A stretch of 60,743 nucleotides of DNA, counting the filler, from Hydrolagus affinis (Eukaryota), in the NCBI GenBank assembly GCA_012026655.1. It is 4 parts of 4 records of this genome, joined end to end, with 100 filler letters (N's around TTAATTAATTAA, not from the genome) between each part and the next. Parts side by side here need not be neighbours in the genome. Positions count along the whole stretch, not along the records: positions 12,268 to 29,814 come from JAAILG010015657.1; 3 more parts are not named here. One strand, written 5' to 3'. The notes below the pieces were generated by a model. It was not told where the DNA came from and made no database searches. It saw only the letters and a list, made by a program, of their open reading frames with translations. Shown here in pieces: positions 1-60,743 of this stretch. How positions within the stretch are numbered: position 1 is the stretch's first letter; each line of letters begins with the position of its first letter. A program made the translations under genes and the position numbers.

Positions 1-896
1 GAGTTTAGAGCGCTCACACGGCATGCGAGACATGGCTTTATTTCAGAGCAAGTCAAAAGTTGGACAAACTGATTTACTCTTCTGTTCATGCCTCTGTTAT
101 TTAGCATTAAATAGTAACCCGGTTGTTAGTCGTTAGTCGGACAATCACTGATTAGGCATTGTTAGCCAATCAATATATAACAACGATATGTCACCCAATT
201 TACAATTGTTCATGGAACACTGCTATGCAAATTTGGCTGCTGCGCTTCGCTCATAAAAATTAAAAACAATTCACATTATTGCGTATTTAAGTAACGGTTT
301 GGTGGGTAACGAAGAGGTTACGAAGAGGTCGCTATTCTAAACATAAGGATTATTATTGTTGTCCTCATATCTTCGAGACGTCTCAAACTAATTCGCAAAA
401 TACATGTATCGACTATAGTAGTTTTAATGTGATGTGAAGTCAGAAAATGAACACAGTGCATTATCGCCCTCTAGTGGTCAACGTATGATAGTTCAGCTCT
501 GTCTTCATATTTGATGTAAAACGTGACATAGTGCAATGATAGAAATAATAATGTGTTGTACGTTCCAGTGTCTTACGCCAGCTCCTAATACAGTAAAAAC
601 ACTAGCCTACTTGTCGTAGATTTTGATCCTTCAATAAATTGTATTGTTGATGATAATGATCTTTTCATGTGATACAGTGCCTAATCACAACTTCACGATA
701 TGTGAAAGCGAATCACAGTATCTAAAGTGAAGTGAATTAACTCTATATTTGATGGGAGATAAACGGCAGCCAATTGTGCAGAATACTGACAAGCAAACTG
801 TCAGAGATTGAAAGACCATTTACTAATGTTCATTTGGGGAGAATTATCTGCTCTGGGTAAACTAATTGACGAACAGCTGGATTCCAGCTTCCAACC

Positions 897-1625
897 AAAA
901 TAACTTTGATGTATATATCGCTCTCCACGCCGGATGGTGTCTCAGAGCGCTTCACAAGTGCGGATACCGGGACCGAACCAGGGGCAGGGTCAGAAAGGTT
1001 ACCAAAGGCGCGGTTGAGGAGAAAGTTATTCAGCTATGTCCTGAAACTGGGAAGAGGCGAAGGAGTTTAGGCAGGCAATTCCAGAGTCTCGGGCACAGTG
1101 GCTGAAGTCACGGCCGCCGAGTGTAGAGCGGAGGTTTCAGGGGATATAGCGGAGGCCAGACCCAGCGGAGCGAAGGCATTGTGTGCTGGTTTGGGGGGTA
1201 TGAGTGGGGGTGGGGGGGCTGGAGGAGATCAGAGAGATACGGGGGTGCAGAGAGATGAGTGACTTGAAAACAAGGGTAAATTATCTTTAAGTCGATCCTC
1301 TCTGGGATAGGGAGACAGGGAATTCTGGCGAGGACTGGGGTAATGGGAGAACGAAGCTTACATCGGGTGAGAATGCGGGCAGCAGAGTTCTCGATTAGCT
1401 GCATTTTGTGGATTGTGGAAGATTGGAGACCGGAGAGGAGGGCATAGCAATAGTACTGCCGAGAGGTGGCAAAGGCATGGACCAAGATTATATCGGCTTT
1501 TGGGGTGAGGTATTGCCGGATACGGGCGATCCGTCGATTGTTGTAGAAGGCAGTGTTGATAACGGACCGGATGTGCAGGAGGAAGGACAGTTGGGAGTCG
1601 AACCTATCACCTAGGTTGCGCACAG
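897..1625 (-). mobile_element. LINE2 (L2) 3' fragment, decayed ORF2 C-terminus plus tail
   Basis: ORF 1108-1623 reads NLGDRFDSQLSF..HI..LVHAFATSR.YY..ALLSGL...IHKMQLIENSAARILTR....ITPVLA...LPIPERIDLKI, the typical L2 ORF2 end; the AGCGCT-containing tail lies near 900-960. Boundaries approximate. Confidence 0.85.
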
Positions 1626-1629
1626 GTTC

Positions 1630-2010
1630 AACAACAATAACAACAACAATTGAAACTTAAAGAGCGCCTTGCACGTCGGGAGTACGTCCCAAGGCGCTGC
1701 ACAGGAGGCGTTTGACCATAGTTGGGAGGGGATTGTTGGGAAGGGGTGAAACACGTAGGGCAGGTCGAAAAGTTCGGTGGAGAACAAAACGCACGGTCGA
1801 AGAGGAAAGTCTTCAAACCGGCCTTGAAAGAGGAAAGGGAGGAAACAAGGCGGAGGGATTCGGGGATGGAATTCTATAGGGTGAGAACGGAGAAACTGAA
1901 GGCCAGGCCTCCAATGGTGGGGCGTTTCGGGCGGGGGGCTTGGAGCAAGCCAAGTCCGGCCAAGGTTCGTAGAGTATTAGTGGCAGGTCGGGAAGCTGCC
2001 CCTAAACCAC
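1630..2010 (-). mobile_element. LINE2 3' fragment
   Basis: KTFLFDRAF motif (ORF 1628-1816) and (AAC)n/AGAGCGCCTT..CGTCGGGA..ACGTCCCAAGGCGCTG tail shared with other L2 copies in the window. Confidence 0.8.
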
Positions 2011-3009
2011 CACACAGTATGTCGCACACCATATCTCTCACCCACACACCCCGCCACCCTACGATGCCCTATCTCACTTCGCCCCACCAAAGCAAATAGC
2101 TCTCGTATCCCCATAGCTCCCACCTCCACCCATAGCTACCACACTTCCAATAGCTTCCACCCTCATCCGGAATCTCTGGTTCAAAGAAGGAATACCTTGC
2201 GCCTTGCGACATCCAAATCAAATTGAATATAGAAAGTTCCTCTCCGGCCTATTGGGCGAAAATTCAATACATGTCGTTTTATTTGTTGTTGACATCAAAG
2301 GCGCCAGATAAGTGTAAATATTTTTGCTGTGAAGTGGCTTAACTCTGTTTAAAGCCAAATGGCACTTTTCAAGTTCCAAGATACTGTTGTTAATGAAACG
2401 AACCAAAAGAACACGCTAGACTTGTGCACCTCACTTTACTATGGAAAGTAGTCCACATTCGTTCACTTTACAGTGTATTCTGCGAAGCGCTTTGAGACAG
2501 ATAGAAGACGCGCACAGCGCTCTATCAAATGCAAGGATTATTTGTTATTATTACTATAGTCTGTCGGTAACACAGTTTGTGTGAAAATATAAAGTTATTC
2601 CTTCATTTGATATAGCGGATTGCAACTTCTTTGATACGTCTCAATTCTCTTCAGATCTTCCGGACGTCTAAAGGAGCTTCACCGAACATACTATAAAGGG
2701 AATTGGCTGTAGAGAGTTGCCGATGAATTCCGGCAGTAAATTTCGCACAGCATGGTCCGTCAAACAGTGGTGAATAATAGCGAGTTATTAATGATTACTA
2801 CCGTGTGTGTGGAGTAAGGAAACTTGCCCAAGGATTCAGAATGCTGATCTGGCTAAATGCCAAAGTCATAAATCATTTCAAAGGCAAACTAATTGCAAGA
2901 CGAGTCCATCTTCCTGAAATCAGTGCCTAACGTCCGAAGCTTTTCATTATCACACAATGTGCAATTTCATTGAAAAAACAAATAACTTTATCGTTTCCTA
3001 TTCTGTGAC

Positions 3010-3490
3010 CCCATCTCCCCCATCCTCGCCCGAATCCAATGACTCCTCATCATCCAGAGGATCAAATCAAGATGCAGTTCCTCACATTTAAAGCCTTTCA
3101 GTACCTCGCCTCACCCTATATCCATGACCTTCTGTATCCTTAACAACTTGCGCATCTCCACCGCTCATCATGCTGTGGACTGCTCTACATCCCCCGACCC
3201 ATCTGCCCAACCAATGACACGCGAGCTTTTAGCCACTCTGCCCCACACCTCTGGAAATACATATCGCAGTCCCTCCGCTTCGACCCTTCTCTGGCCTCCT
3301 GCAGGCCTCGACTGAAGACTCTCCTCCTCGATGGAACCATCACCAACTCCTAATCCCGCCCTTCCACTATTTTGCTCCCACCCACCCGTCCTCATCTCGG
3401 GTGTGAAGCAATAACTGCCCAGCGAATGCGAAGGTCCGCCTGACGTGAAGGGCGCTGTACAAATGCAATTTTGTTGCTGCCGTTGTTCGT
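3010..3490 (+). mobile_element. LINE2 3' fragment
   Basis: Contains CTGAAGACTCTCCTCCTCGA (KTLL-type motif) and ends in the GTGAAGGGCGCTGTACAAATGCAA(TTG)n tail. Confidence 0.7.
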
Positions 3491-4724
3491 CATACCGCTC
3501 CTTTAGTGCGGGATAGTTGGCTGTTTCATTTTGGAAGAAGGGTGAAACAACTTTAAGAGCTGCAGGTGATGATTTGCAGGGGTGTGCGCATTCTTGCAAA
3601 ATACTACTGCAATTCTTGCTTTTTACACTGTTGACTATTGGTCCAAAGATAGAAAAATTGGAAAGAAACATGGTACCAACCGGCGGTCACTTAATGCATG
3701 TTACCAAGAGTAATTTGGATGATGCAAGTATGCCCAACGTTTATTACTGATACTTATCAAACCACTGTTCTTCTCTCCGAAATCTTTCTCCTACAAATAG
3801 GTCAATTCTCTTTGCAGTATATTCTATCAAGCGCTCTGAGTCGTCGGCAAGATGTGAAAAGCGATACATCAAAAATGCAAGGATTATTATTATTATATTA
3901 TCATATCCTTGCCTCTCTTTCCAGTATACACAGACGCTACGTGAGCTGTTGGGTGTTCCCAGCGATCTCAGTATCTTTTCCCGTTTAAATTATGTTTCAC
4001 TGACAAAGCATTAATCTCAACACAATGCGTCTTTGAAGTTTGTACAATTAACATCCATTGGGACCAGCGGCTCGAAATTATTTCGCCAAAAGCAAAGCAA
4101 TTGAGAAAATGATACATCTCAAAAAAGCTATGTATGTTGACTGTTTCTATCTGCAGATTCGCAGTTAATTAAATTTACAGTATATTAACTGAAACATGAT
4201 GAGAAGTCGAGCAACAACAACAACGTTAAACTTGTGCAGCGCCTTTCACGTCAGGAGAAAATCCCAAGGCTCTCAACAGTTGCTGCTTTAGACACGAGCT
4301 GACGACGGGGTGGGAAGGGGGTAGCGGAGGACGTGTTACCGATGGGTCCATCGAAGAGGAGAGTCTTGGGGCAAGACTCGAAGGAGAGACGATGTAATGC
4401 CCTCATACCAAAATCAAAGATTTTTATTGCTGTTGTTTCCTCTACTCTTTCCCTGTGTGTACCATTCTATCGCTTTTTCGCTTGTGGTTTGAAATTTAGT
4501 CACGTGTTTCCTGTGAGAGACAGAGCAGCGAAGTTACAAACAGTCAACTGGGTCATCTGTCAGGAATTACATCTGTTCTCTCATTAAACCCATTAGCTCC
4601 TCTTTGTAGGTTTATGTACGGCGGTGTATGTGTGTCACTCATCTCGCTTCTCATGAACACCGACAGCAACTGATAGAGTGCTTCTCTCCAGGTGGATGGA
4701 AGCACTGAGGAAATGATCACAGTC

Positions 4725-4763
4725 AGTTATTGTACGAGTCTCTGACTGGCACACAACACTGTG
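4725..4763 (-). other. 23-RSS of V1 (heptamer CACAGTG 4763-4757, 23-nt spacer, nonamer ACAATAACT 4733-4725)
   Basis: Perfect heptamer directly after YYCALE, exactly 23 nt of spacer, nonamer 7/9 to ACAAAAACC. Confidence 0.95.
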
Positions 4764-5071
4764 TGGTTCGAGTGCGCAGTAATACACAGCGCTGTCCGAC
4801 AGCTCCAATGGAGAGATAGTTAAACTGGTGAATTGTATCGACTTCTGGAGCTCAACAGTGAAGCGCTTTTCAGCAAATTCTGCTTTATATGTACGACCAC
4901 TAGACAATTTTTTCAGCACATACTGGGGCTGTTTTCCTTGCTGTTCACGGTACCAGTGTAAAAAGTAGCTGATCTGAGATGTATCATAATGACATTCCAT
5001 GGTCACACGTCCTCCATGTTTCGCAGAAAGTGAAGTCGCCTTCTGTGTAACGGAATCTCCATGGGTCAGGC
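4764..5071 (-). CDS. TRAV/TRDV: TCR alpha/delta V segment V1, V exon
   Basis: Acceptor tttcag at 5072; open frame (G)LTHGDSVTQ..VTMECHYDT..YFLHWYREQQGKQPQYVL..RFTVEL..TSLTISPLELSDSAVYYCALE with Cys, Trp and YYC; followed by a 23-RSS. Confidence 0.93.
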
Positions 5072-5692
5072 CTGAAAGACAAGAAAGTGGAGGTCACTAG
5101 TACACTACAACCGTCTGACCTCAACATTGTTTACAACAATTTCAGGCCATAGGAGCTTCTCCCCCCCACACGCATCACCCATCACAATCATAACTCCAGA
5201 CACGCATTGCTTCTCTGTTGTTTTGATTGTTCTATCAACAACAAAAAACACTTCTCCCCAGTTTCGTTCAAACCCATCCCGTATTGTTTCTCTCCTCGAA
5301 GTCTTTAACACATATTCAACACATCAGTTAAAACACTATTTTTGCCTTTTCCTTTGTCTGCCTTGTCCCCTTTGACTTTCATGTCCTGCCTCTCCTCCTT
5401 TAACGTCCTTAAGAAACCCCTCCCTCCAAAAAAGCCCCAGTTCTGACGAAGGGTTGTAGACCCCCAACGTTGACACTTTTTCCTTTCTCCATGGATGCTG
5501 CCTGACCTGCTGAGTTTCCCCAGCAACTTTTGTTTCTGTTCCACTAGTATACTGATTATTGCAGTACTTACACAGGCGAGAGGACAGTTTTACCGTGGGA
5601 AAGGGCGAAACCAAAGGAAAGTTTTTATTCGATTGTGAACCGCTTTATCGGGGACTATTAACCCTTCTCAAGGATAGATAGATATTATGGAG

Positions 5693-6030
5693 CTGCTGCA
5701 GCTCAGTGGTCAGAGCACTCGCCTTACAAGCGCGAGATCTGTGTTTGAATCCAGGCTGCTTAGTGCGAAACCATCGACAAGTGTCTAAACTCCAAAAATA
5801 CACACACACCCATACATACACTCGCATAGTAATAATCCACTCAAAAAAACCACACTCATAAAATTGGTTATTCTAATCCACTACTGTGTGACACTGCTGT
5901 GCAGAATGGGCTGCCGTGTTTCGCGCACACATATATACAGTCTATTCACATTGCAGTATATTAGGTAAAGCGATTTCAGATATCAATAAAATATGAAACG
6001 AGCTAGATCAGATGGATGAATTATTACTAT
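5693..6030 (+). mobile_element. tRNA-derived SINE in the V1 leader intron
   Basis: Head GCAGCTCAGTGGTCAGAGCACTCGCCTTACAAGCG..TTTGAATCC (A/B boxes), body ACACTGCTGTGCA..TGGGCTGCC and AAAGCG..ATTATTA tail, as in more than 15 other copies in the window. Confidence 0.8.
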
Positions 6031-6197
6031 TCGAAAGATATACAGTCACTAAGCTTTCTATTGTATATATTTTAGAGCCTGGAAGCTTCTCGGTGATGCA
6101 TTGTAGCAATATGTCTGATGTATGTATTACAACTATGGATCATTTCAAAGTAACAAGAAAGAAATATCGATTCAACCAGACTGATGATAGAAATTAC

Positions 6198-6243
6198 CTG
6201 TTAGAATAGCAGCCAGAGCCAGATACACACTGGCTGCCCCCAT
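6198..6243 (-). CDS. TRAV/TRDV: Leader exon of V1 (MGAASVYLALAAILT-G)
   Basis: 46-nt ATG...G|gtaatt exon, hydrophobic, phase 1 matching the V exon at 5071. Confidence 0.85.
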
Positions 6244-6340
6244 CTCCACCTCTCTCTCCACAGCTCCGTTGTGCCATTGTTAATAGATTGATTTTGATCT
6301 GGGACAAGACACTTGACAGACAGGTGACACTGGATCACTG

Positions 6341-6350
6341 TGACATCACG
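6341..6350 (-). promoter_or_regulatory. CRE-like decamer CGTGATGTCA in the V1 promoter
   Basis: About 100 bp upstream of the leader ATG; 9/10 to the AGTGATGTCA decamer known from TCR V promoters. Confidence 0.5.
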
Positions 6351-6479
6351 TGCTGATCACATGTTGTGGCCATCGCCTGCTCAATGTGGGGGAAGTTAAT
6401 GTGTCACCATTTATACACTAGGGGGAGGAGATGGTGAAATGAGTCTCCTTTGAGCCATTTCAGTTTGTTGCCAGGCTTG

Positions 6480-7125
6480 GCAGTGAATTGTAGACTAGAT
6501 GATATTAGATAGATAATATAGATAATCAACGGTCGGTTGAATGCCGTTGTCAGCTCTCGGTAGGACAACGCAAATGCCCTCCTCGCTGGTCTCCCCTCCA
6601 CCACAATCCATTCAATTCAGTTCATTTAGAACTCTGCCGCCCAGTTTCTCACCCCCACCAAATTGCGCTCCCTGATGACGCCAGTCCTTGCCAGACTTCA
6701 CTGGCTCCCTGTCTCTTAGACCATCGATTTCAAGATCCTCACTTTGGTTTTCAAGACTCTCCACTCCTCTGCACCACCTACCTCTCTGACATCCTCTGTC
6801 CCCAACACAGCACCCGTTGCCTGCAATCCTCTCATTCTGGTTCCTCGCTTGTCCCCCGATTCCTCCGCTCCAGCATCCGCGGCCGTGCATTCAGCCACTA
6901 CACCGCGATGCTCTGGAATCCCCTTCCCCACTCCCTTGCCTCGCTCCCTCTATCTCTAGTTTCAGGTCTCGGATGAAGACCTTATTGTTCGACCGTGCCT
7001 TCGGTCACCTTATAAACCCTCCCGTTGGCCCTGGCCAGGGAACGGCTACTGTGAAGCGCTCTGAGACGCCGTTTGCCGTGAAGAGCGCAACATAAATCAG
7101 AGTTGTGATTGTCGTTGTTGTTATT
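6480..7125 (+). mobile_element. LINE2 3' fragment
   Basis: NSAAQFLT..LRSLMTPVLARLHWLPV..IDFKILTLVFK.LH reading, KTLLFDRAF motif and a GTGAAGCGCTCTGAGACG...(TTG)n tail. Confidence 0.85.
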
Positions 7126-7349
7126 GGTTCATTTGCGCCTTCAGCTCATAGTCTAAACTGAAACTCACAGTCGGTGCTGCATGAGGGTCGCAGTGGCATC
7201 AAATGTTCACTCACTTGAGAAATATTTGTGCTAACATTTCCGTATGGAAATTGCCGAGAGTGTTTGCCTACAAGGCAAAGTACAATAAAATGAAAGCATT
7301 ACAACTCTACAGCGCCTCTCACGGAGGTCGGAATTGGCAAGTCGCTGGA

Positions 7350-7675
7350 TATAATAATAATAATTCATATACTTGATATAGCGGTTTTCACATCTTGTCG
7401 ATTTGTAAAAGCGTTTCCCAGGAAAAAAAACTGTTAATTGTGTTGACTGTATATTTGTGGGAGAAACGCGGCAGCCATTTGCACACAGCAGTGACCCCCA
7501 CAAACAATCGTGGAGCGAAATGACCTATTGTATTTTAGTGTTTTTTCTTGGAGAGATTACTGTCATGCGTGTGGAGTAAGGAAACTTGCCCAAGGTTTCG
7601 CCCTGACCTGCCTAGATTCGAACACAGGTCTCACACTTTTACGGACAATGCTCTAACCACTGAGATACAGGAGCA
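7350..7675 (-). mobile_element. tRNA-derived SINE, near full length
   Basis: Minus strand reads CTCCTGTATCTCAGTGGTTAGAGCATT..GTTCGAATCTAGGCAGGTCAGGGCGAAACCTTGGGCAAGTTTCCTTACTCCACACGC through to the TTATTATTA tail. Confidence 0.85.
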
Positions 7676-9083
7676 AAACAATAGTGTATGTGAGTGAAAG
7701 GCAATAAAATAGATCAAGTGACATAGAGATTGCATTTTGATGAACAAAAGCCTTGTGATAATCAGCTTATTGATAAAGCTTTGTGCAATGCGGATCAAGC
7801 AGCAATAGTGTGTGTGAGGGAAGCAATGTCAACTGTATCAGGAAACACTTGTGATAGCTGCCAATGACTTAATTACAGAAAAGCACATGGCAAGTTACAT
7901 CATTTGCAGCTGATGTTATAAGTATGTTCAGGTCGCCTCCTGGTGGTGGTTTGCAGCTACAGCAGGTTTACAATGGAGACATTCGAAAGCAAATTGTTTT
8001 AGAACTGTCTTGAATTATCGCTTCGTTTCTCCTCTCGTGGAAGGATATACCTTTGTCTCGTTCCCCTGCTTGTTCCTCATGTTTTACTAGCTTAACTAGA
8101 AAATTGGACTCGAATTCAATCCACAATCTATTGGCGTATTCGTGCTCATACTTGCATCCCACTGACGCCCAATTTAAGGTAATTAGTTGATTATTTCCTG
8201 TAAGTGTTTTTATTATTTGACAGAATATTGTGGTAACTTTGGTCATGTTACAGTATCACAAGAATAAATTTACATTAAAAAGCGTTATTTCCATTGGGAG
8301 GAGTTCCAAATATCACTATATGCACTTGGCAAACTATTTATTCGAATAATAAAATCAGCTAATCATTTTCATTATACAGTATTGTATTACATCAATAATA
8401 CAACTTGCGTTCACTATTCACCACATAGCATCGTGTGTTTAGGATTCCAGGCGTTTATTGAACCAGTTATACTTGTCAAATTGAAATGAGTTAATCAGTA
8501 ATCCACGCCTTATAATGAGAAAATTCTGAATCTCATATTTCGGACAGAACGCAGAGCATTGAACTTTAATGTGTTTCCGTGTCACAGTCATGCTACAGTA
8601 ATAGATACAGCAAGCCTTGAAGCTATGTATGTTTTTTGTAACTGAATAAAACTGGGCCCTAAGCTTTGCAAATTTCTGACTAAATCCATCCCTCTTGCCA
8701 AACCATCACCCAGACCAACTTATCTCTCTACACATTCGCTCTGACAATGAACCTAAATTACAGTTCCTCTTGTCACCAAACATTTCTGGACCATGCTCCG
8801 TCACGTTTATTTACTGTAGAGCACGGTCCCTCACGAAATAGGATTAATGAGAACAGGAGTGGGCAATTCAACTCCGCGCATAAGGGATGATTATTAATGC
8901 ATAATGAACTCTGAGAATTATTAAGCTGGTTACTATTTACCGCTACGCAAACAGAGGCGTGTGGGTAAAATAAGGAAGTTTTATGTACAGTACAGAACTA
9001 TTTGCTGGGCAATGAATGGAACCCAGGTGCTCTCGCTTGCAAAGCGAATGCTCTAACCACTGAGCTGCAGGCCTCAGCTTGTG

Positions 9084-9122
9084 GGTATTTGTACGGCAGG
9101 AACACTGATCTGTGCCTCTGTG
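9084..9122 (-). other. 23-RSS of V2 (CACAGAG, 23 nt, ACAAATACC)
   Basis: Heptamer 9122-9116 after YYCALSP, 23-nt spacer, nonamer 8/9. Confidence 0.93.
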
Positions 9123-9435
9123 GGGCTCAGTGCACAGTAATACACAGCAGACTCTGTCACTGTCACTAGGGATATATTCAATGGCACGGTTTGCCGCGCT
9201 TTATCCAAATTAGTTGAGAAACGTTCTTTTGCAAATTCTGCAGGATATTCCTTATTGCTGCTGATGAGTAACATAGGGATATATTCTGGAGCTATGTTGG
9301 TATAGTGACGGTACCAGAATATATATGGATTGCCGCCGCTTGTAGCTGTATAATTACACAGCAGATAGGCATATTCTCCTTCACTCACTGTCACAGTAGA
9401 TTGGAGCTGTGTCACAGAGTCTCCTCCACAAAGCC
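9123..9435 (-). CDS. TRAV/TRDV: TCR alpha/delta V segment V2, V exon
   Basis: Acceptor ttttctag; (G)LCGGDSVTQLQSTVTVSEG..LLCNY..IFWYRHY..APEYI..FAKERFSTNLDK..VPLNISLVTVTESAVYYCALS; open frame; RSS follows. Confidence 0.93.
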
Positions 9436-9783
9436 CTAGAAAACAGAAACACATCATCATTCATTACAACAGCAACAATTCCAATCAGCCTCTTGTGTTT
9501 CGTAACGCGCCTTATTAAATCTTTGATACATCTCCATCAATTCACAGAATAATATTAGCAAAGAACAAAATAGTTTGTGTAATGTTTCGCCCTTTCCTGT
9601 CAGGGAATCCTCTCGGATTGTGAGATGCAGCATGATTCTCTCGGCTGTGAAGCCAGTGTTATAAACACTGAAAAAATGGACACTCCACCTCTTCAATCTC
9701 TTTCTGTATTATTATGTATCGTTCGCGATAAAGCATAGGCATTGAATAATAATTTTGGATACAAATAAAGATAGAATGGTTAC

Positions 9784-9829
9784 CTGACAAGGTGATGATG
9801 GCTGCTGCCACATAGATACACATTGCCAT
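9784..9829 (-). CDS. TRAV/TRDV: Leader exon of V2 (MAMCIYVAAAIITLS-G)
   Basis: 46-nt ATG...G|gtaacc exon, hydrophobic, phase 1. Confidence 0.87.
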
Positions 9830-10872
9830 GTGTATCTAATTGCACTGTTTGGAGTGAGAGCGTTGATAGTGTAGTTGGAGTATGTTGTCTAGGAGGCAGA
9901 AAGGCCTCTTGAGGACCGCTGAACAGTGAATGAAAGACAGAAGTTGCCATGCACTCTGAGGGAGCTGGTCTGAGGTTTATGTGTAACCACGTTTGTCAGT
10001 GTCATTCAGCGTCATTTCCTCTGCTCTACCATCTCGCTACTCCATTGGTTCTCCTCCAACCCTGACATGTGTTTGATCAACAAGGTGTCTGACACGTGCA
10101 GCAACTTACACCAATAATCCTGTTACTAATCGTCCAAACACATACATGTTATTCACTTATCTTTTCTATCTGTGGATTCCTATAACTTAATGGTATCAAT
10201 TCTCACCCCACTAACAAGAAAAAAAAACAGCTTCGATTTTTGTAGCGCCCTTCACGCCGGACGGAGTCTCAGAGCGCTTCATGTTGCCTCACAAGCAACA
10301 TGAAGTTTGCTCCAGGTAGGGCGATATGTTGGATAATTTTCCTTACTCTATCCTCCCACTTCTGTTTACCCATTAATAAGTAGCAGTTTATCTATATATC
10401 AATTTATCTGGTTGGTTTCCAGTGTTAATTATCCCATATAGAATATGTAATTAAATCCACCACTGTTTGTGTGACATTGCTGTGCACAATTGGCTGCCTG
10501 TTTTCGCCTGCAAATCGCCGAGTCACTACATTGTACAGTGTAGTCTATGAAGCGACTAGTGACCTCACAAGACAGGCCGAGGTATTCAGTGGAAGCCAAT
10601 GAGTATGTACACGGGGCTAGACAATGGCCTGATGTGTGTTGGCGTCACATTCCCTGGGGCAGCTGGCAATTGGGTAACGATGTGAAACCAGCCATGTAGA
10701 GGATTTCAAAGCCAAAGAGGAGAAGCCACGTGGCGTCAGCATTTCTCAGACGTCTCTGCCCCAGTTGGTTGAAAGTTTTCTTCCTGCCCGGTTTCCTCTC
10801 CAGGCTTCTGGTTTACAGGAGTTTGGGCAATAAACACACATTTTTCTAGGATAACTCATGTCTGCAAGATAT

Positions 10873-11350
10873 CATAGAATCATAGAATGTTACGGCAAGG
10901 AAGGAGGCCATTCGGCCCATTCGACCGGCTCTTTGACCGAGCAAGTCACTTTCATTAACACCAATCACCAGCTTTATCCCCATAACCCTGCAAACACGTC
11001 TTCCCCAGATACCTATCTAGTTCTCGCTTAAAAGCTGCTATCAAATCGGATCTCACTACCTTTTGAGGCAGATAACTCCAAATTCGAACAACTCGCTGAG
11101 TAAAAAAAAAATTGCAACCAGCTCCCCTCTGCTTCTTTTTGTAGATATCTTAAGATTGTGACGATGGGTCGCAGACACCCCTACCAGCGGACACAGTTTT
11201 TCCCTATGCAGCCTGTCGAAACCTATCATAATCTTGAAGAACCCCATCAAGTCCCCGCGTAACCTTATCCGCTCTAATGGGAAATGTCCTAACTTCTCAA
11301 ACCTGTCCTCATAGCTAACGTTACCCATTCCTGGTATCATTCTCGTGAAT
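10873..11350 (-). mobile_element. CR1 LINE 3' fragment
   Basis: ORF 11056-11340 MIPGMGNVSYEDRFEKLG.FPLERIRLRGDLMGFFKIMIGFDRL is the CR1 ORF2 C-terminus; CATAGAAT tail at 10873-10890. Confidence 0.88.
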
Positions 11351-11920
11351 TTAATTTATTTATATGAACTGGGCTTCACATAAAAAATATCATATTTGTA
11401 AACCGTTAGTCTGAAACATTGGGAAATCCATCGAAATAGTTGTGAGATTCTACATGAAGCTGTGTGTTGCGATAATCCTTCATTTTGATATAGCACATTA
11501 TCATGTCTTCAAAACACCTCCAAACGCTTCAAATGATATGCCGTAAAGTGTAATGTTATTGCATTGTGTGACAGAGACTTACATAAAGAATTGACTCACA
11601 AACTGTGATTGATCGAGGCACTATTTTCTGTTTAATGGATTATTATACCCTGGAATGCGCTCCACCAAACCTCTGTCAACCGGGATCCAAATTACTGCTC
11701 GGCACAGAAAGAATGATAATCACACTTGAATATTGTGTAGCAATTTGTGAAGTCTTTAATACGTAACAAATCACTTTACTTGTTCCACTGTGTAGTGAGG
11801 TAACTGTAGATGGTGCCGGCTATATGTGACAGCCAATTGCACGCAGCAGTTTTCCACAAACGCTCGTGGATTGAAAAGGCGAGTGATATATCCAGTGAGC
11901 TACAGTAACATACAGCCGTA

Positions 11921-11959
11921 TCTTTGTGTACAGGCTCCTCTCAGACACGCAGCACTGTG
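11921..11959 (-). other. 23-RSS of V3 (CACAGTG, 23 nt, ACACAAAGA)
   Basis: Perfect heptamer 11959-11953 after YFCAAE; 23-nt spacer; nonamer 6/9. Confidence 0.85.
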
Positions 11960-12167
11960 CTCTCTGCTGCACAGAAGTAATTGGCGGTGTCTGTCACTCG
12001 CACGTCTCTGATTGCCAGTGTGCTGTTCTTCTCCTTTGTATCAGCCAAAGCACTTATCCTCTCCTCCATCTTGATCTCTCTGCTTCCCTTCAACAGCAAA
12101 TGGATGGAGCCGTTTCCATACTGTTTGTACCATTGAAAAGTTGAGTTGTACAACGTGGTGTTGCACT
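11960..12167 (-). CDS. TRAV/TRDV: TCR alpha-type V segment V3, partial (5' end lost in gap)
   Basis: CNTTLYNSTFQWYKQYGNGSIHLLL..ERISALADTKEKNSTLAIRDVRVTDTANYFCAAE; both Cys and the Trp are present; a different V family from V1, V2 and V4. Confidence 0.88.
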
Positions 12168-12267
12168 NNNNNNNNNNNNNNNNNNNNNNNNNNNNNNNNN
12201 NNNNNNNNNNNTTAATTAATTAANNNNNNNNNNNNNNNNNNNNNNNNNNNNNNNNNNNNNNNNNNNN
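12168..12267. other. Assembly gap with TTAATTAATTAA filler
   Basis: N-run with the 12-mer at 12212-12223; the same filler recurs at 29859 and 48369. Confidence 0.95.
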
Positions 12268-13432
12268 GTATTCGTTTGAAACCCGAGGATGATTGAAAGA
12301 ATACAAAAGCAGGATATAACAGATAGTACAACACGCAGCGTCCTTAAAGTTATCTGCAATCTTTTGTGGAACATGCCTTGAACAGTGTCTTCTTGGTGAC
12401 TCCTGACAAAAATTGCCATTTTACTACAAGAGAACGACAATTTGTTGCTGGAGAAGTTTTGAAATGGCTGCTGGGAAAATCCCCAGCACTTTATATGTTA
12501 AAGTTTAACAGTTAAACAACGCCCTGCTGTGCGCTGGCGGTGGGGACTTTAACTCGGTGTTGCACAACTCTCCACAGTCTGCGCAAATTGCATTGTTGTG
12601 ATGTACAGCATACAATATCACGCTGCAGTGAAGCAGATACATTGGAAAGATTGAGGAGCCTCAGTTATGGAAACCCAATCTTGTGAACTGGCTGCCTCGC
12701 CAGCCTGAGAGAAGCCGTCGCTTCCTCGACTGCTGCCTAGTGGCAGTGTTTAGGTACGGAATTAACAGTGTAACACCATTGGAATACATTATCCTCGCAT
12801 TTTGATTTAATGCCTGATCAAGATGTCTCAAGCTTTTCACACTCGCGTTGTTACAAAGTCACCTAAGATTAAGATGCCGTTTTTTCCTTCGAACTGTGCT
12901 TTTGGTCATCAACACAGTTCTGCAAAAAGGCAACACAACATTTGTTCCACTTGGATTTCAGGAGCTTCAGATGTACAACAAAACAACAACAACAAAATGA
13001 CACTTGTAGAGCTCCTTTCACATCAGGGGGATGTCCCAAGGCGCTGACTTTGTATGAGACTTTGTATAGGATTGTGTACAGTATAAGTAAATCCAGATCA
13101 ATGCGTTCAGATAAATAAATGCAACAGGGTTCCGGGTTACAAGTAAAGGAGCAAAGGAGCACAATTTCACTTGAGACTAGATAGAAGTTTTTATTTAACG
13201 CAGATTATAATCGATGACTGAATTGGGTTACCAGGTAGGGTGATGGGTGAGGTAAGAATACTTGGCTCATTTAAAAAAAATTAAGTGCTGGGAGGGTGGG
13301 AAGATAGTTGTATTGGAGGGTTGAAATTAGCCGAAGGGTCCTCTTCTTCATCCAAACCTCTCTTGTGATTTAAGATTATGACTTATTGTAATTTAAGATG
13401 AAGTTATAAAAGTACGTTTATCATCTCCACAG

Positions 13433-13867
13433 CTCAGCCAAATGTCAGCTTGTCTCCACAACACATCGTCATCACCAATGGCTCGGCGGGCTTTCTGAGA
13501 TGTAAAGCAACTGGATATGTTCCTCAGGATACCGTAATCAAATGGATCAAGGTATCAGGTGACGGGGAGACAGAGATTAATTCCGCAGATTTCGGGACTG
13601 CGTTTATAGATGCCAGCAGTGTTTCCAGCCAGTTGAGGATCAGACCAACCATGGACGATGATGGCAATAAGTACAGGTGTGTCGTGACAGACACCCCATC
13701 CAATACTGTTATTGCACAAGAGGCAAAGCTGACTGTGGAGGAACCCACTGTACCATGGCCAATTATTGGAGGTGTCATTGGTGGAGTATCGTTGATAGTG
13801 TTGATTATATTAGTACTTTGTTGCTGCTGCCGCCGGAAACAAACTGAAGAATTTAAGAAAAAAATAG
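13433..13867 (+). CDS. B7-H6/NCR3LG1-like gene A: fused C1 + transmembrane exon
   Basis: ccacag|CT..ATA G|gtaag, 435 nt, phase 1-1. AQPNVSLSPQ..FLRCKATGY..VIKW..SSQLRI...DDDGNKYRCVV, then TM WPIIGGVIGGVSLIVLIILVL and CCCCRRK. Clearly homologous to the C1 exon at 28719 (AQPNVILLPQ..CSATGFYP..DDTGSKYRCVV). Confidence 0.85.
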
Positions 13868-15179
13868 GTAAGATTTGGTTATTCGATTATAAATGGTGTG
13901 GTAATATCTCTTGCCTTAAACAATCAGTAGATGAAATGTCCATATGAAGGCATAAGGGGGCCGAAAACGTTTTGGTTTCCAATTGGGTTCCTTCCAATGG
14001 AAACTGAGCAAGGATGAACTCCTTCCACTAACCAAACGGTGTCTTATAGGATCTGCTGACAGGTAGGCGTCCTGTGAATCAGAGTGACTTTATGCAGATG
14101 TATTATCTGTGAGAAACACTGAAACAGATTAAAGATCCTATGTATGGGTATTGTCTGTGTTACCAATGGATGATGTTATGCAGATAAGAAATAGTTGAGG
14201 CCAAAGGATGGGATGTGATGTGAAATGCGCTATACAAATGTAATTTTGTTGTAGTTGTTACAGCGATTGCCTCAGTGAACACCAGCGAGGACTAAACAGA
14301 AATGGGATGAAAAGCTGTTGGGAGAAATTTAGTGTAGATATTTGACAGGGACTATTAGAGTTGGGAACCTCAGTGATATACCCCAGAGTCTGTTGATAAA
14401 TATGAGGTGCAGTCAACTTTCTCATTACTATTTACTGTACTACTATGAGTGATTGCGTGGACCTCCTTAACTTGTTTCCCAGCACAAACCTGTGCTGCAA
14501 GTCACCTAACATCAGACAATAGGGACCTGATATTCCTTCTCCTGTTTCACACATGTGACAAGTGAAAGAAATTGACCCAACATGGACAACATATATATGA
14601 GGGGATCAATGCTGTATTAGGCTTTCACTGAACAAATTCTGCACTATAATGCCATATAATAATAATCATCCTTGCATTTGATGTAACACCTTATCACGTC
14701 TTTGAGTCGTCTCAAAGCGCTTCCCAGAATATACTGTAAAGTGAATTGACTGTATAGTGTGACACTGGCAAAACTCGGCAGCAAATTGCGCAACAAATTA
14801 TTATTCTTTTGAAGGGATTATTACCTCTGGAAAAGTGACCCACCAATCGACTAATAACTGTGTTCCTACTTATTGATGGGTGACCAATGGGTGTGGGGTA
14901 AAGGATCTTGTCACACGTGTGCAGCTGGAAAATGGGGTTGAAGTTGCGATATTTCTTAATGGAATTTCCTAGTACGAAATCAATGATGGCCAAATGGGAT
15001 TTCCTTCCAAGACCCTTGATGTCTGTCACACCAAACCAGAGGAATGCTCCAATATGGAGTTATCACAGGTCAATTGGAATTCTAATGGAACCCCTTAAGG
15101 TACACCACAAATTAGAAACTAATATCGCACGTGAGAGACGTAAAATGAAATGTGCGATTTTGTTCTAATTCCCTTATAG

Positions 15180-15608
15180 GTTCTCCTCAGATCAATCTAT
15201 TGACTAAACAAGACCAGTTTAAGGATGGTGTGGCGTCTCGTATAAAATGGGAAGTTACTGGGTTCACTCCCCGGAACATATCCATTGCTTTATTATTGAG
15301 AAGAAAAGGAGAAGAATTTCAGAAATTATATGATTGGAATTTGATAAATGATGAAAACCCAGAGAATGGCGAGAAAGGTTTTCTCTTAAACTCGTCATGT
15401 GCACAGGATTGGAATAAGAAAGAAGACTCCATTACTGCAGAAATCTCCAATTGCATTCAGTTGGAGGATGGCACGTTCAGCGTGAAGTGCACGATAACAG
15501 TCCGTCCTGATGCACCCAGGGATGACGGAGCTGAAGTCTCACTGGAAGTTCACCATGATACCCTTAAGACACCGCTCACTTCATCATTGAAGTTAGTCAT
15601 TGAAAGAG
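15180..15608 (+). CDS. Gene A post-TM C1-like exon 1 (no canonical Cys/Trp)
   Basis: ttatag|GT..AGA G|gtaag, 429 nt, open, phase 1-1. C1 hallmarks VTGFTPRNISI, EDGTFSV, DDG.EV.LEVHH.TL..PL....KLVI. Confidence 0.85.
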
Positions 15609-17038
15609 GTAAGGATTGTGTTCTGCATCCCTCTCTCACCAAACAAAAAACCACATGTGGAAACATAGAATCATAGAAATTTCACAAAAGGGACAAATAC
15701 TGGTTATCTAATTCCACAGAATATTTGACCCAGATTGTCCATGGTGTAGGTTTGGGATCCTCAGAGTGTTCTTGAGATCTTTGAGATAAATTCTACAGAT
15801 TAACTTGCTATTCGGAGCACTGGCTCTCAGGTAGTTTTGATGGTACAGTATTGACATGTCCTAATGCCAAATCCCAAATGGGCTGTATTGGATTGACAAT
15901 CAGTATTATCTGTGAAAACCATTTGCCCTTCAGTTACCCAAATACACTTTCTGAGGTCCCATTTGGTTGAAGTGCTGCAGTGGACTTCATAATTTGCATT
16001 TATTGCGGCTTGGTATATTGCCATCTGTGGTGTAGATATACAACAAGGACTAATAGAGTTGGGAACCTCAGTTATATACTCTACACCAGGGTCTGTTGAT
16101 GAACATGAGGTGCAGTCAACTTTCTGATTACTATTTATTACTGTGAGTGATTGTGTGGAACTCCTTAACCTGTTTCCCAGCTCAAACCTGTGCTGCAGTC
16201 ACCTACCATCAGACAATAGGGACCTGGTATTCCTTCTCCTGTTTCACACATGTGACAAGTGTCTGAATGAAATTGATCCAAGATGGATTTTATTGTCCAT
16301 AAACACAGAATTGTATATGAGGGGATGACTGCTGTATTAGTCTTTTACTAAACAAATTCTGCCCCCTAATGCAGCTATATAATAATAATCATACTTGCAT
16401 TTGATGTAACACATTATCACTCCTGTGAAGTGCTTTGAAATGTCTAGAAGATGTGAAAAGCGCAATATCAAATGCAAGGGTTATTATTATTATCTCAAAG
16501 TGCCCAACAGAATATACTGTTAAGTGGATTGACTCAATAGTGTGACACTGGTGAAATGTGGCAGCCAACACAACAACAAAATTGCACTTATATAGCGCCT
16601 TTCATGTCGGGAGGACATCCCAAAGCGCTGAAATAGTGCACCAAATTATTTTTTTTGTTTGTTTTTTATTACCCCTGGAAAAGTGATCTGCTGATCGATT
16701 GACATCTGGGTTCCTACTTGCTGCTGGGGGAATAGTGAGTGTGGAGTAAGGGAACGTGCCCAATGTGTGCAGCTGGAACACTGGGTAGAATTTGTGATAT
16801 TTCTCAATGGAATTTCCTGGTAAGATATCAATGATGGCCAAATGGGGTTTCCTTCCACGAGCCTTGATGTCTGTCACACCAAATCAGAAGAATACTCCAA
16901 TACGGGCTTATTCTGGGGTAGAATTATCACAGGTCATTTGGAATTCTAATAGAATCCCTTAAGGTACGCCACAAGTTAGAACCCAATATTGCACTTGAGA
17001 GTCTTGAAATGTCTGATTTTATTCGAATTCCTTTGTAG

Positions 17039-17470
17039 TTTCTCCTCAGATCAATATATTGACCAAACCCGACCACGTTAAGGATGGTGTGGCGTCTCAC
17101 ATAGCTTGGGAAGTTACTGGGTTCACCCCCCGGAAAATAGCCATAGCTTTGTTTGTGAGGAGAAAAGGAGAAGAATCACAGAAATTATATGATTGGAATT
17201 TGATAAATAATGAAGACCCACTAAAGAATGGCGAGAAAGATCTTCTCTTAAACTCGTCATGTGTACAGGATGGGAATAAGAAAGAAGACTCCATTACTGC
17301 TGAAATCTCCAACTGGATTCAGTTGGAGGATGGGACATTCAGCGTGAAGTGCATGATAACAGTTTGTCCTGATGCATCCAGGGATGACGGAGCTGAGGTC
17401 TCACTGGAAGTTCACCATGAGACCCTTAAGATGCCGCTCACTTCATCATTTAAGTTAATCATTAAAAGAG
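17039..17470 (+). CDS. Gene A post-TM C1-like exon 2
   Basis: tgtag|TT..AGA G|gtaaag, 432 nt, open; close paralogue of the 15180 exon. Confidence 0.85.
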
Positions 17471-18039
17471 GTAAAGATTGTGTTCTGCATCCCTCTCCCA
17501 CCAAACAAAACCCACATGTGGAAACATAGAATCATAGAAATTACACCAAAGAGACAAACACTGGTTATCTAATTCCACAGAATATTTGACCCAGATTTTC
17601 CAGAGTGTAGGTTTGGGATCCTCAGAGTGTTCTTTGAGATAAATCCTACAGATTAACTTGCTATTCAGAGCACTGTCTCTCAGGTAGTTTTGATGGTACA
17701 GTATTGACATGTCCTGATGCCAAATCCCAAATGTGTGTGGGGTAAAGGATCTTGCCACACGTGTGCAGCTGGAAAACGGGGTTGAAGTTGTGATATATCT
17801 CAATGGAATTTCCTAGTACAAAATTAGTGATGGCCAAATGGGGTTTCCTTTCACGACCCTTGATGTCTGTCACACCAAACCAGAGGAATGCTCCAATATG
17901 GAGTTATTCCAGGGTAGAGTTATCACAGGTCAATTGGAATTCTAATCAAACCCCTTAAGGTATGCTACAAATTAGAACCCAATATCTCGCGTCAGAGACT
18001 TAAAATGAAATGTCTGATATTATTCTAATTCCTTTTTAG

Positions 18040-18447
18040 TTTCTCCTCGGATCAATTTATTGACCAAATCCAACCAAGTTAAGCATGGTGTGGCGTCTCA
18101 TATAGCCTGGGAAGTTACTGGGTTCACCCCCCGGAACATAGCCATTGCTTTGTCTGTGAAGAGAAAGCAAAAAGAATCACAGAAATTATATAATTGGAAT
18201 TTGAAAAATAATGAAGACCTACTCTTAAACTCGTCTTGTGTACAAGATGGGAATAAGAAAGAAGACTCCATTACTGCTGAAATCCCCAACCGCGTTCAGT
18301 TGGAGGATGGGATGTTCAGCGTGAAGTGCACGATAACAGTCTATCCTGATGCATCTGAGGATGACGGAGCTGAAGTCACACTAGAAGTTTACCAAGAGAC
18401 CATTAAGAAGAGGATGAATTCAGTGGTGAAGTTAGTCGTTGAAGGAG
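18040..18447 (+). CDS. Gene A post-TM C1-like exon 3
   Basis: ttttag|TT..GGA G|gtaag, 408 nt, open; in-frame deletion relative to exons 1 and 2. Confidence 0.85.
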
Positions 18448-18893
18448 GTAAGGATTGCTCTCTGCATCCGTCTCCCATGCAGTAACATAAAACCATAGAA
18501 ATTACACCACAGGGACACATACTATGTATCTAATTCCAGAGAATATTTAGCACAGATTGTCCAGAGCGTAGGTTTGGGATCTTCAGAGTGTTCGTTGGGT
18601 TAACTCCTACAAATTAACTTGCTATTCGGAGCACTGTCTCTCAGGCAGTTGTGATGGTACAGTATTGCCATGTCCTGATGCCAAAGCCCAAATGGGCTCT
18701 ATTGGATTGACAATCAATATTATCTGAGAAGACGATTTGCCAGTAGTTACCCAAATGCACATTCTGGAGTCCCATTTGGTTGAAGTACTGCAATGGAGTA
18801 TGTAATTTGCATCTGTCTCAGCTTGGTATATTACCATCAAGTCTCTTTTGGGTTCATTATTACCAGGCTTACCATGTGATGTCTGTTTTATAG

Positions 18894-19325
18894 TTCCTCC
18901 TGCAGTGACTGAAATTGACACGTGGCCCGAGGTTAAACATAGTGAAGTGGCCAGTCTGAGTTGGTCAGTCATCGGGTTTGCTCCAAAGCCCATTTCCATT
19001 ATTTTCTTTCTGAAGAGGAAAGCGGATCAGAAAACAAAGAGGCTGTTTCACTGGCAGATCCCAGAGAAGGGAGGAATAGATGATGAACCAAAGATGGGGA
19101 GCACTGCTCTCAAAGATGTAAGGGAGCAATGTGAGGAAGATGATATCATCACTGCTGTGACACCCCACTGTGTGAGGAAGAACGATGGAACGTTCTGTGT
19201 AAACTGCAGCATTTGGATGACTGCTGATATGTGCAGGGATGATGGAGCTGAATTAATTGTCGAAGTCTTTCACAAGGCTCTTGAGATGCCTCTCAAGACA
19301 TGTATGACATTACACGTTACAGGAG
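18894..19325 (+). CDS. Gene A post-TM C1-like exon 4
   Basis: ttatag|TT..GGA G|gtaag, 432 nt. VPPAVTEI..ASLSWSVIGFAPKPISI..NDGTFCVNC..DDGAELIVEVFHKAL. Confidence 0.85.
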
Positions 19326-19382
19326 GTAAGAGCTGCATTCATGTATGTGTGTTGACGTGTATTCTGAAGAGTGTAGTTTGCA

Positions 19383-19710
19383 CAGTAAAACCTCAATAAT
19401 CCAGCATTCCGAAAGCCGGCAATTCCCTAAAACCGGCAAGATTTCAAAATATGTGCAGTATTAGATTCATTTCCGATGTCGGCAAATCTCCTGAAGTTTA
19501 GAGCAGCAGCTTGGAGTCACGGTGTCGCCACTCTGTCAACCGGCGCTGTGGATGGAGCTCGGGGCATTGTTTGCCTTCAGTGCTATGTTTACAGCACACG
19601 TGGTATCTGTGGCGACACATTCCTAGCCATTACTAGGTAGGTTTCTAAATACCGACAAACTCCAAAATCTGGGAAGTGCGTGGGCCCAACTCTGCTGGTT
19701 TAGCGACCAT
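19383..19710. mobile_element. Possible Tc1/pogo (Tigger-like) non-autonomous DNA element
   Basis: Begins CAGTAAAACCTCAATAATCCAGCATTCCG..CCGGC, resembling pogo/Tigger termini; the right end is decayed. Confidence 0.35.
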
Positions 19711-20108
19711 AATGAGTGACCATATCATTATTTTCTATAAAAAACAATTTGAAGGGATTATTATCCTTGGATAAGCGATCGCCAATCGACTAATTGACTA
19801 GTTGGGTTCCTGCTTACCGCTACAGAGCCGTGTGAAGTGAGGAAATTTGCAAAATGTTTTGCCCTGCCCAGGAATCGAAATAGGGTCCCCTTGAGACAAG
19901 ATGAGTTTGAGATTACTTTGACGTTTGAGGTTAGCAATTGCCTGGTTGAGCCACAAATAAGGAGACACCAATAATGTTTTCCACATAAAGACCGATAAAG
20001 AACATGCAGAATGAGATGATTTCTTTTCAAATGTGCTTGTATCACAAAGTGACATGTTACAGAATGACAGCACAGTGTCCATTTAACACGCTTATTTCTG
20101 TTTTCTAG

Positions 20109-20537
20109 TTCCTCCTACAATCACTGAAATCAAGGAACCCCCTGAGATCACTCCCGGGGAGTTGGCCAGCCTGAGCTGGGCAATTGTTGGCTTCAGTCCA
20201 CAGGCCATCAACATTGTTACCTTTGTGAAGAGGAAAGGGGAGAAGGTGAAAAAGAAAGTCTGTCATTGGCGGATCCCAAAGAAAGACAAGGAATCTCAGG
20301 AAGCTAAGACAGCCAGTGTTCCCCTCGACAATGTCGCAGAAGGTTGTGAGGAAGATGGCTCCTTCACTGCCGTGACGCCCCACTATGTGCAGAAGAATAA
20401 TGGGACGTTCAGTGTAAACTGCAGTGTTTGGTTGTGTGCTGACGCATCTCAGGATGATGGAGCTGAATTAATGGTTGAAGTTCACCATGAGGCCCTCAAA
20501 GAGCCTCTCATTAAGTCTAAAACATTACATGTTACAG
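20109..20537 (+). CDS. Gene A post-TM C1-like exon 5
   Basis: ttctag|TT..ACA G|gtaag, 429 nt. VPPTITEI..ASLSWAIVGFSPQAINI..NNGTFSVNC..DDGAELMVEVHHEALKEPL. Confidence 0.85.
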
Positions 20538-21508
20538 GTAAGTTCTGCCTCTGAACGGTGTCCTCGCCATCTCTCATGCATCGCTCCAGTGTTTACCTTA
20601 TGATTCTAACAGGATTGATGGATATGCTGAGTGTGAAGATGCCCCTGCATTGTCATTGCAGGCAGAATGTCAGTGATGGCTTCCCATTATTATTTCTGCG
20701 TCTTCATATCTTTCGCTATTCTATTATGCAGAAACTTACTGATAAATATACTGATGGACAGACGGACTGACTGACATGCACGCACGCACGCACGCACCTA
20801 CGCACGCACGCACTCATACACCTCTCTCGGTTGCTTACACATCCACTCATTCTCTATCAATATCTGACACTCACTATCTCTATCTCTCACTCACTATCTC
20901 AATAAAATAACTTGCATTTATATAGCAGCCTTCATGCAAGGTAGTGTACAGAGTGTTTAATCCATGTCTCGTACACTCATATACAATCACACATATGCAT
21001 ACCCTCTATTGTTCACTCATTCCCTCTCTCCAACTCACACACTCTTTCACCCGTTTGTTCCATTCCTCACATACACACATACTCACACACCGACATACAT
21101 CCTGACATACATGGACATCAGGATTTAACATTCAGAAACCCGACAACGTATTCAGTGTATTTGTTAAATAATAATAGTAATAATGCTTGCATTTGATATA
21201 GCGTCTTATCACTTTGTTGAGACATTGCAAAGCACATCACAGAATATATGAAACGTTGATTGTCCAGCGCCTTAGGACGTCCTCTTTACGTGAAAGATGC
21301 TGTACAAGTGTAATTTTGATTGTTGATATTGTAAAGTGAATTGACTATTTTGTGTGTGAAACACGGCAGCCCATTGTGCGCAGCAGTATTCCACAAACAG
21401 CGATAAAATAATTTCTCTCATAATGTGAAACAGAAGTTGGTGAGATCTGTTTGTGGATTGCACTATGTTGTTTAGGTGATTAATATATTTAAATTTTCTC
21501 TGGTTTAG

Positions 21509-21522
21509 ATGGTGGAAATTAA
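21509..21522 (+). CDS. Candidate terminal exon of gene A (DGGN-stop)
   Basis: ttttctctggtttag|AT GGT GGA AAT TAA fits phase 1; AATAAA near 21950. Other terminal exons cannot be excluded. Confidence 0.25.
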
Positions 21523-22099
21523 GTTTGAGTCTTCGAGCCGCCAAGCAGATGATGTTTGAGGAGAACGTATTTGCGAGTCTCTGCTCTGCACGACACATCC
21601 ACAGAGTATTCGCAACAGCCACAGTCATCATCAAGGCTTTCAATTCTGACAACCACAACATTGATCAGCTTTTGTCAGTTGGTGAGCAGTGATTAGCTCT
21701 GTGTCATCTTTCTAGAATTATAGAGAATATGCTGTGACGATTTTGACACATGAAAGCTCCTTTTCTACAATAATCAACAATAGATGTGTTTTTTCAGATG
21801 TTATTATCACAAGTATATTTTGGGGTGCTTGATAACAACAACAAAATTACAATCGTATGCTGCCTTTCAATGTTGCTTGGCTCATGGGAATTGGATTATT
21901 CTACTTGTTAAGTTAATTGCTGTGAATGCCAGGATATCTAATGAGTCTAATAAAAATAACAGCTAATATACTGAATCTTGTTGAAACTAACGGTATAAAA
22001 TCTAACAGATTTTGAGACATGAAAAACATTGATTTGTGATTGATTGAGATGTTCAGGAGGTAGAAAGATAGCTACTTGGGAAGTAAATTGTTGAGAGTG

Positions 22100-22520
22100 G
22101 AGTTTGTGGAGTCTTGTAACTCAGTGGTTAGAGCACTTGTCTCTCAGGCAAGAAACCAGGGTTTGATTACCAGCAGGGCAAAATCTTGAGCAAGTTTCCT
22201 TACTCCACACGCCTGATAATACTGTAGTACGTTAAGAATAAAAACAATAATAAATTGGTCACTTGAATCCACGACTGTTTGTGGGTCACTGCTATACGCA
22301 ATTGGCTGCCACGTTTTACCCATAAATTTACAGTCAATTAACAACAACAAAACGACATTTATAGAGCGCCTTTCACAACGGGATGATGTCTCACTGAACA
22401 TTCAGGGTCGGGACCCGAGCATGGGGGAGGAGCAGTATGGGAAGATTGTAAATTAACTTTACAGTATATTCTGTGAACACTTCGAGACGTCTAGAAAATG
22501 TGAAAAGTGCTATATCAAAT
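22100..22520 (+). mobile_element. tRNA-derived SINE (with L2-type tail insertion)
   Basis: GTAACTCAGTGGTTAGAGCAC..GGGTTTGATT..GAGCAAGTTTCCTTACTCCACACGC..AATCCACGACTGTTTGTGGG..GTGAAAAGTGCTATATCAAA tail. Confidence 0.8.
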
Positions 22521-23477
22521 AGAAGGATTATTATTATTATCTATTGGAACAGACTTGATGGACTGACCTACTACCTAATGTTCCTATGTGCCAAAGCAAA
22601 GACTGACATTGTCTAATGGTCAAGTGCAGTGTTAGTCTTTGTTGATTTCACTTCTTTGTTATCCACTAAAGAGCTTCATATTGGTTAGGCAATGTACAAT
22701 TGCTAAATATGCATCATGTGTATCAACTCTTCCAATTATTTACTGCACATTGCTATTTATGTAAGGAAATATTTTGTTTGTATACAAAGCATATAAGTAT
22801 ATCCTTTCTATATAAACAAAGTTTATATATGGTACTGTGAATAAACAAGTACAGTATTACAAATAAATAGTTGCGTATTCAAAACTTGTATATTGCTTCC
22901 AAACAGAACAAAGATATGGATAACCATACATATTGAAAATTGGGAATAATAATAATCCTTGCATTTGACATAACCCCTGATCATATCTTCGAGACATCTC
23001 AAAGTACTTCACAGAATATACTGTAAAGTGAATTAACTGTGTATTTGGGTTCCTCCACAGAACACGAGTAAGATGTACTGTCCAATGTACAATGGTTAAT
23101 TGTAGTGAACCTAATGGCTTATGCTGCTGTAGCTAACATTAATAAACATTAAAAATTGAAATTTGTGCAAGACTTTTTCAATATAGATATTTCAGATGGC
23201 TGCCAATATTTCCCTCCTATCTTTATACTTCTCCACCAATTATTTACCATTCCTCCTATGTAGTTATCACAATAATAACAATTTACCTTTACATTACACC
23301 TTGGGAGAATGTCTCAAGGCACTTCACACAAACAATTGGAAGCTCAAATGGGAGAAGTTGAGGAGGAGGTGAGGGTGCAGTAGTTGAGGAGGATGGGGAA
23401 TCAGATCGGGACTATGAAGCAGGCTGGTGTTGCCAGAGCCCGCTGAATGGAGGGGACGGACAGGCTAATAGGGAGAC

Positions 23478-23860
23478 AGCAACAACAACAACAACTTAGA
23501 TTTGCATAGCGCCTTCCACGCCGGATGGCTTCTCAGAGCGCTTCTGAGATCGGAAAGATAGGCGGGGGCAAGACCATGAATGGCCTTGAAAATGAGGATG
23601 AGGATATTGAATTCGATCCACTTGGGGATGGGGAACCAGTGGAGACGGGGGAGGGTGGGAGTGATGTGGTCACGGAGCCTAGTGCAGGAGAGTACACGAA
23701 CTGCAGAGTTCTGAATAATCTGCAGCTTGCGAATGGAGGAGTTGGGAAGGACGACGAGGAGAGAGTTCCCGTAGTCAAACCTTGATGTGATGAATGCATG
23801 GACGAGTGTTTCGGCAGCGTGAGGAATGGGGGGTGAGGAGATCTCAGCTTCCACCTCAAA
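23478..23860 (-). mobile_element. LINE2 3' fragment
   Basis: ORF 23465-23941: AETLVHAFITSRFDYGNSLL..LPNSSIRKLQIIQNSAVRVL..RDHITPTL.RLHWFPI..IEFNILILIFKAIHGLAPAYLSDL. Confidence 0.9.
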
Positions 23861-25803
23861 ATATTCCCTAACTGTTGTGTTCGGCCACTCTTTCCCTCCT
23901 GTCTTTATATTTATCCACCAGCCTTGCCTACTCCAAAGCAAAACTTTTTTACATGTGATGGGTCATCCTGGTGTCTCCTGATTCTTGGTGGTCCTTGCCC
24001 TGTTTTTCATTAGCCCTTTTCTTATCTTGACTAGCAGAGTGGCTCTTAAACATTCCTGTTTTCTCGAAGTATCTTATTGTAAAACACCTCCCCATTTTCC
24101 CAGGCATTCTGACCAGCTTTCTTTCTTACCTTGTGACTCCTTAGCCCGTGAGAAGACATCGAGTAGCTTGATTGATGTATTTAACTGAATATGTTTTTCT
24201 GCCTTTGTCCTTCACCTTATCATGTCTACAAGAGCTAATGCCAGCCAATCTACATTCCCTTCTTTTACAGACAGGGCTGATTTCTGCAAGTTCTTAATTA
24301 TTTTAAGATGCTAAATAGCACTGTGTGGTTCTGTTGTACACATCCTGCAAAGACTGTTACTTTTCTAAGTAACATAAAGAAAGTCATATAACGCTTATAC
24401 CAATAATATTAATGCCATATTGCCATTTTTTTTTAAATTATTGCAAGTGGAGCAGGGTGAAGGTGTGGGATTTGGGCTTGTGGAGCCTGGTGCATTGGAG
24501 GAAACAAACAGCAGAATTTTAGATTGCACTGTTTGCAGTGACTGCAATTTATCTTGTAATGGACTTATTCAAAAAATGAATGAGAATTATTCCTATGGAT
24601 AAATGAATCTACTTTAAGTGCCTTCACATGTGTGGCAACTATGGAGTTACATAGGTTAATGTAGCTAGAGATAATTATATATTGTTGCATATTTTCTCAA
24701 CACTTTATTGCTCAAATCCACTAGCATAGCTTGCACTATCTGCCAAGCTTTCCCACTGCTTGTCCAGCTGGGACAACCACACCCGTTAGCGCTTTGGATT
24801 GCTGGGTTAATGAGTGCAAAGAATCCCTGACTCCAGTGATTGGTCTGCCCTTCCAAATCCTGCCAATAAGCATTAGCAATGCACTGGAGTACTGTGGACT
24901 CTTGTAATTTGACATTGATCCATGTAATTTCACATTGGTCATGTAGTGTTCTAACATTTTGTTAGAAGACCATTGCTGAGGCAGTATTGAGGCAATAAAG
25001 AAACCACCTGTGCATACTGCAGTGTAATCAGGCAGAATGAGTTTGATGCTGACACTAGGCGATGCAACAAAAAATAGGTACTAAATGTTGTACTTTAATG
25101 ATCCAGCAAAAAACATTATTGTGTTGTGTAGATCGTATGGTATTGAGCTCAAACTTGCTTTTTGTTGTTGGGTTTCCATTCTGAGGGTACCATCTGCTTT
25201 TCGATCAACACTCTTGCAGAAAACGCCTTTCAACGGGGATGTTAAAAAAAAATTTTTTAAATTGATCATTAACTTTATGGCTGTGAGACAAGATTAGCTG
25301 CTGCCATGGCCAACTCAACACACAATCACTCCCCTTTGCAGAAGCCTCTGGTGCAATGGTAGCAAACTCAAATCCAAGGATTATTATATTACTATTGTTA
25401 TCATCTGGAAACAGAGCACCGTGAATTCACTGCAAGGTCCTGGAGCCAAGCCAGAGAAGGATCTTTGTTATTTATCAAAAACCTTTGGACTTCGATCTCA
25501 GCCAATTTCAGTTGTCGGTTTTAAATTGATTACCTGCACAGTAAAGTACACCTCATGTGTTTTGGTTTCAGTGTGATACCAAGCTGGAGCATTCACCCTG
25601 GCGTTTAACTGCAACTTTTCCATTTCCCAGTTTAGACAATTTGATTCAAAAGTAAATGTTAAAACTAGATTTTAGGGAAAAACATTTGGCTACGTGGCTC
25701 CTCGGCTGTGCTAATGTTTGAATTCCGTTCCGAATAAGGACTTGATTGTGAACTTATACTTACATTCGGTTAAAATCCTGGCTTTTCAAAAAGGGTGTGG
25801 AGC

Positions 25804-25827
25804 AGTGAAAGTGAAAGGGTGATTTCC
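25804..25827 (+). promoter_or_regulatory. ISRE (AGTGAAAGTGAAAG) abutting a kappaB-like site (GGGTGATTTCC)
   Basis: GAAANNGAAA match about 80 bp upstream of the gene B ATG, followed immediately by a near-consensus NF-kB site. Confidence 0.6.
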
Positions 25828-25896
25828 ATGTACAGGTAGTGGGATAATCAGAGCAAGTCATTTTATTAAGAAAATCCTGCATCTGTGGAGGGAAGG

Positions 25897-25948
25897 ATGG
25901 CGATTCTGGCTTTGTGCGTTGTCGCTGTCTCCTTTATCTCAACATCAG
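25897..25948 (+). CDS. NCR3LG1-like: B7-H6/NCR3LG1-like gene B, leader exon (MAILALCVVAVSFISTS-G)
   Basis: 52-nt ATG..G|gtaagt exon, hydrophobic signal peptide, phase 1. Confidence 0.88.
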
Positions 25949-27535
25949 GTAAGTAACTTTGAGCCCATCTCTTTCTCGTCCTCAAACCTGGGTTGGTTGT
26001 AAAATGCGAGCAGAGGAACCACTCAGCTTCTCTCCAGCCTCTGTTGCATTTTCCATTCTCTACCCATTGTTTCTTTCAAAATAGAAATCTTTTATTTTCA
26101 TCAATCAATTTTGCAAATGTCTAAAGTTACCATTGTAATTTTGGAAGTTGCTATAAATGTAAACGACATAACCACGAAAGAGTAAGCAGCCTTTAGAGCA
26201 AACTACCTATCGTTTGGCATTAATGGAGGGGCTAGATCTACTCTATTCGTGTAATATAATAGGAATCCTTGTATTTGACATTATATATAATCCTTGCATT
26301 TGATATGGTGTGCTATCATGTCTCCTAGACACCTCAAAGGGCTTCACAGAAAATACTGTAAAGAGAATTGCTGTGGATTAAGTGACCAAATTATTATTAT
26401 TTTTTTAAAAGGGATTATAATCCCCAAAAAAGTGATCTGCCAATTGACTAACAATCGGGTTTCTACATACAACTAAGGTAAACATTTCAGATTGTCCAAA
26501 ATTTGGCAGGATCTTGAATTTACTCTTAACTTTGAAGTTGGGTTTCTGTAATTCTTCAAGTAAACTTGCATAAAAATGAGTGTATGGTGGAGTCCTGTAG
26601 TGCAATGGTTAGAGCAATTGCCTCAAAATTTGCCAAATTCTCGAAGCTCTGAAACTACATACACAGAGTGATCCTCTACATGGATGGAATACTGTACAGT
26701 CAAACCTGATTTCTACAACCCCCCAGTGGGTATTAAATAAGGATTGCTGTGCAGAGTAGCTCCAGGCTGGTTGTTGACAGGGGTTGGTTGCTGAACGGAG
26801 GTAGTGGATTGAACAGGTTTGACTGTGTATCTCTCCTCAATACAACAAGAATAAATTACATTTGTAAAGACCACATCCCTTAATGATAATGTCTCAGAAT
26901 AATTTAGATCTTAATGTTTTGTACTCTAAATGCAATGAATACATTCAGCATTGACAGCTGCTTCCATTGGCTTTAGAAAGTACATGATAGATAGATGATG
27001 TGCAGGGTTAAAGAGATTGTCCTTTTTCATGATTAGATGAAGCATCTTCCTGAGTAGGTGCTAGTTCAAAGCAACATTTTATGAGGATGCACAGAATACA
27101 ATAGAGCAGTGTTCGCCAACCTGTGACCTCTCTCCGAGCCAGCACCAAGGAGTGCCTCGTAGAACACCCACCACAGTCCAGGCAACTCTGCACCAAATCA
27201 ATGCTTTGTTTTCAGTAGCTACTGAGTCCCGATACACATGGCACAGCCATAAATGAAAAAAAATTCAATAAAGTAAAACGGAATTGGTAGGCCGACCATA
27301 AATGATGGAGAGCAATGCTGTATAGAGGAGCTGGTAGGCTGAGGAACAATGAGTCAACCAACATCCTTAGTTCTCTCATCTTATCACATGGCATGTTCTA
27401 TCCCATCCAAGGGGTACTTTTGTTTCCTGTTCTTGCTTCCTGTGTACAGTATGTTGCATTTATCTGTATTGATAAGAATCTGATGGACATGGTCAGAATA
27501 TAACTTCATTTAATTCATTTTTTTTTCCAAATTAG

Positions 27536-27874
27536 CATTGGAAATGACGTTATTCAACAGTCCAATGAAAAGGCAAGTGAATGAGAACGTAGTCCTGGAA
27601 TGCAAGGTGTCTGGTTACCTGGGCGGACAGATCAACCTCAAAATGGTAGGAGTTACGTGGTCTTTTGGGCCTAGCAAGAAACTCGTGTATTCATATGCTG
27701 CAGGAAAAGCTTTTGTACATCGAAACAAGGCAAAGATTTCTGAAGAGAATTTAAGGACAGGAGATGCCTCATTGTATCTCTCTAACATACAAATTGAGGA
27801 AGAAGGAGATTACACATGTTCGGTGATCGTAACCCCAGACAAAGTAGAAAAGACATCCACACTCCAAGTGTCAG
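27536..27874 (+). CDS. NCR3LG1-like: Gene B V-set exon
   Basis: attag|CA..TCA G|gtaag, 339 nt. ALEM..NVVLECKVSG..VGVTW..ISEENLRTGDASLYLSNIQIEEEGDYTCSVIVTPDKVEKTSTLQVS; the GDASLYL and C.V.VTP..K motifs are typical of B7-H6-type V domains. Confidence 0.88.
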
Positions 27875-28289
27875 GTAAGGGTCAACAATGCTCCATATTA
27901 AACATATTATAATGGGGAGAAATCCCACTTGATTCTAGAATTACTCTATTCATGTATATTTTCAGCATCCAGAATTTGGCAAATGGTTGAATTGGGTGTT
28001 CACTCTGAAACTTTTTTTTCATGGTTTTGTGGAAACATACAGAAATTAAGGTACAGTATTTAAGAATTTGGGGGTGGAATGGCAGGTATGTAGGGCCTCC
28101 CTGGCATTGACATTGGCTCCAAGGTGATGTGTTGATGACGGAATGTTGGAATTGAGGCAATGGCGATCATGGTCGTCTGGTTCCTGAGTTTGAACCCACT
28201 TTCTCTATGAGTACTTTTTCACTCATGGATGAGAGTGCCAACTGAGCCAGGGTGATATGTAGGAAGATGTGAATTGGAATATAGCTTGT

Positions 28290-28670
28290 AATGTGTGGAG
28301 TCCTGTTGCGCATTGGTTAGAGCAATTGCCTCGCAGGCAGGAGGACCCTGGCTTGATTCATGGGCAAAGCCAAATGTTAGGCAAGATTGCTTACTTCACA
28401 TGCCTCTGTTCACCTAGCAGTAAATTGGTACCCAGTTGTTAGTCGATCAGTGGATCGCTTATCTGGGGGTAATAATCCCTTTTAAAAAAAATGTAGCCAC
28501 TCAATCCACGACTGTTTGTGGGACACTGCTGTGTTCAATTGGCAGCCATGTTTGACCCACAAAATATTGTCAATTTATTTTATAGTATATTCTGTGAAGT
28601 GCTTCAAGACATCTCAAAGATGGGATAAGGCGCTATATCTAATGCAAATATTATTACTACTGTTATTATT
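28290..28670 (+). mobile_element. tRNA-derived SINE in gene B intron
   Basis: GGAGTCCTGTTGCGCATTGGTTAGAGC head, CCACGACTGTTTGTGGGACACTGCTGTG body, AAGGCGCTATATCTAATGCAA tail. Confidence 0.8.
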
Positions 28671-28718
28671 ATGCCGCTGTGAAATGGCTTCCCAACTTTT
28701 CATTCCTCTTCTTTGCAG

Positions 28719-29036
28719 CCCAGCCAAATGTAATTCTGTTGCCACAGCCTTTTACAGTTCTTCTTGGTTCAACAACATTTGTGAAATGTAGTGCTACCGG
28801 ATTTTACCCTCAGGAGCTCGAAATCATCTGGTACAAGATATCGCACGAGAAAACGCAAAACATTTCAGCAAAAAGCTACAATAAAGGACTTAAGAACAAT
28901 AATAAAACGTTTAGCATTTCCAGCTTAATGCCCATTGTGCCAATTCTGGATGATACTGGGAGTAAGTACAGGTGTGTAGTGAAGCACCGGTCATTAGCTG
29001 AGGATCATGCCATGGAAGCGGAACTCCTTGTCCATG
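28719..29036 (+). CDS. NCR3LG1-like: Gene B C1-set exon
   Basis: ttgcag|CC..CAT G|gtagg, 318 nt. VKCSATGFYPQELEIIW..NNKTFSISSL..DDTGSKYRCVVKHRSL. Confidence 0.9.
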
Positions 29037-29641
29037 GTAGGTTTCATTTCCAAGAGGAATCCATTACTTTATTTTTGTGCTGAATTTTTCTTTTTTATGT
29101 TCTTTACATGGTTTCAATACTGGAATAAATGATTGTCTCCAAGTTTTTGAAAAGAAAGTTCAGTGAATGCTGGGAAATGTCAGATTGGTACTTTGCCTAT
29201 AAGAGAATCACAAGAGAGATTTGAGTAAAGAGTCCCATTGGCCCATTCGATCTTACACTTCTAGCATCAAGTTGATTCTTAAATGTGTCTTGTGCCTTTA
29301 CTTACATTACCCTTGGTGGGATACCAATCCAGCAGTGTGAAACACTTTGAGACATAATGATCTGAAAGGTGCTGTATAACATCAATCAATCAGCCAGCCA
29401 TAACATGAATTGGATAGTGTGTTTGTAATTTAAACCCTTAGAAATTTCTAAAGTTACTTGGGGATGGTTATCTGAGAGCTTGTATTGAATAACTTAAACA
29501 GTAAAGAGTTGATACCAAATGAAGTTAGTTTTGCCTCAATGTAAGCACCTGGCCCATTCAGATCTTATATAAGTACAGTACTGTAAAATGGTTTACTGAT
29601 TAGTTGCTTAAATTGATTCTCAATGTTCCAAGCAATTACAG

Positions 29642-29746
29642 AATGTAACAACCGTAATATTGGTGGATTCATTGGAGCAATCATTGCTCTGTTAGTGTGT
29701 GTCTCACTTCTCATCGGATTTGTTACCTGGGATAAACGGCGAAAAG
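29642..29746 (+). CDS. NCR3LG1-like: Gene B transmembrane exon (ECNNRNIGGFIGAIIALLVCVSLLIGFVTWDKRRK-G)
   Basis: ttacag|AA..AAA G|gtaag, 105 nt, phase 1-1; hydrophobic stretch followed by KRRK. Tail exons are presumably lost in the gap at 29815. Confidence 0.85.
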
Positions 29747-29814
29747 GTAAGCTACTTTTATCTACCTGAAAATACAAATTACTATTATTAAAATCTTCTA
29801 TTATTTCCATATTT

Positions 29815-30056
29815 NNNNNNNNNNNNNNNNNNNNNNNNNNNNNNNNNNNNNNNNNNNNTTAATTAATTAANNNNNNNNNNNNNNNNNNNNNNNNNNNNNN
29901 NNNNNNNNNNNNNNTCACTCAANNNNNNNNNNNNNNNNNNNNNNNNNNNNNNNNNNNNNNNNNNNNNNNNNNNNNNNNNNNNNNNNNNNNNNNNNNNNNN
30001 NNNNNNNNNNNNNNNNNNNNNNNNNNNNNNNNNNNNNNNNNNNNNNNNNNNNNNNN
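29815..30056. other. Assembly gap with TTAATTAATTAA filler and an 8-nt islet
   Basis: N-runs; filler at 29859-29870. Confidence 0.95.
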
Positions 30057-30209
30057 CATGAACAGAGCAACACCATCCTGACAACCAGGTCACAGGGAGG
30101 GCTTGTGTCATGAAGCACTGTCACGGAAGTGATGATGAAACACCTCATCGCCAACAAACAATTTGAATAATAAACCTCAGGTGCAAAGCTAGTCTCCTGA
30201 GGAGCAACA

Positions 30210-30255
30210 ATGGGATTGTTCATCACTTCGCTTCTCTTACTGAGCTTTACATCAG
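30210..30255 (+). CDS. TRAV/TRDV: Leader exon of V4 (MGLFITSLLLLSFTS-D)
   Basis: 46-nt ATG..G|gtgag exon, phase 1; Ets-like CGGAAGTG at about 30124. Confidence 0.9.
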
Positions 30256-30837
30256 GTGAGGCTTTGTACCATAGACTACATATGGATATGCATATAGCGT
30301 CTGTTTCTTCTGAAGATGAATGAATGTTCTGGCTTCAATAATAATAATAAACCTTGCATTTGTTTTAGTGCTTCTCACGTTTTATCGACTTCGCAAAGCG
30401 CTTTAAAGAAGGTACTGTCAAGTGAATTGACTGTACATTTGTGGGCGAAATGCGGATGCCAATTGCGCACAGCAGCGTCCCCACAAATAATCGTGGATTG
30501 AAATTATCAATTTTGTCATTGTGCTTTTTTTGGAGGAATTATATTTTGTGCCCAGCATCCCACGAGCAGAAATGGATTGAGTGAGCACGTAATTTTAAAT
30601 TGCTACTGTCTCCACGAAGGCGATCCGGCAATGAACAAACGAATGGTTCCTCCTTATTACTCAGTAAACTGGTGTGTGAGTGTGTTTGTATGTGTGTGTG
30701 CGTGCTGACCACGTCAACTTGACCAGTGATTTGTCCTGTCGCGGATTGGCACGATTGTCCTCACGTTTCTGTAGCTGGCGGTCTATCAGGACAATAATAG
30801 CACAAAGTTTGACTTTGATCCTTTTATCTGTTTGCAG

Positions 30838-31150
30838 ATGTGATGCTGGAAGATTCAGTCAGACAGCAGTTAACAAGGCTGAGCAAACAAGAGGGAGACA
30901 TGGCGAGTCTGAGCTGCTCATATACCACCAGCTCGTCCTTTGCCGCTCTGTACTGGTACAGGCATTACCCAGTATTCGCTCCCCAATACATTCTCTACAG
31001 GAATACTGATGGAAATAGTTACACAGCAGATTTTGCCAAAGGTCACTTTTCTGCACAGCTTGACAAGAGTCAGAAACTATCCACATTAAGCATAACCAGT
31101 CTCACTATCACTGACGCTGCCACATATTATTGTGGTTTAAGAGCAAGTAG
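30838..31150 (+). CDS. TRAV/TRDV: TCR alpha/delta V segment V4, V exon (inverted relative to V1-V3)
   Basis: ttgcag|AT GTG..; DVMLEDSVRQ..ASLSCSYTT..LYWYRHYP..APQYILY..FAKGHFSAQLDKSQKLSTLSITSLTITDAATYYCGLRAS. Confidence 0.93.
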
Positions 31151-31189
31151 CACAGAGCTGCAAGTCAACGGCTTGCCTGTACAAAAACC
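31151..31189 (+). other. 23-RSS of V4 (CACAGAG, 23 nt, ACAAAAACC)
   Basis: Perfect nonamer, exact 23-nt spacer. Confidence 0.95.
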
Positions 31190-31889
31190 TAGTCATGATT
31201 GACGCACAATGATACCCCAAAAAACAGTCAATTTGAGTCAACCGCAGCTTTATGCTGAGAGCATTCGCCTCGCAATCAAGTATACTCCGTTTTTTTAACC
31301 AGCAGGGCGAAGGTTCGGCCAAATTTTCATCATCCAAGCAGTACTATCTAGCAGTAAGATGAAAAATGTTTGTTAGTTGATAATTGGATTGCTGATCCAG
31401 GGTTTAATATTCGTGAATTAAAAATGTATGTTCATGAATCCACGACTGCTTGTGCAATCTGTTGTTTGCAATTGACTGTCGTGTTTCCTACACAATGCGA
31501 TACAATTGGCAAGTTTCCTTACGCCACACGCACACACGCCTGTGTTAATAATAATAATTCGTCCAGAACAAATCACAATAATAAACTTGGTCATTTCAAT
31601 CCATGACTATTTGTGGGGCGCTGCTGTGCGCAATTGGCTGCCAAGTTTTCAGCGACAATACAAAGTTTACTCATTTTAGTGTATATTCTTTGATGCGCGT
31701 TGAGACGTCGATCGTATATAAAAAGTACGCAGGGACAGAGAGACAGAGTCCAACCTCCTACTCACCCTGAGACCCCTCATTGCCCTCACGTTGACGCTCC
31801 CTATTGCCCTCATAGTGACCTTCCACTATGCCATCCACTATGCCTTGTGCCTCTTCCACCACAAAATACGTATGCTATGTTCTGATATA

Positions 31890-32361
31890 CTCTGCTACCC
31901 ATACACACACTTGCAACACAGTATCATATACAGTCATGCATTGTTCCCCGGACACACACTTGTCGCACTGACACACACACTTGCACACACACTCACACAC
32001 ACACTCGTGCACACACCTGCACACAAACACTTTCAGATGCACACATAGACACACATACTCAGTCACACGTATGTATAAACAAACACACACTATCACTCAT
32101 AAGTGCATACACACATATTGACACATTTGCACATACATACACATACACAATAAAAGTCAGGTACACATACAAGCAATCACACGCACTCTCACACAAACAT
32201 CTACTCTCTTTCACATACACACACATAGCATGTGACACACATATATAAACACCATACACACTCATGGACACATAACAAATACACAACGTCACACACCTGC
32301 GTCCACACTCACACACACGCACACTCACAACACAGAGAGAGACTCTCTGACAACTACACAC
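31890..32361. repeat. CA-rich degenerate microsatellite
   Basis: Long imperfect (CA)n/(CACT)n/(CATA)n tract. Confidence 0.85.
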
Positions 32362-32720
32362 GCACTGAAACATGCAGATACACACATCAGATGGAGACCA
32401 GTCACACAGTGCTTGTCCTCTGTCAGTTCTGTAAGCTCCATTTTTACGTCAGTCACTGTGACCATTTTCAGTCCCTGTAGCTTCAGAGAGAATCGTGGCT
32501 GATTGTGAACAACATGGGGTTTCCTGACACAGAAAAGCTACTTTGCACATGTGGAGACTTACTGTGTCCCAATAACTTTCTGTATACCATTGTGGACAGT
32601 TTGCCTCCAGTTCAATAGTGATTAAAGTCATATGGGATTAAAAATCAGTTATTTATTTCTATCTATGCATCATGACTTTTGTAGGTCGAGACACGAACAC
32701 ACAAAACATGTACGCTTTAA
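32362..32720 (-). pseudogene. Possible decayed V-like pseudogene, copy A (duplicated at 33868-34260)
   Basis: Minus strand gives SSFSVSGNPMLFTISHDS followed by stops, then CACAGTG, 21 nt and ACAGAACTG. The duplication is clear; V origin is only suggestive. Confidence 0.3.
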
Positions 32721-33127
32721 GTATCTGCAATTAATGTGTTAATTCATATCTCAACTTATATTCGATTTGAGACACATGTAACCAATTGAGTTGCACCTGA
32801 CGGGACTTGGTTGTATCGAGCTTGGTAGAGGAGACATTGGATTGAATTAATAAACATCACAATGTTTTCGGTATGTCAGCGATCTTCTCATGGAGATCTG
32901 TTCTGCAGCTGGAGAACAAGGTCCGTTAGATATGTTCTGCAGCTGGAGAGCGAGCTGTGCAACGTTTGTTTTTGTACGAACCATCTCAAAAAAATAATGG
33001 TAGAACTAAATAAAGAACGATCGATTTAAGTAAGAAGCTAATAATTTGGAATTTGGGATCTCGAATCCATGTTTAACAGCCTCAGAACAGCAGAACGTCA
33101 ACAATATGAATGAAGCAACTCTACAAG

Positions 33128-33560
33128 TAACAACAACAACAAATTACATTTATAGAGCGCCTTTCACGTCGGGAGGACGTCCCAAGGCGCTGTACAGGAG
33201 GCGTGTGACCCGAGCTGGGAGGGGAGTGTTTGGGAAGGGGTGTAACACGTGGGGGAGGTCAAAAAATTCGGTGTGGAACAAGAGGCACGGTCGAAGAGGA
33301 AAGTCTTCAAACCGGCGTTGAAATAATAAAGGGAAGAAACGAGACGGAGGGATTGGGGGATGGAATTCCATAGGGTGGGAGCAGAGAAACTGAAGACCCT
33401 GCCTCCGACGGTGGGGCGGTTCGGGCGGGGTGCTTGGAGCAGGCCAAGTCCTGCAGAACGTAGGGTCCGGGTGAGCTTGTAGGGGGAGAATAGATTGGTT
33501 AAATAGGGCGGGGCAAGGCCATGTACAATTATACTTGCATATTTGGACATGGACATATTT
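33128..33560 (-). mobile_element. LINE2 3' fragment
   Basis: HGLAPPYLTNLFSPY..RTLRSA..LL..GGRVFS..APTLWNSIP..LKTFLFDRA. Confidence 0.88.
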
Positions 33561-33867
33561 GGACATGGAGATCGAACTGGAAATCGTACAGTAACAGATA
33601 GACACTGTTCGACAAAATATGATGGACTTATATTTGGAATAATCTGGACATTGAAAATTGAACTATGCTACCCTACCTCTCTCATAGCAGACACTTTTTT
33701 TTGCTCAACTTAGATAAGCACATTGTGTGCCATGTGTAAATAGGTAAGCATTTTCGGAATGAATACTTTAATTTCTTGTAACTATTATTAACTGAAATTT
33801 ATAAACCTGAATATTAATTGTACAACATTTGTATCAGTCCTAACTTCACTGCAGGGTCACGATTTTA

Positions 33868-34260
33868 AATCGACACAGCAGGGCGAAGGTTTGGCGAATT
33901 TTGCACTGAAACATGCAGATACAGACATCAGATGGAGCTCAGTCACACAGTGCATGTCCTCTGTCAGTGTTGTCAATTCCAATGTGACGTCAACCACTGT
34001 GACCATCTTCAGTCTCTGTAGCTTCAGGGAGAATCGTGGCTGATTGTGAACGACATGGGGTTTCCTGACGCAGGAAAGGATATTCTGCAAATATAGAGAC
34101 TTGCTGTGTTCTCATAATTGTACTGTACACCATTGTAGACAGTTTGTCTCCAGTTTAATAGTGATTAAAATAACATGGGAGCCACACTCAGTTATTTATT
34201 TGTATCAGTGCATCATGCCTTTTTTAGGCCGCAGCACGAAAACTCACAATATGTATGTAA
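33868..34260 (-). pseudogene. Possible decayed V-like pseudogene, copy B
   Basis: Paralogue of 32362-32720; heptamer CACAGTG at 34001-33995, 21-nt spacer, ACAACACTG. Confidence 0.3.
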
Positions 34261-34364
34261 TACAAAATAATGTCCACAAATATTTTAAGATCTATATGAA
34301 TGAAACAATAGGTGTAAAATGAACAAGCTCATTGGAGCTCCTAAAGCTCAATGGTTAGAACACA

Positions 34365-35560
34365 AGAACATAAGTGTTAGGAGCAGCAGTAGGCCATTCG
34401 GCGGCTCGAGCCTGCACCATCAATCAATAAGATCGTGACCTTATCAACATATCCTTTGATTCCTTTATCCATAAGAAATCTATCAATCTCAGTCTTGAAC
34501 AAGTTGAAGGATTGAGCGTCCACAGCTATTTAGGGTAGAGAATTCCAAAAATTCATTACCATCTGAGTGACGATTTTTTTTCTGAACTCAGTATGTAAGG
34601 GCTGACCCCTAATCTTCAGAATGTGACCGCTAATTACAGTTTCTCCAACCAGGACACACAGTCTTACACTATTTACTTTGTCTTGCCCCTTAATAATCGT
34701 ATATGTTTCTGTGCGATCACCTAAATTCTTCTATATTCTGGAGAATATAGGCCTAGGTTGCTCAACTTATCCTCGTAACACATTCCTTATTCAAGGTAGC
34801 AATCAACTGAACCTACGTTCTACCCCCGTAAGGCAAGTATATCCTTTCTTAAATAGGGTCACGAAAACTGGATACAGTATTCCAGGTACGATTTCACCAG
34901 GGCACTATACAGCTGCAGCAAGCCTTCTCTACTATTATATTCTAAACCGTATATAATGAACGACAAATACTGCTAGTCTTCCTATCTGCTTGCTGTACCT
35001 GAAAACTAACAGTTTATGACTGGTGTACAAGGATAACCAAGTCCCTCTGAACGCTAACACTATTTAGTCTTTCCCCTTCTAAAGAATAATCTGTTTACGG
35101 TTTTTACCCCTTGGTGGACGACTTCACACTTCCCTGCATTATTTTTCATATGCCGCCTACCTGCCCATTCTTCTAGCCTATCTATATCGCTCTGCATTTT
35201 TTAAAAAAAGAATCCTCGGTGTTTACTCTCCCTCCTAATTTAGTGTCATCCGCGAATTTGAATATTTGAAGTTTGTTGTCCTCATCTAGATCGTTGATGT
35301 AGATTGTAAATAGTTGAGTCCCAAGCAATGATCCCCTTGGCAATCCACTCGTCACATCCCGCCAATTTGAGAAAAATCCGTTTATACATACTCTTTGTTT
35401 CCTTCCTGTTAGCCATTTTTCAATCGATGTTAATATATTTCCCCTAATTTCATGGGCCCCTATATTTTGCGTCAACCACAGTACTTTATCTAATGCCTGT
35501 TGGAAATCCAATTACACCTTCCCATCTGTATAATCTACCCGATACATGTTCAAAAATATC
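34365..35560 (-). mobile_element. CR1 LINE fragment (RT to 3' end)
   Basis: DFQQALDKV..IRGNILT.IEKWL.GRKQRV.ING.FS.W.DVTSGLPRGSLLG.QLFTIYINDLD..FADDTKLGG. Confidence 0.9.
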
Positions 35561-35689
35561 TAAAAGATTTGTGAAGCATGACGTTTCTTTTGCAAAGCAA
35601 TGTTGAATTTGTCTAATTATATTGTGAACCTCTAAGTACCCCACTACGACATCCTTAATCATTTATTCAAGAATGCTCCCTACCACCGT

Positions 35690-36010
35690 TGTCAAACTTA
35701 CTGGTTAGATCACTCGCCGTACAAGCGTGAGACCTGTGTTCGAATCTATGCAGATCACGTTGAAACCTTGGGCAAGTATCCTTACTCCATACGTCTAATA
35801 ATAATCCCTCCAAAATACCTTCAATACCAAAATGGATCATTTGAATCCACGACTGTTTGTGCGACACTGCTCAACGTAATCGGCTGCAGCGTTTCGCCCG
35901 CAAACATATACAGTCAATTCAATTTACAGCATATTATGCGAAGCACTTTGAGACGTCGATAAGATGTGAGAAGCGCTATATCAAAATACAAAGATTATTG
36001 ATTATTATTA
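35690..36010 (+). mobile_element. tRNA-derived SINE
   Basis: GGTTAGATCACTCGCCGTACAAGCGTGAGACCTGTGTTCGAATC head through GTGAGAAGCGCTATATCAAA tail. Confidence 0.8.
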
Positions 36011-36679
36011 TCATTTACAAACTTTCTTTCAATAACATGAAGAGTCCGAGAGATTGCGCCCAGATACGCACACATTATCAGTGACAAAATAATGTCAGTT
36101 GTATTCCATCAACAGAGATGAAAACATACAGATTTTAATCGATTGTTAGTTGTGGACGCAGCCAACGGAAATATTAACAGCAGACTGATACATTAAGTTA
36201 AAAAATGTAACAAGTATAAAAAATATACAATGTGATACATAAAATATCACATTTGATACATAATATAAAATAAAAATATAACGTGAGTTGTTCGCTGTTC
36301 ACTAACTGACCAATTCAATGATAAACCACTGACATAAAACATGATGACATGGAAAATACTTCAGCCATATTGGAAAATGTATAGAAACTAACACGATTAA
36401 TCTCGCACTTACCGGTGTTGCTGGAGATAGCCACACGTAGCACATTCACAGGAAACAGAGAACAGAAATAGACAATGTGATACAAGCTTTGCTTTCACAA
36501 GCACAGACACAGCAACATCAATATATACATTTGAGAAATTATAAATTTATGGGGAAAAAACAAGAATAAAAATGATTTAAATTCGCTAATCATCTTCAGT
36601 ACAAGGGAAACAGTTTACAGATAAGAACAATTCCAGATGGAAACACATACATTACGAATCTATAAATACTAATATTAGT

Positions 36680-37000
36680 AATAATCCTTGCATTTAATAT
36701 GGCGCTTTTCAGATTGTATCGACGTCTCAAAGCGCTTGACAGAATTTACTGTAAAATGAAATAACTGTATATTTGTGGGTAAAATGCGGCAGCTAGTTGC
36801 GCACATCAATGTACCCTACCAACAGACTTTGATTGAAATCATCAATTTTTATTACTTTTTTTTGTGTTTTAGCGATTATTATTATTAGGCGTGTGGAGTA
36901 AGGAAACTTGCGCAAGGTTTCTCCCTGACTTGCCTCGATTCGCTTCACAGGTCTCAAGCTGGTAAAGCGACTGCTCTAACAACTGAGCTACAGGATGTCA
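36680..37000 (-). mobile_element. tRNA-derived SINE, near full length
   Basis: Minus strand reads CCTGTAGCTCAGTTGTTAGAGCAGTCGCTTTACCAGC..CGAATCGAGGCAAG..CTTGCGCAAGTTTCCTTACTCCACACGC..AAGGATTATT. Confidence 0.85.
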
Positions 37001-37726
37001 CTCAAATGCTCAACCGCAGCAATTGGTGTACGCACATAGCAGTAGCTTCCATACTGAGACACACATTAACAGAGGCACAGAACAAAGAATGATAATTATA
37101 AAAGTGAAATCAGACGGCTATCTTAAACGGCGAACCCGAGAGGAAACTGCACGGTAAAATTCTGAGAACGTGACTCCAAGGAAATCTCTTGGAGCTGTAT
37201 TAAAATTTAAGTAGCATTGAAAAAGTAAACACAAAATAATATTTTAGGTCGAACCCAAAGACAAGAACAAACTCAGGGTTGATGGCAAGATGTTTAGCTT
37301 TACTGAGAAGGGAGTGAACAATTTGAACTGCTTAACAAATATGGTAATTAAGGCAAAGAATATTGGGTGCTTTTAAATAAAATGTTGTTGATTTGCTGTG
37401 GAAATGGCAGTATTGAAAGCAGCCTGATTATGCCTGAGAGACTTCTCAAAGCACTTCCCAGAATAATAATAATCCTTGTATTTCATAGAGCGCCTTTCAC
37501 TTCTCAATTTCCAGACTTCTCAATATACTCTAAAATGCATTGACTGTATCATTTGTTGGACAACTTTGACACAGGATCGAACATCTCAATAAAAAAAGCA
37601 GTCTGCTTCTGAATGCTAGGCGAACACATGCCATTATCTTGGAGTCAAATGCACACGCTCAAGATTTCGAGGTAAATTATCAAACTACTACTCCACAGGC
37701 CTGCATGTTGGCATGCTGATAGAATC

Positions 37727-37930
37727 AATCATAGAATCATAGAATCGTAGAATCGTAGAACCTTACGGCACAAATGGGGGCCATTCAGCCCATCGAGTCT
37801 GTGCCAGAACTTTGAAAAGAGCAATTCAATCCCACTCCCCAGCTCTCTCCCCATAACCACGCAAACCCATCCTCCCCAAGCAGATGAACAGTTTCGCTCA
37901 AACACGTTATGAAAACTTACCGGTTCATGT
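37727..37930 (-). mobile_element. CR1 3' end with (CATAGAAT)n tail
   Basis: Tandem ATAGAATC repeats at 37729-37760 and GGCCATTCAGCCCATCGAGTCTG, as in other CR1 ends here. Confidence 0.8.
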
Positions 37931-39379
37931 GCTGCCTTCCAGTTCATTCTTCATCTGATACGTCTCAAACACGTGATATGACGATATTTCAAACTCATGG
38001 ATTATTACTATTATCATTAATATCAAAACAGATTGAAGATTCAAGCAGGGTTTGTAAGACACCACTGTGCGCAATTGTCTGCTGCACGTTGCATACATAT
38101 ATACAGTCAATTCACTTTACAGTATATTGTGTGAAGCGCTTTGAGACGTTTCGAAGACATCAAGGATGCAAGTATTATTTTAATTATTTTGCATTTTTAC
38201 CATTATTACGACTTTCATGCAGTTTGAACTGAGCTGGTAAGGATACTTGGGTCAATATCTATCTCGCTACTAAAATGATTAATGGGACTTTCATCATTTA
38301 TCATCAGCATGGCAGAAACGCGCAAAATGGAGTTCAGTATATAATCTCACTCTAGATGCAAAAATAGGTAGTGAGGGCTTGGGACCGGGTGGTGGGAACG
38401 GGGTGATTATGTCTGTGGGAAACAGTTCAAGTGTGCATGTAAGACTGGAAGAGAGAGTGAGAGACAGAGATTGAGATAGAGAGGAGGACTGGTGCAGAGA
38501 GAGAGACTCTCTGAGTTTGTGTGTGTGTTGATGTGTGTGTGTGCGCGCACGAGATAGAAGCGATTTATGGGGGTTGTGGCGGGGAGAGATAGAGGAACAC
38601 ATGAGGGAAGAGAGAAGCAAAGAAAGTTGAAAAAATGTGACTGATGGTTTTGTCTGCTGTCGGGCAGCCTGCAAGTCGTCTTTAGATTACCTGATGTGAG
38701 TAGGGAAATATACACAAACCCACCGACAGAGAAACCATACAGATCCGTTGTTACAGCTCAAATACTTTAGCTCACCTCGCTTTCCTCTCACATTTTCACA
38801 CTGTTTGTCTACTGTTAGTTTTTCTCGTTGTGTTAGTTTCCATCAAATCAACGTGAAACTGGAGAAGTGAGTGACTGCATGATAAGGTCAAAATGAGGGG
38901 AATGATTAGATGTAGAGTTTAGGGTATGGATGTATGAGTGTAAGGTCGGTACAAGGTAGAGGTGGTGTACTAGTGAGTGTGAGCTTCACAAGGTTGGGAT
39001 ATTATAACAATCCTTTCATTAGATGATGCTCCTTATTATGCTTACAGACGCCTCAAAGCGTTTTACATGAGAAAACACTAAATCTAGTGACAGTATGTGA
39101 GTGTACTTATTACAAAGCAACAGAGACGTGCGCATGGAGTAAGAAAATTTGCCACACGTTTCATTCTCGCTAGCGATGGATATCTGTGTCAATAGATTTC
39201 TAAGCAAATCCTCTAAACTCTACAGTAAACTATCGCGTTGCCATGTGGGATGACTGACGTCCCTCCATCGACTACTTAAGGTCGTTATTGGTTTATATCA
39301 GTTCTCTGACACGAATATACTACATATTCGTCTGCCGTATCCAGAAGACGTGATAAGGCGTCATATAAAATTTAGTAGA

Positions 39380-40600
39380 AGAGGAGAGGTAGGGTAGGGA
39401 GAGTGCTAGGGAAAATTCTTGATTCCTTATTCAAAATCGTCGCTATGGGATACCTGGAAACCCATAACAGGATTAAGCAGATTGTGCATGGCTTTACAAA
39501 AGGGACGTCATGCTTAACAAATTTTTTTGAGTTTTTTGAGGATGTTTCTCGCAGGTTGGATAGAGGGGAACTAGTAGATGTGGTATATTTAGCTTTTTAA
39601 GTAGGCATCTGATAAAGTGCCACACAAAAGTCTATTGCACAACGTCAAGGCCCACGGGATGAATGAGAACATATTAGCATGGGTAGAAGAGTGGCTAAGG
39701 TGTAGAAAACAGAGATTTGGGATAAAATTGGGTCATTCTGGAATTGGCTGGATGTAAGTAGCGGAATGCCACAAGGATCACTGCTTGGGCCTCAGCTATT
39801 TACAATTTACATCAATGATCTAGAGGAGGACATTGAATGTAACGTGTCTAATTTTGCGGATGACACAAAACTAGGTAGCAGTGTGAGCACTGAGGATGAT
39901 GCAAAAATATCGCAATGGGATATAGGTAGGCCAAGTGAGTGGGTGAGTAGGTGGCAGATAGAAGTTAATGTGGGGAACTGTGAAATTATTCACATTGGTC
40001 GCAAAAATAAAGAAACAAATTATTTTCTAGATATTGTTAATGTACAAAGGGAATTCGGTGTCCTTGTAAACCAGGCTCAGAAACTTAGATAGCATGTGCA
40101 GCAAGCAACCAAGAAGGCAATCGCCAAGTTAGCGTTCAATGCAAAAGGTTTTGAATACAAGAGTAGGGATGTCTTGCTGTAACTATATAGGGCTTTGGTG
40201 AGACCGCACCTAGAGTATTGCGTGCAGTTTTCGTCTCCTTATTTAATAAAGGACATACATGCATTAGAGGGGGTGCAGCGTAGATTCACCAGGTTAGTTC
40301 CTCGGATGATGGCACTGTCCTATGAGGATAGGTTCAATAAACTAGGGCTGTATTCTCGAGAGTACAGGTGATTTAGGGGAGATCTTACTGAAACGTATCA
40401 GATTCTTATAGGGCTGGATAAAGTAGACTGTTACCCCTGGTTGGATAATCTATAACCATGGGTCATAATCTTAAAATTAAGGGCCAGCCTTTTAGAAAAG
40501 AGTTGAGGAAACATTTCTTCACTCAGAGGGCGGTGAATTTATGGAATTCACTACCACAGAAGGTTGCAGATAGTCATTTCTTGAGCATTTTCATGGCTCA
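39380..40600 (+). mobile_element. CR1 LINE fragment (RT core and C-terminus, decayed)
   Basis: HGFTKGTSCLTNFFEFFEDV..LDRGELVDVVYL; PQGSLLGPQLFTIYINDLE; FADDTKLG; LVRPHLEYCVQF; LSYEDR. Confidence 0.92.
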
Positions 40601-40636
40601 GACTTGCAGATTTTTTTTAGTGTAGAGCGATTAGTG

Positions 40637-40736
40637 NNNNNNNNNNNNNNNNNNNNNNNNNNNNNNNNNNNNNNNNNNNNNNNNNNNNNNNNNNNNNNNN
40701 NNNNNNNNNNNNNNNNNNNNNNNNNNNNNNNNNNNN
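40637..40736. other. Assembly gap (100 N)
   Basis: N-run. Confidence 0.95.
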
Positions 40737-41649
40737 GCCTACTCAAGCTACTGATTCTTATGTCCCTATGTTTTTGTGAGAGAAATGGGAAGGGATGGAG
40801 AGGGCTGGGAGGGGTGGGAAGGAGTTGGGAGGGGAAAGAGGGAGTTGCTAGAGGAGGGAGAGAGTTGGGAGGGGAGTGAGAGAGTTGGAAGGTGTAGGGG
40901 GAGTTTTTGGAGAGGTAGGCGGAGGATAGCATGAGAATTGACCTGTGCAGTTAGGTATGGACAGGAGCATGGGGGAGGGGTCGTGGCAGGATGAGAAGTA
41001 GAGGGAAATTTGACTGTATAACTGTGGGCGAAACGCGGCACCGAAACTTAGAGAAACTAAAGCGCAGATTGTGATTTAAGGTGTCTTTCTGCCCAGAGAC
41101 ATTTGCAGACAAAACTCCTCTACAGAAATTCTGTTGCTGTGCGGATGTTTTTCTCTGTTTTGCAGTTAATTGTTTCAACAGTTTCAGCATGGAGTTTGAT
41201 GTGGTTTTTGCTTTCTCTCTGGTAACGCTGCTAATGCTGACACCGCAACGGTCCAGCTATACTCATGTTTGTTTCTTTTTCCATTTGAAACCATGTCGAG
41301 TATTAACTGTTTCACGTACTTGAATTTAAGAGCATACTGACTCAATACATGGAGAAACTTCATTCTCTTTCGCCAGTCCCACAGTGGAATTGTTGATACC
41401 TGTCCTGAACGTGGCACAGACTTTATCACTAATTAACAGCTGACATCAAAGGCCTAGAAAACGAAAGACAGAGAGAGAATGAATATGGTGGCATGTGATG
41501 CATTTTGTGTGTGAGAGAAGAGAGAGAGAGAATTCAGTCGAAAACAGACACCAAAAGACTCGAGAATTCTTTCCGCGGGTTTGGTTTGCTTTTAGGAAGT
41601 AAGTTTAGAATAATTGAATTGATGAGAAGAATTTTATCGTGAGTGCAAT

Positions 41650-42545
41650 AGTCTGCAAGTTCTGACTAACCTTTTGAAAAAAATTGTTAGGCCTAAGATG
41701 GATTACTGTGTTCAATTCTGGTCAGCACATTTTAGGAAAGATGAAAAGGCATTCGAAATGGTGCAGAATAGATATACCAGGATGCTACTAGGAAAGATGG
41801 ACTTCAGCTATGAGGAAAGGCTAGAGAGGCTAGATTGATTCTTAGTGGAGCAGAGAAGGTTACGAAAAGGGTTACCGCTCGATAGCCAGAAGATTCGTTT
41901 GTCCGAAGCTTCCCCTAACCCTAACCGTAACCCTAACCCTAAGCCTAACCGTAACCCTACCATTTGGATTAATGAACCTTCGGACGTTCGCACCAAATGT
42001 TCGGATTAACAAAACTTATTTCAAAGTCGGTTCGGACTATAGAGCGGTAACCACGGTAACCCCCCCTGATATAGGAAATTTGTGCGTCGGACTATCAAAC
42101 CTTCGGACTAATGAACCTTCAGACTATCGAACCTTCAGACCATTGAGTGCTCCCCACGATGAGACCTAACAGAGGTTTTCAAAATCATGAGGAGATTCGA
42201 TGGGGAAAACAGGAAAAAATTGTTTCCACTTTTGGATGTATCAGTGACTCGTGGTCACAGATTTTAAATAATTTCAAACAGAAGCAGAGGGCAGTTGAGG
42301 TGATTTTTTTTACCCAGCGAGTTGATCGAATCTGGAATGCATTTCCTGAAAAGCTGTTGGAAGCAGATTTTATATCAACATTCAAAAGAGAGGGAGACAT
42401 CTATTAGTGGAGGACGGGCTTGCGAGGTTATGGGGAGAGAGCTGGGGGGTGGGATTGAATTGCTCTTTTCAATGAGCCGGCACAGACTCGATGGGCTGAA
42501 TGGCCTCCGTTTGTGCCGTAGGATACCGGTACTATGATTCCATGA
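41650..42545 (+). mobile_element. CR1 3' fragment interrupted by a short insertion
   Basis: GGATTACTGTGTTCAATTCTGGTCAGCACAT..AGCTATGAGGAAAGGCTAGAGAGGCT..GAGCAGAGAAGGTTA resumes as GAGACCTAACAGAGGTTTTCAAAATCATGAG after about 42158. Confidence 0.8.
41863..42158. mobile_element. MITE-like insertion containing telomere-type repeats
   Basis: Imperfect terminal inverted repeats, four AACCTTC(G/A)GAC repeats and eight CCCTAA-like units at 41913-41960. Confidence 0.5.
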
Positions 42546-43159
42546 AATATAGGCACATATGCCCACAGGGAAGCCACATAGATTGACAGCTCGCAATGTT
42601 GATCTCACCTTTATTCCACATTTCAACTTTCCACAGTTGGTATGTATTTTTTTCTATTTTTCTCTTTATGTTAATCTCTGCCACTGTAACAGAAACTGAT
42701 ATAGTTGAGAGCCGTCTGGCGAGGTTCTGGGTTAGGATGAGGTGTACAGTAATGATCATTGTTAGATGTTATATTAGTGGATGCACCAGGAGTAGAGGTG
42801 GTACCTGTGATTGTAAACTTCACAAAATTGGGATGTTATAATGATCCTTACATTTAATGAAGCGCGATATCATGCCTTTGAGTCATATCAAAGCGTTTCA
42901 CATGATATAGTGTAAAATATGGAGACTATAATGTGTGGACCAAATCTGGAAGAAAATTACACATGTACCGTTGTATGGACATACTGAACAAAGAGTATCT
43001 TTTATGGAACTGTTATGTCCACGGGAATGTGATATGATAATCATCCAACAAGTGGTTCCCACTTATTAATAAGCAAAAAGCAGTGTGTTTGTTGAGAAAG
43101 GAAAGTTGCTGATGTTTCCTTCTCCGAAGCGATCGATCCTTGGGTTCTCTACGTTGAGA

Positions 43160-43830
43160 ATAACAACAACAAACGTATATTGATAGAGCGCCATTCTCGT
43201 CGGGAGGACGTCGCAAGGCCCTGAATAGTTAGGTCGGGTCTCGAACAGGGGTTTGTGAGTATCGTTCGGAATGGGAGGAAGAAGAGTAAGAAACAGGTGA
43301 GAGTTTGGAGGAGAGTGTGGGGGAGTTGGGAGGGGTGCGACAAAGTTGTTAGGGGTGGGGGGAGAGCTGGGATGGAAGGAGTGAGTTGGGAGACGAGGGA
43401 GAGAGTTGGGATGGGAGGTAGAGATTTGGGAGGGGAAGGACAGAGTTGGGAGGGGAGGGGTGAGAATTGGTAGGGCAAAGGAGAGAGTTAAAATGGGAAG
43501 CAGAGTAGTGAAAGGAAAGAGTTGGGAGGGGAGAAGGAGAGTGTTGGCAGGGGATGGAGAAGCTTGGCACGGGAGGGAGAGTATGAAAGAGGGGAGAGTT
43601 AGGAGGGCTGAGAGTACGACAGGTGGGGGGTGGGGAAGGGAGGGAGAGAGTTGGGAGGAGCAGGAGAGGAAGGGATTGGGGAGAGTCAGGAGGGGAGCAA
43701 AAGACACGATCGAAACAGATGGTCTTGAGACCAGCCTCGAAGGAGGAAAGGAAGGTAGCGTGGCGAAGGGATTGAGAAGCGAATGCTCCAACCACAAAAT
43801 TACAGTGCTACATATTGGCATTTAGTTGAC
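43160..43830 (-). mobile_element. LINE2 3' fragment with an expanded purine-rich (GGGAGAGAGTTG-like) tract
   Basis: SSFEAGLKTICFDRVF motif, about 400 bp of low-complexity G/A repeats, then the AGAGCGCC..CGTCGGGAGGACGTCGCAAGG tail. Confidence 0.75.
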
Positions 43831-43924
43831 CAATTTCACTCTATCGTCTTCATAGAAATTCACGTTTATTGTTCTGCCTTCCAGTTCTCTGATACTAATG
43901 CGTTTGCAACTGAATATTCTGTAG

Positions 43925-44290
43925 CTCCTGTAGCTCAGTGGCTGAAGCGCTCGCCTTACAAGCGTGAGACCGTTTTCGAATCCAGGCAGGTCAGGGCGAA
44001 AACTTGGGCAAATTTCTTTTCTCCCCACACACATGGCTTATAATAATCTCCTAAAAACCTAATCCAAATAATAAAATCGATCTATCCAATCCACGATTGT
44101 TTGCGGATGGTTGACGATTGTACAATTGGGGACGGTACTGTGCGCCATCGTTTGCCGCGTTTCGCTCTCCCACAAATTTTCAGTCGATTCACACTACAGT
44201 GTATTCTGTGAAGCGCTTTCACACGTCGATTAGATGTGAAAAGCGCTGTATCAATTGCGACGATTATTCTTATTATATTAATCAGGAGCA
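43925..44290 (+). mobile_element. tRNA-derived SINE, best-preserved head
   Basis: CTCCTGTAGCTCAGTGGCTGAAGCGCTCGCCTTACAAGCGTGAGACCGTTTTCGAATCCAGGCAGGTCAGGGCGAAA..GTGAAAAGCGCTGTATCAA. Confidence 0.85.
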
Positions 44291-45475
44291 ACTTAAAGAC
44301 GTCAGAAGGCACCATATAAAATGCAAGGTTTCTTTTAAAAAAAAAGTTATCAGTAACAACAGACAAAAAACAGCAGATTGGAGACTCAAAGGGGTTTTCT
44401 ATGGAGAAAAACTCGGAGACAACATTCTAGTACAGAAATTCAGTTCTGACGACGCGTCATGAACGCGAAACGTTGACTCGCTTTACTTTCTCCATGGATG
44501 CTGCTTGACCTGCTGAGTTTCCCCACCAACTTCTGTTTTTGTTATAAAAATTCTGGTGTTGTGCTCAGTTGTTTACCATTCTTTTGCAGTTGTTTGTTTG
44601 AGCGTATTTAGAAGCCTGATTGATGTGGTTTGCGCTTTGTCTCTACCAATGATGGTAAGCTAGTAACCGTATCAATGTTTCAGCGTTGTGGTGGTTGGGC
44701 TGGGGTTGGGGGTGTGTGAGGAGTGGGGGAGGGATTGATGTGTCTCTAAGAAGCAAAGTGAGTGAGCGGGAAGTATACTGGAAATGTGAGCGATAAGTTA
44801 AATAAAATTAATAAGGCTTGCATATGGTATGGTGCTTTTCATGTCTTCTAGACGTCTCAAAGCGCATACTATAAAGCGAATTGTCTGTACATTGGTGGAC
44901 GAAATGTGACATTGAACTGCGCACAGCAACATCCACACAAAGAGTCGTGACTTTAAATGACATTTTTTTTTTGTTAGGATTATTATTAGGTGTTCGGATT
45001 GAAACTTGCCAAATGTGTTGCACTGCCTTGATTCGAACAAATGCTTGTAACTCGAGTAATCTAAGCACTGAGCTACAGTTCTCCATGTTATGTTTACGGT
45101 AGAGAGATAAACTGTTCGGGACAGGGATACATAAAGAATTAAGAAAATAAATATCACACAAAAAAGCTGGTTTTGTCTGCTTTTGGGAATCAAATCTTGA
45201 TTCGGTGATCTAATGTGTTGAGGGAAAGATGCACTTATTTTTCTGCAGGCATATATATAGTTCACCTCTCCATCTCTTTGCTTTATTCCAATTTTAGATT
45301 CTCGGGTTGTCTGTTTCTTTCTTATCTGCTTGTGCTAATTTCTACCAAATAAGCGAGTAGCTGATGGAGGCAATGGGGTGTATGGGAAATCTCAGGGTTA
45401 GTGTCAAGATTAACATTAAGGTTAGGGATAGAGGAATAAACATATTATGTTTATTGGTGTAGCTGATAAATCATA

Positions 45476-46065
45476 GAATGTTACGGCATAAAAGGAGGCC
45501 ATTCGGCCCATCGAGTCTCTGCTGGCTCTTTGAAAAGAGGAATTTAATCCACAGCTCTCTCCCCATGAACGCACAAGTCGCCCTCTCCAAATAAATATCC
45601 ACCTCTCTTTTAAAACATGTTATCTAATCGGCCGCTATCACCTTTTCAGGCAATGCATTCCATATTCAAACAATTTGCTGAGTGAAAACATTTCTCCTCA
45701 CAAACGCTCTCATTTAAAAAAAAAAATATTTTAAATCTGGAACCAAGAGTCACTGTTACACCCACCAGTGGAAACAATTCATCCTCATCTACTCTGTCGA
45801 ATACTCTCATGATCTTAATAAAAAGTCAATTAGCTCTCCTCGTTACCTTCTCTTTTCCAATGAGAATAAAACTAGTCTCTCTAGCCTTTCCTCATAGCTG
45901 AATTCCCTCATTCCTGGTACCATCCTGGTGAATCTTCTCTGCACTCTTTCCAATGCCTTTAACATCCTTCCTAAAGTGTGGTGACCAAAATTGAACACAG
46001 TAATTCAGCTGAAGCCCAACCACAGTTTTATAGAATTTATTCATCTTTGAGTCATCTGCAAACAT
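45476..46065 (-). mobile_element. CR1 3' fragment
   Basis: FYKTVVGLQLNYCVQFWSPHFRKDVK reading; CATAGAATG tail at 45471. Confidence 0.85.
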
Positions 46066-46404
46066 CTGCGTGGTCAAGAGTTTTAGCTCCTTTTGGGACG
46101 AGGTATTGCTAGAGACGGGCGATACGACATAGGTGGTAAAAAGCGGTGCTGGTTAGGGATCGGATTTGGTGGAGCATGCCTCTGTATGCCTTTGACCGAC
46201 AGCCACCCGCTCCTCCACCGTTCAACCCCACCCCTACACGTAAACCCCCACCCCTCCACCAACACAACGCCTCAACTCTCACTTTAACTCTCCCTCTGAG
46301 CCTTTCAGATTATAGACTACATTGAGGTACAGCTTGTTGATAATCCGTATGGAGGCAAGGTCAAAGGTTGAGGAGTAGCTGCATGTAGCCATGAAACTCA
46401 ACTA

Positions 46405-47710
46405 ATTCGAAATTCTGCCGCCCGCATTCTCACCCGCATCAAACTTCTCTCCCTGATTACCAGTGACATTGCCAGACTTTCTTGGCTCCCGATCCCGGAG
46501 AGGATCGATTTGAAGATCCTCACCCTAGTTTTCAAATCCCTCCACGCCTCTGCAAACCCCTATCTCTCTGATCTCCTCTGTCCTCGAAGCAGCATTCGTT
46601 GCTTTCCTCCGCTGGGTCTGGTCTCCTCCATGTACCCTGAATCCTCCGCTCTACCCTCGGCGGCCGTGCATTCAGCTGCTACGACCCGAGAATCTGGAAC
46701 ATCTTTCCTCACTACCTTCCCATCGCACCCTCTCTTGCCAGTTTCAGGTCCCAGCTAAAGACCTTTCTCTTCGAGCGCGCCTTATGTCACCTTTCTACTT
46801 ATCCCCCTGTATCGTTTCCGTGATCCTTTGATTTGAAGCGCTCTGAGACGCCATTCTGCATGGAGTGCGCAAAATAAATCGAAGTTATTGTTATTGTTAC
46901 ATCCAAAGCTGGTTTCCTCAAGAGACAAAAAATCAAAACACTAAAGAAATTCTGCTGTTGTGCTCAACTGTTTTTCTTCCTTTTGCCATGAAATATTTAA
47001 GGACAAATTGCATTGAGAATAGTTTCGTTTGTGTTTTATATCCTGCAATATTGCTAAACAAACACAACACAATGGATCAGCTGCAACAACAACAAATTTT
47101 GTCCCTTAAGTTTCCCTGATTCTATGATTATATGCCTTAGTGGCCTCTCGACTGCAGTACTGAAATGCCCTACTCGCTGTTCTCCCCTCCACCGTATTCC
47201 ATTAAATCGAGCTCATGCTGAACACTGCCGCCCGCATTCTCATTCGTACAAAGCTTCGCTGCCACATTTCCCCAGTTCTTGCCAGACTTCACTGGCTCTC
47301 TGTACCGGAGAGGATTGATTTCAAAATCATCACCTTAGTCTTTAAATCTCTCCACTCCTCTGCACGCCCCTACTTCTCCGACCTCTTCTCCCCTCAAAGC
47401 AGCACCGGTTTCCTTCGCTCCTCCGGTTCTGGCCTCTTCCTTGCCGCCGAATCCTCTGATCCACCATCGGCGACCGTTCATTCAGCCACTACGACCCGAA
47501 GCTCTGGATATTCCTTCCTCATTCTCTTCACCTCGCCCCCTCACTTCATTGCTTCTGGTCTCGTCTACAGAACTTTTTTTTCTACAGCGTCTTCAGTCGT
47601 CTTTTTCTCGTGCCCCTGGCTCAGTCACGGATTCCGTTATTGTGAACCACTCTGAGATGCTGCCCAGCGTGGATGGCGCTATATAACTCGAAATTGTTAT
47701 TGTTGTTGTA
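46405..47710 (+). mobile_element. Two tandem LINE2 3' fragments (about 46405-46895 and 47130-47710)
   Basis: NTAARILIRTKLRCHISPVLARLHWLSVPERIDFKIITLVFKSLH..PY.SDL in both copies. Confidence 0.85.
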
Positions 47711-47789
47711 CAAACAGACAAACAGTGAGAGCGACACAGAGAGAATGGGACAACGTTCAGATGAGAATGGTGTGTGTGCGAGAGAGTTA

Positions 47790-47793
<4 letters not shown>

Positions 47794-47823
<30 letters not shown>
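47794..47823. repeat. (GA)n microsatellite
   Basis: About 15 perfect GA units. Confidence 0.95.
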
Positions 47824-47825
<2 letters not shown>

Positions 47826-48114
47826 ATATTGAGACCTTATAATAATCGTTACAATTCATAAAATCCCTTATCACGTGTTCGTGACGCCTGAAAGCGCTAC
47901 ACAAGCTCACACGGTTTATCCCAACTGTGCAGATTTACAGTGGGCGGGCGTGTAGATGACAGATGTGTTGCTTGTCCAGTACAAGACATCATGAGCTGTG
48001 CTGCTTTCCTGTGGTCAATGCAGAAAGATTGTGCTTTTTCTTGCAGGGAAGTAAGTGTTTGAGGATCGCAGAGCTCGGTGATCAAAGCAAGAGATGCTCC
48101 TGACACCTCCACCC

Positions 48115-48211
48115 ATGGAAACCTCCACAACCCTCTCAAGACACAGACACAAGCCTTCACGTTTTGCTTCTTGTCAGCTTCTCCTCATTCTCAAAATGCT
48201 TCTACCAATCT
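48115..48211 (+). CDS. Orphan leader-like exon (METSTTLSRHRHKPSRFASCQLLLILKMLLPI)
   Basis: cccATGG start, open 97 nt, phase-1 consensus donor gtgagt, ETS-RUNX TTCCTGTGGT at 48006-48015; the gap begins 113 nt downstream. Confidence 0.3.
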
Positions 48212-48324
48212 GTGAGTATTGTTACAGAAGCAATCACGGAGACGTTATTTGTATCTTATTCGACTCCTAACTGTCCTCCACCCCACACAGTTGTGCCATG
48301 ATCCGCTATGCCATTCTCCAATTC

Positions 48325-48424
48325 NNNNNNNNNNNNNNNNNNNNNNNNNNNNNNNNNNNNNNNNNNNNTTAATTAATTAANNNNNNNNNNNNNNNNNNNN
48401 NNNNNNNNNNNNNNNNNNNNNNNN
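48325..48424. other. Assembly gap with TTAATTAATTAA filler
   Basis: Filler at 48369-48380. Confidence 0.95.
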
Positions 48425-49549
48425 GCCTCAAAATTTGGTGGAAGCCGATTCCATAACAAGTTTCAGAAACAAGAGGAGAGAAATTTGTGGAAGACAAATT
48501 TGGAAGCCTTTTCGGTAAGTGTGGGTGTGTGGGATTCGTTGGCATTTTTCAAAGACCCGACACAGGCACAATGGACTGAATGTCCTATATATCTGCTTTA
48601 TAATTGTACGATAGTATTCCCTTGATGTTGAGAGGTTGTAGGGTGATATAATTGAGGTTTCCAATATAATAAATGGAATTAATGGAATAGCTATAGAAAA
48701 ACTTTTTCAACTGGTTTGGAATCCAGAACAAGAGATATCATCTTAAAATTGGAACCAAGAAGAGAAATCGCTGGTAACACTCAGCAAGCGAGATGTGATA
48801 ACAATAACAATAATAATCCTTGCATTAGATATACCGCTTTTTCACGTCCTCCAGACGTCTCAAAGCGCTTCAAATTATGTTCTGAAAGGTGAGTTGACTC
48901 CGTATTGATAGATGAAACATAGTAGCGGAGCAGATTCCCCACAAATGGTCTTGGAGTAAAATGACCAATTTTATTATTGTGGATTTTATTGGAAGGTTTA
49001 TTATTGAAGCATCCACGGAGAAAGGAAAGTGAGCCAACTTCTCGGGTCCAAGAAGCTTTATTCTGTAGTAGATTCATGGACCTGAAACGTGGACTCAATA
49101 TGCTTTCTCTATCGATGCTGCCTGGTCTGATGAGTATTCCCAGCGACTTCGCTTTTTGTTTCAAATTTCAAGCAGAATTTTGGTTTTTTTGCTTAAAATT
49201 AGAGTCTGACTCCGAGCCAGGGGTGGAGGAAACAGGGGCGGTGACCAAAAGCACGAATAAACAGGGTGGCACTTCGTCCTAGTTTCAAATTGGGGAGAGA
49301 GATATCAAGGCGGACGGATTGAGGGAGAGTGTCAGGGAGTATTAGTTTATGAAGTCACGGCCACTAACGGTGGAGTGGAAGGGACGAGACACAAACAGGA
49401 GTCTGGAGCCAGCCGAGTGCAGGGAAAGTAGCTACTGGAGGGGGGTGGGTTGTGGTAAGATAAACGGAACAGGCTCGATGGGCTGCATGGCCACCTCGTG
49501 TCCATATATTTTTTTGATCATGACTGGTGCTGAGGCTCATATTCATTAC

Positions 49550-49669
49550 CATGTTTGCGATTGTTGGTGATCTTTCTGACAGCTACAATGAGGATCCCAA
49601 GGAGCAGAAGAAACGCTATGGTTAGAATAGCATAAAGCAACTTCCTGTTTTCTGGACTTGTTGGTGGTT
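49550..49669 (-). CDS. VJ-C1 receptor gene 1, stalk + TM exon (EPPTSPENRKLLYAILTIAFLLLLGILIVAVRKITNNRKH-G)
   Basis: ttcctcag|AA..CAT G|gtaat, 120 nt, phase 1-1; uncharged hydrophobic segment between RK and RK. Confidence 0.85.
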
Positions 49670-50865
49670 CTGAGGAACGCAAAGAAATGATAAGCACATT
49701 ATAAGCGTATACTAAATTAGTGCCATCGTTGGAGCTGCGAATAATCGGCGGTATTTTTGACGGCAACAATCACTTCAAAAATAAAATTGATTAGGATTAA
49801 ATAAACTAAACAATAAAAAATGTGTCATTTCAATGCACGATTGTTTGTGAGAAATTGCTGTGCGCAATTTGCTGCTATATTTCCCCCACAAATACACATT
49901 CAATTCCCTTTGCAGTATTGTTGAGACGGCTAGAACATGTCAAAATATCCATATCGAATGCAAAGTTTGTTATCATTTACATTCAATAATAATAATTTGG
50001 CTAATGAATCTACTACTTTGTGCTAGACACTGCTGCTCACAATTAGATTGCCATTCTTCACCACAAACTAGAGTGAATTTGCATTGAATTATATATTGTC
50101 AAGTGCTGTGAGATGACTCGAAGATGTGATCTGCACTAGGGTAATTTCAATGATCGTTGTTATTATGATAAGCTTATTTTCAGTATAAGTAAAAATAACC
50201 CTTTGAATTGAGGAAGTGACTGCATAAGGACAAGACTGATCCAATGGCTTCAGTCAAGGGACTTGATCAGCACAATCCATTGACCCAAAGCCGAGATAGA
50301 TTATGTAGAGAAAGGAGAAAGCCAGGGATTGTTCTTCTAAGAGCAGAGAAGGTTGACAAGACATTGACTAGCCTTCTGGTTGTCTAACCTGTATAACGGG
50401 CGCTGGATAAATGCAAGTTACTATTGTTTCAATACGCTTCGCAGTAACATGTGTTGACCGTGCATTTTGTGGGAAAAACGTGGCAGCTAATTGTCCACAG
50501 TAATGTCCCACCAAAGCTATGGACTGCGTGACCAAATTCTTTTGAAGTCAAATTATTTCCAAAGGTTTATTGCTCCCGGAAAAATATTCCAAGAATCGAT
50601 TACAAAGCGCATTTCTACTTGCTGCAAGATAAACAGAGGCGTGTGTTTAATAAGGAATCCTGCCCAGCATTTTGCACTGTCCCACCCGCGAACAAAACCC
50701 GGGTCGTCTCGTTTGTGAGATGAGCGCTCCAAGAACTGAGCTACAGGAAAACATGTGGATGGTGAAAGGCGAACTGGATGGACCCTGGTCTTCTATCTAC
50801 TGACAATTTTGGATAGAGAAGAAAAACTAGGAGCCGGACAGGTCAATAGCTATGTGGCTGGTTAC

Positions 50866-51168
50866 CTGTGTGATATAATTCAGTTTGATTTCCAGTGTGT
50901 TCAGTGGAGTTGAGATGAATGCAAGTGCAGACAACGCCGCTCTCCCATATCTCCATTGAGATGTTGATCTCACCCCTGATGCTGTAGGTTCCATCTGGTC
51001 CTATGATACCCGAATCAGTCAGGCCCTCCATATGTTGTCCAGCCACCGTCCAGTGGATGGGAGAGGCACCTGGGGTCACTCCACTGACCACACACATCAA
51101 TGGGACAGTCTCCATTGACAGGATCTCATCCGATGCAGGAGATAAAATATATATTCTGGGGGGACCGG
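50866..51168 (-). CDS. VJ-C1 receptor gene 1, C1-set exon
   Basis: tctcag|CC..ACA G|gtaac, 303 nt. GPPRIYILSP..VPLMCVVSG..IHWTVAG..PDGTYSIRGEINIS..WESGVVCTCI. Confidence 0.88.
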
Positions 51169-52219
51169 CTGAGATCAGTGAACAGAAAACAATCAATTCA
51201 ACAGGACAACGTCAACACATCACAAGAACAACGATATTACATTTGTTTATTGCCTTTCACATCAGGAGGACATTTACAAAGCGCACACAGTTCTGCATAA
51301 GTGATCATTAAGCTACTTGGAGTGAAGTAATAATAATCTTTACGTTTCCCAGAAAGCCTGGTCTCGTCTGCAAGACGAGTCAATGCACATGATACGATAC
51401 ACACCATACGCGAAGTGACTGCGAGAATCGTGGCAGTGAATTGCGCACAGATGTGCAACAAACAGTCGTGGATGTAGCGACCATTTTCTTACCTTTTGAT
51501 TTTTGAGAGAATATTACCGCCAAAAAAGGTAATCCAACACTGGATTAACAACTGTTTACCTTCTTACTGCTGGTTAACAGAGTAAAGAAACTTAACCAAC
51601 ATTTCGCCCACTCTTGACTGAAAATTACGCTCAGTTCGTCTAGTTTGCAAGGCGAATGCTGTAGTTATGGGCTCTATGCCCAAAACAGACTGTGGATTAT
51701 GGCGGTATTCATTCCCATTGACAAGACTGGAATGGAGAAATCTTTTGTAGGTCAGGGTATCAATGGGGATGTGGCAAAGGCTGGTAATTGTAATTAAGAT
51801 ATAGGTCAGTCGCGATCTTAGAGAATGGCCAGACAGGCTCACGGAGCTGAAAGCCCTCCATCTGTTTGGCTGTTCTTAAATTCCTATTGTGTCCTGTATT
51901 TCAATGCAAAAAACATTCGCCTCACCTGCGAGAGGATCTGGGTTCGATTTCCGTCAGAGCAAAATGTCAGGCAAATTCTCTTGAATCGCTTCTCCAGCGT
52001 TAATAATTTAATCAAAAACAAAAATAAGAATTAATTCGTTACTTCGTTTATGGGAAACTGTGCTGCACAATTGGCTGCCATGTTCGCTAACAAAATATAC
52101 AGGCAACACACTATATCATGTGAAGTGCAGTGAGATGTTTTGAAGACACAAACAGGTGCTAAAGCGAATGAAAGGGTTATTGTGATTCTTACGCATAAAA
52201 AAAGGATGGTGAAACGTAC

Positions 52220-52552
52220 CTGCAATTATGACCTCGGAGCCATTCCCAAATACAACGGTTCCACTTGTATAATTTCTAGCAGAACAGAAATATGTCCCCG
52301 AGTCATTTCTCTGAGCATTTTCGATGATGAGAATATGATGATAACGGTCAGTTTTGTTCTCCTTCTGTAGCCCATTTGGAGAAGTTTGTGTTGCTGTGTA
52401 ACTTTTTAGCTTCCCATTGTGTCTCTGTGTGTACCATCTAACAGCAATGCTCAGTGAGTGCATGCTGCCGTAACAATGAATCTTTACAGTGTTCCCAACC
52501 GCCAATGTCTGCAGTGCTGGAGCCTGCTCCAAAGCCATCCGCGGTACCACAA
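52220..52552 (-). CDS. VJ-C1 receptor gene 1, germline V+J exon
   Basis: ctttcag|TT..GCA G|gtacg, 333 nt. LEQAP..VGNTVKIHC..VRWY..HILIIENAQRNDSGTYFCSARNYTSGTVVFGNGSEVII; FGxG J motif in the same exon with no RSS. Confidence 0.9.
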
Positions 52553-53071
52553 CTGAAAGAAAGTCAAACATTAAGCCGGATGATAGCCAAGTCATTGATT
52601 CACAGAAATAAATTGTTTGTGAAGAACTAATAATAATATGCAATATTAATATTGCTTCTGAACCATCTCAACATACTTCACGGAAAATATTAATCATAAT
52701 AATCATTCTGAGGCATCTCAAAGCTCTTCACAGATTAGATTATCAAGTGAATTGCGTGTACATGTTCCATCGGCTGCCGAGTTTAACGCACAACCCAATT
52801 GCCAGTATATATTCTTGACAAGTGAAACGCTATGTGATAAACTGAAGATATGTTGCTTCGCTGTATCAAATGCAATGATTATTATCGTTATCTCCCAGTT
52901 AGAATTGGTGATTCACCCCATTTCTTTTTCATGAGATGTTACTGTGCGGCAGCAAGTACACAGCAACTATAATTTACAGTAAACCCTACAAATATATTTC
53001 GAAACTCTCCATAAAAAACACCACAATTATTATTTTGACTGTTGGATCTGATGACAAAATTGAAATCTAAC

Positions 53072-53114
53072 CTTGGAGAAGATGAGAAAGCGCACAGATG
53101 TTTAAGGCCCTCAT
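53072..53114 (-). CDS. Probable leader exon of VJ-C1 gene 1 (MRALNICALSHLLQ-V)
   Basis: 43 nt, phase 1, weak gttaga donor. An alternative upstream exon with a gtgaga donor near 53445 is possible. Confidence 0.5.
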
Positions 53115-53125
53115 TGTGTGTGTGT

Positions 53126-53157
<32 letters not shown>

Positions 53158-53180
53158 TTGTGTTTGTGTGTGTGTGCGTG
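53115..53180. repeat. (GT)n microsatellite directly upstream of the gene 1 candidate ATG
   Basis: Imperfect GT tract. Confidence 0.9.
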
Positions 53181-53517
53181 TGCTTGGCTCTGGGCTGTTT
53201 TTAAGTGGCTGAATACTTTCCCCTCAGTAAGAATAATACCATTATGGTCAGTTTGGGACCTGGAAAGTTTGACATACAGAGCGAGATTGGAAAAACACAT
53301 GTTTATTAATAACTCGAGAATAAACCGTTTACACATTGTTTCAGGCAATACATATATTTGTGGTTTTCCTGTTTGTGTATTGAACGCCCACATGTACAGT
53401 GTGGTCTGTAAAGGGCATCCAATCATATTACTTTTTTCTCTCTCACCTCCAAACAGCGAGCGAGATGTGCACATGGAGCGAGATTTGATGCAGTGACCAA
53501 ATTAATGACACATCGAG

Positions 53518-53534
53518 TGTGGTCTGAATGTGGT
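53518..53534 (+). promoter_or_regulatory. Paired RUNX sites (TGTGGT x2) in the divergent intergenic region
   Basis: TGTGGT at 53518-53523 and 53529-53534; a third near 53400. Confidence 0.35.
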
Positions 53535-55121
53535 GAAACACCCCAGTCAGTCAATGGCAATAGCAGAAATATACCAATCTAGTTATTGAAACCATGGCCC
53601 TTGTGGGACGTCAAAATACGCAATTGGCTGCTGCGTTTCGACCATTAAATACACTCAATTCGCTTTACAATATATTCTGTGAAGTGCTTTGAGACATCTC
53701 AAAGAAATGATATGGCTCTGTATTGATTACTATGATTATTATTATCTTCGTTATCATGTTGTTTGAGAATCCAGGCATCTACTCTCAAGTGAGTTGCCAT
53801 TTAATTTTCCATAATTGATAGACAATCCGATCAAGCACATTAATTTCAATTAAGACTGATTATCTACAATAGAGAATGAGACTTTCCTGGAGTTTGAGAC
53901 TACTTGATGATAAACCACTCTATGAAACCCAGTGGATTGTTACTGTTATTTGTTGAAATTAAAGTAATTTTCCATTTTCATTAAAATATTGATTGAGTGT
54001 TTTAGCAACACAACTCTATCCAGAACATTGACACAAATAAAGAACTTCAGAATCGCAGCTGAAAAGAAGAAAAGCTTATAACCAACATGAAGAATTCTCT
54101 ATTTAAATTGTATGCACTCCCATTATCCTTAGGTTTTCTCTCCGATGAAATGCTGAGGTTTAATGATTGTGCTATGTTTACTGCAAAGAAATATAATGAT
54201 CCCAAATTTTCCATCCCCGTGTTCAATGTAAAGATTATAATTATTCAAATGTACTTTATGTATGTGAGATTTTCATGAATGATTGAAAGTAGTTAGCTTG
54301 CACATATAGTCACAATCGTTATGGGGCTTCAATATTCAGTTGAATTCATTCGAAAATCATCAGTTTAGGGAGGAAATTAAGCAGCTTAATTTCGTACAGA
54401 CTGTCTAGCTTGCAACAGTACAATTGCACCACGGTAGAAACCTTGACTGCAATTATGAAAAGCTGAAGTAAAGTCGTGCATCCGTGGGAGAGGACCTGTG
54501 TTGGAATCCTTGTCAAGTCAGGTCGAGAAGTTGGGCAATTTTCGTTGTTCCACACAGTTCCCTCTGTTTAGCTAGCTTTCAATAGCAACCGAATTTTTAT
54601 TCAATTGACTGATTGTTAGATGAGCTTTTAATCCAATTAATAATTATCACAAAAATTTGGTCACTCAATGGAAGGATGTTTTGGGACCACTTGCATGCAC
54701 AACCGGCTTGCGCTTTCGCCAACAAAGTACACAGTCAATCCACTTGTTAGTACATTATTTGAGGCAACGTGAGTTGTCTCGATGACGTAAAACACCGCTG
54801 TATCAATCAAAGGATTATTATTATTGTTGTTGCAAATGCAAAGGTTTAACCGAGGTTAAATGCAAGTGTGTACAGTATTGACCTATGTGTCCAAGGCAGG
54901 TCTCACTACGTTATGGAATGTCTCACAATGATCACTGTCTACAAGGCAAGTCTGGCCACTGTGAGACAGAGAGTTTGCAGTGAGCTGTTCTTGTCTGTGA
55001 GCAGAAACATAATGGATCTCTATCTCAAGCGTGGGTTAAAGAATACTTCCCCCCATTTCTTCCACTAACTCGCAAGTAGCAAGTAACTCAGCAGCAAACT
55101 GGCCGGATCGCTTGATTCATC

Positions 55122-55176
55122 ATGTCGAAAATACTGTCTTCAATGCTTCTCTCTGTCATGCTGTCCTGGATAAGCA
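55122..55176 (+). CDS. VJ-C1 receptor gene 2, leader exon (MSKILSSMLLSVMLSWIS-K)
   Basis: 55 nt ATG..A|gtaagt, phase 1, hydrophobic. Confidence 0.85.
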
Positions 55177-55589
55177 GTAAGTTTAAACACGTGACGAGAT
55201 CATTTAACGGGAGGTTGGCAGGGATCGATTTTGAGAGGAGCGATTATTTAGTACCATAAATTCAGACAAGGAAAGGCGTATAGCGGAGGAAGAGAATAAG
55301 TGAATAGTGACAAGTAAAATTACAATGTTGCCTCGCACACGTTTGACAAAAAAAAACTCAATTCAAATAGTTTTTGATTTTCAAAGCGGAATTAATTCAG
55401 CTTTCAGGCCAAAGAGTAAGGTAACAGCAGGGACGTGATTTGAATCTATTTCTCTCCCGCAGTATTAATAATAATGATAATGATCACAAGCCTTTCATTT
55501 GACCATGCGACTGATCACATCTTCGAGAAGTCTCAGAGCGTTTCGCAGGATCCATTGTAAACTGCAGTGTCAGTACGATTTTATCTCTG

Positions 55590-56000
55590 GGTTACTGTCT
55601 GGCTTGCTGTACATTTTGTTTACATAAAAGCTCCGGGACGCTGCCATGGGGTGGCTTTATCTAAAATTAATTGTTGTCTACTTCGTGTCTCCTGCCTCCC
55701 CCGCCCCACCATTGAGAATCAGGGCTTCAGAGACTCTGCCCCAACCATTTGGAAATCCATCCCGGATTCCCTTATTCTCGCCCTCTCCCTTTTCCTCTTT
55801 CTAGTGGAGACTCAAGATCCGCCTCCTCGATCGTGCGTTCGGCCACCCTCCTATCCGGATCCTCGCGACCGTTCACCACTCCTGATCCTATCTCACCAGA
55901 TCGGGTGCGGACCCTGATAATCCCAGTAATTTGTATCGTCTCACAATGTGAATATCAGGCGCTATATAGGAGTGATTTGGTATTGTATTGTTGTTTCTTT
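55590..56000 (+). mobile_element. LINE2 3' fragment in gene 2 intron
   Basis: GFRDSAPTIWKSIPDSL and AGGCGCTATATA..(TTG)n tail. Confidence 0.65.
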
Positions 56001-56044
56001 CGTTAAACTCCAATTACATTTAAACGGCTGTGTTTCCCATTCAG

Positions 56045-56362
56045 AAACAGAAGCTCTCCCGTCGCTGTATCCCTATCTCCGTATGTTCAAGGTCGGGGAG
56101 GATATTGAGGTACCATGCTATACAAGCTACGAAATAGCATCTGTGCACAAAGCTCTTTGGTACAAACAAACTCACGGCGAAGCCCCACGACTCATCGACA
56201 TTCGATCCTGCAAAAGGTCATCTTGTAGATTTGCTGCTGTAACAGTCAATGCAGCTTTTAAACTGAAAATCCGTGATGTGCAGAGAAACGATTCTGGCTC
56301 ATATTACTGCTCTGCACAGCACAGGTCCCTTCTATGGAACGCATCCACTCTACTTGTAGGAG
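56045..56362 (+). CDS. VJ-C1 receptor gene 2, V(+J-like) exon
   Basis: cattcag|AA..GGA G|gtaag, 318 nt. KVGEDIEVPC..ALWYKQTHGEAPRLI..SCKRSSCRF..FKLKIRDVQRNDSGSYYCSAQHRSLLWNASTLLVG; shares QRNDSG.Y.CSA with gene 1. Confidence 0.9.
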
Positions 56363-57234
56363 GTAAGAATTCCACTTTTTGGATGTCTGACGCATTCCAT
56401 CTACACATGGAAATCCCAGTGCTATATTAATAGAGTACAATGCACGCGCCCCGCTCCCTGGAGGTACGCACAATGCTTAACAAACTCCAGAAAGTATTAG
56501 TTGCAGGTTGGCGAGAGCAAAGGCTTGCTGAAAGAGTGGAGAGGGGGGAGACGAGAGAGTGCATTTGGGTAACTGCTGGAGTCTATTCAGCTAAACCCAC
56601 TTGAATCGCCATTTGAGATATTCGCTCTCCAACAATCCCGCCAAAGGAACCTTTATCTTGCTCTAATCTTCGTTTTCACCTCTACTCTAGCCACGCTCCC
56701 ACAACCAAACTGCCTGATCTCCACTAACCCTGACCCCATTTCCTAGCTCAGTTGCATAGAACGCTGACTGTGTAGCGCTTTGGGGCACCCTCCTTGCATG
56801 GTGTCGATAGAGAAGTGTAAGTTGTTGCTGTTGATATCGCTGTCTGGCTTAGATAAAGTGATCGTATTATTTGCATTTGGTGTAGTACTTTTCACATTAT
56901 CGCGATGTCTGAAAGTGCTTCACAGAGTGTAAAAAGAAGTTGGCGGTGTATTGTTGAGAGACATATGGTAGTCAATTGCGAACAGCCATGTCCCACAAAC
57001 AGTCCTGGATTGAAATCACCAAATTATTTTTGAGGGATTATTATTACGCATGTGGAGTAAGATGTTTGCCTAAAATTGCGCCCTGAACTGCCTGGATACC
57101 AAAACAGGTCTTATGGTTGTTAGGTAAGTGCTCTATCCACTGAGATAAGGAGCCCAGTTTTCTCACTATCACAGGTAACAGTATAACTGAGAAGGTGCAA
57201 AATAATGTTTCCTCCGGTCTATCTCCCACCTCAG

Positions 57235-57555
57235 AGAGTTCCACAGACAGGACCTCCTTGCAAATATTCGTGCCTCGGTTTCACCTGGATTCGGTTGAAT
57301 CATTTCCCTTGGTGTGTTTGGTCAGTGCAGTGACCTACAATATGGTTCCCGTGTTCTGGAATGTGTCAGGACAAGTGATGGCGGGAACGAGTGATCAAGG
57401 GACGTCCCAACCTGACGGGACTTACAGTGTGAGGAGTCAGATCATCATCTCGAAGGACATCTGGATCATAGGTGCCATGTGCACCTGTATTGTTCAAGTG
57501 TCTCAAGAGAAGACTATGGAGAAGAGCGTGAGCTACCCAGAGCAAAGGAGAAATG
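57235..57555 (+). CDS. VJ-C1 receptor gene 2, C1-set exon
   Basis: cctcag|AG..AAT G|gtgag, 321 nt. PLVCLVSAVT..PVFWNVSGQVM.G..DQG..PDGTYSVRSQIIIS..W..GAMCTCI; colinear with the gene 1 C1. Confidence 0.9.
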
Positions 57556-57694
57556 GTGAGTTTATAGATTTATTATCTACTAACGATTAGTTAGTCGCTG
57601 TAACTCGGTGGTTAGAGCGCTCGCCATGAGTCGACCCGGGTTCATTTCCCTACCATGTCAGGGTGAAACGTTGGACACTCTTATTGCTCGTGAG

Positions 57695-57970
57695 TCCTGT
57701 AGCTCAGTGGTTAGATCACTTGTCTTACAAGCGTGAGAACTCTGTTCAGGGCGAAACCTGGACACACACAGCCCTAATGCCATTCCCTCCAGTAAAAAAA
57801 CACGATAATAAAGTATGGTTATTTTCAATCCACGACTGTTGTGGAGACGCTGCTATGCGCAATTGGCTGCCGCGTTTCGCCCACAAATATACGGTTAAAT
57901 TGCTTTACTGTATATTCCGTGAAGTGCTTTGAAAAGCGCTATACCATATAAAGGTTCATTATTATTACCA
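57695..57970 (+). mobile_element. tRNA-derived SINE
   Basis: GAGTCCTGTAGCTCAGTGGTTAGATCACTTGTCTTACAAGCGTGAG head; CCACGACTGTTGTGG..GCGCAATTGGCTGCC body; AAAAGCGCTATA tail. Confidence 0.8.
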
Positions 57971-58541
57971 CATACACACGCACATAAATCTCTGTTTACC
58001 AAATAGTAAGTAGGAACTCGTTTGTTTGTCAGTTGGTGGATCCCTTTTCTGTGGGTAATAATACCTTGAAAATATATATTTTTTAAAAAGTTATAGTTAG
58101 ATCTCTTGACCTCGCGACTGTTTGTGGGGATGTCGCTGTATGCAATTGGCTGCAGAGTTTCACCTACAAAAGGTGAAAGTCACTTTTACATTGCAGCCAG
58201 TGAAGCGCTTTGAAATTGATGTAGAGTGCTAAAAAGCGTTGTCTCACGGGCAAGGATGATTATTATTATTACATTCTAAACTAATGGTCGGAGTTGCCGA
58301 TAATATAAGTTTACTCCAAACACATGCGCACATATGTTTACCAGCATTAAGTTCTAACCCGCTTGTTGCTCAACAGGCAAATCCTTATCTCGAGGTAATA
58401 TTCCTTCATCACAAAAAAATTACAAAAGTTTGTGGAACTAGATTGTGTGTACAATGTTTGGCAGCTACGAATGTGACCAGTAATTGGATCGTCTCACTCT
58501 CACGCTCTTTCTCTCATTCAAATTATTTCTCTAAACTGCAG

Positions 58542-58643
58542 ATAATTACTATCTTCTGATCATCATTGGGGTCATTGCTCTGGTCCTGCTGATTGTACTT
58601 CTGCTGCTTATCTTCGCCCCACTTTGCAAATGCAATCTTACAG
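58542..58643 (+). CDS. VJ-C1 receptor gene 2, TM exon (DNYYLLIIIGVIALVLLIVLLLLIFAPLCKCNLT-G)
   Basis: ctgcag|AT..ACA G|gtaaac, 102 nt, phase 1-1. Not in the ORF track; read by hand. Confidence 0.88.
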
Positions 58644-59293
58644 GTAAACAACAAGAACAATAACAAAATTACATTTAGAGAGCGCTTTTCATGTCGGGAA
58701 GACGAGTTAAGGCGCCTTATATTCAGAGTGTAATTTTAACAGAACCTGTATTTTTATCTTCAACTTGACTAATAAGTTAAGATAGTTTTCGATAGAAGAA
58801 TTTTGAGAGGACAAATTTGCTAGGCTACGGGGGAAAGTGCGGGGCGATTGATAGCTCTATTAAGGAGCCGGCGTTGTCACAATGGGCTGAATGAAGTACA
58901 ATTCTATGTCTCTACTAACAAGAAAGACAAAACGACATTACATTAACACAATAAAACGTTGTTAAAGTTTCCGTACTCCCACGCACTTCTAATTACCAAA
59001 AGTGAGCTGGAAACTTCCTGTTAATGAAATGCTGGATAACTTTTCAGGAGATAATAATTGGTTCCGGAAAGTAAGAAAATAACAGTTTGGTCAATCGACC
59101 CATGACTATTTGACGGACGCTGCTGTGCGCAATTCTCTGCCGCTTTCACCCAGAAAAAAAATACAGTCAATTCACTTGACAATGTGTCCAGTGAATCGCA
59201 TTGAAACGTCTCAACGAAATGATAGGACGCTTTGTCGAATGCAACGATTATAAATGTTAATTTCATTTTGTTCTCCTGATGTGTTTCAAGCAG

Positions 59294-60307
59294 AAAACGC
59301 CAAGATGGGACGTAATAAATGGTAAGAATAATTTCCAAGTTTCTTTCACAGTGAAAGCTTATGTTGTGTTTGATATTCCTGTCCACTTCAATATTGTTTT
59401 TATTTTATCTCGAAATATGTGCGCAATGGAACGACAATGGTAAATTTGCATCTGAAGCAAAGCGACAGTATTCACAGAGTTCTCTAAAAAAATAGATAGT
59501 TAATTCACCTGGTTGTATTTTCTGTGGAGCGCTTTGCGACTTCCCGAATACATGATAAGGAACTGTTTGAAATGCAAGGATTATTATTATTAGAGAAATA
59601 GCCATTTCATTAAGTATTTTCAGATGTATATTTATTAAATAGCACTCTTTTGTTTTCCGAACAGCGACAATAAGAAAATGGAAACAAAAGTACGAAATTA
59701 TGAGCATCCAGGTGAGATTCATTCCATTAGTTTTAGAACAAGATTATTCAAATCCAGAGTTCTGTTAAACCAACATGCTACCCGCTAAAAAAAAAAATAG
59801 AGTTTTGAAAGAACACTAGGATGTAAAACATGTATAACGTTTTAACATTTGGGGTCCCGTAGCATGGTTGTTAGACTAGTTGCTCAGCAAGCGAGAGGAT
59901 CTGGATTCCCAGGCAGGTTAAAATGATCTGGAATTTTCTTTAGTCTACAAACTCTCTGTAAGTAAACAAAAAAGACTGTATTGACTCAATGCAGAAAATA
60001 TGTAGTGAATTCGCTTTACTGTGTATACCTTGAAGCGAAATGTGGCGTCAAGACGACGTGATAAATTGTTATATCAAATAAAACGATCATTTTTATTATT
60101 TTAATATTAACGTTTGATTCTCTGTGAAGGTAGGTTCTAAGTGTTTATGAATCATACAATTGCCAATTTTATTCATATAATTCCAACAACCAATGACTTC
60201 TTTATACTCTTAATTTGGGATGAACTGTTGATGGTTATTCACATTATTATCACTATTATTACTACTACGCAGGTGAATCAATGCACAGACATAAGCGTCC
60301 GAATATG
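59294..60307 (+). CDS. Candidate small cytoplasmic exons of gene 2 (59294-59321 and/or 60273-60307)
   Basis: Both have ag/gtaag boundaries. Used together they give ENAKMGRNKW-stop; the second alone gives GESMHRHKRPNM continuing beyond the window. Confidence 0.3.
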
Positions 60308-60743
60308 GTAAGGTCCTTCTTTGAAATTAATTTTAACTGATTTTCCGTTGAGTGATTCAAGACACAGAAAGATACCTAGATTGGTGGATAGCTCCCCGGA
60401 GATAATAGATCATTTAGTAATTGTAATAATAGTTTATTCTCCGAATATTTGTCTGTTTGTAGGGATATCGCTATAAACAATTATCTACCGTATTTTGAAT
60501 CTGAAAACACAGTTATTCCGCTTTACAGTGTTCGCTGTGAACCACTTTGAGATGTCGCTAAAATGTGGTAGTGCGCTGTATTAATCGTTGCTGCACGCTG
60601 CATGCATTCTTGTTATTATTTATCAAGTTTGGCAAAGTTTGTGCGGTCCAAATCAGTGAGCAAAACCGCTGAGCGGACATCTACACCAGTGACTAGTTTT
60701 CATCCTCAGTAAATTAGGAGCTAGTGAAAATGTGTATGTGTAT

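Follow-up and report, generated by a model that had tools for sequence, protein, structure and literature searches.

The window analyzed here is a stretch of 60,743 nucleotides joined from four parts of the Hydrolagus affinis genome assembly, one of which (JAAILG010015657.1) carries the gene described below, with all features on the plus strand. An exon at 13433..13867, recognized by its sequence and frame, by Pfam matches (Ig_3, 1.8e-8; C1-set, 7e-5; and TM-like matches), and by a counterpart in Callorhinchus milii, lies between an acceptor (..ccacag/) and a strong phase-1 donor (AG/GTAAGA at 13867). It encodes an extracellular C1-type Ig domain with both canonical Cys residues (approximately 13433-13740), a short stalk, a hydrophobic transmembrane (TM) helix of 20 residues (P-IIGGVIGGVSLIVLIILVL; 13759-13818), four Cys residues (CCCC; 13819-13830), and RRK (13831-13839), which is followed by QTEEFKKKI at the exon end. 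Downstream lie five phase 1-1 exons: R1 (15180..15608; 429 nt), which encodes a 143-residue Ig-like domain without the Cys pair; R2 (17039..17470; 432 nt) and R3 (18040..18447; 408 nt), which are the second and third copies of the R1 type; and R4 (18894..19325; 432 nt) and R5 (20109..20537; 429 nt), which belong to an older repeat type. All five have polypyrimidine-AG acceptors and GAG/GTAAG- or CAG/GTAAG-type donors (CAG/GTAAGT in R5), are in phase 1 at both ends, and have lengths divisible by three; together, they contain approximately 715 codons and no stop (chance probability for five such open frames, ~1e-15). The frame ends in a terminal coding mini-exon of 14 nt (21509..21522), in which a phase-1 acceptor (tttag/AT GGT GGA AAT TAA) leads to DGGN and the stop codon, and a 3' UTR with its first AATAAA at 21949 comes next.

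Splice sites and frame show these exons as one transcription unit, as read from the sequence, in which the C1+TM exon is followed by five symmetric phase 1-1 exons and the end is formed by a four-codon terminal exon. The piece is best explained as the 3' two-thirds of a holocephalan gene in a B7-H6 (NCR3LG1)-like family, and no leader or V exon of this gene was found inside it. On re-reading, the chain, phases, and coordinates that the first-pass annotation had assigned to the TM exon and the five repeat exons all hold, and the long tail that it had proposed after the TM helix comes to approximately 730 residues by the exon chain.

The R repeats (~141 amino acids each) carry a roughly 40-residue acidic insert between strands C and D. 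They all align over their full lengths and have the motifs GFxP..I.I, DGTFS, DDGAE, and EV.H..L..P in common, although R3 lacks 8 residues of the acidic insert and reads EVYQ at the EV.H motif. As had been noted at first reading, none of the five retains the canonical B/F-strand Cys pair, while the C1 domain ahead of the TM helix has both residues. The B-strand Cys position is occupied by Trp, the F-strand position by L, V, or I, and the canonical C-strand Trp position by L, V, or F. In place of the canonical pair, the repeats conserve a Cys in the E strand. AlphaFold (AF2) models, which cover two repeats, confidently predict the Ig beta-sandwich expected for R5 (seven strands; pLDDT 93.3) and R1 (pLDDT 88.8; the insert contributes extra short strands), and the other three repeats align with them at full length.

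The assignment of the repeats to the C1 set, which was also part of the first-pass annotation, stands as to ancestry, with qualifications. The repeat family profile matches Ig alpha/mu constant domains, the SIRP-alpha C1 domain, and MHC II beta2 (whole-sequence E values, 4e-10 to 1e-6), with the matches to known C1 domains falling on the GF.P..I and DGAE..V.H..L..P blocks, and the top 50 Foldseek matches of R5 are MHC II alpha2/beta2 and beta2-microglobulin. However, the structures nearest to R1 are antibody V domains, nanobodies, RAGE V-C1, and B7-H6, and no repeat exceeded the Pfam C1-set gathering threshold (best, R2; E = 0.1; 13.4 bits versus a cutoff of 21), with no C1-set match in Pfam for R1, R3, R4, or R5. 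The I-set profile matched ectodomain exons only and none of R1 to R5, and no post-TM exon had a Pfam match to PRY/SPRY (B30.2). On the basis of the models and the profile matches, each repeat exon is shown as a predicted Ig beta-sandwich of ~141 residues derived from C1-set domains; judged by sequence, the repeats are strongly derived (i.e., they have an insert, lack the canonical Cys pair and Trp, and have no Pfam C1-set match).

The orthologous C. milii locus is collinear with the H. affinis gene and has the same exon plan. Its C1 and TM segments are also fused in one exon, an intron of only ~257 bp separates the TM exon from the first repeat exon, and the terminal exon is arranged identically, with the same DGGN C terminus (L001 15735-15748); the DNA flanking this mini-exon is 79% identical between the two species. 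The ectodomain part of the C. milii orthologue (P0002) is SP-V-C1-TM. The V domain is absent from a close C. milii paralogue (LOC103174897), of which isoform X2 is one R exon short of the 895-residue form; the paralogue model P0184 is SP-C1-TM without V. At the protein level, R4 is 81% identical to the second repeat domain of P0002 (dN/dS, 0.54) and R5 is 83% identical to the last one. The dN/dS values against C. milii range from 0.52 (R2 versus a C. milii R exon) to 0.64, and synonymous change exceeds nonsynonymous change when R2, R4, and R5 are pooled (p = 5e-4). R1, R2, and R3 are recently duplicated R1-type copies (amino acid identity of R2 to R1, 82%; dN/dS for R1 versus R2 and R3, 0.55 to 0.65), of which R2 and R3 are part of a tandem duplication unit. 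A dN/dS of approximately 0.55 indicates moderate constraint only. The number of repeat domains per gene is 3 to 5 in chimaeras, where either one or three belong to the R1 type, and 7 in the horn shark.

A search for the repeat domain in other vertebrates, of the kind that the first-pass annotation had proposed, yielded 143 cluster representatives with a match to the repeat profile. They come from cartilaginous fishes (sharks, rays, and chimaeras), bichirs, coelacanth, lungfish, and two groups of amphibians (a caecilian and frogs), and annotators named them "uncharacterized" or NCR3LG1. The repeat domain usually stands directly after the TM helix, commonly starting ~10 to 30 residues from a single TM near residue 250 to 300, and the order of ectodomain, TM, and Ig-like domain(s) was found in more than ten species. 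This order is shown to recur among the predicted gene models of all these lineages. The same architecture is probably present in an elephant-shark cDNA, namely UniProt V9K7L7 (SP-V-C1-TM-8-domain order), which departs from the genome model at 15 of 1079 residues, the kind of difference that an independent sequence should show. A frog relative (P0019) combines a SIRP-like V-C1-C1 ectodomain and a TM with a subsequent long C1-type run (~1,800 residues). A literature search found no published description of an architecture in which an Ig-domain array follows the TM, and the earlier suggestion of an unreported architecture holds to that extent; however, the architecture is not unique to the H. affinis locus and already exists in many public gene models.

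The sequence predicts an N-out/C-in topology, in agreement with the orientation first proposed from the basic residues behind the helix. The 12 residues after the TM contain 3.3 K+R versus 1.6 in the 12 residues before it (higher after the TM in 55 of 69 proteins), charged residues make up 26% of the sequence after the TM versus 22% before it (p = 6e-10), and the observed/expected ratio of N-glycosylation sequons falls from 1.65 ahead of the TM to 1.11, the chance level, behind it. In the H. affinis gene, CCCC directly follows the helix. The canonical disulphide, with its F-strand Cys, is missing from the R-type domain family-wide, and in long relatives at least three of the other post-TM domains have an incomplete canonical disulphide, while both ectodomain Cys pairs are kept (15/15). 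Four lines of sequence evidence (i.e., positive-inside charge, juxtamembrane Cys, chance-level sequons, and frequent loss of disulphide Cys) fit a cytosolic tail. A signal peptide would direct the ectodomain to the outside; since the leader and V exons lie outside the piece, the leader is inferred from the C. milii relatives. The strongly hydrophobic helix followed by CCCC-RRK would then act as a stop-transfer anchor and so would leave a putative disulphide-free Ig-like array of ~730 residues in the cytosol. The proposal that the Cys pairs were lost through relocation to a reducing compartment is only partly borne out. The repeats and most post-TM domains do lack a complete pair, but the F-strand Cys loss is old, and post-TM domains 2 and 3 of the long relatives retain the C-W-C triad in 15 of 15 species (~450 million years), a pattern expected of disulphide-bonded extracellular domains.

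Those fully conserved triads speak for a different reading, in which the Ig-like array is extracellular, the main product being a secreted SP-(V)-C1-(Ig-like)n protein with the TM left out and the TM form being minor or nonfunctional. C1-set domains are otherwise extracellular or luminal, and predicted isoforms of two elasmobranchs, Heterodontus (X3) and Hemitrygon (X6), differ from their TM-containing partners by exactly the TM cassette (P0146 versus P0001 and P0157 versus P0013). Without this cassette, the same domains would enter the secretory pathway, which makes secretion a serious alternative at the level of the family. In the H. affinis gene, however, C1 and TM share one uninterrupted exon, as in C. 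milii, so the TM exon cannot be skipped. We found no conserved internal donor able to remove the TM from this gene; the sole internal phase-1 GT ahead of the helix core (GGAG/GTGTCA; exon end, 13771) is a weak site that C. milii lacks. In the various species, the TM is retained by nearly all other isoforms that were inspected, and both the chance-level sequons and the incomplete Cys pairs of most post-TM domains speak against secretion. We regard this reading as unlikely, although worth keeping in view.

The symmetry of the R exons admits another possibility, since any subset of them can be skipped in frame: the main product could be a short membrane protein, with the TM exon joined to the DGGN exon or to some R exons, and the R exons would be variable cassettes of little functional weight. 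The loss of one R exon in LOC103174897 isoform X2 and the moderate level of constraint are in line with it. We nevertheless consider it improbable, given that all five R exons have open frames and strong splice sites, that R4 and R5 are so similar to the C. milii protein and the pooled synonymous excess is significant, and that this domain type is kept directly after the TM across gnathostomes. Phase compatibility by itself has little diagnostic value, since phase 1-1 is shared by nearly every Ig-domain and TM exon in immunoglobulin superfamily (IgSF) genes, and the R exons could in principle form a gene apart, equipped with a leader, or be decaying pseudo-exons that the phase-1 rule alone places in one chain. 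The first-pass annotation had named a separate gene with its own leader among the findings that would overturn it; between the TM exon and R1 (13868-15179), there is no leader candidate (i.e., an ATG followed by a hydrophobic stretch and a phase-1 donor). The short C. milii intron, the conserved terminal exon that ends the frame after R5, the stop-free codons, and the recurrence of the same order in other species and in the independently derived V9K7L7 make this explanation very improbable.

We therefore favor, as the probable reading, a B7-H6-like gene with a cytosolic C1-derived array that arose by exon duplication 3' of the TM and may serve as a scaffold tail. Most likely, a C1 exon was copied to a place downstream of the TM exon, where it would stay in frame because all these exons are phase 1-1, and later tandem exon duplication would have altered the number of modules. 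C1 domains characteristically pair via their sheets, and we speculate on this basis that the tail acts as a modular scaffold in the cytosol, dimerizing or clustering the molecule or docking cytosolic partners and perhaps linking the interior state of the cell to the display of an NK-receptor-type ligand. Such a scaffold or sensor function, modeled on the folded cytosolic B30.2 of butyrophilins, is speculative; no known cytosolic motif was found in the tail, which ends in DGGN. More tentatively, and with slightly less than even confidence, we propose that type I IgSF proteins of this kind (SIRP-like in frogs, otherwise B7-H6-like) form an ancient class that spans the gnathostomes and was lost in teleosts and amniotes, whose cytosolic C1-derived arrays would be the first cytosolic C1-set-type domains and would couple cell state to NK-ligand display as a scaffold or sensor.

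The C1 set is a hallmark of the extracellular adaptive-immune machinery (Ig, TCR, MHC, beta2-microglobulin, tapasin, SIRP, and B7-H6). If the favored reading is true, C1-derived domains behind a membrane anchor would break this secretory-pathway rule and would supply a natural case of Ig constant-type folds that need no disulphides for stability, a point of interest for the design of intrabodies. The same reading would point to an intracellular function of B7-H6-type NK ligands in early vertebrates, in parallel to the butyrophilin B30.2. Should a TM-skipped secreted form be functional instead, the family would represent a new class of soluble multi-C1 proteins, still of interest to comparative immunologists.

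The likeness to B7-H6 claimed at first is carried by the ectodomain of the C. milii orthologue, for which the top solved relatives are human B7-H6 chains (6yjp, 4zso, and 3pv6; 3.6e-24), ahead of UrIg2, CD276, and tapasin-related protein; the H. affinis C1 domain alone is not diagnostic. B7-H6 (NCR3LG1), a ligand of NKp30, is a type I membrane protein whose ectodomain combines a V and a C1-type domain; of these elements, the H. affinis piece supplies the C1 domain and the TM, and the V domain is seen in C. milii P0002 but not in P0184. The cytoplasmic tail of human B7-H6 is non-Ig and has roughly 170 residues, whereas the H. affinis tail consists of five Ig-like domains. The family genes stand in tandem clusters, comparable to the Xenopus B7H6 genes, which Flajnik et al. 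are said to have described in such clusters in 2012. Butyrophilins (BTN/BTNL; V-C-TM-B30.2) have a B7-related ectodomain, a single TM, and a folded cytosolic beta-sandwich, with inside-out signaling possible, and set a precedent for joining a B7-like ectodomain to a folded domain inside the cell; their module is PRY/SPRY, whereas that predicted for H. affinis is Ig C1-derived and present in five copies. The Ig sandwiches of titin, obscurin, and MyBP-C are I-set and disulphide independent and act as modular scaffolds in the reducing cytosol. Those proteins are soluble and sarcomeric, whereas the H. affinis repeats are C1-derived, have no I-set match, and are tied to a membrane anchor. The SIRP family (V-C1-C1-TM), whose SIRP-alpha C1 domain is among the solved sequences closest to the repeat profile, differs in the tail, which in the known SIRPs is short, carries ITIMs or binds adaptors, and contains no Ig domains. 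The UrIg and UrIg2 proteins of cartilaginous fishes are nonrearranging IgSF members whose long C1-type arrays, in some cases with acidic stretches, were produced by duplication of exons in tandem, and the VJ domain and all nine C1 domains of UrIg2 are N-terminal to its TM and cytoplasmic region (PMC12227049). Thus, UrIg2, which is among the better solved relatives of the C. milii orthologue ectodomain, has its array before the TM, whereas the H. affinis array stands after it.

The piece of the window that carries the gene (positions 12268 to 29814) is vertebrate DNA with ~40% G+C content and interspersed repeats. The exon at 13433 to 13867 (+ strand; acceptor ending in ccacag; phase 1 start) encodes, in order, a C1-type Ig domain that retains the two canonical Cys residues (in FLRCKATGY and YRCVV), a short stalk, a hydrophobic transmembrane (TM) helix of 20 residues (13759 to 13818), CCCC (13819 to 13830), RRK (13831 to 13839), and then QTEEFKKKI; it closes with an AG/GTAAGA donor, one base into the following codon. 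Its first 90 residues matched the Pfam families Ig_3, I-set, and C1-set, and the helix matched TM-type families. Five repeat exons follow on the + strand in open, phase 1 frames, namely, R1 (15180 to 15608), R2 (17039 to 17470), R3 (18040 to 18447), R4 (18894 to 19325), and R5 (20109 to 20537), all with strong acceptors, donors of the GAG/GTAAG or CAG/GTAAG type, and phase 1 throughout. The gene ends with a mini-exon (21509 to 21522, +; tttag/AT GGT GGA AAT TAA) encoding D-G-G-N and a stop. Every exon coordinate in the first-pass annotation, which had joined the TM exon in frame to five phase 1-1 exons, is borne out by splice sites, phase 1 frames, and the lack of a stop over ~715 codons. Since ~715 consecutive stop-free codons have a chance probability near 1e-15, that observation is confirmed.

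The remainder of the piece holds several other features. C/A-rich low-complexity DNA (ACGC and CTCA repeats; strongly negative GC skew) occupies 20770 to 21100 in the last intron, just past R5. Copies of a short interspersed element occur in both orientations (14645 to 14910, 16423 to 16763, 21166 to 21329, 22107 to 22540, 22945 to 23047, 26274 to 26484, and 28296 to 28672), and the same element is plentiful in the Callorhinchus milii locus (70 to 84% identity); its motifs (..GCGC.TTATA..TGCAAG..ATTATTATT..) are known from Deu-type SINEs. A 158-codon open frame on the - strand (23465 to 23941), in a locally GC-richer patch, had no Pfam hit and carries ..HITP.L..LHW.PI...I.F.., a motif known from the C-terminal part of fish LINE reverse transcriptases. 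Pfam searches of four open reading frames of the piece other than the repeat exons gave no match. Downstream, a second B7-H6-like gene lies in tandem (+), with a V-set exon (27538 to 27879; Pfam, 1.1e-9) and a C1-set exon (about 28700 to 29050; 2.2e-11). Unlike that of the studied gene, its C1 exon ends in ..LLVH/G with no TM fused to it; the rest lies beyond the piece.

In the profile search, the closest family protein was C. milii XP_042197527.1 (P0002), which consists of a signal peptide, a V domain, a C1 domain, a TM helix, CCC-RK, three repeat domains, and DGGN. Its locus is collinear with the Hydrolagus locus (71 to 89% DNA identity) and likewise has C1 and TM in one fused exon. A C. milii paralogue (LOC103174897; P0184 and P0185) has a leader, C1, TM, five repeats (three of the R1 type and two of older types, the same number as in the Hydrolagus gene), and DGGN, with the signal peptide directly before C1 and no V domain; its isoform X2 has four repeat domains versus five. 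The only V exon in the piece belongs to the downstream gene, and the stretch of the piece before the C1 exon gave no leader or signal-peptide exon either. Since no V exon was seen in 12268 to 13432, and P0184 lacks one, the Hydrolagus gene itself may be without a V domain. UniProt V9K7L7, whose accession series is probably derived from elephant-shark transcripts, has signal peptide, V, C1, and TM followed by eight Ig domains, and differs from the genome-derived model at 15 of 1,079 residues. A word-indexed protein search with the tail of the orthologue retrieved four C. milii proteins only and none from Hydrolagus affinis. Additional repeat-domain-like exons flank the orthologue on both sides (positions 1094 to 1314, 3450 to 3634, 4886 to 5083, 23470 to 23829, and 25184 to 25673 of its locus), which points to a tandem cluster of genes with the post-TM repeat domain.

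R1, R2, and R3 are recent copies (70 to 82% protein identity; tandem units of ~1 to 1.9 kb), while R4 and R5 are older (53% identity to each other and about 31 to 38% to R1 to R3). All five have in common W..(V/I)GF.P..I.I, a basic RK/KRK, an acidic insert of ~40 residues, DG.F.V.C, DDGAE, and EV.H..L..P. The levels of dN/dS were 0.35 to 0.72 between repeats and 0.52 to 0.64 against the orthologous C. milii exons, and synonymous change exceeded non-synonymous change in the pooled repeat exons (p = 5e-4). The outer C1 domain is diverging no more slowly than the tail (dN/dS, 0.64). Alignment of this domain with C. milii also revealed a 5-residue deletion at 13600 to 13640, with loss of the DGTF motif and VVTD instead of VVTH.

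The repeat exons were searched (Pfam) and folded exon by exon, with R5 and R1 as the modelled repeats. AlphaFold2 with a 93-sequence alignment predicted a seven-strand sandwich for R5 (pLDDT, 93.3; pTM, 0.86), and R1 reached a pLDDT of 88.8, with lower confidence (block means, 59 to 61) only in the insert. Foldseek placed R5 near MHC class II alpha2/beta2 domains and beta2-microglobulin, and the family profile matches Ig alpha/mu constant domains, SIRP-alpha C1 domains, and MHC II beta2. Of the five C1-set folds originally proposed, the Ig sandwich (as predicted for R5 and R1) and the C1 affinity hold; full C1-set membership does not, since no repeat exon matched a significant Pfam family (the C1-set model remained below threshold). 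The structures closest to R1 are V domains, RAGE, and B7-H6 itself. R1 to R5 have lost the canonical Trp and Cys pair, with Trp at the B-strand position, an aliphatic residue in strand F, and a Cys in strand E instead. Across the 93 aligned sequences (R5 positions 23, 104, and 122), the strand-E Cys occurs in 66, the B-strand position is Cys in 51 and Trp in 27, and the F-strand Cys is absent from the domain type; the (B, E, F) pattern C-C-aliphatic was found 34 times versus 10 for the canonical C-S-C. Because the C1 profile and R5 structure match, yet the Pfam score is subthreshold and the Cys pair and Trp are lost, the repeats are, on profiles and predicted structures, C1-derived Ig-like domains and not canonical C1-set members.

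A family profile searched against 1.84 billion representatives matched 143 proteins (14 of them at <1e-30). Named members come from cartilaginous fishes (Heterodontus, Scyliorhinus, Stegostoma, Hemitrygon, Narcine, Amblyraja, Pristis, and Callorhinchus) and from Erpetoichthys, Polypterus, Latimeria, Protopterus, the caecilian Microcaecilia, and several frogs. They are annotated as "uncharacterized," apart from two members named NCR3LG1/NR3L1. Most have a single TM helix near residue 230 to 300, with the repeat domain type starting a few residues later. The horn-shark gene has seven near-identical domain copies, and "long" members carry six or seven extra C1-type domains.

On the basis of these sequences, the gene probably encodes a B7-H6-like type I membrane protein whose tail, of ~730 residues, is a cytosolic array of Ig modules that derive from C1 domains and lack disulphides. 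A cytosolic tail is favored by the strong hydrophobicity of the helix and by the CCCC-RRK that comes after it; next to a TM helix on the cytosolic side, such Cys clusters are typical sites of palmitoylation. Among 69 family members, K+R per 12 residues averages 3.3 after the TM versus 1.6 before it (higher after in 55 of 69). Charged residues are commoner after than before the TM, and N-X-S/T sequons are enriched in ectodomains (O/E, 1.65) and at chance past the TM (O/E, 1.11). The proposal that the Cys pair was lost past the TM and kept before it applies to the Hydrolagus gene but only partly to the long members. In these, the ectodomain V and C1 pairs are kept in 15/15, a pair is never present in the first post-TM domain, and one of the two Cys is missing from at least three later domains; however, post-TM domains 2 and 3 retain C-W-C in 15/15 species, which counts against a cytosolic tail and is compatible with a secreted, TM-less functional form. 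Such a form also draws on predicted isoforms that lack exactly the TM cassette, of 31 residues in Heterodontus (P0146 versus P0001) and 38 in Hemitrygon (P0157 versus P0013). These would be secreted SP-V-C1-(Ig-like)n proteins, a pattern that suggests regulated membrane-versus-secreted splicing in elasmobranchs. In the chimaera gene, this route is closed: C1 and TM share one exon, and the sole internal phase 1 donor before the helix core (GGAG/GTGTCA at 13771) is a weak one that C. milii lacks. We regard a secreted form as unlikely. That the main product is a short isoform lacking the repeats is slightly less probable still. That the repeat exons belong to a separate gene with its own leader, or are pseudo-exons, is very improbable and was rejected: no leader-like exon lies between the TM exon and R1, the corresponding C. 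milii intron spans only about 257 bp, and the terminal mini-exon is the same in both species.

The array most likely arose by a simple route, the duplication of a C1 exon to a site 3' of the TM exon; since every IgSF domain exon, like the TM exon, is phase 1-1, such a copy keeps the frame, and later tandem duplication alters the number of modules. Speculatively, and by analogy with butyrophilins and their B30.2 domain, the tail may be a modular scaffold in the cytosol that brings copies of the molecule together in pairs or clusters or that binds partners.

The first-pass annotation knew of no description of this architecture, and we likewise found none of Ig/C1 domains C-terminal to the TM in B7-H6-like genes in the full-text literature, although prior mention in Flajnik et al. 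2012 and Ohta and Flajnik 2015 is possible; gene models of the family are already public. Contingent on its membrane topology, the post-TM Ig array matters for comparative immunology. Among published multi-C1 genes of cartilaginous fishes, the nearest is UrIg2, whose TM is at its C terminus (PMC12227049), whereas that of the studied gene precedes the Ig-like array; an UrIg/UrIg2 identity was rejected because of this difference. Human B7-H6 is the best solved relative of the P0002 ectodomain (3.6e-24). A frog protein (P0019; Dendropsophus ebraccatus; 2,158 aa) has a SIRP-alpha-like V-C1-C1 ectodomain and a TM with RYRQKRR but, unlike SIRP, continues past the TM with about 1,800 residues of successive C1-type domains, and it closes in an acidic low-complexity stretch. 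Therefore, post-TM C1 arrays are not confined to B7-H6-like ectodomains.
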